The notes under the pieces: model-generated
What the model saw: only the letters and a program-made list of their open reading frames with translations
The model's database searches: none
Told to the model about the DNA's origin: nothing
Shown here: positions 1-64,000 of the stretch, piece after piece
How the letters are laid out: every line of letters begins with the position of its first letter
How positions within the stretch are numbered: the first letter of the stretch is position 1
Made by a program: the position numbers and the translations under genes
NCBI GenBank assembly: GCA_951406725.2
Contig: OX597814.1
Coordinates: forward strand, 212,784,001-212,848,000
Length of the DNA: 64,000 nucleotides
From: Octopus vulgaris
Taxonomy: Eukaryota
Direction of reading: 5' to 3'

Positions 1-289
1 TGTGTATAGTCAGATGTGTTTATAGTCGAAAGGGCTAAGACGAAACCTACCAACATTAATGACTAGCAAAATAAAGGAGACAAAAAAGGTAGTGATATTA
101 TTAAACACTCTTGTACTAATCAATATATACATCAAAGTGACTAACGCAAACGAAGTAAGGGAAATCCTATACAACTACTTGTAATAGTAATTTAAAGTCC
201 AGCATTAATATGAAACCCAAAGAGAAACTAACGAATAGTAATAGTGTTACTACTTTTTTCCGATAATGTTGAGAGTCTTTGTAAATAAT

Positions 290-711
290 GCGCAGGAGTG
301 GCTGTGTGGTAAGTAGCTTGCTAACCAACTACATGGTTCCGGGTTCAGTCCCACTGCGTGGCATCTTGGGCAAGTGTCTTCTGCTATAGCCCCGGGCCGA
401 CCAATGCCTTGTGAGTGGATTTGGTAGACGGAAACTGAAAGAAGCCTGTCATATATATGTATATATATGTATATGTGTGTATGTGTGTGTGTTTGTGTGT
501 GTGTTTGTCCCCCTAGCATTGCTTGACAACCGATGCTGGTGTGTTTACGTCCCCGTCACTTAGCGGTTCGGCAAAAAGAGACCGATAGAATAAGTACTGG
601 GCTTACAAAAATAATAAGTCCCGGGGTCGAGTTGCTCGACTAAAGGCGGTGCTCCAGCATGGCCGCAGTCAAATGACTGAAACAAGTAAAAGAGTAAAAG
701 AGTAAAGAGTA
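290..711 (+). mobile_element. tRNA-derived SINE, family A (full length)
   Basis: Pol III box A/B-like head (GGAGTGGCTGTGTGG...GGTTCAGTCCC), CTTGGGCAAGT motif, internal (TA/TG)n, tail GGCGGTGCTCCAGCATGGCC...(AAAGAGT)n; near-identical copies at 25677-26102 and 31259-31655. Confidence 0.9.
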
Positions 712-914
712 TAACAATGAACAGGAACGAATAACAACAATCATTCTAGGCTTGAGCATACAGAAATATGTTCTTTTGACAATTCTTCCAAAGACTTGTC
801 ACTGTGGTAAGAAGTTTTGCTTTCCAGTCTCATGGTTCTTTCTCCTAAAATCTTTCTCTTAAAATCTTCAAGGAGGTACCCCAGCACGGCCGCAGTCTAA
901 TGCCAAACGAATAT

Positions 915-1087
915 CTGACCAGCGCGCAGTGCTCTGGCGTGACAGTAAAACATTTTATGTCGGTGCGAAACGTTTTGTTCATTCGCTGGAAGAATGGCAT
1001 CACCTTCTGCCCAAGAGATTTTTGCCCACGCAGCATTAGTTTTGGCGGGAAAAAATAAAGTCGGATACTTTTGAACGCACCTCGTAT
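915..1087. mobile_element. mariner-like terminal fragment
   Basis: Ends in ACTTTTGAACGCACCTCGTA, resembling a mariner TIR plus TA. Confidence 0.4.
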
Positions 1088-1683
1088 CTACCGAAGAATT
1101 TCCATCGTAAAAGAATGAAAATCTTTCTGGCTCTGTCTTTAAAACCTGAGCATATTTAATAAATTTATTGTGAAAATTGCTTTCCTCAACAACACCGAAT
1201 GTAGCTGATAATACTTAGTCAATAAATCTAAAATCAAGGCATACACTGGGATTAACGCTAATTTCAGGTGAAATACAATCACCCTTTCTTATCTCAATAA
1301 TTACAGATCTCTCTCTAATTAATCTCTGGCTAAATTAATTATATATGTTACTGGAGAGCGGCTTGTACGCTTTGATAGTATGGCCTTACATACTGTCATA
1401 CGTAGTATTTATTGCAAACTTGTGATTCAATGTAAAATGTTCATGTAATTTCTTATGTAACAAGGCTCATCAGCTTCAGCTGGCACATTTTATGAGCAAT
1501 TTACTTACGTGTTAGAGTAGTTAATCTATCATGAAACAGCTGGTAGCACTGTGTGAATTCCATTTATCTGGAGAGAGGTAATCCATGTTGGTGATATTTT
1601 TCTCCTTACGATCTATGTCTGATTTCCAGCAGCAGCAGGGTATATGTACGTATATATGTATGTATATATGTATATATATATAT

Positions 1684-1738
1684 ATCACAATCAAGGAATG
1701 GCCATAATAGGCCATTCACCCACTAGAAATAACAGCCA
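1684..1738 (-). repeat. fragment of the 10.7-11.9 kb ribozyme-bearing repeat, flanked by (TA)n
   Basis: ATCACAATCAAGGAA(T/C)GGCCATAATAGGCCATTCACCCACTAGAAATAACAGCCA matches ~10822-10876. Confidence 0.85.
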
Positions 1739-1796
<58 letters not shown>

Positions 1797-2147
1797 TTTT
1801 AAAAAATAAGGGTGAAAAATTGAATATAAATTTAACATCAATTTCAAACCAGTGGTCTAGCATATAGAAAAATCTGAAGATTCAGTAAAATTATATTACA
1901 TACATATAAGACGGATGACCACTAAGTGGGCATCCATTATGCTAGAAGTCGAACCCTATCGTCTTACCATTATCAAAGGAATGTTCTCAAGAATATTTAG
2001 CAAACGCCAGAACGTAAGCGTGCACGACAAATGAAAAGGCTATTCAATTTTTAATGACCACTACTCTTTTGCTATATACACTCTACTGTCAGTGTGGGGG
2101 GTTTCTCTCTCTGGCTCTCTGTCTCTCTTTCACTCCTTCCCTCTGTT

Positions 2148-2186
<39 letters not shown>

Positions 2187-2532
2187 GAGTGAAAGATAGA
2201 TAGATAGATAGATTGATAGATCTTCGTACAGTCTTCACTCTTTTATAGCTAGCCATGTCTCTATCGAGAAACCTATTCATCTGCCCATCTACATCTCTAT
2301 CGTTTTGTGACTGTGTATATGTCTCACTATAACATTATCGGGTTATACAGTCTTTCGCTTTACACGAATATTTCCATCTTCCTTTTCTTTCTTTTTCACG
2401 CCGTCACTTTCCAGCTCTCTCTACCCCACTCTCCTTCTCTTTCTCTTTCTCTATCTCTCTTCACTTCCCTCGTGAATCCACAGCCTCATGGCTGGCTTAA
2501 ATTCATTATTTACGCTTTCCAGCGAAAACCGG

Positions 2533-2603
<71 letters not shown>

Positions 2604-2604
<1 letters not shown>

Positions 2605-2843
2605 TGAGGACGCATGGCTCGGGTAGTGTGTTGCGTTCTTGAGCAAGAAACTTCATCTTACGTTGCTCTGCAATCAATTCGGCACCTGATGCGTGGCACA
2701 CCCTGCACCTGTTCACGAAATGCCGATCTGATGGAACGAGGGAACGTACAGCACATATATTTGGTCACTATAAACAAGTTATTTGTGTAGGTCGTCCGGC
2801 AAAAGCTCAACACATTTACATCGTCTCCGACGGGGAACTCAGC
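2604..2843 (+). mobile_element. SINE family B, degenerate
   Basis: GAGGACGCATGGCTC...GTTGCGTTCTTGAGCAAGAAACTT resembles the copy at 47774. Confidence 0.55.
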
Positions 2844-2881
<38 letters not shown>

Positions 2882-2885
<4 letters not shown>

Positions 2886-2942
2886 TTATTTTATTTTATC
2901 TAGTTTCAGCTCACCAGCTGTGGCCATGCTGGGGCACCGCCA
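2882..2942 (-). mobile_element. CR1-like LINE 3' tail
   Basis: Nearly identical to the tail of the LINE fragment at 45325-45527. Confidence 0.7.
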
Positions 2943-2997
2943 TATATATATGTATATATGTATATATACATACATACACATACATACATATATATAT

Positions 2998-3036
<39 letters not shown>

Positions 3037-3345
3037 TATATACAGGGAGAGAGAGAGAGGTAATTCATTTCGCTTTGTACTTTTTCTCTTCATTGAAAGA
3101 GTTGTCTAAAATTATGTTGTTAACGCAGTATTTAAAATTACTTTTCCGCAAATATTATTCTTTGAGAAGCTCCATTTGCAATTATATGGCTTCATGTAGA
3201 TTCACTCAACGCACCACATTGGATTAGTGTTTTGTACTAGAACCTCGAGCCGACCACTTCCTTGATTGTGAGTTTCGTTGGTCGAAACTGTATGGAAGCC
3301 TTCCTTATCTATCTACCGGTCTACATCCATAATATCTACCTATCG

Positions 3346-3400
<55 letters not shown>

Positions 3401-3402
<2 letters not shown>

Positions 3403-3600
3403 CGCAGGAGTGGCTCTGTGGTAAGAAGCTTGTTCCCAGCTGCATGGTTCCGGGTTCAGTCCCACTGCGTGGCATCTTGGGCAAGTGTCCTCTACAATAG
3501 CCTCGGGCTGAACACGGTTTCGTGAGTGGATTTGTTAGACGGACACTGAGAGAACCCTGCTAACTTACAAGGACGTAAACAAACCAACATTTGTTAAGCG
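3401..3600 (+). mobile_element. SINE family A, 5' part
   Basis: GGCGCAGGAGTGGCT...CTTGGGCAAGTGTC matches 290-440. Confidence 0.8.
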
Positions 3601-3958
3601 AGACTACCAATCATATACAGAATCAAATTTTCACATCACACACATAGACGTACATATATATAGAGAAACACACACATACACATGCACACACACACACACA
3701 CACACACATATATAAAGATACTCACCCACATATAGCTAAGAAAAAACAAGTGAAATATAAAAGATACCTTCTAGAACAAGCAGTTCTCTCAGTTTCCGTC
3801 TATCAATATCTACATGAAACTATATAATTGAAAGTAGAGCTTCTCAAAGAACAATATTTGCGTATAAGTAATTTTAAATGCTGCCTCAACAGTATAATTT
3901 TAGACAAATTTTTCAATGAAGAGAAAAAGTACAAAGCGAAATGAATTCTATATATACA

Positions 3959-3996
<38 letters not shown>

Positions 3997-4029
3997 TGTG
4001 TGTGTGTGTGTATGCATGTATTTATGCGT

Positions 4030-4246
4030 GTGTCTGTGCCTGTGTAGTACACTGCCATCGCTTGACAAGTGATACTAGTGTGTTTATGTCACCGTAACCT
4101 ATCGGTCGGGCTAAAGAAGCGATTGAATAAGTAGTAGGCTTACAAAGCTTAAGTCCTGATGTCGATTTCTTCGACTAAAGCCCTTTAAGACGGTGCTCCA
4201 GTAAGGCCGCAGCTAAATGAATGAAGCAAGTAAAAGAGTAAAAGAA
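4030..4246 (+). mobile_element. SINE family A, 3' part (another decayed 3' part at ~4400-4580)
   Basis: GCTTGACAA...GGTGCTCCAG...AGTAAAAGAGTAAAAG. Confidence 0.7.
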
Positions 4247-4686
4247 TATGTATACATATATATTTTTTCTTAGTTATATGTGTGTATCTTTACAGATATA
4301 TGTGTGTGTGTGTGTGTGTGTGTATGTCTGTGTGTATCTATATATCTGTACGTTTATGTGTGTGACGTGAACTTTTGATTCTGTATATGACTCCTAGCCT
4401 CGTTTTACAAGTGCTGGTTTGTTTACGTCCTTGTAAGTTAGCGGTCAGTTAGAATGATAAAAAAAAAAAAAAAACTAGACTTAAACACATATTAAAAAAC
4501 ACTTCGATCTACTAAATCCCTTCAAATCCCTGGCCCTGCATGATGGCAGTCCAACAGCAAAAATAAGTGAAATATAAAAGACCCGTTCTTGACAGAGCAA
4601 AGAAATAATTCATATGTGTAATGTATTTATGGCCGTATCTTATATCCTTTTTTTTCCCCTTCTCTTACTAGGGATAAATAAAGATT

Positions 4687-5052
4687 TAATAATAATAATA
4701 ATAATAATTGTGTACAGTGCTCAGGTGCACTACAACTCATCTAAAGTGTATATATAATCAGGTGTAGTTTCGGCGGATTTCGGAAAGCATGAGGGCCTTA
4801 AAAGATGCAGTGTCATGGCAGTCAACAACTGACGCAGGCAGTTTATTCCATGCTTCAGCAATTCTGAGCGTGAAAAAATGTTTCCGAAAGTCATGGGAGC
4901 TGTATTGTTTTCTGACTTTGTAGGCATGTCCACGTGTGTTAGACACATGGAGATCAAAAAGGTGTTCAGTGTTGTTGTTGGTGAGGAGGTTGATAACTTT
5001 GTGGGTGTTTACCAAGTCCGTCGCCAAACGCCGGAGCTTCAGTGAATCCATT
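4687..5052 (-). mobile_element. CR1-clade LINE, 5'-truncated 3' end
   Basis: ORF 4758-5051: LRRL..DL, TRGH..K, FFT.R....WN.LP...V (CR1 ORF2 C-terminus), then a (TAT)n tail. Confidence 0.85.
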
Positions 5053-5586
5053 TACACTTATCTATATCAAGTAAGATTTCATGCTCTTTATTTAATTACT
5101 GTTTTATATTTTAGTCTATTTTATATTCTATGTGTCTGCACATGCTTTATTTACTTTATATCTTATGCATACCGTTATCGAATACTTCTTAGATAATGCA
5201 TCTCTCTAACGAATAACACATATTCACAAAGACTCATTCGTACTGCGTTTATGATTGCCTCCACTTCATTCACTATCCACCTCACTCTGTGTTAATTCAC
5301 TTTAATAGCATTACACATCTTCTCTTGTCTCGGAATAGATATATTGTCTCTTGACACAAAACTGACATCAGTACGTTGTAATTCTCTTCATAAACTTTAA
5401 CTATCTTTTTCCCTCTCCACCATTATTCGTGTTACATTTCTTTATTTTTGTTTTTATTATTAATTTTTCTTCACCCTTTTATATATCTATCATTTTCTCT
5501 CTTTCTCTCGCTACTTCTCTAATTTTCATTATCTTCCTTTCTCACGACCTACCAAATTTTTTCTCGCATTGCTGTAATTCATACTG

Positions 5587-5621
<35 letters not shown>

Positions 5622-5623
<2 letters not shown>

Positions 5624-5880
5624 GTGAAATAGAAAGATGAATAATCTTGTAGTAGATTAATCAAAAGTTTAACCGATACCTTAGTAGCAAAAATCACAGC
5701 AGTAAAACAGCACGGTTGGAGGTACAACCATATGGTGTTGCAACCGTGCGTTGGTGCGGATAATTGAAATTAGAACATTATTGGTGAATTGAAGAAATGG
5801 AGCTGAACGCAGATTGAACAGAAATCGTTTTATTTCATTCTACACGTGTTTCGAAAGGCACAAATTACCAAAATCCGATG

Positions 5881-5882
<2 letters not shown>
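5622..5882 (-). mobile_element. pLTR-like fragment between (TA)n tracts with 3' half of a hammerhead
   Basis: Minus strand CGAAAC-ACGT-GTA-GAATG at ~5836-5853; the CTGANGA half is cut off by (TA)n. Confidence 0.45.
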
Positions 5883-5911
<29 letters not shown>

Positions 5912-5912
5912 C

Positions 5913-6423
5913 TTTTGGGAGTAAGCGTCATAAATCACTTTCTAGCTTCGGCCGTAGGAAGTTGAAATTTGATAGCTTTGTGATGCGTGGTCACTCTACA
6001 TCCATCCATCGCTACAGGTTTATAGCTTTATGTTATATAGAGTGTATGTGCGTGCATATACACACACATACATATATACATACATACATACATACATACA
6101 TACATACATGCATACACAGGCGTATGTGCGTACATGCATACGTACATACATACACACATGTATGCATACATACACACATACATACGTACATATATATGTC
6201 GAACTACCTGTTACTTTCTTAGATGCAGCACGGACTTTGTCAGTGAACAGGTCGCGGATTTTAGCGACGAAAATATTTTGACAAATTAAACTTAAATGTA
6301 GAAGTGAATCGAACGGATTTTGTGTGTTTCTTAAATGGCTTATAAACACCTTCCACGCTGCAATTGTTTTCGTTTCAGCACACGATCTCAGATCAAATTA
6401 CTTGCTATGCGAGTACATCTCCG

Positions 6424-6427
<4 letters not shown>
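5913..6427 (+). mobile_element. solo Penelope pLTR, inverted relative to 7755-8281
   Basis: Reverse-complement match to 7755-8281; carries the hammerhead at 6236; flanked by (TA)n. Confidence 0.8.
6236..6285 (+). ncRNA. hammerhead ribozyme variant (G3-C8 core)
   Basis: Helix I TTTGTCA/TGACAAA; core GTGAACA; helix II GTCGC/GCGAC; GAAA; palindromic helix III AATATT; UUU site. Confidence 0.7.
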
Positions 6428-6489
<62 letters not shown>

Positions 6490-6516
6490 AAATAAAAACA
6501 TGATGCCAAGGATTCA

Positions 6517-6594
6517 GCGGTACATATGTTTCGGGCCTTTATTAGACAGATTTATAACAATGCATAATGTATGTCTGTGGCCTTCTTCAGCCGC
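6517..6594 (-). ncRNA. type I hammerhead ribozyme, extended helix II
   Basis: GCGG-CTGAAGA-AGGCC...GGCCC-GAAAC-ATAT-GTA-CCGC. Confidence 0.8.
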
Positions 6595-7056
6595 GCACAA
6601 CAACTTCCACAAGGACATGTGTTACATCAAAAATTCTTGGTTGGGGATGCAAATCCTCTCATTCGCGCACGACATAATGCGGCAGCAGCATAGAATTGAA
6701 GCGTCCATCTCTTTCTTCTCTCAATGTAGAATGAGGGAATTTAGATGTTGAAGTAATGTAAATAAATTAACAAATAAATACATATATAGACATGAAGGGA
6801 CCTGGTGATAAGAGTAAATAGGGGTAAAGATGGAGGGGCGAGAATTCAGGACGAAGGATAAAAAAATATATAAAAAGTGTAAGTATAGAAAAATGTAAAA
6901 GTGTAGAGTATAAAGATATAAAGAGATATAAGGAGATATAAGGGGGTATAAAGAATATAAAAAAATATAAATGAATATAAAGGTATCAAGTTATAAAGTA
7001 AAAATAGAAATAGAAATAAAAATTATCTTACAATTATCAAGTACTCACCCCGAATT

Positions 7057-7099
<43 letters not shown>

Positions 7100-7100
7100 G

Positions 7101-7147
<47 letters not shown>

Positions 7148-7165
7148 CATATATATATATATTCA

Positions 7166-7229
<64 letters not shown>

Positions 7230-7366
7230 CAAGATTAATCAGCCGAAATTGCGAAGATGATCCAGTTCTTGACTGATGATTGAGGGCTTCGAATGTCCCG
7301 TCCGTATTTTTTGTGTCGTCTTCTAAATGTTTCACGTTCTTGTCCCGATTGTATATTTTTTACTTT

Positions 7367-7423
<57 letters not shown>

Positions 7424-7896
7424 ATGTGTGTATGCATGCATGTATGTATATAGTAAATCCCCAGAGTACGAAGAAAACTCAACAAGACATAAAACAACAA
7501 CGTACGGACATGGTAGATGTTAAAAATTATCAAACGCTCAGAGAAAGAAGAATGGTGGTTTTACCCTTCGTGAGAAACAGGAGACGGAGGAAAGTCCAAG
7601 AGAAAAGGAAGCTGAAGGAAGAAATCGCTAACGATCAACATGTGGTTACATTTTGAAATACACACACACACACACACAAGCGCACACACATAGAAAGGGA
7701 GAGAGAGAGCGCGCGATATACATACGCGCGATGTACATATATATATATATATATATTACGGAGATGTACTCGCATAGCAAGTAATTTGATCTGAGATCGT
7801 GTGCTGAAACGAAAACAATTGCAGCGTGGAAGGTGTTTATAAGCCATTTAAGAAACACACAAAAGCCGTTCGATTCACTTCTACATTTAAGTTTAA

Positions 7897-7946
7897 TTTG
7901 TCAAAATATTTTCGTCGCTAAAATCCGCGACCTGTTCACTGACAAA
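7897..7946 (-). ncRNA. hammerhead ribozyme variant (G3-C8)
   Basis: Reverse complement of 6236-6285. Confidence 0.7.
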
Positions 7947-8947
7947 GTCCGTGCTGCATCTAAGAAAGTAACAGTTAGTTCGTCATATATATGTATGTAT
8001 GTATGTGTGTGTGTATGCATATATGTGTGTATGTATGTACGTATGCATGTACGTACATACGTCTGTGTATGCATGTATGTATGTATGTTTGTATGTATGT
8101 ATATATGTATGTATGTATATATGTATGTGTGTGTATATGCACGCACATACACTCTATAAAACATAAAGCTATAAACTTGTAGCGATGGATGGATGTAGAG
8201 TGACCACTCATCACAAAGCTATCAAATTTCAACTTCCTACGGCCGAAGCTAGAAAGTGATTTATGACGCTTACTCCCAAAACTATACCCTAAAATCTATT
8301 ATCAGATCTTTATCTCTATATCACAGAACTATTGTTTTACCATTGTGCGTATGTATGTATGTATGTATGTATGTATGTATGTATGTATGTATGTATGTAT
8401 GTATGTATGTATGTATGTATGTGTGTATGTATGTGTGTATGTACATACGTACGCATGTGCGTATGTATGTATACGCGCTCGTATGCATGTGCGCATGTAT
8501 GTGTGTGCGTACATGTACGTGCGTATGTACGTGTGTATGCCCATACGTAGGTATGTATGTATGTTTGTATTCATGTGTTACGTATGTATGTGAGTGTCTA
8601 GGAGAAAGGGCAGACGTGTCAGTGTGTACATGTGTATGTGTATGTGAACGTATGTCCGTGTACTGGCATGTGTCCGTCCAAGTTGTGTACATGACTGTTA
8701 CTTTGCTGAAGGTTGTATACATATTCACATATATGTTTGTATAGACGCACACACACATATATATATATATATGTGTGGGTGTGTGTTTGTTCCTCTCATC
8801 ATCGTCTAACCGTGAATGGATACAACACCCATGTGCAACTGTACGTATCAAACAACGTCCGCTCGTACCGTTGTATATAATTGCACATACGCATTGCAAC
8901 CCGTATGTAAGGACTACAGGTAAAAGGAGGGAGAGAGAGAGGGGTGG

Positions 8948-9510
8948 TTATAGAATAGTCCTTCTGAATGGGATCTGGATGTTACTCCATTCGTACTTTC
9001 GGTTGAGAGTAGGTTTGTATTCTTGTATACAAACAGCTTCTGTGACCTGTCTCAACATTGCATCGGTGGGATGTGTTGATAGGATGTTCAACTTAAGCTT
9101 CCCTAAGGATCCCTTGTGGCAGTCTACAGCATGTTGGTAGAAGATGGAGTTTGGCTTCCTTTCAATGTAGTTGTCCAGGTGTTCTTTGAACCTATCATTG
9201 ATGCTTCCAGAAGTCTCACCTATGTATGACTCTGGGTTAGTCGCGCAAGCTCCCTCCTGGCACTTAATCTGGTATACAATGCCCTTGGTTTTACAATTCA
9301 CATGTGGATTTGTCGAACATACCGCACAGTTACTTTGACAGGTGATTCTATCAAATGGATATGATCTGCATAACGCCGATTTGATAGTCCTACCTGTCTT
9401 TTCTACAACTTTAACTTTTAGGCCCGTAGTGCGCAGGACTTTCTTGAATGCCTTACTTAGCTCGTTCTTAGGTGTGGCGTCAACGAACATCACTCCGTGA
9501 AATCTCCTGT
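8948..9510 (-). CDS. Penelope-like GIY-YIG endonuclease, C-terminal fragment
   Basis: C..C..C linker, GIVYQIKC...YIGETS...RFKEH, H...CH, EA..I....P.LN. Confidence 0.9.
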
Positions 9511-9588
9511 TATCGTACATACATACACACATACATACGTATATATATATGACGAACTAATTGTTACTTTCTTAGATGCAGCACGGAC

Positions 9589-9638
9589 TTTGTCAGTGAA
9601 CAGGTCGCGGATTTTAGCGACGAAAATATTTTGACAAA
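9589..9638 (+). ncRNA. hammerhead ribozyme variant (G3-C8)
   Basis: Identical to 6236-6285. Confidence 0.7.
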
Positions 9639-9806
9639 TTAAACTTAAATGTAGAAGTGAATCGAACGGCTTTTGTGTGTTTCTTAAATGGCTTATAAAC
9701 ACCTTCCACGCTGCAATTGTATATATATATATATATATACAAACACGTACAAACATACATATATGCATACATGCATGCATACGTATATGTATACATACGT
9801 GCATAC

Positions 9807-9837
<31 letters not shown>

Positions 9838-9843
9838 GATAAT

Positions 9844-9874
<31 letters not shown>

Positions 9875-10295
9875 CTAAGTAGGTAGCTGGAGTTAAACGC
9901 AGGTGTTATTCAAATATTTTTACTTCCGTCATATGTTTCTTACATTTCACTTCCACTAAATATATCTAATTCCAACACTTTAAGATTTGTTCCTATGCAC
10001 CTATCACTCTATATCTCTTCACTATCAGTTTTCTGTTAATTTCTTTCTTTCTCCTCCTTCTCTTTATATAAACGGCCTTTTACGTTTATAGAACGTATAT
10101 CTTGTTGTGAAATGCTCGAAATACGAGAATAGAAAAACAGACGACAACGGATGAAGGGTCATTCTTTATGTTGGTTAGCTTGTTTTTCATTTGGGTCTTT
10201 CGTTATTGGAAAAAACAGTTCATATTCCACGTACTCGGTCTTCGTATTTTTTTGTTGTATCGTTTCGTGACGTCCTGTGCCCACGTATGCATATA

Positions 10296-10341
<46 letters not shown>

Positions 10342-10610
10342 AATATATGTGTGTGTGTGTGTATGTTTGGTTGTGTATAGGTGTGTGCGCATGCGAGCAT
10401 GTGTGTGTACGGAGTCAACCGAAGCGTATGGACATTAGAGGCATTGTTACCAGTATTATGTGCGAGTTGGTGGAAATATAATGGGCTGCTACTGATGCAC
10501 TTCCACAACGTATTTGAATATGGTATTGTTCTGTAGCACATATTGTTAGCGTTACTTATTACTTATGGTTTTACAGACTGTCTTGATTACGATAATAATA
10601 CGCAAGACCA

Positions 10611-10724
<114 letters not shown>

Positions 10725-10944
10725 TCAATATAGGGTGGCAAAAAAATTTTGTAGAATTTTTTTTGTCACCAGCGGCCTAGTGGGAAAAATTAAATAGTCA
10801 TAGACCATTTATAAGTTCAACATCACAATCAAGGAACGGCCATAATAGGCCATTCACCCACTAGAAATAACAGCCAAAGCTTCAACCGCAAAATAACATT
10901 AATTCCGCAAACCAGGAGAAAATTAAAAAAACGTTTACCCTGTA

Positions 10945-11051
10945 ATTTCTTATACGATGCACCGTTTCATCTACTGTTTAATGGTAAACTAACCTGATTA
11001 AATTAAATCAAGCCAATCTTCCATAGGCCCTTAGATTCGTCAGTAAGAAAT
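10945..11051 (-). ncRNA. type I hammerhead ribozyme
   Basis: ATTTCTTA-CTGACGA-ATCTA...TAGAT-GAAAC-GGTGCATC-GTA-TAAGAAAT. Confidence 0.85.
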
Positions 11052-11444
11052 AGCCAGATCGGAACAGATATTTTCACGAGGCACTTCTGTCCCTGCCTCG
11101 GCAATATCTGACCTAAAATTTTCAAATCATCGCACTCGCGCCAAATTTATCGGCAGCAAATAAATATAAGCCGCCGATTCCATTACGGAATCAACCAGAA
11201 AATTCATAATTAATCAATATAGGGTGGCAAAAAAATTTTGTAGAATTTTTTTTTTTTTTTTTTTTCACCAGCGGCCTAGTGGGAAAAAATTAAATAGTCA
11301 TAGACCATTTATAAGTTCAACATCACAATCAAGGAACGGCCATAATAGGCCATTCATCCACTAGAAATAACAGCCAAAGCTTCAACTGCAAAATAACATT
11401 AATTCCGCAAACCAGGAGAAAATTAAAAAAACGTTTACCCTGTA

Positions 11445-11550
11445 ATTTTTATACGATGCACCGTTTCATCTACTGTTTAATGGTAAACTAACCTGATTAA
11501 ATTAAATCAAGCCAATCTTCCATAGGCCCTTAGATTCGTCAGTAAGAAAT
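11445..11550 (-). ncRNA. type I hammerhead ribozyme (1-nt deletion in helix I)
   Basis: Same motif as 10945. Confidence 0.75.
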
Positions 11551-11728
11551 AGCCAGATCGGAACAGATATTTTCACGAGGCACTTCTGTCCCTGCCTCGG
11601 AATCGGCGGCTTATATTTATTTGCTGCCGATAAATTTGGCGCGAGTGCGATGATTTGAAAATTTTAGGTCAGATATTGCCGAGGCAGGGACAGAAGTGCC
11701 TCGTGAAAATATCTGTTCCGATCTGGCT

Positions 11729-11835
11729 ATTTCTTACTGACGAATCTAAGGGCCTATGGAAGATTGGTTTGATTTAATTTAATCAGGTTAGTTTACCATT
11801 AAACAGTAGATGAAACGGTGCATCGTATAAGAAAT
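11729..11835 (+). ncRNA. type I hammerhead ribozyme
   Basis: Helix I 11729-36/11828-35, CTGACGA 11737-43, helix II ATCTA/TAGAT, GAAAC 11812-16, GTA 11825-27. Confidence 0.85.
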
Positions 11836-11953
11836 TACAGGGTAAACGTTTTTTTAATTTTCTCCTGGTTTGCGGAATTAATGTTATTTTGCGGTTGAAG
11901 CTTTGGCTGTTATTTCTAGTGGGTGAATGGCCTATTATGGCCGTTCCTTGATT

Positions 11954-12017
<64 letters not shown>

Positions 12018-12479
12018 GATGTATACATATATATGTGTATGTATATGCATATATTCATACATATCTGCCTGCACTCAATCACATACACATACACACACAC
12101 CACATACATATATTAGTGTGTGTATGTATGTAAATATGAGGGCGAATATATATGTTTACTCCTGTCTTTGTTCAAAAACTATTACGTATATGTATATGCG
12201 TAAAAGAAAGGGTGAGAGGGAGAGATTTAGGAAGAGAGAACACGAGAAAGGATGGGATGAAAAAAAAACTGTTTACTGTATTTGTGTTCTACCTATTGCT
12301 TGTATTAATATGTATTAAATTGAAAATACATTTTTAGTATTTTGTTCAATTTTTGCCCATTAACCTGCGGTTGTTGAACATTTATTATCCGATATGTTTA
12401 TAAAGGAATGCCTATTTTAAAGTAATTCTCTTTTGGCAAGAAATATAATATTGTATTAAATAAATATTTAAAAAAAAAA

Positions 12480-13500
12480 ACAGAAAACAAATTGATGCCG
12501 ATTTCAAATAATACCAAATATGTATTTAATGTTTTGAAAGCTTTTGAAGATAGTAAAGTATATTAGTGCATTTATGTCGAATATTCTCGTACGAAGTGGA
12601 ATAAATTCTCCTATATGAACATCGATAGTTACTATTTTGCAATTTCGTTAATATTTCATTGTAAGACAGAAAATATAGAAACAAAGAAAGTATCGAGTGA
12701 CAAATATTTTATTGTATTTCAAATAAAATGCGTCAATTTGTTTATATATTAAAAGCGTTAAAAAAAAATTTTAAAGTTCTGTAATTATCTAATCATTAAT
12801 ATGAAATTGGAGATAAGTTTGTAGTTTGTTTTCTTTTCGGGTGGTTTTCGTTTAAAATTTCTACAATAATTAATTCCACTGTTTTGTTATACAAAGCAAT
12901 TTCTCAAAACAATGTTTGAATTTGTATGGCAATGAATATTACTTGCACTATTCAACAGTCTCAAATTTGTATATATTTCCTGGAATTACATTAGCAGAAA
13001 GTTAAGAAGGAAACTTTTCAGATATACGCTGAGAAAGCATTAAAGAAAGTAGTTTGCTCTACAATTATTCCCATTGTGCATGATTTATTCATGTCTTTAA
13101 TATATTGTGCAGTTTTCAAGAATTGATATAAACTTGTAAAAGTATCAAGCAGAAACTTTTAATATACGATGTGTTTGAAATGAAATATCATCTTCTATGA
13201 ACTAGTATACACATGTATACGAATATCATTGTGTGTGAGCGAATGTGGTTTGTTCATGTGTAAAAAGCTCAGCAACCAATCAATTATGGTACATTGCGTT
13301 CAATCGAAAACTATAGAAATATGTCTCTATCTAGAATTTATTTACTTATAAAATATTCATCTCGCAGTAGAAAGAGTCGACCACTCTTTCAATCAAATGC
13401 TTCTGTTTATCCTACAAAATGCTCGCTACTTCCTAAAGATACTGCTAATTCACTAAGTATAAATAGCAATAAAATATTCTTCAAACCGCTATGGTAATAT
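12480..13500 (+). pseudogene. decayed Toll-like receptor (LRRCT-TM-TIR)
   Basis: EIGDKFVVCFLFGWF (12803-47); hydrophobic VVCSTIIPIVHDLFMSLIYCAVFKN*Y (13049-13129); in-frame YDVF...VCERMW...SIENYR (13165-13317). Confidence 0.55.
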
Positions 13501-14269
13501 ACTTACTATGGTAATATATTCAGGCGCTCATATTGACTGAAAGAAAAGATGAGTTTGTAATTAATGGAATAAATTAGATCATTTATCTGCACTATCATCA
13601 CTGACCAGCAGGTAAATATCATAAACATTTGTTCGTCGCGCTTCAATGCATTAATATTACAATACAATTAATATAATGATTCAATTAATACGGTCAGATA
13701 TATTCATATATTTTTATATTCATTTAAAACAAATTTTGGGAAAATACAAGCGTGTATCTATTGTTATTGTTGTTAGCCCTAGGTCATCTGCAATCCAATA
13801 AACCCATGGCCAAAGAACTTTTCATGTTATTTTCTTGTTTGTGCGGAAAGAATTACACATTGTCTAACATATCCTATTCTAGAAGACCCGAGATTTAGCC
13901 ATTATTATTAGCAAGTCAAGTAAATACACTAAGGTTCACATTTTGGCTAATATAGTTTTATATGTATATGTGTAGCCACTCTTATGAGTGAGTGGGAGTA
14001 AATGTATTTATTAGCAAATGCATTCGTGAATATTTTGTGTAATTTATATGTGAAATGTTAACCGGTAAAGAGACGTTAACCGATAAAGAGGTTTTTTCAC
14101 TGATTATTTCAATACTAAAATTTGTGTTCTGTAAATCTAATCCACATAAAATTAGTGTGTATATCTTTTACACGTGTATCCATTTATATATGCACACTCA
14201 CACGCACATATGTGTGTATTTGTATGTGTATGTGTGTATGTGTGTGTGTGTGTATTTTTTATTGAAGCA

Positions 14270-15195
14270 TCATTCAGTCAGGTTGATTGCCCGGGCCAAC
14301 CTGACTACCTCTCTCCATCCTTCCCGATCTTCCATTATTGTTTTTATGTCTTCAGCTTCGCATCCAAACACTTCTTCCGTTATCTTCCAGCTCCTTTGGT
14401 ACAATGATTTAGTGTACAAATCAAAACACATTACTCACAAGTTCCTCTTTACTCCTCCATCAGTGGCCAGCAAACCTCAATCTCCGCTCTTGGATGGTTG
14501 ATGAGAACGTTGGTACATTCCCAGATAACCGTTGTTTACTTGGGCGCTCCATCCAAGAGACGTTGAGCGCTGCACTTGATATTCTGATGTAGGCGCCGTC
14601 CAGCATGCACCTGAGTCTCTTGGCGAGAGTCCGAGTCAGAGATCCATATACAAGAACAGATTCAACAATTGCTCTGAAAAACTGTCTCTTTAATTTACCT
14701 GGTAGGTTGACTTCCATATTGTTCTAAGACAGTCTATAACTGCCCAAGCCTTAGCAACCTGAGATTTAATATCTTTTTCAGTGGACACGGTATTGCTGCC
14801 TAGGTAAGTGACATTTTTCAAGGGCTTCTATTTTGTTCAGGGTGATATAATCCTATGTTACCAGCAGTATTTTCTAGAAGATGGAATAAACGTTCAGTAT
14901 CTCTTGTGTAGCCTGCGAAGAGCGCATTGTCATAATCGACGTCTGTCAATTAGGTGTCCAGATATCCTCTGCTTCTAGACTTCTGTAAAGTTAAACCCAG
15001 ATCATTGAGGCACGTAATACATAAACGAGTCACAGGATGAACGAGTCGGGAAATAGTGTGTCACCCTGCAGTACTCCTGTACGAACATCGAAGAAGAGAT
15101 TATCTCCATTTGGTGACTGCACTTTTGCTTGGGTATTTCTATACAGCATCACTACCGCCTTTATTGTTTCATCAGGGATTTCATATGGCATAAGC
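14270..15195 (-). mobile_element. RTE-clade LINE remnant
   Basis: TGVLQGDTLFP (RT) and VESVLVYG...RRLRFAGH (RTE C-terminus). Confidence 0.85.
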
Positions 15196-15899
15196 ATATC
15201 TATATATATGTATATACACATTCGGTATGTGTTGTGTTCCATTACGTGATAAAGGAAAATAATGTATAAGCAAACGACGTAACGTAACTGAATGTAAAAA
15301 TGAACAAGATACAAACAGAAGGTCCATAACCCTTCATCAGTTATCGACCAATGGTACTGTTCAGTTTCGCACCTTTAACGATAAGACTGAGTGCTTCCCA
15401 ATTGGCGGTGCACGTAAAAAAATTTTTCTTGCGTAGAATTAGGGACAAGAGCAAACAAAAAGAAACAAAACAAGCAAAACGACACAGAGTGTAATTTAGG
15501 ACGGTGGAACAAGATACGGCCTTGGGCCAAGGAGACGAGAATAGTGGGTAACGCTTAGAAAATATTTTGAACGATGGAGAACGTTCTCTATGTGCACTTG
15601 AATCTGTATTGTCTATTTCAGTATGCACTTACTCACGCCCACACATACTCGCACAAATAGGAGCTTTTCTGTTTCGTTCGGTTGCATAGTGCTATATTTG
15701 CATCGATTTATGGGTTGCAAGAATGATTTTTTTTGTCACATTCTCTAAAATATTTTGTGTGAAGGTTTTTGCTTTCGTTAGATCAGTATACTTAAAATCA
15801 AAATTCTTAGCCCTTGAGTGTATATCGTAATTCAATGCAGCTTAGCAAAAATGTGTTTGTCTTTTTTTAAGTTTTTTTTCAGAGAAAACTTTGAAGACA

Positions 15900-16500
15900 A
15901 AGACAGAACATTTTCAACATTTTTAGTGACACAATTAATATCTATAGGGTTTAGAGTACTAAGATAATCCATAATAGAAGATATAGCAAAAATATCATGA
16001 AATTAGAAAGGTTAACTATAAAAACTAGAGTGCAAAATGTTCTTGGTGTCATTCATCTAGTACTATGTACCCATTGTTAATATTTTCACAATGTTGATTT
16101 ATTCGAAAGCCAAAAGTTTCTGCATCTTATCAATTAGAATTGTTGGTTTCTTTCAAAATCAAAAGATTGAAAACCATTTTAAAGATTTATCTTTACAATT
16201 AAACAACATTAATTATAGAAAATTTTATTTAGTTGTTGTACTTAATTAAACAATGCTTTGAAGTCACTTAACTTCTCGTGAATGTTCGTCTTAACATTTA
16301 CTGCTTTACAACCAGAATTAGGAAATCTTTTCATAACCACTAAAGTGATTTGATCAATGATTGCCAGACATAATTTGTCCGCCTAAAATCATTACGGGAC
16401 ATCAAGTAATTGATAGGATGCATTAGTCCGTAACAGAAACTTCACTGTCCGAATGGATTATTTAATTAATGTTACCGCCTCATTCTACCGAAGATAATTT
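15900..16500 (+). pseudogene. possible decayed LRR/LRRCT (TLR-like) fragment
   Basis: KDLSLQLNNINY, ALKSLNFS, LGNLF, ICPPKIITGHQVID in broken frames. Confidence 0.35.
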
Positions 16501-17077
16501 CAGATGAATAAACGTACATCAGTATCAAAGTCATAATACTTTGAAAATAAAAGTTGATTAGAAAATTATTAATATCCTGTTCAATATATGTCATTCATAT
16601 TGTATTACACTTTGATAATAGGCATATTTGACAAATTTTAAATATATTACATGTTAATTTCCACTCAGCATATTAATTTCTTCTTCATATATTTCTCATT
16701 TAGAGGCCTTTGATATTTTTCCTATTGTTATATTTATAACAATTCTTAGAGTGAACATATTACAAGGAATTATATATCCGTTCATAATATCTGTAACTTG
16801 GTATTGAGGATAATAATTTACATATCCCCACTTTCCCTTTCTAACACCCTCGTCTTCTGTTCTAATATAGTCATCTTCGTAGCTATTCCTCTGTTTAATT
16901 CTATGTGCTAATATATAGGTGTTATATTACTGCTATGGTTATATAGCTGTGTGCCTTCTTTTATTCTTGTATCTCAAGGGAATAATGCGTCTAGCCACGC
17001 ATGTATGTACATATTTGCTTACTCATGATACGGATTTCACACCTATACATCTCTATACATATGATTCCCAGTTCTGC

Positions 17078-17139
<62 letters not shown>

Positions 17140-18996
17140 TTATATAAATAAGGATAATTATTTATATAAATTTATATATTCGTTTCGTTATTATATTCAC
17201 TGCGGTGATATTTTTGACCATATCGCACGAGGAGTTTTAGGTGGGTAATTTAAACTGGTCGTATGCATACGTGCATATATACGTCCGTATAGGTAAGTAT
17301 TCGTATGTTGTATATATATATTTGTATTTAAGTGCTACTTTCTTATGCAGAGCCAGAAATCTGGGATCTGGAATTATCCAGTAACTTTTTGCTAGTTTAT
17401 TTTGTCTTTTGCCTTCTCTCCTGGTGCATCATGAACATTTAATGTGGTTTTAGAGTCAAGATTTGGCTGCTATTTCCAGCATGGGGGTATCTCTTAGATA
17501 CTCTAAATTATAATTGTAAATATATATATAAGCAGAGCTATACGTGGGCAGGTATAGAAACGCGCGCACGTACATACAAGTAGCCTCACAAGTTAACATT
17601 CAAACACGCACAAATATTTAAACAGAAAACCTATGGACACCGATATTAAATAAGCAAGACAAAAATCAATGAAACTTAACGCCTGTGCATTTACCAAAAT
17701 GTTTGCAATAATACAACCGCTCTCTAATACGCATCCTCAAAATTATAAATACAATGAATTTTAGTGTATCTTGTTTGCTTACATCACGATGGCATGTCAT
17801 TGATAAGCTCGTGAACGGAAATAAAATGACACCGGCAAACCAATTGATAGAGTGATTACTGAAATGACTAGTCGTATATTAGATTAGTTACCTGATTAAT
17901 TAGTTAATTAGCCGAGTAGATGGAAGAGAATCATGCATTTGCTTGCATAGCTTAAATGTACTTCCAAAATATACATATATACATTTGCATAGATTTATTT
18001 TTATATGCGTATATATATGTATATACGTATATATGAATGCATATATTCACACACACACGCACGCACATACATGCACACATGCATACATACATATAGACAC
18101 ACATATAAACCAAAAACGTTGTATATTTGTATATTGTATAAAGGAAATGCAGGTGTATATTGTTTGATCGAAATACAATTTGAGCTTATTTTTAGAAATT
18201 AGGGTGACCAGATGACTTGTTTTAGACAGAAGTGGCCGGCTTGTGATCACTCTGTTCTCTGTCAGACGATATTTATTATATGAGGCTAATTTGCCCTTTC
18301 CTTTCGTATCAGTAAAGTATGTTCTGCATATCTATACGATAATAATCTCGATATAATTTTATACCAATACTTACTTTTGTGTCCATAGTTTTGTCCCGTA
18401 TTTCATTAGGACTATTCACAGAGTAGGAAAAAGCAGCCAAATTATTTCGTTACAGAAAGCCAGGACCAATTCTCTATCAGTCATTTAATAAGCTGTTAGC
18501 TCTTGGTGTACCTCCACAGAATATAAATGTTCTCTCTTACTTAGTAACGTAGATTTGTTCCGCTTCTGTTTTTTTACGAACATCGAAAAATCCAACATAA
18601 AAAGAATCGACACAACCACGAGATACATTAAAACTAATCGTTTACCTATTTATTACTTAAAACAAATACGTTATTTGTTTGTTTTTTTCCTCTTTACTTC
18701 AAATGAATTATACTTTCTGCATTACAGATTAATCAATTAACTTTGTAAAATATGAATATATCTCTATGCTTATTCTCAATGCCCCTTCACCTTGGTTGAT
18801 GTGGTAAATTGAAAACTGTTATATTGTATGCTTGAATTATTAGCTTAATCTCTGTGTTGTTTAACATCAATAGAATTATGCTCGTAGTGCAAGTTGAACT
18901 TCTGTTACTTCAAAAACTGTTACGTAATTTAACCTTGTTTAGATTGAACATTCTTCTAAATTTACTTCTGTTTTATAAAATTTCACTTGAAACGTA

Positions 18997-20625
18997 ATGG
19001 CATGGTATATGATGTTGCGTTTTCTTTTGTTTAGTTTTATTTTGTCAATAATTTGGATGCATACAAGAAAGTATGCTCAAATATGTAGAGTGATTGAATA
19101 TTTTGTCCTATTTCGAGCCTGTAAAGAGATGCCGAGAAGTAAGATTACATTTATCTGTGAACAGGTTAAAGAATTTAGATTTATTGCAAAAAAAAGAAAC
19201 TGGAGAAAAATAACCTTTATGCTTTTTCTGCACTAAGCCGTTGTGATGTAGAAATTGGCAATATGGAAGATATGCAGTTGAAAGCTGTAATCGCAGATAA
19301 GCATAAAGTTATTACTCATATTTTTGGTATGTCATCATTGTTATCATATTTTTCTACAGCTCGATTAACTGAAGATTACAAAATCATGGCTGTAGAACTC
19401 TGTAAAGTGTAGCATGCTGTGAAGCATAATCTGTTATATAGAAATGTTAGTTGTGGAATAAAAGTAGATAAAGAAATGTTCAGCGACTCATTTATGGTGC
19501 AAAATGAAACATGAGGGAAAAAACTAAGCCAAAAGCTCTATGCTAGAATATCCTAGTACCACCCTCTGTATAAAGCATGTGAATTACATAAATGAATATG
19601 ATTTGATTTTTGAGTAGCAACTAGAACTTTAAACGTAGTACCAACGAAGTGTTTCCCAATAATTCTGATATACTTTCATTTCGAAAAGCATTTATAACTT
19701 GACGTTTACTGCGATGACAGTTACTAATGAAACAAAAAGCATCAGGCCCTGATCTGAAAAATGTATCTACGCTCACTGCGCACAATACAAGATTAAATGA
19801 TGGAAAGCAGGATTATGTTCATCAAAAATTGAAAATGGCTCGAAAAATATTATTCCTGCAACTGTCCAATACATATTTGCATAATATCACTAAATTTGCT
19901 ACATGAAAACTTGTGCTCAAAGACATTTATTTCAGAAATTGTGTGAATTTGTGAATTTTATTTGTAATAAATCATGTCATGTAACTCTCTCTCTCTCTCT
20001 CTCTTTTCTCGTATATATAGTCTAACATCTCACCACCATCTATTGGTCTAACTGCTTTGCCTATTCTACACCCGCTTATCTCATCTATTCATAATGCCAT
20101 GACAGCTTTAATTTGGAGAAAAGGCCTTGATGTTTTCATATTGAATATCTCCATTCTCTATAATTCCAACACCTGCTACCCCTTTTTCATTTTATCTCCT
20201 AAATCATGATGCGTAAATGGGAAGAGATTGTACAATGGCAAAATCTACCTGCCTTTTCTGATTTTCCTGTGACTTTGTTCTCTTCAACATGTTCCTTTCT
20301 CCTCACGTCTCTCTCCGCTCATATATAACGGTGACGCAACTCTGCAACTCTTTCTGCCAAACCTTAGCTTCTCACCATTCTCTCTCACTCACTACTCTCG
20401 TTCACTAATCCCCTGGTTACCTCAACCCAATTTTCCCTTCATCTGCGATTTTCTACTGTCCTCCTATGTTTTGTTTTCTTAACATACCACTATAACCACT
20501 CCTCTACACCTCTGCACTGACATATCACTCTGTAACTTACAATCGCATTCACACTACTTTATTTCTGTTTTTCGATGCTAATAATGCCATGATTCTTTCT
20601 TTCTCTCTCTGTCTGTCTGTCTATC

Positions 20626-20673
<48 letters not shown>

Positions 20674-22000
20674 ACCAATACACATGTAGTAACACTACAA
20701 AGAGCACCTTGAACACTTACAAACTGTCTGAGCCATACTGTCATAGCAGATGATCCGCACCAACCTATCACTGGGTCCACATGATCAACCCACAGCATTA
20801 CCATTATATTTTGTTCCCTTCCCCGCCACATTAATCCCTGGCATTATTCTTCGCTTCCCTTCTTCTCTGTTTCCATTACTCATGCTCTACCTTCTTCTAT
20901 TGGTTATTCCACTCAAAATACATCTGTTCATTCCATCGTGGCATGCGATTTTCGCTTTGCAGGCTGTCTAGCGAGCCTCAATGGTACTGGTACTACTATA
21001 TTTTGACAGAATACTTAAACACCGAAAAAACCTAAAACATTATTTGCTGCGTTTATTTGAGAAGAAGTGACATACAACCCCTTGAAAATGCTTTGGGTTT
21101 GAAGTAAATGCCTTTGAATTATTGAAGATTTAGTTCTTGTTCCTCTGTCACACCTTTCAATTATTCCCAGGCACATTTGAACGAATACAAGCGAAATCAT
21201 TTAACACAATTTCGTTTCACCGAGCCAAGGTGTTTCAGCATATAAGCTATTAGCAGAAATTGAAATCAAATTTTAATGAAAGACATTTTTATTCTTTTTT
21301 TTCTTGGCAATGATCTGCAATCTTAACTAGCTTATCCATGAGCCATGTGACAAATGTGTAACAGATTTCATTGTTGTCTCTGAAAGAACCATAAAGAAAA
21401 TAAGCGGCAAGTATTACTTCTCTGAAAACAACTTTCAAAATAAATTGCCGAAACTTACAATAATTATAAGAGACATATATGCTGGAGAATCATGTGATTC
21501 AGTCGAAGGTCAGTAACGACCAGGATATTAATAGATATGAATTAAATGAAGCATATGGGAGAGTAAGGGTAATTTTCAATACTCGTGAGATGTGTAGAAA
21601 ACCACAATGTAGAACGTTGTCCTACGCGATGATAAATTTTAGGCACCTTTCACAAACATAAGCGCTTGTATTTGCTCTATTCCATGCATCACCCTGAATT
21701 AGTAGTTCCAATGATGACCTTTGTATGGAGAAATGAAAACAAGCATGTAAAAGTGGACACCGTCGAACTAAAGATTCAAATATTTAACAGTTTCTCTGAA
21801 AATTGTCCAGATCTGTACAAATCACTCGTGGGCAATAGAAAACCCTTGGAGATGACAAGTAAAGGTTTTACAAATCAATTACATCGTGTAAAAAGTAGAC
21901 ATTTATTTCAGGTGAATTAAAATTAAAATTGAATATAAACATTTAGGATCTTTCACACAAAGTGTATAGAATGCATATTGACAGTCATATCGAGAGTAAA
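18997..22000 (+). pseudogene. decayed Toll-like receptor (signal peptide-LRRs-TIR), interrupted at ~19980-20990
   Basis: Hydrophobic N-terminus MAWYMMLRFLLFSFILSII; KLEKNNLYAFSALS; PDLKNVSTLTAHN..ILFLQLSNTYLHNITKFA..FRNCVNL*IL (19748-19975); TIR-like ORF 21666-21920 (NSFSEN..GNRKPL...SKGF). Confidence 0.55.
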
Positions 22001-22049
22001 TTGTGAAATGTTACTTTGATGTCAAATACACGCAGTAATAAATCTATCT

Positions 22050-22656
22050 CCAGCGGATTAAAAAAGAAGAAAAAGCTCACGTTCCATTTATATGAAACTA
22101 AAGGATTAGACTATGGCGGCATTTACTAGATAAAATAGCGGGAGATAACCTACTTGCCCTGAAGACAATCGAGGAAATAAAGGATGATAAATTTGAAATA
22201 AATAAATAAAATGAATACATATAAAACTAACGCAGAGTAACAATTATTTGGAGACGATAAAAAAAACCACAATACAATTAAAGACATAGATACACGGTAC
22301 AGCTGTTGATAATGTTGCACAAAACTGTATGGAATATTAAAATTTCAAACACAAAAGCCGGAAAAATATTCACGAACGCAAATATGAACTGCAGTCAGTT
22401 AAATTTTTAATTACTGTAACAAATGCAGAAATAGAAGAAATATATTTAGGTCAGACTGGAAATGCACTATCAGAACGTTCACGTGAGCACCGACGGCAAA
22501 TCAGATATCCAATTGTCTGTCAGTTACTTTTGAGTAATCATCTAGCAAACTTGGGGTCGGAAAATATTTATATTTCCATTCTACAAACTACACAGTTCAA
22601 ATGAAATTGAGAGAAATAACTTTATTAATAAATTCCAACCCAAGCTAAATAAATAA
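22050..22656 (+). mobile_element. Penelope-like GIY-YIG remnant
   Basis: IYLGQTGNALSERSREHRRQIR (22440-22505) and FINKFQPKLNK* (22621-56). Confidence 0.75.
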
Positions 22657-22794
22657 TAATACTAATATTTAGAGGTACTATTTCTTCTTCTACGACCACT
22701 ACAACTAACAACAATAACAACAATACTAAAGGTGCTTATGATGACGATAGCTATGTCAAGAGGAAAGTCAGTAAAAATTATCTTATTTTGGTGT

Positions 22795-23020
22795 TTAACT
22801 CTTTAGTGTTCAGATTACTCTGTTAAATGTAATACTTTTTCACTCAAATTGTTTTGAATTAATCATGCATTATCTTATAGCTTTGAGGTTTCAGTGATGT
22901 GAATATTTATTTTTTGAATGTCAATGTAGGTTAGGTTTGAGGGGCTAAATATGGCCAGTTTGATTATAAAACATATAGAATATTTGGGCCAGATATGGCC
23001 GGTTAAACACTAAAGGGTTA
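22795..23020. mobile_element. piggyBac-like MITE
   Basis: TTAACTCTTTAGTGTT ... AACACTAAAGGGTTA terminal inverted repeats. Confidence 0.65.
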
Positions 23021-23594
23021 CCCCAGCTACTCATACCACCACCATCACCACCGCCGCCAACAACAGCAACAACAACAATAACAAAGGAGGTGATAATTGT
23101 GATGATGAAAATTGAAATGTAAAATTCCCTGAGAAATGTTGTTTACAACATTTCTAAAAATAACCCAACAATTGCTGCTTTGGCCAGGGTCAAATACATG
23201 TCTCTTGACATGTTCGACAAACCGTGATGCCTAAAACAAACACCAATCAGCTTAAGTAATTCTGATGGTTCAGAATACAGTTTGCTAAAATTAACATTCT
23301 GGAGCCTATACCTAAACAAATGTATTTAAGGCACACAGTTTAGCCATCTCACTACAGTTGAAAATTGTAAAACAGAACTGTCACCATTACAACATGAACC
23401 CGAAGATTTCATAACTTAATGCAGAAAAATACTAGCTTAATCAGAATAGATATTTAATATTCTATCATTTCATTATATTATCTTATATTATATTATCATA
23501 AGATTGTAAATAAAACGTGACAATCAGACAAAGTTGGAATTACTTTCAATAACATATGTGTGTGTGTGTGTGCATATATGTATGTGTGTATGTT

Positions 23595-23665
<71 letters not shown>

Positions 23666-23668
23666 ATG

Positions 23669-23724
<56 letters not shown>

Positions 23725-23728
<4 letters not shown>

Positions 23729-24103
23729 TTTAGTCTTTTATTTGTTTCAGTCATTTGACTGTGGCCATGCTGGAGCACCGTCTTTAGTCGAACAAATCGA
23801 CTCCAGGACTTAGTCTTTATAAGCCTAGTACTTATTCTATCGGTCTCTGTTACCGAACCGCTAATTTACGAGGATTTAAGCACACCAGCATCGATTGTCA
23901 AGCGATGCTGGGGGAACAAAAAAAAACACACACAAACATATACACGCACGTACATATAAATATACATATATACGACGGGCTTCTTTCAGTTTCCGCCTAC
24001 TAAATCCACTCACAAGACTTTGGTCGGCCCGAGTCTATAGTAGAAGACACTTGTCCAAGGTGCCACGCGGTTGGTAAGTAGGCTACTTACCACACAGCCA
24101 CTC
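23725..24103 (-). mobile_element. SINE family A
   Basis: Reverse-complement match to 290-711 with an internal deletion. Confidence 0.85.
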
Positions 24104-24899
24104 ATATATACGTGTGGGGGTGCGCGCGCAAGTGTGGGTGCATATATATATATAAGGTGCTTTTATGAGTGTGAATGTTTGATATGATCCAGTAGTATAC
24201 ATACAACGTGTATACACACAAGCAGGTATGTATGTCTCTAATCTTATTGTTTTTTATCTGTCCTTTATCTTTTATGTTAGTGTTATTTTTTTATTATTTA
24301 TCATCCTTGTCATCACGGCAAATAGGCTAACTCATTAAGTAACCCCATCTATTTTATCAAGTAAAAGGTGCCAACGGCTAATCCTTAAGCTTCCTACGAC
24401 TTCTTTCTCCATTCTCTAAAGGAGTGGACAGCTTTATTACCATGTATATTTAACAGCAAAATACCATTCTCCAATGTACTGGCACCGTGATGAGAGAGTC
24501 AATATTATTCTATACTCTTTGAGTGAAATATTCTAACCGTTAAATTTTATTTTAATTTTATATTCACCCGAAGAAAACAGTTTTTTTTCTTACATGATGT
24601 AAAAGCGCGGAAATAAAGTATGATAAATAATAGAAATAACAGTAAAATAAAAAGTATGAATGAAATTAACATACAATGATCATCAATAAAAGACACGTCT
24701 GAAGCAGTTGTAGTAGCCTCAGCCCATTTGTGTTATATTACATCACAAAGGAACCGTTGTATTGTCAACCCATATTGGGCCGCGGATTGCATGCCGAAGT
24801 ATACGCTTGTGAGATCTTACGTATACATTAAGTGTATTTGGTCTTTGCTTGCAAATGTATGCTTAACCGGAAGAAAAAATACGTCTATATTTTTGTAAG

Positions 24900-25550
24900 T
24901 ACATGGGTGTCCGTAAATACTGTTGGTATGCGGATATTACGAACGCTCTCTCTCCCTCTCTCTCATTCTTCATTCTTTCTGGTTTCCTCACAACCATTCC
25001 CCTTTCTTCTCTCCCTTTCTCTTACTCCTCCTCCTCCCTCCCGCCGTTAACCCGCGACGAGAGCCTTGCCACCTTCTTTCTCGCCTGACCTTCTTGAGGT
25101 GTGGACGGCAATTTTCTTTGCTCCCTTTGCCGTTCACTGAAATAGCGTTCGTAATCCTTTTTTTCGTTCGGCTTAACAGCCCTTCTTGTCTTGTTATTTT
25201 CCTTGTCCTGTCTTTTACTGCTTATATTTTGTACTGTCGTTACTGTCCTGTTTTTGTTACCATTTTTACCCCTCTGCAAAAAGATCTCAAATTTTATTTG
25301 ATTTGCTTTTCGCAGGAAGGAAAGTTTCTATCGAAGATACGTCTCGCCTTCACCTTCGAAACGTAGAGTAGATGAAACCATGGCGACTGAAGAAGGGGTT
25401 TTTTCCTTGTGTTATTTGTCCTGTACTCTATTTTTTTGTTGTTTAAGAAAAATGTCCAGTTCCTTGGGTTTGTGTCTATGTTTTCGTTTCTCATTGTGTT
25501 CGACGTTTTTTTGGTGTCCTGTACTCATATATGCGTTTATATATACATGT
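24900..25550 (+). mobile_element. pLTR-like non-autonomous repeat (related pieces at ~10100-10290 and 15200-15600)
   Basis: Shared layout CGAAA...CTGANGA-AGGG-hairpin followed by a T-rich 3' part. Confidence 0.45.
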
Positions 25551-25676
25551 AGAGGTAGGTACGTACATATATGTATATATATATATATGCATATGTTTTA
25601 TTTATTAATATATTATATGACGGAACGCACGCATCCCTTTCTAAGTAAGATTGTTCTTCATATATATATATATATA

Positions 25677-26217
<541 letters not shown>

Positions 26218-26963
26218 AGTTTGCTTTACATGACATTATTTAATGATATATGTTTAGCAAAGCAGGAATAGTAACAGTTGGTTGTATACTTACCAAAATT
26301 ATTTAAAAATTTTTTCTAAATCTTACATGTGTGTTTTATGTATGATTATCTCTACGTGAGTCCACAACCTACACAGAAAGAGGCGTTATCCATTCCCTGT
26401 CATTCTAAACTACGAAATTATGTATGCAGCCAGCTACAGGCAAATAATGAAATGATTTAGAAGTGAAGCAAGCGAAATTAATGTGCCAGGTATCTTTTGA
26501 AAGTAACCTGACGGGACACACCTGTTTCTTTCAGCCAGTTCTTTAGAATGTCATCCGTGTGAGATAGATTGATCGAAGCGCTAGTTGTGATTAATAAATT
26601 ATCACATGCATTCCATTTTCTTTTCCTCTTATTTGTTATATACATACACACACAAACACACGATCGCACGCACACACACAATCGTACGCACACAAACAGA
26701 TATATATATATGTGCGTGGGCATATATTTTTTTAACAACTATATATATATATATATAGTTGTTTAATGAGAGACGAAAGATGGAAGACACGAGAAGTTTT
26801 ATTAATCACTACAATTGTTTCGGCCCATGCTGCGTCGATCCATCACAGGGTCTCATTAACCAAATGCATAATGAACACAGTGAAAGTGACCGTGCGTTAG
26901 CAGTAAGCTACTTGGTGTAAAACATTCGTTTTATTATCTAATATATATATATATATATGTATG

Positions 26964-27030
<67 letters not shown>

Positions 27031-27567
27031 ATATTTGTAGAGAATACATATGTATTTATGTATTAATGTGCATATATATATATATAATATACATACATAT
27101 GTATTGCATTTATACTTTCAAGTAAACTAGGTTGGTTTTCTAAAAGTTAGTAACAGAATATTTTACTAACATTTTAATATTGCATGTATCACATGATTAA
27201 ACTCTCTCTCTTCTTGTTATTTCAGCAAAACGTTAAGAACATCACGATATAACATTTCTTTCTATTTCATGGAATTGTACGTTTGAGTTCAATTTTCCAA
27301 TTAATAATCCATTATATTTTCTTATAAACAATATTATAAGATGCAATTATAAATTTTATTAAAAAAAGTCTATGTACTTCGACAAATTCTTGAAATATTA
27401 TATAACATTATAAGCAAAAACATGTAACATACAGAATCTATGAAGAATGTATCCACCACTATTCCAAGTAAATGCAAAGAACAAGTAAAGCAAAACTTTT
27501 CGTTTACTGTATGACCTGTAGATACACTTTCATGTTTCATGTGAAATAGCAGATTCTATACATACAT

Positions 27568-27702
<135 letters not shown>

Positions 27703-28108
27703 TATAAATATATATTTATATACACATATATATATAATATATATACATAAGTATAAATATATGTATATTCTCACACATACACAAACAAACGCATGCATCA
27801 TACAAACTACGCTTGCATATGCACACAGGAACCAACCTAACTTTTACCCTCCTCTTCCCTCTCTTTATAGATACATACGTATATATTATCGTACATTCGC
27901 ATTTAATAAGATTAGTTCGATGATGTTTTCGTATCATAATTGTCGAACTGATTCCTATCCAAATAAATATGAAGGTAAACAAAGAAAAAATATATAAAGT
28001 ATAAAACACAAATTTTACCTGAGGATGTCGCAGATAAAAATGTATTAAAACGATCTGAATGTCTACTAATACACGCAGTACTATTAGAATATTTTATGAA
28101 TATTATAT

Positions 28109-28146
<38 letters not shown>

Positions 28147-28929
28147 TATACCTTCAGAACTGTTTTTACGGCTTTTACCTGATATTTATATATAACATGC
28201 ATTAAAAGAAGAATGCAAATTTGATTTTTTTTGCAAAAATTTTAATGGACTTTAAATTAGAATATATACATATGACATATGATCAATTTTATAGGAAAAT
28301 GTGTGTATGCACACACATATACACAACACATACACACTCGCTCATATATATATAAGTATATATATATGTATGCATGCATGTGTATACATACATATACATA
28401 GATATTTACATACATAATTATATAACTATATACCTGGAATATACTTATATAGGAACACATATTATTATACATATATTTATACACATACATATATGTGTCT
28501 GCCTGCGGGAGCGTGTACAAAGATATGTATGTATGTACGCCTCTATGTATGTCGATATGTGCGTATGTATGCATGTATGTACATATGCTGGTATGTAGGT
28601 AGGTAGCTAGTTAGATATGTACTTATGTATGTATGTACGTATGTATGTATGTGTGTATGTATGTATGTATGTATTTATGCATATAAACGTATACTTAAAC
28701 GGCAATGCATTCTTAGGGATGGAAATATTTCCTGTTGAGGAAAAATGCGAAAGAAATTGCTACGTAGCATTAATAGCCTATTAATCATAATTTAATGCTA
28801 TTTATTTCTACTATTTCCAACGTCTGTTTTAATAATTCTAATATTGTATATAGTAACTATTGATTCAATATAAATAGGGAATATTATTTTGTTTGCTTCA
28901 TTGCCTCTTAAAAGGTATATTTACACACA

Positions 28930-30150
28930 TACAAAAATGAAGATACATAAATATGTTCGCTCATCCTATAAAGCTAGCAAGATGTTAGATTTGAAGAAAA
29001 ATATTTATCAGCACACACGACATTGATTTATATGAATTAGCATTTAACGTATCGATTTTCCCTTCTACCTGATACTGTAGAGATATATTTTATATCAGAA
29101 AGCGACGTAGACGAACAAAAGCTGACTTAATAGTATAATTCATCATACTTGTTCAACAAACACAAAGTAACAACACCTTATGAAAGGAAAACGACTGTAG
29201 AATCATTACATCTTATCCTTCTCAAAGTACGAGGTGTATACGGACAGAGAAATTGAAGCTGGATAATGAAACCCATAGAGAAAACGAATTTTAAAGATAT
29301 TTTGCCAATAAACTGGGAATATAAATCTCAACCCAGCAAAGGTCTATTCGATTTGAGATCTTGAGATATGTGCTGTAACTGCGACTGAGAAATGTTCTGT
29401 AACTATGCGGCTGATGTTAGTTAGCTTTCAAAGTCATATTGAGTGGTTTGAGTATCGCTGAATACATATATTGATGTAGTTATTCAAAACACATGCACGT
29501 GATACATTCTTGTTTCACTTTCTTATTCATCAACAATATTAAATGTGTTTATTATAGTATCCGGTGTTGGTGCAGCACAGCTAAATGAACGGGAATGTGA
29601 GAATATTAGTGGTTTTGGCATAATATTATTACTACCGCTGTCTGAGACAGTTCTCCGTCAGTATTTTACCTTGGCTATATATTTTACAGCGAAAAATATC
29701 TACTGATTAATTGTTTCAAAATTTTAATATAGAGAAGCCTAAATGACCTAATTTGTAAAAGATTTATATCATAATTGAATATAATACCTAATTACACATT
29801 GAGCTTAAGATCTAAAGAAATTTTTTTGTTAAATATTTTGTAAAATCATCTAAAGTAAATATTCTATATGTGCCAGTCTACATACTTACAAATATTGAAA
29901 GTGGATCGTAAATTTCAAGATCAAGAGTTAGTCGTAAGTATTTTGGAAAATCTTTCATTACAATTTCTAACCTTGCAATGGCAATTAATATAATAGATGC
30001 AGGGAGTGTACGAATTTGGGTGTACGAATTGCAGTTAGAAAACTTGATGATTAAAATCGGTACCACATGGGGCTTTTTCTATATTTGGCGCCGTTAAAAG
30101 AAGAAAGGAGCATATGGAACTTTTAATGTCACATGTCTGTGGAAACAAAC
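28930..30150 (+). pseudogene. decayed Toll-like receptor (LRR-LRRCT-TM-TIR)
   Basis: KMLDLKKN; DMCCNCD*EMF (CCNCD* at 29371-88); Y*CSYSKHM; ECENISGFGIILLL; ILTNIESG..RKYFG..ISNLAMAIN..WVYELQL (29860-30060). Confidence 0.55.
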
Positions 30151-31258
30151 TATTTGAAAATTGTTTTGACAAACGTATGTCATTTTATATATTTTTGTCT
30201 TGCTGATGCGAAAAGCTTTTACCTATTACCTAAGATTTTCTCACAAATTAAAGTTAACGATATCATAATTTGTAATTCAACGTGTTGTATGACGAAATGT
30301 TAGTACTAAGAAGGAATTAGGTACTTCATCTAACAAAATATAATTGAATATGAGCAAATAGATTTTAACAAAGGGTTCTATTCATTTTCTAAGTTTATAT
30401 TGCTTCTTCGTTTATTTACCATGAGAGAAACTCTATTATAAATACCACCGTAAAGTCTGTTCTAGCAGAACATCCACGTTTAAGTGGGAATAAATATTAC
30501 CACTTGGTATTAATACTGCCTCTGTCGCTAATATATCTTTTTTAACAAGTGAACTGGCTAATCGCAATACTAGTGCCTGTTCTGGTAATGATTTTCTATA
30601 TATCACTAGCGAGGAGATAAGTCGCTAGCGGTCGAACATCCATCAGCGATGAGATTAAGGAAGATCGATATGTGTCATAGTGGTCTCGGCGCTGAGGTTG
30701 GTGGTGATTTATCTTCCCGTGAGTGATATAAAGAAGCAAGCATGCATTCTGCACCAAAACCTGTATAAACAGTTTATTTTATGATAAATACGGCAGTAAT
30801 TATTTTCTTACTCTTCGAATTGTATCCCTACTCCTTACATGAACAAATACTGTAGACGTTTTGACTTCAGTGTACATTTTGTCCATTGTCTTAATTCCTC
30901 AACACAAAGTAGGCAGGCCTTATGGGGAGCCCACTTCTGATCTTGGTCTCCTAATTTCACCCCCAAAAGAGGCCGAGTAACAGTTTTTGACAAATTTAGT
31001 AATGTTTCTCCGAAGCTTCTTAGTCATACATTTGTCACAAATGAAGCAAAATTTATCCGTGTTTGCTGCGTATCATCTAGAAGACGTCTTTCTTTGAAAT
31101 GGGGTGGAGGTCATTAAGGAAAGGGGAAGGAGAATCTTTTTTAACAGCGTATATTTGATTTACCATCAAAATGTACACATACAATTAAAGAAGCATGTGA
31201 CTACCCGAGAAGTTCATCACCACATCTTTATTGGGTCATATTCTACATTAAAATGTAG

Positions 31259-31655
31259 CGTGTGGTAAGTAACTTGCTAACCAACCACATGGTTCCGGGT
31301 TCAGTCCCACTGCGTGGTATCTTGGGCAAGTGTCTTCTGCTATAGCCCCGGGCCGACCAATGCCTTGTGAGTGGATTTGGTAGACGGAAACTGAAAGAAG
31401 CCTGTCGTATATATGTATATATATATAAGTGTGTGTGTATATGTTTGTGTGTCTGTGTTTGTCCCCCTAGCATTGCTTGACAACCGATGCTGGTGTGTTT
31501 ACGTCCCCGTCACTTAGCGGTTCGGCAAAAGAGTCCGATAGAATAAGTACTGGGCTTACAAAGAATAAGTGCCGGGGTCGATTTGCTCGACTAAAGGCGG
31601 TGCTCCAGCATAGCCGCAATCAAATGACTGAAACAAGTAAAAGAGTAAAAGAGTA
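31259..31655 (+). mobile_element. SINE family A
   Basis: Matches 303-711. Confidence 0.9.
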
Positions 31656-31699
31656 TATGATCCAGCAAAATGTAACATGATACAATAAAACAATGCTTG

Positions 31700-32120
31700 T
31701 AGCATATATCAGGAAAACTCTTGACGAAATAAGTGAATTAAAAAAATTTTAAAGAAAGGTTTCGGAGGGGTGATGCATACCTTGCGCGCAAACAAGGGTA
31801 AAATATCTAATTTTATTAAAAATAATCTCAGACGAATTCATATTTCAACAGAATTACATCAAGAGTTATTTTCCCTGATTATCGTTCATGCATATATAAT
31901 AACAACAGCAAAAAATAACATTTTGGTTCACCCGTCAGCCAGTTTTGAAGATAAATCAAAGCCAAATTTAACGACTTTGAGCCACTCACCCAAAGAGTAT
32001 TTCTGCCAAATTTGGGGAAAATCGTTTCAGTCATTTTCCAGTACATTTGCAAATAGAAAAGCAAACAGACAAAGACGAGCGACTACACTCACACTGCTTC
32101 TCTTACGCGTGCAGGGTTAA
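31700..32120 (+). mobile_element. possible non-autonomous Helitron/Helentron-like repeat
   Basis: TGCCAAATTTGGGGAAAATCGTTTCAGT...AAACAGACA 3' motif. Confidence 0.3.
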
Positions 32121-32767
32121 AAATGACTTTTCACATAAGCAACGTGACCTTGTAAAGCACCTCTGCTTTGTACAACACATGCGGTTGACTAAAGCTAATA
32201 CACATTGGTTTGTAGCTGAAGCAGTCTCAGCATTCCCAGGTGCTTATTTTTAAACTTACGCCTATTATTTATAATGCAAATAGTTTATTTAAATATAGCA
32301 ATTAATAGAAAATAGTGAAAGGCAATATTCAAATTTGGGTAGAATGGTAAAATGCAATAAGAGATTTTGTGAAATATACTCAGTGGTTCCGCGGACCCCT
32401 GGGATCCCGGAACCCCTGGAGGTCCTCAAAAGTAGAACGGAGGGGGGGTGGGGGCGTGAACTAAATTCAAAATGTCACGTATAGCCTTATGTGATACATA
32501 CGGAGTCGAGTTTCTGGGTGGTTACCAGTCCTCGGCGTGTTTTAATCACAAGCTAGTGATGAAAAGTCACTCCACTTGCAAATACTATATGCTTTTTCCT
32601 GCGACAAACCATCTTTGAGCAAGATGTAAACTGTAGCAATATGGAATCGTAACAACCGAGCGTGGCGTCCTATATGGGACAGTGCTACTGACGTTTATAG
32701 CACAATTAAGACACCTTTTCCAGCTGGTTAACGACATATATGTGTATGTAGATATATATACACATGC

Positions 32768-32817
<50 letters not shown>

Positions 32818-32894
32818 TTGAGTTGTGGGGTATCGCACGAGTGGGATTATATAAGAAAAAAGGTTTGAAAATGCAATTTAAACGATGTTTATTT

Positions 32895-32935
32895 ACTTAA
32901 CCGGTTTCACTCTTTGGTAAAAGATTGTCAAAAGT
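32895..32935 (-). ncRNA. minimal hammerhead variant (U3-A8)
   Basis: Reverse complement of 35194-35234. Confidence 0.55.
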
Positions 32936-33513
32936 TACATTTAAGGAAACATTGAATAATATGGGTTCAAAAAAGTTTTTTACATAATTGTCACATTGAA
33001 TATTATGCATTCAAAAAAGTTTTTTACATAATTGTCACATTGGATATTATGGGTTCAAAAAAAGTTTTTTACATAATTGTCACATTGGATATTATGAATT
33101 CAAAAATGTTTTTTTATACATAATTGTCACATTATTTGGGAAAATTTGGCAGAAAAGGATAAAACAAATATATTATTGGGAATTGGTTGCGTTAATTATT
33201 GGTTGTCGCAAATTGTCACATTACATGTATATATATACAATCTTTGGTATATATATACAGCGTTTTGACAGCAAAAATTAAAATGGATTTTTTGTCCATC
33301 TCAGAATATTTTAAGTATGTTTTTACTGACCTGTCAGTATTAGCAGAAAGGCTGAACTGAGAGAACAGAAGTGCGCGCGTTGTATGTGTTTGTGTGTGTG
33401 CACGTGTGTATATATGTGTGTGTGTGTGTGTGCACTGTGTGCGGGTGTGTGTGTATGTGTGTGTGTGTGTGTGTGAGCATTGTATACGTGTGTATGTATT
33501 TACATATGTATCT

Positions 33514-33569
<56 letters not shown>

Positions 33570-35193
33570 ATATGCATGGTATGTGTGTATATGTTAGTAC
33601 TTTGTTTGTGTGTATGTGCGGCATGTAGAGATATATTTGAGTGTGTACGCTATAGGTTTGTAATTTGTGTGTGTGGGGGGTGGTGAATTTTTTATATATA
33701 TATGTGTGTGTGTATGTGTGTGAAAAAATATATGTATGTGCATGTATGTATGTATGTATGTGTGTATATATATATATATATATGTGTATATATATGTGTG
33801 TGTGTGTATGTGTGTGTGTGTATATTTATTTGCATGTTTATGTGTGTATAAACATGTACATTATTTGCATGCGCATTGTATATATGTATATTGTATGTAT
33901 GTGTATTGTATATGTACGTGTACAATTAAGTGTATATATTTGTGTGTATGTGTGCACTGTATATATGTATATTGTAGGTGTGCTATATGTGCATGAATAC
34001 ATGTATATGCATTGCGTGTATATATATGTATGCATTGTGTGTGTATGTATGTTATGTGTGTGTGTGTGTATATATATATTATATGTATGCGTACGTGTAT
34101 GTGTATGCATTGTATGTATGTGTGTTGTGTGTATATGTGGTACATCTATGTATGTGTATGTAAACACTATTTATATGTATATGTGTATATATGTATATGC
34201 ATTGTCTATATATATATATATTATATGTATGTATTGCGTATGTATATTGCATGCATATATTGTGTATGTATATTACTTACATGCTGTATGTGTGTATTGT
34301 ATGTGTGTATATATATATGCTAGGTGTATTTGTGTGATATTTATATTATGTATGTATGTGTGCGTGTGTTGTGTGTGTGTGTGTGTATGTGTGTTATATA
34401 TCTGTGTATGTTATATATAGATACATGTTATATTTGTGTGCTGTGTGTATATGTGATATATGTGGGTGCGTTGTGTGTGGGTGTGTGTGTTCTGTGTGTG
34501 TGTGTTGTTTGTATGTGGTTTGTGTTTGTATACTATGTGTGTGTGTGTGTGTGTTGTTGTGTGTGTGTGTGTTTGTGTGTATATATATGTGTGTGACAAA
34601 CAGACGCTGTCTGACCAGCAGGCACGGACACATCTATTCATACCCGCATACTAACCTCCTGATAACCCCAAAATCATTCATGCATAAAGGGGAAGTATAC
34701 ACCACATTGGCTACTTCTGTTCTCTCAGTTCAGCCTTTCTGCTAATACTGACAGGTCAGTAAAAACATACTTAAAATATTCTGAGATGGACAAAAAATCC
34801 ATTTTAATTTTTGCTGTCAAAACGCTGTATATATATACCAAAGATTGTATATATATACATGTAATGTGACAATTTGCGACAACCAATAATTAACGCAACC
34901 AATTCCCAATAATATATTTGTTTTATCCTTTTCTGCCAAATTTTCCCAAATAATGTGACAATTATGTATAAAAAAACATTTTTGAATTCATAATATCCAA
35001 TGTGACAATTATGTAAAAAACTTTTTTGAATGCATAATATTCAATGTGACAATTATGTAAAAAACTTTTTTTGAACCCATAATATCCAATGTGACAATTA
35101 TGTAAAAAACTTTTTTGAATGCATAATTTTCAATGTGACAATTATGTAAAAAACTTTTTTGAACCCATATTATTCAATGTTTCCTTAAATGTA

Positions 35194-35234
35194 ACTTTTG
35201 ACAATCTTTTACCAAAGAGTGAAACCGGTTAAGT
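35194..35234 (+). ncRNA. minimal hammerhead variant (U3-A8)
   Basis: ACTT-TTGACAA-TCTTTT-ACCA-AAGAGT-GAAA-CCG-GTT-AAGT. Confidence 0.55.
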
Positions 35235-35273
35235 AAATAAACATCGTTTAAATTGCATTTTCAAACCTTTTTT

Positions 35274-35327
<54 letters not shown>

Positions 35328-35487
35328 AACATACTGACACAGAGAAGTTAACAAGGAAAAGGGAAAAAAAATTTTTAAGCGATTATCTCCCTTACACCGG
35401 AAGAAATCACTCACTACCTCCCCTTATTTAGAAATCTCCTGTTAATAAACACAACGATAACTCCATGCAATATAAACATAACGTCAC

Positions 35488-35527
35488 AAGAAATTTGAAA
35501 AGCTACACGCGAAACCGGTAATTTCTT
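35488..35527 (+). ncRNA. minimal hammerhead variant (U3-A8)
   Basis: AAGAAAT-TTGAAAA-GC-TACAC-GC-GAAA-CCG-GTA-ATTTCTT; 7-bp helix I. Confidence 0.7.
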
Positions 35528-35786
35528 TAAAAATTTTAAAATTATGTCATTTTAAGGAAAGGAAAAAAATTTTTCCAATATTCTCCAGACATTTTGACAC
35601 AAATATATATATTTTTTAACATTTAAGCCTTCTGTCGTTTTTTCACACTTTACTATTTTCTTATATATATATATATATATACATATAGTTAATCCAAACA
35701 TGAACAAAGAGAAAACACAACAACGCGAGGACGTGGAACAAGTATAGTGTAATTGGGCGATCACGAAAGGAAAGAAAGAAGGAAGC

Positions 35787-35820
35787 TTTAATGTTTCGAG
35801 CGGAGCTCTTCGTCAGTAAT
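35787..35820 (-). ncRNA. minimal hammerhead, degenerate helices I/III, in repeat 35685-35900 (relative at 7450-7657)
   Basis: CTGACGA-A-GAGC-TCC-GCTC-GAAAC-ATTA. Confidence 0.55.
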
Positions 35821-36660
35821 GTAGAAAAAAGGAAAAGTCCAAGGAAGGGAAGACAGAGAAAGAAAATCGCCAACGACACACACGCGGTCACATATTGAAA
35901 TGAGTGGAAGGAAATGTGTGAAGAAAAAGTTCTTTCAAAGACAGGAGAGTGCAATATATATATATATACATACATATGGATAAGCATATTAATAGGGGTC
36001 CGTGGGAAAACTCATTTGAATAAACGGGTTGGGAACCACTGCTCTAGGTAATAGGATACTTTCTTTGTGAGTTTCGAAACCAGCAAGTAAAAAATTATCA
36101 GTTTCATCCCAGTGAAACAGTTATTTTGGCGGGTGAGGGTTGTCACAGACATTTTTTTCTTTTCTAAGGTAATCCGTTTCTGTACACATTCTGTGTCAAA
36201 TGTTTGGAGCTTCATAAATCTCAATTGTTCATTAACTTGTATATGATTTAAAAACCAATTAGCCAGTCAGTAAGTAGGAGGGGATATCAAAGAATAATTA
36301 GAATATCATCTGCATGTAAATTGATTACGACCGAGAACAGATACTTTTATTGTTTGATGCAAAATAATTTCATCGATTATCTGAATCTATTACTAACTCA
36401 CGATTCTAAAGTAGATCCTACTACATGCAACAGGTACTTGACGTCAAGTAGAAAAATATCAAAATCCTCATCCTCAATAAATTAATACATTCATTAATAT
36501 TGCAGATAAAATACAATAATTTGCAAACATGTCAGCACTACATTCAATAAAAGAAGTTTTTAATATATATATATATAATAATAAATATTAGGGAATAAAT
36601 CCAAATTCACAGGGAAAAATCAGATTTAGGATTGAATCCAATATTATAGTAAAATATTAT

Positions 36661-36807
36661 ATTATATTATATTAGAGACAAAACCACTATTATGCAAATC
36701 AAACAAAGAGAGACTTAAGCCAATACATAAAATAATTTATATAAATTAAAAGTCTTTCTTTGTTTGATTTGCATAATAGTGGTTTTGTCTCTAATATAAT
36801 ATAATAT
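36661..36807. repeat. fold-back with ~56-bp arms
   Basis: ATTATATTATATTAGAGACAAAACC...AGACTT / AAGTCT...GGTTTTGTCTCTAATATAATATAAT, one mismatch. Confidence 0.9.
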
Positions 36808-37049
36808 TATATATATAATTAATTAATAAGGGTGAGAGAATTAGATACTAATTTAATAGTATATCTTTATTAATTAATTATAATTATGCTGCATTTATTT
36901 CTAAATGCTGTATTTGTTTTCCGTGAAAATTTGGCGCGCTGTTAGTTGGGGCATTTGAATTATAACGTCGGATGTAATCAATTGAACCACACGCGTATTT
37001 ATCGTTATGGTAAAATCTGGCGTGTGATTGAGTGGATTTCATCCAGATA

Positions 37050-37133
37050 GTTTTGGCTGAAGAGCTACAAGTGGATTTTATTGTAAGTAAAATTACATTT
37101 AATTCATTAATAGCGAAACAATTGTCCCAAAAT
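37050..37133 (+). ncRNA. type I hammerhead ribozyme, canonical core
   Basis: GTTTTGG-CTGAAGA-GCTA-(43 nt)-TAGC-GAAAC-AATT-GTC-CCAAAAT. Confidence 0.9.
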
Positions 37134-37582
37134 AATCTGTATTTGTTATTTTTTATTTGCCCTGTCCGTGTGAGCTAACAATCGTACTGACTTTCATGGG
37201 AAACATGTATTTTTGTGGTTGAAACCTTTTGGATTAACTGGTGCTAGAGTGAGCCATATAGTGACCACTCTCTTATATTTATTTTGTAAAAATATTATAA
37301 TATATTATAAAATATTATAATAATCCAGGTTTCTCGGAGCACTAGGCCACTTGGTGTAGAATAGATATACTATTAAATTAGTATCTAATTCTCTCACCCT
37401 TATTAATTAATTATAATTATGCTGCATTTATTTCTAAATGCTGTATTTGTTTTCCGTGAAAATTTGGCGCGCTGTTAGTTGGGGCATTTGAATTATAACG
37501 TCGGATGTAATCAATTGAACCACACGCGTATTTATCGTTATGGTAAAATCTGGCGTGTGATTGAGTGGATTTCATCCAGATA

Positions 37583-37666
37583 GTTTTGGCTGAAGAGCTA
37601 CAAGTGGATTTTATTGTAAGTAAAATTACATTTAATTCATTAATAGCGAAACAATTGTCCCAAAAT
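37583..37666 (+). ncRNA. type I hammerhead ribozyme, canonical core
   Basis: Identical copy 533 nt downstream. Confidence 0.9.
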
Positions 37667-37812
37667 AATCTGTATTTGTTATTTTTTATTTGCCCTGTCC
37701 GTGTGAGCTAACAATCGTACTGACTTTCATGGGAAACATGTATTTTTGTGGTTGAAACCTTTTGGATTAACTGGTGCTAGAGTGAGCCATATAGTGACCA
37801 CTCTCTTATATT

Positions 37813-37862
<50 letters not shown>

Positions 37863-37910
37863 AAAAATTTTATATAAAAATACAAAATGGGACAAGAACG
37901 CAAAACACAC

Positions 37911-38489
37911 AAAGAGACGACACAAAAAACGGACGGGTCAATCGAAGCCTCTAATCTTCAGTCAGGAACCGGATGATCCTAGCAATTTCGGCTGATTAAT
38001 CCTGATATCGCTCCGTTCCGGCCAGCCCCAAGGAAAAACTAAGCTGCGAGCATTAGATTTCTTGGAAAAAGGATCGAATGTATACGAAACAAGGACAGAA
38101 AAACGGGCGATGCCTTTGACCGTGCCACGACAACACCGTATTCTTCGTCTGCCGAACAGGTATTTATTTCAAAATACGTCAGCTAAGATAAGTTAAACTG
38201 TCTAAAGTCGTAAGACACCTGCTGTTTTTGTCCTGTTATTACTACTCTTGTTTTTTATTTTTGTTTCTTGTATTTATATTTGTGTGGCATCGTCCGTTTT
38301 TCTGTCCTGGTTTCGTATACATTCTATCCTTTTTCCAAGAAATCTAATGCTCGCAGCTTAGTTTTTCCTTGAGGCTGGCCGGATCGGAGCGATATCAGGA
38401 TTAATCGGCCGAAATTGCTAGGATGATCCGGTTCCTGACTGAAGATTAGAGGCTTCGAATGACCCGTCCGTTTTTTGTGTCGTCTCTTT
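37911..38489. repeat. inverted repeat (37911-38114 / 38286-38489), pLTR-like; relative at 7230-7370
   Basis: ~200-bp arms with a few mismatches, in (TA)n. Confidence 0.85.
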
Positions 38490-39149
38490 ATATTATTCAT
38501 ATATATAATATGAATAATAGTAGGATAACGAAAGAAACTATTAGACCATAGTTTATTTTCTTATATCAAAATGTTTACAAAATATGAACAGGATGTTTTT
38601 ACGAAATGATTTGCATTAAGGGATGTATAATATTGCCAGGGCTACGTATCAAATAATGTTAATTCTGTGCACATTTTCATTGAATACACAACATTAAACA
38701 GTTAAGCATAAAAAATTCAAGTAATATCGTAAAATTCATTTTCAAAATAGCAGCGTAGATTACAACCTATTCTTCGGAATATGCAGTTGGAAATTGGCTT
38801 CATTTATACATTGTAAAATGCCATTGTTATTGCTATAAATTGTTAATAATGCGCATTGGAAAAACAGATGCTAGAGTGGCTTGGAAAATTACATAGATTA
38901 TAATGGAATAAAGATACCCACAAGTGCATTAGTTACAGCATTAGTATAGGAATTCATGAAATAAGCGTCGAAAAAGTTAAATTTATAAATAACTATACTG
39001 TTTCTAGGTAGACGTAAACAGGAGTATTGTATAGAACCTCGTGCTTGTCAATATTACTCGTCCTAAATATTTAAATTAACGTCGCTACACGTAATTTATC
39101 TACAAGGTTGAGTATCCTTATAACTGAGATATAACTCGCTATGGCATTA

Positions 39150-42100
39150 TGTTGGGCATCTCTACATTACAAATGTAATTTCCTTCGCACACTGAAGCCG
39201 AAAAAGTAGATTAGCAGGCAATAGATTCCCAGACGCATCTAGTGTATTTCATTCAATTAGCTAACTTTACATTGGTCCCATAACATCTGATTTAGAGAAT
39301 ACCCAACACTGAATTTGTGTAAATTAGCGGAAGGATTTCAAATCAGAGTTTTATTAATAATAACGTTTTGTGTTATATTATTCATTATCACAGAATTCCT
39401 AACTTGGATTCTCTCTCATATGCATAAATTTTTACGTCACTATACTGGGACATATTTATTAGCCGGAATTTTCTAGACGTGCATCACGCTACATACACAG
39501 ATAATGAACAAGAACATATCATTTAATGTGTTCTTCATGACCGTTAATATTAGAAGAATTTACTAGTAAAAGACTCTCAGTGCGAGCTGGCAGAAACGTT
39601 AGCACGCCGGGCGAAATGCTTAGCGGTATTTCGTCTGCGTTACGTTGTGAGTTCAAATTCCGCCGAGGTTGACTTTGCCTTTCATCCTTTCGGGGTCGAT
39701 AAATTAAGTACCAGTTACGCACTGGGGTCGATGTAATCGACTTAATACCTATGTCTGTCCTTGTTTGTCCCCTCTGTGTTTAGCCCCTTGTGGGTAATAA
39801 AGAAATAAGTATTGTAAATATTTAGAAACTTGTATATATTTTTAACTCTATAAGGTGAAATTATAGAAATATCAAATGAGAGTTAAAGAATGGGGAAAAA
39901 GCCTGGTCAATAGTCACAGGAATGCTCTTTTTTCAAACGTCTAATCACCTCTATCAACAGCCTATGAATTAGCGTTTTGTATTGAAACCAGTAACAACGC
40001 TACAGTGTGCATGGCAAGAAAAGGAAAAGGAGAAATATTGTCATCAAGTGAGATTGAGTATAATGTTACGCTACTTTCAATCTGAGAAACGAAAACTTTG
40101 TAGTACCAATAAAAGAGAAAGACAGAAACGACTTGCCTGCCATCAGTGGAGTTGTAATCAGTTAAAGAGTTAGTATTTGCCAAACAGTAGAATAGGATGC
40201 TTATCTCTGACTCTACATCTAATGGTTTTCAGATAACGGTACTTGAAAAATTGATGTGAATAATACAAATTTCGCCTCTTCTACAATGAACTTTATTCTT
40301 ATAATGTTCTAGTATCTGAGGGATGTTGAAACTGACGTATATTTTAAGAAGCCCTCAAAATTTTTTAATTCAGGTAAGGATTTAAGATCAAATAATCAAA
40401 TGTAATGATTCAAAATTAAATGTTCCGAATCATCGCGAAATTATAGACTACACTCGAAGAACATACCTGTTAGAAGTGAAAGAGCTTCAGAAGGAATCGA
40501 CTTCACATATCTGGATAATACTAGTGATCTACACAAATTAATTAGTCATGAGACATTCATTAGGAAATATTTATTATAAAGAGAAAATTGAACAAAGTTT
40601 TGCGTTTCATGTGCAATCACATAAAATCTCATGTTACTTAGATATATCAAAAACACCATTTCGTACATATTTGCATAAATTCTTATCTTAATTTTATATT
40701 TTGCATGTTTGTAGTGAATTTAAAGGAGAAATCAATATCTTATTCATCTGTTACTCACACGTCTCATTAAGAGGATCCATATTTAAAATATGAACAATTT
40801 CACTCTTGAAAAATACGTTATCTAGTTAATTGATTAACTCATAAAACCGGCATTGAATATTCGAGATTCTCAATAAGTTACTCAATGGAATTTATGCTGC
40901 TTTGATTGCTTCCCCTAGGTTTTGTTCTCAACATCACTTTTGATTGTATTTGTTGACATTTATTGCAAAGCAATGATACAAAACAGACATTGAATCATTA
41001 ATTTACGTAGGCGATATTTCTGATACGAAGGTGTGGGGAATAACTTTATTTCATTGGAAATTATATATATTGTATTTACTCTTTATACATCCATCCATCC
41101 ATCTATCAATATATACATACATACACACATAGTTGTGTGTTTGATAAATTGTCATTATCATTTTATTATTTAATCAAATATGTTTTGTTTAATATTTCCT
41201 TGATTTACTTTTCAAATATGATAGCTTCAAAGAGGCATGATTTCGAATATCGACGCCATTATATTAGTTAATTTTGATGTCACTAACTCATGTAATATTT
41301 CGCATTAGGATTTTCAAGATATGTATAAAACAAGAAAGAAAGTGTGTATACTTACAAGAATGTTATACATTTATATTGTAATATATTATGAGCTATAAAT
41401 ATAAGCGTGAAATTATCCAATCCTAAAACTAAAGCACACCAGTTTTTGTTAAACTGATTCTTTAAGACGCGATATAGAGCAAAGAATAAAATGTCCTTCC
41501 TGTAGACAAAATATAGTAGACGTTGCTCGTGCTATTGAATAATTTTTAGTTTATTTGACCACATGATACGAGCTGCATTTTAATCATCGTCACGTATTGT
41601 CAATATACACGCTCTTGAATTAATATTTCTACATATTATGATTCTATATACCTACGCACACTGAAATTTTTCTGAAATTGAAATCTCATTGTGATTTACA
41701 TTTCCTTACTCCAAGAAATGTATTTGTCATTGTTTTCGCCGAATTTGAAACTCAACTGCAAATTCTGTAAAGTGATGTTTCTATGAAAAATATTAACAGA
41801 GAAGAGATTCTTCACCAGCAAACCAAAACTCATTTATTGTTTGTCGAATCTGCTATAAAGAACAGCTAAGTATATATTCCAAATTCTAGACCATCGTAAA
41901 TATAAGCAATCAGAAATAAGACACTTGATGAAGATCGGGCATAAAGATTTTAGCATGGTTGGGTATTTGTAAACACTGACACAACTGAAAAATAGAGGTA
42001 ATGGTCGGATAAAATTATAGTATCATTAACAACCGATCTCTAACATTATACATAAATTCTTACATTACGTTATAACATAAAATACAACTTAATTGTATTA

Positions 42101-43130
42101 AGAATGAAATACGTTTACTGAGAAATATTCGAAGAAAACTCATATTTAAACAATAAATATCTTTCAAGTAGTGTTGCCGATGTAATTCAAAACATAATTC
42201 TAATAGGATTAAAAATGCTGCTGACATTGAAGGGAACATCGGCTTGTTAGACAGTGCTTCTGAGCACTAACAAGTGAGGTGCGATGAAGGCGTATTCACG
42301 AATATTACCAGAAGAATGGATGCAAAAGGAAATTAAGAAGCTCACGTTAAAATGTAAAGAAAATGTACTATTCTGTGATATACTATTATAAAACCATTAA
42401 ATTGAAATATTTCGGTTGGTTTTACATAGTTCATTCCTTCTCTGTCACCGGACAGCTGACAATTAGCTAACTTTGTTGGTGATATTAATATCATGTCAAT
42501 AAAAATGTGTCCACATGTTCTAATACCATTAAGAGATGTTAATGAGGTATGTCATCTAGGAAAAATATAGTTAGTGTGCCGAGGTGTTACTACGTTAGAT
42601 ATGTTGTTGACGATACCAATCGAAACGTCCCAACGTTTACTTACGATTATCCTTAGAAATTCCACATTATATAGTTACATCATAGCAAGCAGCGTAGGTG
42701 AGCTCTCTCGGAGTCGAATCAACAATAACGTATCATACATCAGTTTAAGATACTTAACTCACCGTAAGTTTATTAGTATCCCTGCATCTAACTACTCAAT
42801 ACACAGACGATTATTTTAATAATTGTTTCTGATATAGACATAAGGCCTCAAATCTGAGAAAGACCCCTTCTTGATTGGTAGATTATTTATCGACCAGGAG
42901 ATGTGTAGTGTAAATCCCTGTGGAGAATTGAACCCAGAAAGTAATAAGCCGATAGAAAACCGCTTAAGTATTTTTACCCGATGTGTTAACGATTCTGCCA
43001 GTTCGAATGAATTATTCTTAACGTGTGACAGAGAAATTCTTGAATGTAAAATTGCTTCCATTATGAAATGCTAACTGCATCTCTCGTTTGAGTCATATAT
43101 CAAATCCAACGCAGTAAAGAATTCTATTAC
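39150..43130 (-). pseudogene. decayed Toll-like receptor (LRRs-LRRCT-TM-TIR)
   Basis: LRR-like ORF 42816-43061 (VKNNSFE..SLTH; SINNLPIKKGSFSDL..YIRNN); NIREYAFIAPHLLVL; SLVLSRYVKSIPSEALSLLT (40468-40527); LSEN/PLD; LMTIFLLFLFLPCTL*RCYWF; DVKIYAYERESKLG (39397-39438) then IMNNITQNV..NKTLI. Confidence 0.65.
39582..39812 (+). mobile_element. SINE family C
   Basis: GCGAGCTGGCAGAA...GAGTTCAAATTCC...GCCTTTCATCCTTTCGGGGTCGATAAA; near-identical to 63430-63666. Confidence 0.9.
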
Positions 43131-44056
43131 ACATAACACATTGTGTCAGTCGCATTCCCCCTCCATCCCACCCACCCCAAAATTGAGAATTACAAAGCTC
43201 TTTCAGTTGAACGATGCTATTATCCGAATTAATGAAGCATAAAAGATTTTTAAATTTGATTAAGTAAAATTATTATCTTTTTATTATACTCGAATAACAT
43301 ATTTTTATCATGGACGCTACGGATATTTGGAAGCCACATGTCTTACAAATCTTGTCCATAATCGAATAATAACACAAGTTAAATGCTATAGCTATCTGTT
43401 TATTTTCTGTCTTTTCTTTTTCTTTTTTTTTTTTTGCAGAGTTTGATGTGTGTGTTGGCACAAAAGAATGGATTATGAATTATTCTTTGGATAATATTTT
43501 GAATTAAATCATGAATAATTACTGATTTTATTTAAAACCAGATTGGATGCAGCTAGACTGTAATGAAATAATTAAATAACTGCAGTTAAATTTTTTAAAC
43601 ATCGCATCGTTGACCAAACAGAGAAAGGTTACAGATTATTGTATATTTAAATCTGAAAGCTGGTGCACTAGTGGGAAAGGAATATGTCAATGTTGTATTT
43701 ACATATTTGCGAATAATAATATCCAAAATGGAACAAATAAGATAAACGATGATAATATTGCTACAAAATAAAAAACATTGATTTCTAGAAATAATCGAAA
43801 GAACTACACACATTTTGCTGCTAGTTGAATGCATAATCGTATAAAAATATTCAACAAATCAAAGCATATGTACAATGTACCTGTCAATATCAACTTCCGT
43901 CAACCAAATGAAAGTATATACGTCGAACTATGAAATGAGATACATATAAATATGCAATCAGAGTTTGCGTGTGTAATACTCGCCATATTTATATGTACAA
44001 AGTATACAAAGATATATGTACTCTATGAATCTGTATGTATATTCTTTAACTACATG

Positions 44057-44131
<75 letters not shown>

Positions 44132-44547
44132 GTACGGGAAGTGCATTTATGCAAATTAAAGCAGTTACAGACACACATTATAGATAATTTAAATAATCAA
44201 TACAAGTTTAGATATATTCCAATATAAAGTAACATATCTGGGGAATATTTTCGCCTGAGAATATATATCACTTCTTCGAGATAATGTCGATCACAGAGTA
44301 TTAAAGTAGAAGTGTATTATACAGAGGTTTTATTTAAATATCAACCGGTGAATTCTAGAAATATACTTACAGTATATACGTGTGTATAGGCGTATATATA
44401 TATATATATATATATATACATACATGCGTGTGCATGTGCGTTTGTGTTTGTGCACACATTTATACATATGTATCTCTCTTTCTCTCTCTCTCTCTATATA
44501 TATATATATGTAAATGTATTTGCATATACTTACATATGTATGTATGG

Positions 44548-44619
<72 letters not shown>

Positions 44620-45324
44620 GCATGCATTCACACACATATGTATAAATATAAATAAATATTTGTGTATATATTTATTTATATACGCATGTATGTATAAATA
44701 TGTATATATCTGTGTGTGTATATATATATGTATATTTATGTACATATATATATGCATACATATGCATACTTATATATGTCTGTGTGTGTATGTATATGTA
44801 TGCTTATATTTATATTTATGTTTGTAAATTTTCTGTTTCCTTTTTTTAATTTTTGTGCTTCCTGCTTTCTGTTTTACATTTCTACTCGTGTTTATTCTCC
44901 GTCGAGTTGTTCTTGTTCAACATATTGTACAGATATACTCCTACACTCGCACAGTCACCCGCCTCCTCTTCCTTTCCTAACACTCCCCGTACAACATCGT
45001 TCCTTCCTGACCCTGGACTCTCTCGCATGTTATTGTTTTTCTCCTTTAGCCACTTTTCCCCCTTTCATACACCTTCTTTCCTTCTTTTCTATATTTTCCT
45101 CATAAACGAGCAGCATTTGAGACATCAAGAAATTTCCCCCTTCGTTTTAAGCATTCAGCAAAAGCAAAATTTGTTAAAGCTTATTCTTCCTGTGTTGTAA
45201 TGTTTCATCTAATGTCATTAATTTCTTGTTATATATTTGTGTATGTTTGTGACCACGTGCCATTGTGTGTATACAAACGCACGTACTCACAAATACGCAG
45301 ACACACATATATTTTTATTTTTTA

Positions 45325-45527
45325 TTTTTACTTTTTTTATCTAGTTTCAGCTCACGAGCTGTGGCCATGCTGGGGCACCGCCATTTGGTGTTGCTACATG
45401 GTTTTACTTCATGAATGCTTTTTAGCAATTGCTATTTGGTGCATGAGAGAGTTCGATGCAGCTGCCCTCATCTGCACCTCCTGTCGTGACGTTGGTTCAT
45501 CTGGGACACCTGACAGGAAGAGATCCA
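45325..45527 (-). mobile_element. CR1-like LINE 3' end
   Basis: DLFLSGVPDEP..RAAASNSL C-terminus followed by the tail GGCGGTGCCCCAGCATGGCC...GAAACTAGATAAAA. Confidence 0.7.
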
Positions 45528-45683
45528 TATATATATATACTAAAAATAAGGGTGTCTGAGAGACACCACCATGCCGAATTAGCTGTCAAATCCCTGACTC
45601 TAAATACCACCTTAAATGTTCATATCGCACCATGAGATAAGACAGAGGGACAAAATAGACTAGCAAAGAGATATTACCGAATA

Positions 45684-45742
45684 ATTCAAGATCCTGGATT
45701 TCTAGCTTTGCTTTAAATAAGCTTTGCCGTCATCAGTTGAAT
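45684..45742 (-). ncRNA. type I hammerhead ribozyme in repeat 45541-45750
   Basis: ATTCAA-CTGATGA-CGGC...GCTA-GAAA-TCCAGG-ATC-TTGAAT. Confidence 0.7.
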
Positions 45743-46044
45743 ATATCAGAGTACATAAATACAAATATATATATGCAGAACAAACGTTATACTTACATAT
45801 ACGAACGTCCATACATACATATATATTCACGTATGTACAAGGCCAGTTTAAATTGCTCGCCAAACACCTCATATGCACGATATGGTCAAAATAAACACCG
45901 CAGTGAATATAGTGATGAATTATATAAATTTATAGATAACGATAATATCGATATTTAAATATTGATATTATCAAATGGCCAGCATGGGAAAAAATGCCAT
46001 ACAAAGGTAATGATTTTTTACAACTATATATATATATATATACC

Positions 46045-46151
<107 letters not shown>

Positions 46152-46224
46152 ATACATGAAAGCAGGAACGAAAAGACAAACGGTTTGGCAGGGCTTAACA
46201 AGGACATGTAATTTAGCTATATAA

Positions 46225-47515
46225 TAAAAAGTTATACATTGCCCCTAGTACTTGTTTCTAGAATTCCAGCTATTGGAACATCGTGTCGTGCATCCACTGT
46301 TACGTTTGTTTAACCTAAACCTTTCCTTCATCGGAGCGGATGAGGTTAAATAGATGTATCATTGGATGGATATTACTCATCAATGATATTGTGGTTTAAT
46401 TTTTTCGAGAAAAAGAAGAGAAATCCAATTAAAAATTCATTTGTAATAGGGATTCGTTCGGTGAATCCACGAACAAATGAAGAAAATCGGTAATGTCCAT
46501 GAGTAGAATCGAAGCACGGAGAATGGTTCGATTATAATCGATGGCCAAGGATAGCAACTCGAAACCCAATTTATTAATGGTTTCAACGTTGTGAGCGACC
46601 GTATTTGAATTTGCATTGTAGTGCAACAATAACTTGACAATAGAGCGCCGCGTTTGGTGTAACTTGCTGACATAAGTTTGTTGGCCAACATTTTACTGCA
46701 TCTTACACTGATGTCTGTAGACTTTCTTTCCAAATAATGGTCCAGTTTGCATCCTCAAAGACGTTTTCTGTGAAAGGTTGAATCTCAAACTTCTTTTCCG
46801 TTAGCGATTCCGGATGTTTCCACGCCACACTCTACATTTTGGATTCTGGCTCAAAGCGATGGGCCCAGGCCTCCTCTCCTGTAAATATTCTCTCAAAAAA
46901 TGCTTGCCATCATATTTGTAGTGGTCGAGCAAGCGTCTATAAATCGCCACACAATTGCTCTTAAGCGCTTTTGGAAGCTCTCTTCACTTCCATCTTATAC
47001 AGACTTTAAAGAAATGAAGCTTATCGTGGATAATTTCGTATGCAGACTAGGACTAATTTCCAGAGAACATGCCACCTTACCAATGGCAATTTGTCGGTTC
47101 GCCAGAAACATCTTTTGAACTTGTTGAATCTTTACATTTGTGGTGGAAGTTGCTGGACGTCCTGCTCCCTATTCGAGCTTCACAACTGTCCGGCCAGTTT
47201 TAAAGTTGTCGATCCATTCACACACTTCTACGCAGCAGAGAGCTGTCCCCGTAGTGTACTGAGAGCCTGCTATAAATTCAAGCCCCAAACACACATTCAG
47301 ACCAGAGAAATGGGGTCACCCATCTCTGATCTTCCTTTAAGCAGGCTTAAATCGGAACAGGGATGGTCACCCTGTAAGACACACACACTAAAAACGGAGT
47401 GATCAAGGATCTACTTCAGTTACGTAACCACAAGTTTACCACCTTTAAGTTAATGCAGCCGACCTAAAGAACCTTTTGGAGAAACTGCAGATAATTGTTT
47501 ACTTCCCCTTGTATA
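46225..47515 (-). mobile_element. mariner transposon relic
   Basis: LHYNA..T..LGFELL (cf. LHDNA...LGWE.L.HP), ~1.3 kb length, terminus CCCCTTGTATA. Confidence 0.7.
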
Positions 47516-47773
47516 TAGGTACGTACGTATGTATGTATGTATGTATGTATGTATGTATGTATGTATGTATGTATGTATGTATGTTTGTATGTATGTATGC
47601 ATGTATGTATGCATGTATCTATGTATTTTATGTATGTATGTATGTATGTATGCATGTATGTATGTATGTATGTATGTTTGTATGTATATATGTATGTTTG
47701 TATGTATGTATGTATGTATGTATGCATGTATGTATGTATGCATGTATGTATGTATGTATGTATGTATGCATGT

Positions 47774-48095
47774 GAGGGCGCGTGGCTTAGTGGTTAGGGC
47801 ATTCGGCTCATGATCGTAAGGTTGTGAGTTCGATTCCCGGCGACGCGTTGTGTCCTTGAGCAAGACACTTTATTTCACGTTGCTCCAGTCCACTCAGCTG
47901 GCAAAAATGAGTTGTACTTGTATTTCAAAGGGTCAGCCTTGTCACTATCTGTGTCACGCTGATTATCCCCGAGAACTACGTTAAGGGTACACGTGTCTGT
48001 GGAATGCTCAGCCATTTGCACGTTAATTTCACGAGCAAGCTGTTCCGTTGATCGTATCAGCTGGGACCCTCGTCGTCGTAACCGGCGGAGTCTTT
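47774..48095 (+). mobile_element. SINE family B (CORE-like) inserted in (TATG)n
   Basis: tRNA head TGGCTTAGTGG...GAGTTCGATTCC, then GTGTCCTTGAGCAAGACACT. Confidence 0.85.
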
Positions 48096-49497
48096 AAAAT
48101 TTAAATGTATGCATGCATGTATGTATGCATGCATGTACGTACGTATGTATGTATGTATGTATGTATGCATATATGTATGTATGTATGTATGCATGTATGT
48201 ATGCATATATGCATGCATACATACATGCATGTATGTATGCATGCATACATGTATGTATGCATGCATGTACGTACGTACGTATGTATGTATGTATGTATGC
48301 ATGTATGTATGTATGTATGCATGTATGTATGTATGTATGTATGTATGTATGTATGTATGTATGTATGTATGCATGTATGTATGTATGCATGTATGTATGT
48401 ATGCATGTATGTTTGTATATATGTATATACGTAAGTATGTATGTATGTTTGTATGTATGTATGTTTGTATGTATGCATGTATGTATGTATGTATTATGTA
48501 TGTAGGTATGTATGTATGAATGCATGCATATATGTATGTGTTTGCGTGTGTATACGTACACTATTTATAAAAGTATTTACATGTGTAAATTTAATCTCTT
48601 AAACTCATTGTGTAGACCAAGTCAAGAACATTCGCATCACGTATTTAAGTGCAATGGAGAAGCTTCACATGGTCATTATCAAGTTACTGGGAGAGAGGAA
48701 GAGAGCAACAAGGCAAAAGTCGAAATTAAAACTTTACAAGTATGAATATGTTAGTAGCAAGCCTTACTTTTGCTTATTTGATGAACACTAGATCTATAAG
48801 CGAAACGTGTAACTTAACAAAAGGACTGAGGCAACAGGTTTGTGGAGTAGTGTACAAACGTACTTTAAATATGCATTCTTTCAGAATTGCTGTCCAACTA
48901 CGTCATGCTTTTTAGTTGTAAGTGCAACTAAAGAACTTATTGGGGATCAACTCGGCTAGCTTTGCGCTTTTCACGATCAGATCAACATCCGTGTTTACTT
49001 TAAGCCATCTATGCATAGAGAGGTGGAAACCACAAGCAAACTGACAGATTCATTGAAAGCTATTAATGAATAAGTTTAATGATCCATGGATTTTCTGAAA
49101 GGACACAGTCGATTAAATCAGACCGGTTACTCTTCTGCTCGTTTGATTGACCTGAGAAACGCAAAACCGGATTCGTCCACAATAAACCTTCACCCGAGGA
49201 AATAATAAACGCAGCAAACGTTTTAAGGTTATTTCTTTGATATACTATAAAATTAATACTAATATTAACATTGGTAAGTTTTTATACTGACACACTGCGA
49301 GGCGATTTGCAATTCAGTGAACAGTTTAATATAGTCATTACAAATCAAACTAGGCAGGAATTTGTAGATTACATTGCGTAAATGTAACTGAACTCCCAAA
49401 ACTGATATTCTAGTGTTACTGCAGTGTTTGCAGGAAATTTCAGCGCATATTATGATTTCAGAGACCATCCTAGAGATTTATAACAATTATGTATATT

Positions 49498-49614
<117 letters not shown>

Positions 49615-50397
49615 ATATTTATTTTTATGTTTGCACATTTTCGTTTCTTTCTTTTTTTTTTACATTTTTACGCTTCCTGCTTTCTGCTTTACATTTCTAC
49701 ACGTGTCCACCCTCCGTCGAGATGTTCTTGTTCAACGCATTGTATAGAGACACTCCTACACTCGCACAGAACCGAAAGTCAATAACAGTGACAAAGATAG
49801 AAAGGAGCAGCTTCCAAAAAGTTGATAAATTGGAGCGGAAGGTCTTCGCACACTGATTATTGCAGGGTTGGAAGGTGGATATAAGAAAGGGGATGAGAGA
49901 AGATGGGTCTGTTGGGAATATTCGTGCGAAAGTGACATGAGCCCAGTCACGTATAAAAAGCAGAAAAAGGTCATAGTAATATTAGGAAATCGAGATAAAT
50001 GTGCCATACCAGTACGGTTAGGCTACGGCTGTGAGTAACATTTCTGTACACAAAAGAAAATAATCACGCGTATTGTAGAAAGACTGTACCAGTTGTGATG
50101 GCAATATTCCAATATTCCATTAGGATGCGTTCCTAGCCATAAGAAAGATTTTTTGGCCATGAAAGACACTCGGTAAAGATGTTATCTCACACTGAAAATT
50201 ACTGTGAGTTTTCAAAATATGGGGTATGTGAGGATATATTTCCTCAATATGAAAAGGACCTTTTGTGTTTCTTGTTGAGAAAGACAATATTAGTTTATGT
50301 CCATTGGTTAGTTTACGCGGTCTCTGTTTGTAGAGTATTTGATGACCAGCCTGCGATATCTATGCTACGACTAAATGATGATAATTTGAGTATGTTA

Positions 50398-50784
50398 TTT
50401 TCTTCGTTTACTTGTTTCGTGTATTTGACTGCGGCTATGGTGGAGGACAGCTTTTAGTCGAAGAAATCGACCACAGGACTTATTTTTGTAACACCTAGTA
50501 CTTATACTATCGGTCGTTTTTGCCGAACCGCAAATTACACCGACATAAGCACGTCAGCATCGGTTGCCCAGCGATGGTGAGGAGACAATCACAAACACAC
50601 AAATACATGCACACATACATATACGACGGGCTTCTTTCAGTTTCCGTCTACCAAATCCACTGAGAAGGCTTCGGTCGGCTCGAGACTATATTAGAAGACA
50701 CTTGCACAAGTTGCCACGCAGTGGGACCGAAAAGAGAACTGTGTGGTTGAGAAGGAAGTCTGTTACCACAGTCACTCCTGCGCC
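50398..50784 (-). mobile_element. SINE family A, diverged
   Basis: Matches family A head and tail. Confidence 0.8.
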
Positions 50785-51939
50785 TGAATAGGGGTTTTTG
50801 TTTGTCGTGTTGAAAAAGACAATATTAGTTTACGTCCATTGGACAGTTTACGATGTATGTTTGTAGAGTATTTGTTGGACGACTCTGTGATATTATGTTA
50901 CGACTAAAGATGATACTTTGAATGTGCTAGGGAGAAATTAATGTAATTTAATCTCCATAAATATGTATGTTGTTAAGTAATGAGCAAGGTGTGTGTTATA
51001 ACCGAAATCTTGGGCACATCGTATCTAACAGTGTGAGAAAAAATATTTCTGTCAACACAAGTTGCGATAGTTCAGCAAACTAAGAGATGAGAGATGGAAG
51101 AAGGAACTCAGAGACAAGATATTTCTATTGGAGATTTTTATGCCAGGCAGTCTTGCTGATATCATGGGTAACATCATCGATTTTACCGAATATCTCCAAA
51201 GCGAGAGCCCACTTGCGGATGACATAATCAAACGTCACCAATGGATGTTGCTTCTCAGAAATTGTTTTGGTGGTTGTCAAGTGGAAACAGAAACACACAA
51301 ATGGAGAGAGACAGACAGACAGACATTCATACAGAGACAGAGATAGACAGACAGACAGTGATAGAGAGAGACAAAGAGGCGGTGAGAAAGACTGTGTTTT
51401 TTTAAGATGTTGGAGGATAGCCATGTTAATGGCTGTCTTCATTACTTTAGTAATATTAAAATATCAGCATGATAGGCTGATAAGCAAGTTCAGAGGTCCA
51501 TCAGGTATTAATTAATTATAGTTATATCATTAACGTTAACAGAAATAATAGAAACATACAAGAAAGACAAAAGTATTTGCAGAGATGGAGAATCGAAATA
51601 GAAAATGAAATAGATAACGCGTAACAAATAGCAGCAGTATAAAAGGATATCTTTATGATATCTAAATTTTCTTAAATTTTATTTCATTACAAGAATAAAG
51701 TATTATCCTGAAAGTGTGGCTGGTTCAACACATGTCGAATTGCTAAAACAGACCGATAGAATAAATACCAGGATTTAACAAAATGAATAAAATTTCTTCA
51801 AAGCGTGGCCGCAGTCTAATATGAAAGATGAAAGAAGAAATAGAATATACAAACACATACACACACACACAAGTATACATATATACATGCATGCATACAT
51901 ACATACATACATACATACATACATACATACATACATACA

Positions 51940-51969
<30 letters not shown>

Positions 51970-51970
<1 letters not shown>

Positions 51971-52735
51971 GCGGTGAATTAACTGTCACAAAAATGAAAA
52001 TAATACTGACATCTCATTTTAATATAAATATTTACCAAAATTACATAAAAATAACTTGAATTACTAATGAGTAAATTTATTCAATAAATTGTTTCCAACC
52101 ACGACCTCCAGACGACTTCAGAATCTCCTGCAACTCTTCTGGACGGTCTCCTTGTTTTAAGGTGGTGAATCCTCCCAAATGCGCCCCACACACAATAATC
52201 AAGGGCGTTACAGTCTGGGGAGTTAGATGGCAAGATGTTAGGGGTGATGTGGTCGCAGAAATTAACAGCCATGACTAGGTTCTCCTGTTTGTGCAGCATG
52301 GTGCAGAGACCTGTTGCCAGACATAGGGTCTCCCAACAACCACCTTCTTGATCCAGAACAGCACTACCCCCTCCATGTGGGAAGATGAACAGAGACACAA
52401 CGTTGCCATCACTAGTGATCATTATAAGGACCATGACATTGACTGAATGTTTAATTTTTATCACTCTCGATAGATGTCCTCAGATTGAACAGTTCTCAGA
52501 CTGACACCCAAACAATCTGAAATGTTCACATTGGAGATTCCGGTGCAAATTCCAAGCAGTACAGCATGTCGTTTCTAAATTTCTGGTTGAGTGAATTGCG
52601 TTTTGATGCTGTTTCTCTCATAGACGGTGCCCAACTACCCTTACTACACTGTAGAGTCGACATTATCAAAATCAATGTGCATGCGTGAAATTTAAAAAAT
52701 ATATATAATGGCAACAATTTAACCATCGCACCTTG
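51970..52735 (-). mobile_element. Tc1/maT-like transposon relic
   Basis: VMV...ITSDG..FIFPHG and PSNSPDCNALDYCVWG. Confidence 0.8.
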
Positions 52736-52778
52736 TGTGTGTGTGTGTGTTTGTTTGTGCTTATACACGCACAATATC

Positions 52779-53625
52779 TCGCAATATCACGGATGCAGTT
52801 GTACATCGTTAACGAGCTAAAGGAGATGTCCTCCTGGCGTTAAGAAATCGCAGTAAAGTCGTTTGAAATGGGCAGCCATGTTGAAGTAGCTATGAACAAT
52901 AGTTGTTAGTACAACTACTGCGTTGATCTCTGTGAGCGATTTTAGAACTAACATTTTTGCTTGTTGTAATATCAACGACTGTATGTGGCTCGAAATTATA
53001 TATACATTGCGAGCTATTGCCATCACTAGCAGACGAGGGGTCCAGTACTGAAGAGAGGCAAAAATAGCCCGAAACTAGGCTGGTTCCGTCGCTAAAAGTG
53101 GTAGAGATACGATCCCCTGCTCGCAATATCTCAGGTGCAGCTGTGCATCGCTAGCCAGCTAGAGGAGATGTCCTCTTGGGGTTAAAAAATCGCAGTAAAT
53201 CGGACGGCTACGTTGAAGCGGGTACGAACATTAGTTGTTAGTACAACTACTGCGTTGATCTCTGTGAGCGATTTTAGAACTAACATTTTTGCTTGTTGTA
53301 ATATCAACGACTGTATGTGGCTCGAAATTATATATACATTGCGAGCTACTGCCATCACTAGCAGACGAGGGGTCCAGTACTGAACAGAGGCAAAAATAGC
53401 CCGAAACTAGGCTGGTTCCGTCGCTAGAAAGTGGTAGAGATACGATCCCCTGCTCTTAATATATCAGGTGCAGCTGTGCATCGTTAACCAGCTAGAGAAG
53501 ATGTCCTCTTGGGGTTAAAACATCGCAGTAAATCGGACGGCTACGTTGAAGCGGGTACGAACATTAGTTGTTAGTACAACTACTGCGTTGATTCCTTTAG
53601 AGAGATTTTAGAACGTGCATTTTTG

Positions 53626-53628
<3 letters not shown>
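52779..53628 (+). repeat. tandem ~333-bp repeat, 2.5 units, with hammerhead-like motif (53042-53083, 53374-53415)
   Basis: Units start at ~52779, 53121 and 53454; CTGAAGA-GAGGC-AAAAATA-GCCC-GAAACTAGGC. Confidence 0.85.
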
Positions 53629-53717
<89 letters not shown>

Positions 53718-53779
53718 CATGCTTGTGTGTGTGTGTATGTGTCTGTATCTGTCTATGCATCGGAAAATTAATATTGATA

Positions 53780-54700
53780 AGGACCATGGTATGGATAGAT
53801 TAGGTGCAGAGATATACGAATATGGTGATGAACATCACTGTACAATGTTGATAGATGCAATTCAGAGTGTTTGGCACAGAGAAGTGGTGTGATGCGATTA
53901 TGGAGATACTCTATAAGTTGAAAGGTGGAAAGGATGTCTGCTATAATTTTGATGACATCTCTCTGTTAGCTGAGGCTGGAAAGGTCCTTTGTATGGTAAT
54001 GCTAAAGAGGTTCTACAAGAATGACAATGTGGATTTATAAGTGCTTGGTGTGGTGTACTATGGATATGATACTCTCAGGTAGACAGTTCCAAGAGAATCT
54101 CATCGAACAGGATATGGACTTATATCAAGTTTTTATTGGTCAAAGAAATTACTTGATTCTGTAAATAGAGTTGCACTTGAGAGATCCTGAAAAATTGTTG
54201 CCCTGAAAAAATTGTGAGAATGCTTATACAATTTCCTGACGAAATGGAGGTAAGAACTAATGTTGCAGGTACCTTGTTAGATCCAATTTCTGTAGAAACT
54301 GGTGTAAAACAGGGTGATATTTCTCTACCTGCCTTGTTTGCTCTGTATTTTACCATAGTCTTTCAAATAGCTTTCGAAGATTGTGCTGAAGAGGTCTATA
54401 TATGATTAAGGGCAGCGTAGGGATTTAAGGAATTTTTAACGATATCATCAATATTGTCTTAGGAAAATTCTTGGGATAATTTAGAAAATGGTGATCAGTG
54501 ATGCGGAGGTACTTGAGAGAAGTGTTAGTAAGAGTGAGGAATCGAGGATTCTGCAAAGTCGTTTTAGGTGGGGTAGACATTTGGTGAGCATGAAGAAATA
54601 AGAACCCACAGTAGAGAAGAATCCATAGTCACTCATAATAAAAAAAGAGTACTGTTGGAATGTCTCAGTGAAAACCTCAATAAAATGTAAGCACAACAGA
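53780..54700 (+). mobile_element. RTE-clade LINE remnant
   Basis: ISLL..AGKVL, ETGVKQGD..LPALFALY, RFRWGRHLV. Confidence 0.8.
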
Positions 54701-54729
54701 CATTATATAATGATTTGGGGTAAAGAAGT

Positions 54730-55098
54730 GAAACTGTGTACAGTTCTGGAAATTAACTGTGGAAACTAACATCAGGCTGAAGAGACTACCTACGCTAAAC
54801 TATAGAGAAATCTGCAGTTACTCTGTCCAGATTACAAGTTCAGGTTTATACCTGTAATTAGTGATATGTAACACACTGCCTAAATACAAATCTTGATAAA
54901 TTAGGTTTCTCAAAACCAGAAAGAAGAAAACTAATTCGAAGACTATAGAACCAATCCATCATTGGATCTGTAAAATCTGGAAAACTTTCCGGAAGTTTAT
55001 CATTTAAATATATATGAGAATGTCCAGATATGCAACTATATGCATGAGAATACATGCATAAAACAAAATATATAAATATCACAGATACATACATGCGT

Positions 55099-55177
<79 letters not shown>

Positions 55178-55295
55178 CATACATACATAAAAAATTGTTG
55201 ATGTTGAAATTCCAATGAAGGAGCCTTGGTTCTAGGTTAGAAACCGAATCTTTCTCTATTGGCAAGAAATCTTGAAATAAAACTAAATAATGACA
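54730..55295 (+). mobile_element. 3' end of an RLE-type LINE ending in (TACA)n
   Basis: RNLQLLCPDYKFRFIPVI..LDKLGFS..LIRRL; hairpin-rich 3' UTR at 55190-55295. Confidence 0.5.
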
Positions 55296-55479
55296 TACAT
55301 ACATACATACATACATATGCAGTAACTGCTTTTACGTATTCGAGCAAAGCAGTTGCTAGAAAGAATTTATCGGAATGGGTGATTGGTGATGCAATGTGAG
55401 ACCCTTGTATGACTTGAGCCTGGCCAAAGATTTATACATTCTAATGCATAATGCACAGCTGTGGTGCTGGCTGGCAGAA

Positions 55480-55960
55480 GAAACACGTACCACAGTGTAA
55501 AGTCTTTTTGACATGCCTTTTCAATCCTCCAATTGAAAGACACGTCTTTACCCAGGTAGCACATGTTCTGTTATGAACAATAGCCGTATCACAATTTACA
55601 GGGTAAAAATTCCTGTGAGTTATCTGGTGGCTGACCAGGCTTGCATGGCTCAAGCATTTCCTCCGATAAATCACACGCATAAAAAGCAACATGCCTTCAT
55701 TTTGTACCGCTTCATTCTTTCTCAGCCTTCTCTTGATTTTCTAGTACTTCATACTCACTCTTTCAAACTTCGAACAACCACTGTGCACCTATTCCCTCCA
55801 TTCATTACGGTCTTTTGCCTCTCTCTCTCAATAAACGACTGAAATCACTGTCTGTGGAAGAGTAATCCTGAGGCAGTCCATGAACCTCATTTTGGAGTTA
55901 TGTGCTGTCCTCCTACAACCGTCCAACTCAGCTCACCATTCAAAAGTTGTTGGCAACCTT
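55480..55960 (-). mobile_element. RTE 3' remnant
   Basis: QQLLNGELS, KMRFMD and terminal zinc-finger-like CATWVKTCLSIGGLKRH. Confidence 0.5.
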
Positions 55961-55979
55961 AAACATACAGTAATAAAGT

Positions 55980-57000
55980 ACTTAGAATTGTCCTATAGTG
56001 TATATAATTAGTATATTCTTGATTTTAGAAAAGCGTCTCTAAAGTTTTGTCATTTTCGTATTCTCTTTTCTTTTCCATAACCCAAATCCCAAACTAAATA
56101 TAAAATAAATTGTAATGGGACATTAGCATAATATATGCTTAATTAATTGTTTATTTCATTATGAAATTTTTGTCACATGATTTTTAAATTCTTTGTTATG
56201 TTTGGCTTTAGTTTAACCTTGTTATCGTATCCAAATTTTTAATAGATTTTTATGTTATACTGTTTAAAATAATTTTATTGCCAATTTTAAAACCATAACT
56301 TGTTAATTCAACAATAGCATATTGATTATTTTCCTTGATATTAGCAAGTCAAATTTCAAATACATTTTTTGAATACAGTTATACCGTTGCAGGACAGCAA
56401 TTATCTTAATTAAAATTTCTGAACACAACTAGTGTAACGCAAAGATAAATCGTTGCTTTCAAATGAAAAATGAAAGTCAATGTGGTAGAATTAATTCACT
56501 TCTTTTATACACACACTGAACCAGTGCGATTGCAACGGGGTTACCTTTTATACTCGAAACTAACGATTTTCCTTTACAATATTAAAATGGAAATTCATTT
56601 GTAATAAATGTTGCACCAAACTTTTCTTGTAAGTGGAAGAAGGATTTAGGAATATATTTTACATATGGTTATTTTCAAGAATACAAAGGATCTGGTTTTA
56701 AAGAAAGTAGATTCAATATGTCGCCTAGTTTAATACATTGTCTAACAAATGTAGGCCTTTAGTGGCTTCCAATCTTTTGCAACCATTTGGGTCAGTTAAA
56801 AGTCTCTGCATAGATTCTTCTTCTATCACACCATCAGACACCAATCTCAGTCATTGTCAGTATTCGTCTTTTACTTAAGACGGTATGTTTAAACATATCA
56901 ATATATGAACACCATACTTATTCACTGCTATCATCGTTCCAATGAAGCAGCACCCATTTATTCATAGCATTTTTACCGTCTTTCAGAATAAAAGGACACT
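55980..57000 (-). pseudogene. decayed Toll-like receptor fragment
   Basis: ILENNH/VKYIPKSFFHLQEK (56621-62); SIKGNP (56537-54)/CN/WFSV; FKIGNKIILNSI..SIKN. Confidence 0.5.
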
Positions 57001-58016
57001 GGATAATATAATCCAAGACAGAGAATAGCATAATCTTTATCTAGTCAAAAGAGAAGATATGACCACAATTTGAATTGTTCAGATCACAGTTCTGCTTCCC
57101 CATAAATGACATTGGTTAAACAACTGCTGATTATATCTTCATAGTGGGGTTATACATGTTTATAACTGCAACCAATACAGAGCTAGTTTATCGTCAGTTC
57201 AAGTAACCACTTTCGCAAATATAATCGGTCAAATGTTCACATTTGCATTGTATATAATGTGTTTAATGTTATTACGATGTATCTATTTGGATAATTGTAA
57301 TTTATGTAAAAGTTAAAGTGTTAAACCTCTGTCAGTTTGGAAAGCTTATTAAATTTAATCATAGCATTAAATAAATCGATCATACATAATAGAACGATAA
57401 TATTTTGCTTTAGATAAATCCTGTAAGAGGTAATCTAAAATAATTTCTAAACTTGGCACGAAGCCACACATTTCTAAAGGAGAAGCAGATTCGATGATAT
57501 CAATTAAGTAATACCTCTAACAACCAGAATCAACAGGACTTCATTTTAGCTTACCAGTGAAAGGTACGTAAATGAACCCTAAAACTGAATTAATTTTTTT
57601 CCGCTACCCAAGCGCTGAAAGAAATATAGACCACTTAATTTCAATAATTAGAATAATTAAGGAGTAAAGATTCAATAATTTCTATGCAAACAACTATGTT
57701 GTTTTTTTGTTAATTATATGGAATATATTTTATACACTTTTGTACTTTCAAAGCAAATTTTGTAAAACCTTATACATATATGTTTCAAGAAACGAATATT
57801 CCGAATACATGCTATTATTATTATTATTATTATTATTATTACTTTTTTTTTCTTCTTTCAAATTTTCTTCCATTTCTTGCCGAGTGTCTTCCCGACTCCT
57901 AGGGCAAAGAAACTCATAGTGTATATTGGTAGGCCATTAAACCAAACTCAGTAGTTCGTTCATTTTTTTTTTTTTTTTTTTAAAGTTAAATTAAAATACA
58001 TGAGCAGCAACAGTTC

Positions 58017-59612
58017 TCACATCGACAATGCTCTTCTCAATACGTGTGATGTACCAGTTAAGACAATCTTTTGCACTTCTTGCAGGGATGGTAAGCCAGG
58101 GATCATTCTCATATAATTTTCGGTTCCCTTCTTGATCATTCCTAGTGCTCCTACGATCACTGGTATTGTAACCGCCTTGAGATGCCACATTTTCTCAATT
58201 TCAATGAGTAGGTCTTTATATTTTCTGAGCTTGTCAAACTCTTTCGCTGAGATATTATGATCACAGGGGATGCTCATGTCGATCAATAAGCAAACTTTAT
58301 TGTTTTGGTCTTTCTCAACAATATCTGGTTTATTGGCCTTGATGGTTCGGTCTGTATGTACTGGAAAGTCCCACAGAATCGTTACATTTTCTCCTTCAGT
58401 TACAGCCTCAGGGTGGTGATTATACCACTTGTCGGCAGTTTTGATATTGTAATGCCGACTTATTAGCCAGTGGAGATATTGGCCAACTCTGTCATGTCTT
58501 AATTTATACTCCACTGGTGCTAAGACTTTACATCCAGAGATTAGGTGGTCCACTGTTTCAATCATGTCGTTGCAGAATCGGCATTTTGGGTCTGCTCCAT
58601 TTTTCATCACATTGGCCTGGTAGTTCCGGGTTAATAGGCTTTGGTCTTGAGCAGCCAGGATGAAACCTTCGCTCTCTGCTTTTAGCCCTGAGCTCCGCAG
58701 CCACTGATGGGTTTGCTTCTGGTCAACATCAGCTTGTTTGCTGCGGGTCACATATTTGCCGTGCAGAGGTTTCTCCTCCCACCTATCAGCCAATTGCTCG
58801 TGCGCTTTTTTCATTGCCATTATTTTCACCTTCTTTGCAACAATAGTTGCCGTACTTCCCTCGGGTTGTTCAGTTTGGGTATCCTGCACGAGATCAATAG
58901 CAAATTTTTTGCTTTCCTTGATGATAGAATGAAGCTTCTTTCGTCTCTCGTGATTTTCCACGAGCTTTAGCATCCAGTCATTCGATATTTCGAGATATTT
59001 GGCCAGTCCAATTGTGGTTGTTTTGTAAGCTAGTTCAAATTGGATCAGGCCTCGACCTCCTTGGGCTCTGGGAAGGTAAAGGCGATCTACGTCTGCCTTT
59101 GGGTGGTGCATCCTATTACAACTCAGCAGCTTGCGTATTTTTCTATCTATATTCTTTACTTCACTCATATTCCAGTTCAACACATTGTAGCTATAAGTAA
59201 CAACTGGAACTGCTAAGGAATTTATAGCTAACACCTTGTTACATGCATTTAGTTCAGATTTCAGGACTGCACGAACTCTCCTATAACATTCCTTCCTGAT
59301 TTTCTCTTTCATGCTTGCATGCTGAATACCAGAGCCTTCATTTATCCCTAAATATTTGTATGTCTGTTCTTGCTCAAGCTCTCTTATGACTGTGTCAACA
59401 TCTAACACGACTGAATTTGTGGTCTTCACTTTCCCTTTCTGGAAAGTGGCCTTGGCACACTTCTCAAGTCCAAACTCCATCCCGATGTCATCGCTGAATG
59501 CTTTCACGGTGCGCAATAGGCCTTCAAGTTCATTATTGTCTTTACCATAAAGTTTTAAGTCATCCATATAAAATAGAGGGCTTATTTTTTTTATTGGCAA
59601 TTTTATACCCAT
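58017..59612 (-). CDS. R4/Dong ORF C-terminal part (YMDD, thumb, CCHC, PD..D nuclease)
   Basis: FYMDDLKLY, GGRGL, CRFC...ET..H..SGC, RHD, KPDI..IDMSIP..K..KY. Confidence 0.9.
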   Translation of the reverse strand: MGIKLPIKKISPLFYMDDLKLYGKDNNELEGLLRTVKAFSDDIGMEFGLEKCAKATFQKGKVKTTNSVVLDVDTVIRELEQEQTYKYLGINEGSGIQHASMKEKIRKECYRRVRAVLKSELNACNKVLAINSLAVPVVTYSYNVLNWNMSEVKNIDRKIRKLLSCNRMHHPKADVDRLYLPRAQGGRGLIQFELAYKTTTIGLAKYLEISNDWMLKLVENHERRKKLHSIIKESKKFAIDLVQDTQTEQPEGSTATIVAKKVKIMAMKKAHEQLADRWEEKPLHGKYVTRSKQADVDQKQTHQWLRSSGLKAESEGFILAAQDQSLLTRNYQANVMKNGADPKCRFCNDMIETVDHLISGCKVLAPVEYKLRHDRVGQYLHWLISRHYNIKTADKWYNHHPEAVTEGENVTILWDFPVHTDRTIKANKPDIVEKDQNNKVCLLIDMSIPCDHNISAKEFDKLRKYKDLLIEIEKMWHLKAVTIPVIVGALGMIKKGTENYMRMIPGLPSLQEVQKIVLTGTSHVLRRALSM

Positions 59613-59629
59613 ACCCTGTTCTGTTTAAT

Positions 59630-61177
59630 TCACTTGTAAGGGGGTATTAGGGCTATGCAGAATATTAAAGGTGAAAGTGAGTCACCTTGAAAAATTCCAC
59701 AGTTGATGTTTATATTTTCTGAGGCAAGTACTCCATTAGAGTGGTATAATTGGAGATTCGTATTCCACAACGACATATTGTGCTTCAGGAAGTTTGAAAT
59801 CACAGGGGAAATTTTAAAGATGTCCAGCGATCTCAAGATCCATGGATGCAGTATACTGTCGAAGGCCTTTTTATAGTCAATCCATGCGGTGCTGAGATTT
59901 CTGCGCTTGTTGTGACAGTTCTCAAGGATCATACGATTGATTAGCAGTTGATCTTTGCATCCGTAACAGCCTCGGCGGCACCCTTTTTGTTCAGTGGGGA
60001 AAATATCGTTCTTCTCCATGAATGCATATGTTTTCTCCGCCAGGATAGATGTTAGGATTTTATACGTGGTGGATAGACAGGTTATAGGCCGATAGTTTTT
60101 TGGAAGGTTGGTTTCGTTATTCTTTGGGAGTAGGTAAGTAATGCCACTTGCTAACCATTCAGGTGTTTTCTTTGGGTCTCTCAAAATTCCATTGAGCAGC
60201 TGAACTAGCTTACCGTGCGCGCACGGGAGCGATGCGAGCCAGAAATTCGGCACCCTATCTTTACCGGAGGATTTCCAATTATGGGCCTTCGTGAGTGCCT
60301 TTCTTAGGTCTGCTATTGTGATGTCTTCCCATGCTTGTTGTTGTAAATTTTGGTAGGATCCTTCAGTTTGTATAATCCAGTCTGCATTTATGTTGTACGT
60401 CTTCTTGTCACTCCAAATCCTTTCCCAAAAGTTTTGAACTTCTTCCATGGGAGGGGGGTCTTTAACGGTTACTTTCTCCTTCCCTATTTCTCTGTAGAAT
60501 TTTTTGGCATTGGATGTGAACAGCTTATTTTGCTTGTAAAACTTGTTTCTCTTCTCAAATCTTCGTATTCTTTGGGCTTTTGCTTGGACTTTTTGTTTCA
60601 GCGTTTCTTTTATTGATATCAGTTCTTCTCTTGGTGAGGATCCAAATTTTCTCTTCATCTTTCTTCCTGTTCTGGATCTTACATCATTTCCACATATTAG
60701 TTCATTTAATATTGATATTTCCCCTCTCATAAATTCAATCTCTTTTTCAATTTTACTTCTCCAGGTTTGATTTCTTCCCAGGTTTTGTTTTCTTTGTTTT
60801 TTCGGGGGCATACAGCTGGTTTCAATTGCCCTAGCAGAAGCGTAAGTAATTTCATTTAACTCAGTAAAATCAGGTTTTAATTCTCGTATTATTTCATTTG
60901 TTACATAGTTGCCAATTTGGATTTGTTTTTTATTTTGGTTTGTATTTGAGAGTTTATGAAGCTGTTCTCTATCATTCATACTTGTATGTCTTACAACTTC
61001 AAGCGTATTCAGGATTTTCTGCCTCATTTCTGCCATAGACTCTCTGTGTTCTTCAGCAAATGCGAGATCTTCAGTTACTGTTGTTTTTTCGTTTTCCTGG
61101 CTATCTTTAACAGGTACAATAAGGATTTCTTGTATCTTCAGGCCTTTGCGTACTTTGGTCAGATGGCAGTCTTTCAA
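59630..61177 (-). CDS. R4/Dong ORF central part (RT domains 0-4)
   Basis: NYRPITCL, EQKG, WIDYKKAFDS, GIFQGDSLSP. Confidence 0.9.
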   Translation of the reverse strand: MKDCHLTKVRKGLKIQEILIVPVKDSQENEKTTVTEDLAFAEEHRESMAEMRQKILNTLEVVRHTSMNDREQLHKLSNTNQNKKQIQIGNYVTNEIIRELKPDFTELNEITYASARAIETSCMPPKKQRKQNLGRNQTWRSKIEKEIEFMRGEISILNELICGNDVRSRTGRKMKRKFGSSPREELISIKETLKQKVQAKAQRIRRFEKRNKFYKQNKLFTSNAKKFYREIGKEKVTVKDPPPMEEVQNFWERIWSDKKTYNINADWIIQTEGSYQNLQQQAWEDITIADLRKALTKAHNWKSSGKDRVPNFWLASLPCAHGKLVQLLNGILRDPKKTPEWLASGITYLLPKNNETNLPKNYRPITCLSTTYKILTSILAEKTYAFMEKNDIFPTEQKGCRRGCYGCKDQLLINRMILENCHNKRRNLSTAWIDYKKAFDSILHPWILRSLDIFKISPVISNFLKHNMSLWNTNLQLYHSNGVLASENININCGIFQGDSLSPLIFCIALIPPYK

Positions 61178-61709
61178 TTAAGCCTCGTGACGGGCTATAC
61201 TGTTCATCTGATTCTTCATTTCCTTTGTGTCTTATATTTATGTCATTTTCCGTTGCGTGCTTGATCGCACTTATTTCACTGTCTGTGAGTCTGTTATTTC
61301 TAAAGATATCCCTCCTCACATTTGCTAATTTGTTCTCGTCCAAATAGGGCCTACTGTCTTGATTCCGTGTTCTCCATATACTGTAAGAGTTTGCGGTGTG
61401 TCTCTCTTCAGATGGCCTACCTAATGCATAGTAATAAGCGTATATTACTTCTTTATACTCTTCTCGGGTCCATTTGTTCCGCTTACATTTTTCTTTCTGT
61501 GGTGGTTGTGGTGGTGAACTTGGAGGGCTCGAGTTGGGGGATTTCCCGTTCAAGTGACCATCTATGTCCGTATTCGGAGAAGAGTTTGTGCCAGTTGATG
61601 ACTTTTCGATCCCAGGCTGGCTCTTCCCTGGGGGACGCGCTTCCAGATTAACCATAGGACAAGCGATTTGGTATACTGATTTAGTTTTCCTTTTAGTTTC
61701 CAAAAACAT
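61107..61709 (-). CDS. R4/Dong ORF N-terminal part
   Basis: R.KWTREE...VI..YY and LAN.RR.I..NNRL...EI. Confidence 0.8.
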   Translation of the reverse strand: MFLETKRKTKSVYQIACPMVNLEARPPGKSQPGIEKSSTGTNSSPNTDIDGHLNGKSPNSSPPSSPPQPPQKEKCKRNKWTREEYKEVIYAYYYALGRPSEERHTANSYSIWRTRNQDSRPYLDENKLANVRRDIFRNNRLTDSEISAIKHATENDINIRHKGNEESDEQYSPSRGLIERLPSDQSTQRPEDTRNPYCTC

Positions 61710-62285
61710 TTTGGTGCTACGATAATGTTATCATTTTTTAGCTTTGATTGGCTCGTGGGGATTATAATTGCCGTTACAATTATAATCGTACCCTTATAGC
61801 AGCCGTAGTCGGCTTATTATTGTTATTATCTTCACCATTACCATCACTATCATCATTATCACCACCATTACCATCATCATTATCATCATCACCATCACCA
61901 TCACCACCATCATCATCAATGATATTGTTTTATGTGTAGTCACAGCAGTATCTTATTATTGCTATTTTTGTTTTTTATCATTATCACCATCACAGTAGTG
62001 TCTGTCTGTCTCGTTGGCTGGCTTGGTGGTTGGCTGGCTGACTGTCTTCAATGCCAGAGTTCTTGCCTGTCAAATAATACTTTCATATTTGGTTAACAAT
62101 AGAGCCGAGGTGAGGTTTGTGTGTGTGTGTGTAGATAGATAGATAGAATATCAGCACTATTACTATCTTTTTTTTTTTTTTTTTGTGGGGTCAAAAAAAG
62201 TTCAGATGTTTACTACTATTAACCTTAAGAAAAATTAAGGAAGGGCTGTTCTGTATTGTTTGTGAATAGAGAAGTTGTGTTCGAA

Positions 62286-62324
<39 letters not shown>

Positions 62325-62399
62325 GTTGTTGTTGTTGTTGTTGTTGTTATAGTTGTTGTTGCTGTTGCTATTGTTATTAGTATTGATATTACTGTTGAA

Positions 62400-63150
62400 A
62401 AGGCGGCCGAGCTGTCAGAATCGTTAGCAAGCTAGACGAAAAGTTTTGCGGCATGTCGCCCGTCATTACGTTCTGAATTCAAATTCCGCCGAAGTACCAG
62501 TAAAATACTGGAGTCGATGTAATGATTTATTCCCCCCTTACCCCACCAAGCTGACCCTGTCGCAAAAATTTGAAATTATTATTATTATTGTTGTTGTTAC
62601 TATTGAAAAGGCGGCGGGCGAAATCCATAGCTTTATTTAGCCTGGAGCTACGTCCTGAGTTCAAATTCCGCCGAGATCGACTTTGCCTTTCAGCTCTGCC
62701 TTTCAACCCTAAATTAAATACCAGTGAAACACTGGAGTCGACATAATCGACCCCGAAATTTCAGGCTTTGTGCCTTTTGTAAAAGGGATTGTTATTATTA
62801 CGGAAGTCATCCAGATGGAAGAGTCGTTACCACTCCGGACAAAATTCTTAACAGCATTTCGTCTGTCTTTACGTTCTGATGTCAAATTTCATCCTATAGG
62901 GGTCTATAAGATAAATATAAAGAATTATTATTATTATTATTGTAGCTGAATCTTTAGCAAGCCAGACAAAATGCTTAGAGGTATTTCTTCTGACCTTATG
63001 CTGCGAGTTCAAATTTCACCGAGGTCGAGTTCACTATTCATCCTTTCGACGTATTTAAAATATAGTGCCAATCACATACCAGGATCGATCTAATCGACTT
63101 CCACCAATTCCCAAAAACTACTGGCCCTGTATCAAAATGTGAAACTATTT
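62400..63150 (+). mobile_element. head-to-tail array of 4-5 decayed family C SINEs separated by (ATT)n
   Basis: Repeated TTCAAATT(C/T)C(G/A)CCGA and GTCGA motifs. Confidence 0.7.
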
Positions 63151-63429
63151 TTATTATATATGGGGCACTGTTTTTTAACTTCGAATATTCAATGAAGGCT
63201 TAGTCTCCCCTTTCATGAGCAGTGGGTTTTATTCGCTAGAATTGATAAGTGGCAATCTCCGAATCAGATTTTAATCAATCGGTTTTATCCGTCAAGAATG
63301 CACCCATTCATAAATTTTGATTGTTTAGCGTTAGACTACATGCTGCGAAAATTATAGGTATTGAAGTGTTTCCTGTTCGAATTTTGACATAGAAAGGCCG
63401 TATTAGTACATGGTATTGTTGATAAATAG

Positions 63430-63666
63430 GGCGGCGAGCTGGCAGAAACGTTAGCATGCCGGGCGAAATGCTTAGCGGTATTTCGTCTGCGTTACGTTGT
63501 GAGGTCAAATTCCGCCGAGGTCGACTTTGCCTTTCATCCTTTCGGGGTCGATAAATTAAGTACCAGTTACGCACTGGGGTCGATGCAATCGACTTAATAC
63601 CTATGTCTGTCCTTGTTTGTCCGCTCTGTGTTTAGCTCCTTGTGGGTAATAAAGAAATAGGTATTG
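63430..63666 (+). mobile_element. SINE family C
   Basis: Near-identical to 39582-39812. Confidence 0.9.
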
Positions 63667-64000
63667 TTGATAAATTTGAAGGTGCGAGGCATTATAAGTC
63701 GACGTATTTTACAACATAAACGAGGTTTACTAAATAGTGATAAGGCCAAGCTTTAACGGCAGAGAATCAATGGAATTTCAGGACATCATCTGGGAAACAT
63801 ATCCTTCTGGAGCGGCAGAATCGGTAGCTGGCGGAATGCTCTAGAACAAGGCTGGAACAAAATCGGAAGGAAAGTTGTAACTTTCACTTAAGAAATGAAT
63901 TGCAAGAAAGCTGTAACTGAAGAGAGGACAGCAAAGTTGCATGCTCACTCTTTGTGATATATTGACTTTACAGAATTTTCTTCAGCATATACATGCACGT

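What the first reader, a model, noticed from the sequence alone, without database searches (positions are those of the whole stretch)
7755..9720. G3-C8 swapped hammerhead physically linked to a GIY-YIG Penelope ORF
Seen: core GTGAACA instead of CTGANGA inside a perfect three-way junction, identical in 3 copies. It lies in sense orientation downstream of the endonuclease ORF and inverted at the 5'-truncation point. Known: hammerhead positions 3 and 8 form a Watson-Crick pair, so this is a compensatory swap. The UUU cleavage triplet is atypical. This copy links a non-canonical ribozyme to its likely autonomous mobiliser.
Basis: partly seen in the sequence, partly recalled or inferred. Interest (0 to 1): 0.7.

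Follow-up and report, generated by a model that had tools for sequence, protein, structure and literature searches.

The report
Swapped-core hammerhead in Penelope-like retroelement
A truncated copy of a Penelope-like jumping gene carries a small RNA motif shaped like a self-cutting hammerhead ribozyme, but with two paired core letters swapped; it likely cuts itself slowly and only in pairs, which is untested, and the standard RNA-family library does not detect it.

Summary
The motif is real: three identical 50-nt copies of a type I hammerhead fold with G3/C8 in place of C3/G8 (0 equal hits in 100 shuffles). It is not a perfect three-way junction: helix III is only a 6-nt palindrome, and an extra G sits between A9 and G10.1. 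A palindrome and an extra base there are traits of minimal hammerheads of animal Penelope-like elements (PLEs). U17 is common in these (24 of 56 published), UUU rare (1 of 56), G3-C8 absent (0 of 56). The ORF is the C-terminal endonuclease end of a Neptune-like PLE. This copy is 5'-truncated, lacks the RT and is not autonomous. Inverted repeat at the break, one-sided tail and (TA)n flanks fit one ordinary PLE insertion, so the link is likely, but no other ORF-plus-repeat copy could be read. Sequencing contigs show a far more abundant repeat family and a second subfamily keeping the swapped core. An engineered swap is partly active in a published PLE hammerhead; cleavage here is untested. The scan noted G3-C8 PLE hammerheads before in two other genomes. 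Verdict: new natural variant of a known kind.

The parts
8948..9517 (-). 5'-truncated PLE ORF end: CX3CxxC linker plus GIY-YIG endonuclease with CCHH motif, 189 codons, open to a stop at 8948-8950; no RT
   Evidence: Pfam GIY-YIG 23.6 bits, cut-off 22.6; matches 38 of 39 columns conserved in >=75% of 60 homologs; 22 of 35 homologs >=400 aa have a [YF]xDD motif upstream of the match, 0 of 35 downstream
8287..8947 (-). Likely 3' UTR of the element, microsatellite-rich
7756..8286 (-). Copy B: sense pLTR with internal microsatellite, hammerhead and tail
   Evidence: 95% identical to copy A over 547 nt; ends in (TA)n
7897..7946 (-). G3-C8 minimal type I hammerhead motif, sense copy; G3 7939, predicted cleavage after U17 at 7904
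7756..7814 (-). One-sided 'tail' of about 59 nt, present in B and A, absent from inverted copy C
   Evidence: C aligns only to 7815; loose ends at 9716-9718 with unrelated letters and at 9719 with tail-like letters
9514..9720 (+). Copy C: inverted partial pLTR joined to the ORF break, ending in (TA)n
   Evidence: 98% identical to B over 203 nt; exact match to A and B starts at 9514, overlapping the last 4 ORF bases (that these bases are ORF-derived is inferred from the W-Y-x-N pattern in homologs)
9589..9638 (+). G3-C8 hammerhead motif in the inverted copy; G3 9596, C8 9601, extra G 9603, U17 9631
5908..6426 (+). Copy A: separate short insertion of the same pLTR plus tail between (TA)n tracts; hammerhead motif 6236-6285

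Best explanation
The stretch is likely one 5'-truncated insertion of a Neptune-like Penelope element, whose terminal repeat carries a minimal type I hammerhead motif with G3 and C8 swapped, predicted to keep the 3-8 pair and to cleave slowly, as a dimer or with help from the element's protein. Shown: the motif, the endonuclease ORF end, the inverted repeat at the break, the one-sided tail, the (TA)n flanks. Inferred: reverse transcription began 90-150 nt 3' of the hammerhead, ran through an uncleaved hammerhead and the 3' UTR, stopped in the RT-EN linker, and an inverted repeat copy was joined there over about 4 nt of microhomology. Inferred: two motifs pair through the AAUAUU palindrome to build helix III. 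Hypothesis: U17 is favoured because C17, the commonest base, would pair with G3 and trap the core.
For: Motif beyond chance. It carries the metazoan PLE traits of Cervera and de la Pena 2014: extra base at 9/10.1, G10.1-C11.1, palindromic helix III. 9 of 11 core bases are canonical and the two changed ones are the Watson-Crick partners; a rough neutral chance of this is 0.006, before any correction for having picked it. In X1 and X2, 57 and 51 contigs form a second subfamily with another loop II whose consensus keeps the swapped core. An engineered C3G/G8C double mutant of a PLE hammerhead is partly active, singles are dead, and cleavage needs the element's protein (Frangieh 2024). Inverted copy, tail and (TA)n targeting are published PLE features. 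Contigs run on past the ORF break in other copies (X7 record 21, 235 nt; X1 record 7) and one X1 contig joins the 3' UTR at 8680 to the repeat at 9595 in the same geometry. A head-to-tail joint 9720 to 9616 is seen in X1 and X2. C3-G17 trapping is published, and G3-C8 was said to do better with G17 than C17, data not shown.
Against: No cleavage data. Three departures coincide: G3-C8 (0 of 56 published), extra G (1 of 56; published consensus is H) and UUU (1 of 56). RNAfold prefers a G3-U17 wobble on top of helix I, and a 10-nt palindrome that takes in A13, A14 and U17 is more stable (-3.8) than the 6-nt active register (-0.2 kcal/mol). No Rfam hammerhead match even at E<=10. The three window copies are not independent. 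No listed contig spans ORF to repeat; the 8680-9595 joint is one contig with 25 nt on the short side; the raw-read run X21 laid 0 reads. Five X1 contigs show C8 to T; only 40 of 120 variant rows were shown, none in the core. Hammerhead cleavage was not needed for PLE insertion in vitro.
Confidence: 0.55

Rival explanations
1. The element link is right but the ribozyme is now dead or nearly so: the swap was once functional, later changes (extra G, UUU) silenced it, and the family spread without cleavage.
For: Three coinciding departures; competing folds; cleavage dispensable for insertion in vitro and no RNA-seq ends at the cut site in the anole element; Naiads spread without canonical hammerheads; every genomic copy must come from an uncleaved or religated RNA (inference).
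Against: Core, helix I and helix II strand kept in a second subfamily while loop II changed; extra G and UUU each occur in a published example.
Confidence: 0.3
2. The hammerhead repeat is a separate, very abundant non-autonomous element that landed twice beside an unrelated endonuclease remnant.
For: Repeat depth is 43, 95 and 387 times the ORF's by median, 19, 19 and 51 times in the core bin; copy A stands alone between (TA)n tracts; about 660 nt with microsatellites separate ORF and copy B; no second linked copy was read.
Against: C begins exactly at the ORF break with no (TA)n between; B and C differ at 1 of 167 sites; tail on one side only; a second UTR-to-repeat joint; excess of 3' ends is expected from 5' truncation.
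Confidence: 0.1
3. The motif is a chance look-alike inside a repeat.
For: Modest folding z-scores; no Rfam match.
Against: 0 equal hits in 100 shuffles; it sits where PLE hammerheads sit and has their diagnostic traits.
Confidence: 0.05

Closest known systems
Minimal type I hammerheads (min-HHR) of metazoan Penelope-like elements (Cervera and de la Pena 2014, PMC4209133)
   Same: Position in the pLTR, ORF sense, type I topology, extra base at 9/10.1, G10.1-C11.1, palindromic helix III, U17; a second copy on the opposite strand at the 5' end of a truncated element is shown in their Fig. S4A legend.
   Different: G3-C8 core (they report C3-G8 and U3-A8; their descriptors did not ask for G3-C8); extra base is G; 7-bp helix I is long; UUU triplet is rare.
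PAc hammerhead of the anole Poseidon element, engineered C3G/G8C mutant (Frangieh et al. 2024, PMC11167929)
   Same: Same swap in a PLE hammerhead; partly active.
   Different: There a laboratory rescue mutant, here the natural state of a high-copy family; different PLE clade by the linker motif.
Natural U3-A8 hammerheads (Perreault et al. 2011, PMC3088659; Schistosoma PLEs)
   Same: Natural covariation of the 3-8 pair.
   Different: U3-A8 needs two transitions and keeps a purine at 8; G3-C8 needs two transversions and puts a pyrimidine at 8.
Neptune/Nematis-type C-terminal EN+ PLEs (Craig et al. 2021, PMC8557442)
   Same: CX2-5CxxC linker, CCHH GIY-YIG at the C terminus, inverted 5' copy, one-sided tail, (TA)n target.
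   Different: Tail about 59 nt against the 30-40 nt given; clade not testable without the RT; this copy is a remnant.

Membership tests
Hammerhead ribozyme, type I | Core U4 G5 A6 A9 G12 A13 A14 A15.1 U16.1 and H17 | tested here: met
Hammerhead ribozyme, type I | C3 and G8 identity (CUGANGA) | tested here: not met
   G3 and C8
Hammerhead ribozyme, type I | Watson-Crick complementarity of positions 3 and 8 | tested here: met
   G-C by sequence; the pair itself is tertiary and not shown
Hammerhead ribozyme, type I | Stable monomeric helix III | tested here: not met
   only a 6-nt palindrome
Hammerhead ribozyme, type I | Match to an Rfam hammerhead model | tested here: not met
   0 at gathering in the window; no hammerhead among 115 matches at E<=10 in 5900-9750
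Hammerhead ribozyme, type I | Site-specific self-cleavage | not testable with these tools
   needs an assay
Metazoan PLE min-HHR | Extra nucleotide between 9 and 10.1, G10.1-C11.1, palindromic helix III | tested here: met
Metazoan PLE min-HHR | Extra nucleotide is H (published >80% consensus) | tested here: not met
   G here; 1 of 56 published rows has G
Metazoan PLE min-HHR | Lies in a pLTR in ORF sense | tested here: met
   copy B; shown for this locus only
C-terminal EN+ PLE (Neptune/Nematis type) | GIY-YIG with CCHH and R, E, N residues at the C terminus | tested here: met
C-terminal EN+ PLE (Neptune/Nematis type) | CX2-5CxxC linker before the endonuclease | tested here: met
   C60, C64, C67 invariant in 20 aligned proteins
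C-terminal EN+ PLE (Neptune/Nematis type) | Telomerase-like RT upstream in the same ORF | tested here: inconclusive
   Absent from this copy; 22 of 35 long homologs have an upstream [YF]xDD, 3 of 13 a sub-threshold RVT_1 hit; letters of the run-on contigs were not shown
C-terminal EN+ PLE (Neptune/Nematis type) | Placement in the Neptune clade by RT phylogeny | not testable with these tools
   no RT in the window, no named reference set
Naiad (N-terminal EN+ PLE) | Endonuclease N-terminal to the RT | tested here: not met
   stop follows the domain; 0 of 35 long homologs have [YF]xDD downstream
Non-LTR retrozyme | Tandem non-coding units each with a hammerhead | tested here: not met
   window copies are dispersed or inverted; one head-to-tail joint elsewhere

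The most novel reading that the evidence does not exclude
A very high-copy animal Penelope family runs on a natural, active G3-C8 hammerhead whose U17 is co-adapted to the swap. Surveys that fix CUGANGA, and Rfam, would then miss whole hammerhead families, and some PLE lineages reported as lacking hammerheads may carry swapped ones.
Probability: 0.35. Interest if true: 0.62.

Novelty: new variant of a known kind. Interest (0 to 1): 0.42.

Why it matters
The 3-8 pair positions the general acid of the hammerhead; G3-C8 is known as a weakened laboratory rescue mutant. A large natural family built on it would show that low activity is tolerated or selected in PLEs, which bears on the open question of what these ribozymes do in retrotransposition. 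It gives a cheap test set (single and double revertants, U17C, extra G) and shows a blind spot in descriptor and Rfam searches. The element's architecture itself is ordinary.

Tried and rejected
Own-genome search: no genome held, so linkage in other copies could not be read directly. Metagenome scan with a 17-nt motif: 120 loci, 0 of 120 with the full helix II partner in register (one regex hit without the fold), no alignment longer than 27 nt, no tblastn hit; chance matches. Related loci: none in viral contigs, prokaryote genomes or plasmids. The search for homologous proteins gave 1 protein among 178 candidates. Raw-read run X21 laid 0 reads, so no test. Rfam at E<=10 gave only sub-threshold matches, nearly all on microsatellites. 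The 31-codon open frame from ATG 7847 through the tail could be the ORF's start, as in rotifer Penelope, but had no match among the long homologs, best E 1.7. Other registers of the core were rejected: only one UGA is available, and other readings break A9. Repeat finder output was dominated by microsatellites. Lunse 2017, Przybilski and Hammann 2007 and Hammann 2012 could not be read.

Full report
Observation. The window is AT-rich, microsatellite-dense animal-like DNA (a cephalopod is my guess from recall, untested). A pattern search finds the motif three times: G3 at 6243(+), 9596(+), 7939(-). Each has a 7-bp helix I, core GTGAACA, one extra G, a 5-bp helix II opened by G10.1-C11.1, GAAA, and the triplet UUU. 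A relaxed descriptor gave 8 hits in the window: these 3, 4 with canonical cores (two repeat pairs) and 1 weak hit; 100 dinucleotide shuffles gave 0.34 hits on average and none as good as these. The 'perfect three-way junction' is wrong in two respects: the extra G, and the lack of a monomeric helix III. RNAfold leaves it open and stacks a G3-U17 wobble on helix I. A15.1 to U16.1 is a 6-nt palindrome that could pair between two molecules. Rfam gives no match at gathering score and no hammerhead among 115 matches at E<=10.

The ORF. 8948-9517(-) gives 189 open codons with a Pfam GIY-YIG hit just over the cut-off. A search of 1.84 billion proteins gave 2015 hits at E<=0.001, best 46% identical; the top 150 were listed. 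The protein matches 38 of 39 columns conserved in at least 75% of 60 of these homologs, among them a CX3CxxC linker, the CCHH residues and R, E, N. Of 35 homologs of 400 aa or more, 22 have a [YF]xDD motif upstream and none downstream (the script printed 70 rows because its query file held a second protein, and I counted only the first 35). Only 3 of 13 long homologs scanned gave an RVT_1 hit, all below cut-off. By Craig et al. 2021 (passages) this is the C-terminal endonuclease of a Neptune/Nematis-type PLE. The copy has no RT and cannot be autonomous.

Architecture. On the minus strand: inverted partial repeat C (9514-9720), truncated ORF, about 660 nt of microsatellite-rich 3' UTR, repeat B (8286-7756). 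Both outer ends abut (TA)n. B runs about 59 nt past the end of C, a one-sided tail. C's exact match to A and B begins at 9514, overlapping four bases that appear to belong to the ORF. B and C differ at 1 of 167 shared sites. Inverted copies at the 5' break, a one-sided 30-40 nt tail, microhomology junctions and (TA)n targets are published PLE features (Craig 2021; Arkhipova 2013, passages; Cervera Fig. S4A legend). Copy A is the last 520 nt of the same element between (TA)n tracts.

Other copies. No genome is held. Of 24 runs listed, I laid 4 on 8560-9720. The raw-read run laid nothing; three contig sets laid 8456, 7086 and 815 records. Summed depth is not a copy number, but the repeat exceeds the ORF 43-, 95- and 387-fold by median, while the 3' UTR is 0.6-1.65 times the ORF, as expected if UTR and ORF travel together and most copies are short 3' ends. 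Contigs run on past the ORF break (X7 record 21, X1 record 7), so longer copies exist. One X1 contig joins 8680 to 9595, the same UTR-to-inverted-repeat geometry at another break point, with only 25 nt on the short side. A head-to-tail joint (9720 to 9616) is in X1 and X2. Loose ends before 9616 (57 contigs in X1, 51 in X2) give a consensus with the same helix I strand and swapped core but another loop II; 5 X1 contigs have T at position 8. Only 40 of 120 variant rows were shown, none in the core. The three window copies share an allele at 9653 found in under 1% of depth, so they belong to one minor subfamily and are not independent evidence of conservation.

Comparison with print. Cervera and de la Pena 2014 (main text parts 1-2 of 4, supplement parts 1-2 of 3) define metazoan PLE min-HHRs by an extra base at 9/10.1, G10.1-C11.1 and a palindromic helix III, report a U3-A8 variant, and find low activity only as multimers. 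In their 56-row alignment I count C3-G8 53, U3-A8 2, U3-G8 1, G3-C8 0; U17 24; UUU 1; extra G 1; their descriptors fixed the core, so the zero is biased. Perreault 2011 (section 8 and passages) names only U3-A8 as natural covariation. Frangieh 2024 (parts 1-2 of 4) shows that C3G and G8C kill a PLE hammerhead, the double mutant partly rescues it, cleavage needs the element's protein, and cleavage is not needed for insertion in vitro; a review passage agrees on the rescue (PMC8495972). Kalweit and Hammann 2013 (introduction and passages) describe the C3-G17 trap and state, data not shown, that G3-C8 does better with G17 than C17. That an extra G at 9/10.1 harmed a viroid hammerhead (De la Pena and Flores 2001) is recalled, not read. 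Seven searches showed no report of a natural G3-C8 PLE hammerhead in their listings or in the papers I opened. But Lunse 2017 (a large survey of such variants, by recall), Przybilski and Hammann 2007 and Hammann 2012 were not held, and the supplements of the 2026 preprint (part 1 of 5 and passages) are closed; any of these may list it. Passages of PMC6765202 gave background; those of PMC6962438, PMC6155905 and PMC3376415 added nothing on the swap. Two earlier notes of this scan describe G3-C8 hammerhead candidates behind PLE RTs in other genomes; they are unchecked and not used as support.

Mechanism. Shown: motif, ORF end, geometry. Inferred: target-primed reverse transcription into (TA)n starting at one of two sites 3' of the hammerhead (the ends of C and of the tail lie about 90 and 150 nt past U17), truncation in the linker, and an inverted copy joined by microhomology. 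Since the cDNA runs through the cleavage site, the template was uncut or religated, so a slow ribozyme is compatible with success. That just positions 3 and 8 changed, to a Watson-Crick pair, has a rough neutral chance of 0.006 (uncorrected for selection of the case), which argues for past selection on the fold. Present activity is less sure: three departures coincide, and a 10-nt palindrome that takes in A13, A14 and U17 is more stable than the 6-nt active register. I put the element link near 0.9 and measurable cleavage, given the link, near 0.6.

Verdict. An ordinary truncated PLE insertion carrying a natural core variant that I did not find in print. New variant of a known kind; interest 0.42.

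Noticed in passing
window 6520-6600 (-): Canonical C3-G8 PLE-type hammerhead motif with a roughly 40-nt loop II and a palindromic helix III, about 100 nt from copy A (read by eye; not among the hits).
   Followed up: partly
window 11043 (-) and 11737 (+), within inverted arms 10822-11181 / 11599-11958: Canonical-core hammerhead-like motif with a very long loop II and 8-bp helix I in a fold-back repeat with a partial tandem; likely another PLE family.
   Followed up: no
window 37057 and 37590 (+): Two canonical-core hammerhead-like motifs 533 nt apart in tandem, long loop II, 8-nt palindromic helix III: a dimer-competent arrangement.
   Followed up: no
window 7847-7756 (-): Open frame from an ATG through the end of the tail (31 codons); may be the start of the element's ORF; no match among long homologs.
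   Followed up: partly
window 6243 and 9596 (+): Copies A and C lie on the same strand 3.35 kb apart, so a read-through plus-strand transcript would hold two motifs able to dimerise in cis.
   Followed up: no
window 9588-9715, table 5c: Joints with both sides inside the repeat, two at high depth in X2 (9646 to 9589 and 9708 to 9589); kind not shown, either short tandems of the hammerhead or head-to-head inversions.
   Followed up: no
proteins P0025, P0088, P0090, P0099, P0116, P0120, P0140, P0146: Homologs of this endonuclease with 200-300 further residues C-terminal to it and no RT motif there.
   Followed up: no
window 4758-5051 (-): Reading frame that looks like the C-terminal end of a CR1/L2-type LINE ORF2 (resemblance from recall).
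   Followed up: no
window 32848-35281, 37911-38489, 288-610 / 25780-26104: Further long, near-perfect inverted repeats and a dispersed repeat family; possibly more PLE insertions.
   Followed up: no

What the first reader, a model, noticed from the sequence alone, without database searches (positions are those of the whole stretch)
36820..37815. Tandem 533-nt monomer bracketed by two intact canonical hammerheads (candidate circular RNA/retrozyme)
Seen: two identical ribozymes (CTGAAGA, G10.1-C11.1, GAAAC-AATT-GTC, helix I extendable by CAGAT/ATCTG) with predicted cuts after 37126 and 37659; no ORF between them. Inference: double self-cleavage would release a 533-nt RNA that could be ligated into a circle, and adjacent copies could supply the dimeric helix III (ACAATTGT palindrome).
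Basis: partly seen in the sequence, partly recalled or inferred. Interest (0 to 1): 0.8.

Follow-up and report, generated by a model that had tools for sequence, protein, structure and literature searches.

The report
Animal hammerhead retrozyme with Penelope signature
This is one insertion of a very common, non-coding animal repeat that carries a hammerhead ribozyme motif in each 533-base unit; its shape suggests it is likely pasted into TA microsatellites by Penelope-like transposon enzymes, probably via a predicted but untested circular RNA, which makes it a new example of a known kind of element.

Summary
Confirmed: two identical, intact type I hammerhead motifs lie 533 nt apart (cuts after 37126 and 37659), with no ORF between them. 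Corrected: the insertion is 1.78 units (416 nt duplicated, 0 mismatches) plus a 53-nt inverted piece, sitting in TA-rich DNA. The unit belongs to a very high-copy family held by 20 runs from 9 studies and 7 organisms, and its head-to-tail junction occurs in an independent run. Insertion ends are not at the ribozyme cut. They fall at two fixed sites 133 nt apart. A second hammerhead family in the window has the same two ends, the same tandem-plus-inversion layout and the same predicted 3' fold with compensatory changes. This is the published Penelope-like insertion signature, so the element is best read as a non-autonomous Penelope-mobilised non-LTR retrozyme. A>G changes seen only in two probable RNA runs suggest the ribozyme strand is transcribed and edited. 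The double hammerhead is the best single fold but only 13% of the ensemble. Cleavage and the circle are untested, and no autonomous partner was found. New member of a known kind; interest 0.42.

The parts
36814..36866 (-). Inverted 53-nt piece (reverse complement of 37363-37415); its RNA-sense 3' end (End A) faces the left TA-rich flank
36867..37815 (+). Forward partial tandem, 949 nt = 1.78 units of 533 nt; 36867-37282 identical to 37400-37815
37044..37139 (+). Type I hammerhead motif 1 (core at 37057; helix II 37064-37114; helix III 37118-37125; predicted cut after 37126)
37577..37672 (+). Type I hammerhead motif 2 (core at 37590; predicted cut after 37659); N7 at 37594 varies in the family
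37127..37659 (+). Predicted cut-to-cut 533-nt monomer (candidate circle)
37158..37205 (+). Arm of the predicted long rod (pairs with 37448-37486, or 36915-36953 in a single unit); A>G changes of the probable RNA runs lie in and just beyond it (37178-37258)
37215..37392 (+). Predicted 3' structured domain shared with the second family (helices P1 37215-19:37346-50, P2 37238-45:37338-45, three inner hairpins, terminal hairpin 37358-37392); candidate RT docking element (inferred)
37283..37415 (+). 133-nt tail between the two fixed ends, End B (37282, repeated at 37815) and End A (37415); present once in forward orientation
36930..36938 (+). TTTGGCGCG motif (again at 37463), shared with the second family and found nowhere else in the window; resembles an E2F site (recalled), candidate internal promoter element, untested
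37816..37863 (.). (TA)n target on the right; first 8 nt ATTATATA equal 36806-36813 on the left (possible target-site duplication, weak in low-complexity DNA)
36654..36812 (.). Imperfect 159-nt palindrome (87%) forming the left flank; a separate feature whose TA-rich end received the insertion
10717..11958 (-). Comparator: second hammerhead family (489-nt unit), partial tandem 10717-11603 on - plus inverted copy 11599-11958, End A and End B both running into (TA)n

Best explanation
This is one insertion of a high-copy, non-coding 533-nt repeat with a type I hammerhead motif in each unit, likely a non-autonomous element pasted into TA microsatellite DNA by a Penelope-like RT/GIY-YIG protein, probably from a predicted ligated circular monomer. 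Shown: anatomy, family abundance, two fixed ends, TA target, sister family. Inferred steps: (1) the + strand is transcribed through the tandem and folds into a rod that ADAR edits; (2) the two ribozymes cleave, most likely as a double hammerhead, and a host RtcB-type ligase closes the 533-nt piece; (3) a Penelope-like protein docks on the conserved 3' domain, nicks (TA)n and starts reverse transcription at End B, reading 1.78 units through both scissile bonds; (4) the other target strand primes at End A and gives the 53-nt inverted piece. A cut, unligated monomer cannot be the template, since RT starting at End B would fall off after 156 nt; the template was a circle or an uncut multimer.
For: Partial tandem + adjacent inverted copy + (TA)n target in both hammerhead families of the window matches the PLE insertion structure in PMC8557442. 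Two RT start sites bounding a tail downstream of the hammerhead match PMC11167929. End A recurs: loose (TA)n ends behind 37415 in X6 (6 contigs) and X18 (1). End B lies at the aligned position in the second family, at 11958 and at a 55-nt fragment at 1684; X6 pieces also stop at 37282/37283. P1+P2: 13 of 13 pairs are standard in both families, 3 changed on both sides, 1 on one side. N7 is the only core position among 18 listed variable places. A>G at 37178 and 37209 is 0 in both DNA runs and 15-55% in both probable RNA runs; 6 such A>G sites against 1 T>C; 6 of 6 have a 5' A/T neighbour against 14 of 26 adenines nearby (p 0.013). Both window copies carry the same allele at 37462 that makes up 6% of X1 depth, so they share one origin. 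A C-terminal GIY-YIG PLE remnant lies in the window. Circles are shown for coral, mussel and axolotl retrozymes in PMC7229834.
Against: No cleavage or circle data: all laid runs are contigs, and the 'goes back 533' joint is just the intact ribozyme of any copy. The double hammerhead is 0.13 of the ensemble. Only 1 of 9 Xenopus retrozyme dimers cleaved in vitro; PLE hammerhead cleavage was dispensable for insertion in vitro. The tandem copies of the second family differ by 3 substitutions and 3 indels, which fits a linear multimer or later mutation better than one circle read twice. No homology to an autonomous PLE terminus: best E 0.10 against 80 loci of relatives of the window's GIY-YIG protein. 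The RNA label of X5 and X18 is a guess, the DNA runs are other samples, and contigs drop rare variants. The right half of the core lies within 13 nt of the end of the laid stretch, so variants there may be under-listed. The tail (133 and 105 nt) is longer than the 30-40 bp reported for PLEs.
Confidence: 0.55

Rival explanations
1. Same Penelope-mobilised non-autonomous element, but the template is an uncut linear multimer transcribed from an existing tandem; the hammerhead is slow or protein-dependent and little or no 533-nt circle accumulates.
For: PLE hammerhead mutants insert normally and unprocessed RNA is the main substrate in vitro (PMC11167929); 8 of 9 dimers did not cleave; cis helix III 0.02-0.03, double form 0.13; second-family tandem copies are not identical; all rod helices also form in a single linear unit.
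Against: Core intact in two families that are otherwise only patchily alignable, with variation seen only at N7, argues that cleavage is selected; the two copies here are identical including a rare allele.
Confidence: 0.33
2. The element is mobilised by a LINE (twin priming by a restriction-like or AP endonuclease RT) rather than by a Penelope-like protein.
For: 5' inversions by twin priming are known for LINE-1 (recalled); a near-complete RT element with a non-GIY-YIG C-terminus lies at 58017-61727; no sequence link to a PLE was found.
Against: Internal fixed start sites with a tail, partial tandems and type I hammerheads are PLE traits; no poly(A) tail; no self-match between the element and the LINE in the window.
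Confidence: 0.07
3. The duplication at this locus is an assembly artefact or a chance local duplication of a single-copy insertion, so no tandem transcript exists here.
For: The copies are 100% identical over 416 nt; no listed contig spans the whole unit; PLE-like structures are known to trouble assemblies.
Against: The head-to-tail junction is bridged in an independent run (X5 record 20, 37256-37491, 3 differences); both ends sit on family-wide fixed sites; the second family has the same layout with non-identical copies.
Confidence: 0.05

Closest known systems
Metazoan non-LTR retrozymes (Cervera and de la Pena 2020, PMC7229834; Li, Clavereau and Pollet, bioRxiv 10.64898/2026.07.22.740005)
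   Same: Head-to-tail non-coding units with one type I hammerhead each, low GC, strong self-pairing, 2-bp helix III with palindromic tetraloop, high copy number, proposed PLE dependence.
   Different: 533 nt against 150-450 bp in the 2020 paper (inside the 51-972 bp range of the 2026 preprint); 51-nt helix II without evident loop1-loop2 contact; dispersed 1.8-unit insertions with 5' inversion and fixed ends, which the parts of those papers I read do not describe; circle not shown.
Penelope-like element pseudo-LTRs (Neptune/Nematis/Poseidon; PMC4209133, PMC8557442, PMC11167929)
   Same: Partial tandem, adjacent inverted truncated copy, tail between two RT start sites downstream of a hammerhead, AT-rich/(TA)n target.
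   Different: No RT or GIY-YIG ORF; tail 133 nt instead of 30-40 bp; full-size rather than minimal hammerhead; no sequence match to any PLE terminus tested.
Plant LTR retrozymes (described in the papers above)
   Same: Non-autonomous, ribozyme-flanked, circle-forming model.
   Different: Those carry type III hammerheads in true LTRs with PBS/PPT and depend on Gypsy elements.

Membership tests
Metazoan non-LTR retrozyme | Type I hammerhead with intact core in consecutive repeat units | tested here: met
Metazoan non-LTR retrozyme | Head-to-tail tandem units, multicopy family | tested here: met
   1.78 units here; junction bridged in run X5; summed word depth 3e4-1.5e6 in both DNA runs; 20 holders, 9 studies
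Metazoan non-LTR retrozyme | No protein-coding frame | tested here: met
   longest ATG frame 19 codons (+), 52 (-); the 96-aa stop-to-stop minus frame 36887-37174 has no Pfam match
Metazoan non-LTR retrozyme | Highly self-paired monomer | tested here: met
   predicted only: z -6 to -8, 66-68% paired
Metazoan non-LTR retrozyme | Unit size | tested here: inconclusive
   533 nt: above 150-450 bp, inside 51-972 bp
Metazoan non-LTR retrozyme | Transcribed in vivo | tested here: inconclusive
   A>G pattern in two runs only guessed to be RNA; family level, not this locus
Metazoan non-LTR retrozyme | Self-cleavage and accumulation of circular monomer | not testable with these tools
   only contigs were available
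Metazoan non-LTR retrozyme | No PBS or PPT | not tested
   no tRNA complementarity search was run
Penelope-type insertion | Partial tandem with adjacent inverted truncated copy | tested here: met
   same in second family
Penelope-type insertion | Two RT start sites bounding a tail | tested here: met
   two recurrent ends in both families; tail 133/105 nt, longer than published; that they are RT starts is inferred
Penelope-type insertion | AT-rich or (TA)n target | tested here: met
   5 of 5 insertion ends examined run into TA-rich DNA
Autonomous Penelope-like element | RT plus GIY-YIG ORF between the terminal repeats | tested here: not met
Derivative of a named PLE | Sequence homology to the terminal repeat of an autonomous PLE | tested here: inconclusive
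   none in 80 loci from other organisms (best E 0.10); own genome not held
Canonical type I hammerhead | Loop1-loop2 tertiary contact and Rfam-level match | tested here: not met
   1x1 mismatch in helix I, 51-nt helix II; 0 Rfam matches at gathering score

The most novel reading that the evidence does not exclude
These are abundant, ADAR-edited 500-nt circular RNAs of an invertebrate (probably cephalopod) group that carry a conserved, covarying 3' RNA domain docking a Penelope RT at two fixed start sites, so the circle itself is the template of Penelope target-primed insertion: the direct structural link between full-size hammerhead retrozymes and Penelope machinery that the field has only inferred from co-occurrence and phylogeny.
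Probability: 0.3. Interest if true: 0.7.

Novelty: new member of a known kind. Interest (0 to 1): 0.42.

Why it matters
How animal retrozymes move, and whether their circles are the reverse-transcription template, is stated as open in PMC7229834 and in the 2026 preprint. These two families give insertion-level handles: fixed start sites, a defined tail and a covarying 3' domain that can be mutated in the existing in vitro PLE assay, and identity of units within one insertion as a genome-wide test of circle against multimer. Without those tests it is one more hammerhead repeat family in an animal genome.

Tried and rejected
Rfam, whole window, gathering score: 0 matches. Own genome: not held, so copy number and insertion ends could not be counted genome-wide. 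No RNA holder on record was listed; RNA labels are guesses. A ribozyme-region pattern gave 0 matches in metagenome contigs and 1 in viral contigs, which lacks the rest of the ribozyme and is chance. The 'goes back 533' joint in 4 of 4 runs was rejected as evidence of a circle or tandem, because the laid stretch starts at the cut site. Host identification failed: best named relatives of the window's LINE RT are from shrimp, hydrozoan, fish and psyllid at 35-48%; 0 of 124 further frames (of 145 selected, from 420 of 55 aa or more) matched Pfam, so no host gene and no intron context. RNAalifold on the two-family MAFFT alignment recovered P1 but not P2, whose 5' arms are two columns out of register; P1/P2 counts come from independent folds. 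Counts for P0, P3 and P4 were not used, since their register is not anchored. Search for the autonomous partner: 80 loci, 7 hammerhead-like motifs, all on the coding strand, 5 of them about 120-160 nt behind the endonuclease match, none similar to this family. Earlier findings: nothing in 3 look-ups. Literature: 'octopus + hammerhead ribozyme', 'cephalopod + hammerhead + ribozyme' and 'retrozyme + A-to-I + circular RNA' listed no description of this family; an Octopus repeat paper has 0 mentions of hammerhead or retrozyme in its main text; a squid genome paper counts 235 Rfam hammerheads without analysis. Repbase and Dfam could not be searched, and no supplements were read, so the family may already be catalogued as a repeat.

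Full report
Observation. The window is AT-rich, microsatellite-laden eukaryotic DNA; no genome is held. Two identical type I hammerhead motifs start at 37057 and 37590, with all core nucleotides, G10.1-C11.1, a 7-bp helix I, a 51-nt helix II and a 2-bp helix III closed by AATT; predicted cuts follow 37126 and 37659. A strict scan gives 4 hits in the window and 1 hit in all 100 shuffles together. Rfam does not detect them, probably because of the long helix II (inference). There is no ORF. The duplication is 416 nt with 0 mismatches at a period of 533, so the forward part 36867-37815 is 1.78 units. Directly upstream, 36814-36866 is the reverse complement of 37363-37415. Both ends run into TA-rich DNA, with a possible 8-nt target duplication.

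Family. The unit is held by 20 of 22 listed runs, from 9 studies and 7 coded organisms. I laid 4 of them on 37127-37659. Summed word depth in the two DNA runs is 3e4-1.5e6 across all 30 bins; this is no copy number but marks a very abundant repeat. One contig of run X5 bridges 37256-37491, so the head-to-tail junction exists outside this assembly. Loose (TA)n ends follow 37415 in X6 (6 contigs) and X18 (1), and X6 pieces stop at 37282/37283. Of 18 listed variable places only N7 (37594) is in the catalytic core; the right half of the core lies near the end of the laid stretch and may be under-sampled. Variant helix I arms seen in separate contigs are mutually complementary by eye, but they are not on one molecule, so I do not count them.

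Sister family. The same window holds a second hammerhead family at 10717-11958: a 489-nt unit in partial tandem on the minus strand plus an inverted copy, both ends in (TA)n. The two families are distantly related (local score 169.5 against a shuffle mean of 111.5 and maximum of 139.5 in 500). Each insertion has one end at a site ending in ATTAATTAT (End A) and the other at an internal site (End B) that aligns between families; a 55-nt fragment at 1684 also ends at End B. The tail between the ends is 133 and 105 nt. Folded independently, the 3' parts of both units give the same topology: P1, P2, three inner hairpins with End B in the loop of the middle one, a terminal hairpin, then 17 unpaired bases to End A. 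In P1+P2, 13 of 13 pairs are standard in both, 3 changed on both sides. With two sequences this is suggestive, not a covariation test, and RNAalifold on the unedited alignment recovers only P1.

Folding. The cut-to-cut monomer folds far better than shuffles (z -6.2; -8.3 linear and -7.1 circular; 15 background segments -3.0 to +3.5). The reverse strand also scores about -6, so part of this is plain self-complementarity. The best fold of the whole forward insert is the double hammerhead, but it holds 0.13 of the ensemble; the cis arrangement of helix I holds 0.85 and single-copy helix III 0.02-0.03.

Expression. No listed holder is on record as RNA. In the two probable RNA runs laid (organisms A and C, separate studies), A>G is 18% and 37% at 37178 and 15% and 55% at 37209, against 0 in the DNA runs of the same organisms. 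Four more A>G sites behave alike (two in X18 only), against one T>C site. All 6 have a 5' A or T (14 of 26 nearby adenines do; p 0.013), the ADAR preference (recalled). Only 1 of the 6 is firmly paired in the model, the rest lie in loops or just beyond the rod. This suggests sense-strand transcription and A-to-I editing of the family, not of this locus, and lacks matched DNA.

Mechanism. PMC8557442 (passages) describes PLE insertions as partial tandems with an adjacent inverted truncated copy, a 30-40 bp tail and (TA)n bias. PMC11167929 (main text) shows that a PLE protein cuts AT-rich DNA on both strands and starts RT at two internal sites that bound the tail, downstream of a hammerhead whose cleavage is dispensable in vitro. 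Both families here fit that geometry, with a longer tail. The insertion reads through both scissile bonds, so its template was a ligated circle or an uncut multimer, not a cut linear monomer. Identity of the two copies, including an allele at 6% of family depth, favours one template read twice; non-identical copies in the second family and weak cleavage in 8 of 9 tested dimers (bioRxiv 10.64898/2026.07.22.740005, parts 1-3 of 5) favour the multimer. A GIY-YIG remnant with an upstream CxxC motif at 8948-9532, whose best longer relative has RT before the endonuclease, shows that a Neptune/Nematis-like PLE occurs in this genome (clade assignment from the motif description). Relatives of it carry sense-strand hammerhead-like motifs (7 on +, 0 on -, in 80 loci) but none resembles this family, so the partner is unidentified.

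Comparison and verdict. The element meets the sequence-level definition of a metazoan non-LTR retrozyme (PMC7229834, parts 2-4 of 6; PMC4209133, parts 1-2 of 4); cleavage and circle cannot be tested here. The host is not established; the microsatellite load and editing fit a coleoid cephalopod (recalled, untested). Searches listed no description of this family; PMC13282606, PMC6962438 and PMC12602865 were seen as passages only, no supplements were read, and repeat databases were not available. It is a new member of a known kind. What lifts it above routine is the insertion-level Penelope signature and the shared 3' domain, which make the circle-versus-multimer question testable. Interest 0.42.

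Noticed in passing
window 10717-11958 and 1684-1738: Second hammerhead family (68-nt helix II, longer self-complementary helix III); the middle copy has a one-base deletion in helix I next to the cut site.
   Followed up: yes
window 52778-53628: Third tandem (342-nt period, about 2.5 copies) ending in (TA)n, with a minimal-type hammerhead-like core at 53048 in one copy only.
   Followed up: partly
window 35816 (- strand), about 35690-35830: Minimal hammerhead-like core (CTGACGA, short helix II, GAAAC) without a matching helix I, next to (TA)n; looks like a PLE terminus remnant.
   Followed up: no
window 37829-38489 and 7226-7401: Neighbouring repeat in inverted arrangement (204-nt arms, 96%) with a degenerate CTGAAGA core; another copy at 7226-7401.
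   Followed up: no
window 8948-9532 (-): Truncated C-terminal GIY-YIG endonuclease of a Penelope-like element, flanked by microsatellites.
   Followed up: partly
window 58017-61727 (-): Near-complete RT retroelement in three frames (broken at two places), without GIY-YIG; LINE-like.
   Followed up: partly
window 36930, 37463, 11635, 11145: TTTGGCGCG occurs only in the two hammerhead families, about 100-130 nt before the core; resembles an E2F site (recalled), possible cell-cycle-linked internal promoter.
   Followed up: no
window 32848-35281: Large inverted repeat (arms up to 425 nt, 97%) containing a 44-nt minisatellite and enclosing a TG/TA-rich tract.
   Followed up: no
L056 1335: Hammerhead-like motif with a helix I and palindromic helix III resembling this family, 3 kb before a GIY-YIG match; no wider similarity, probably convergent.
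   Followed up: no
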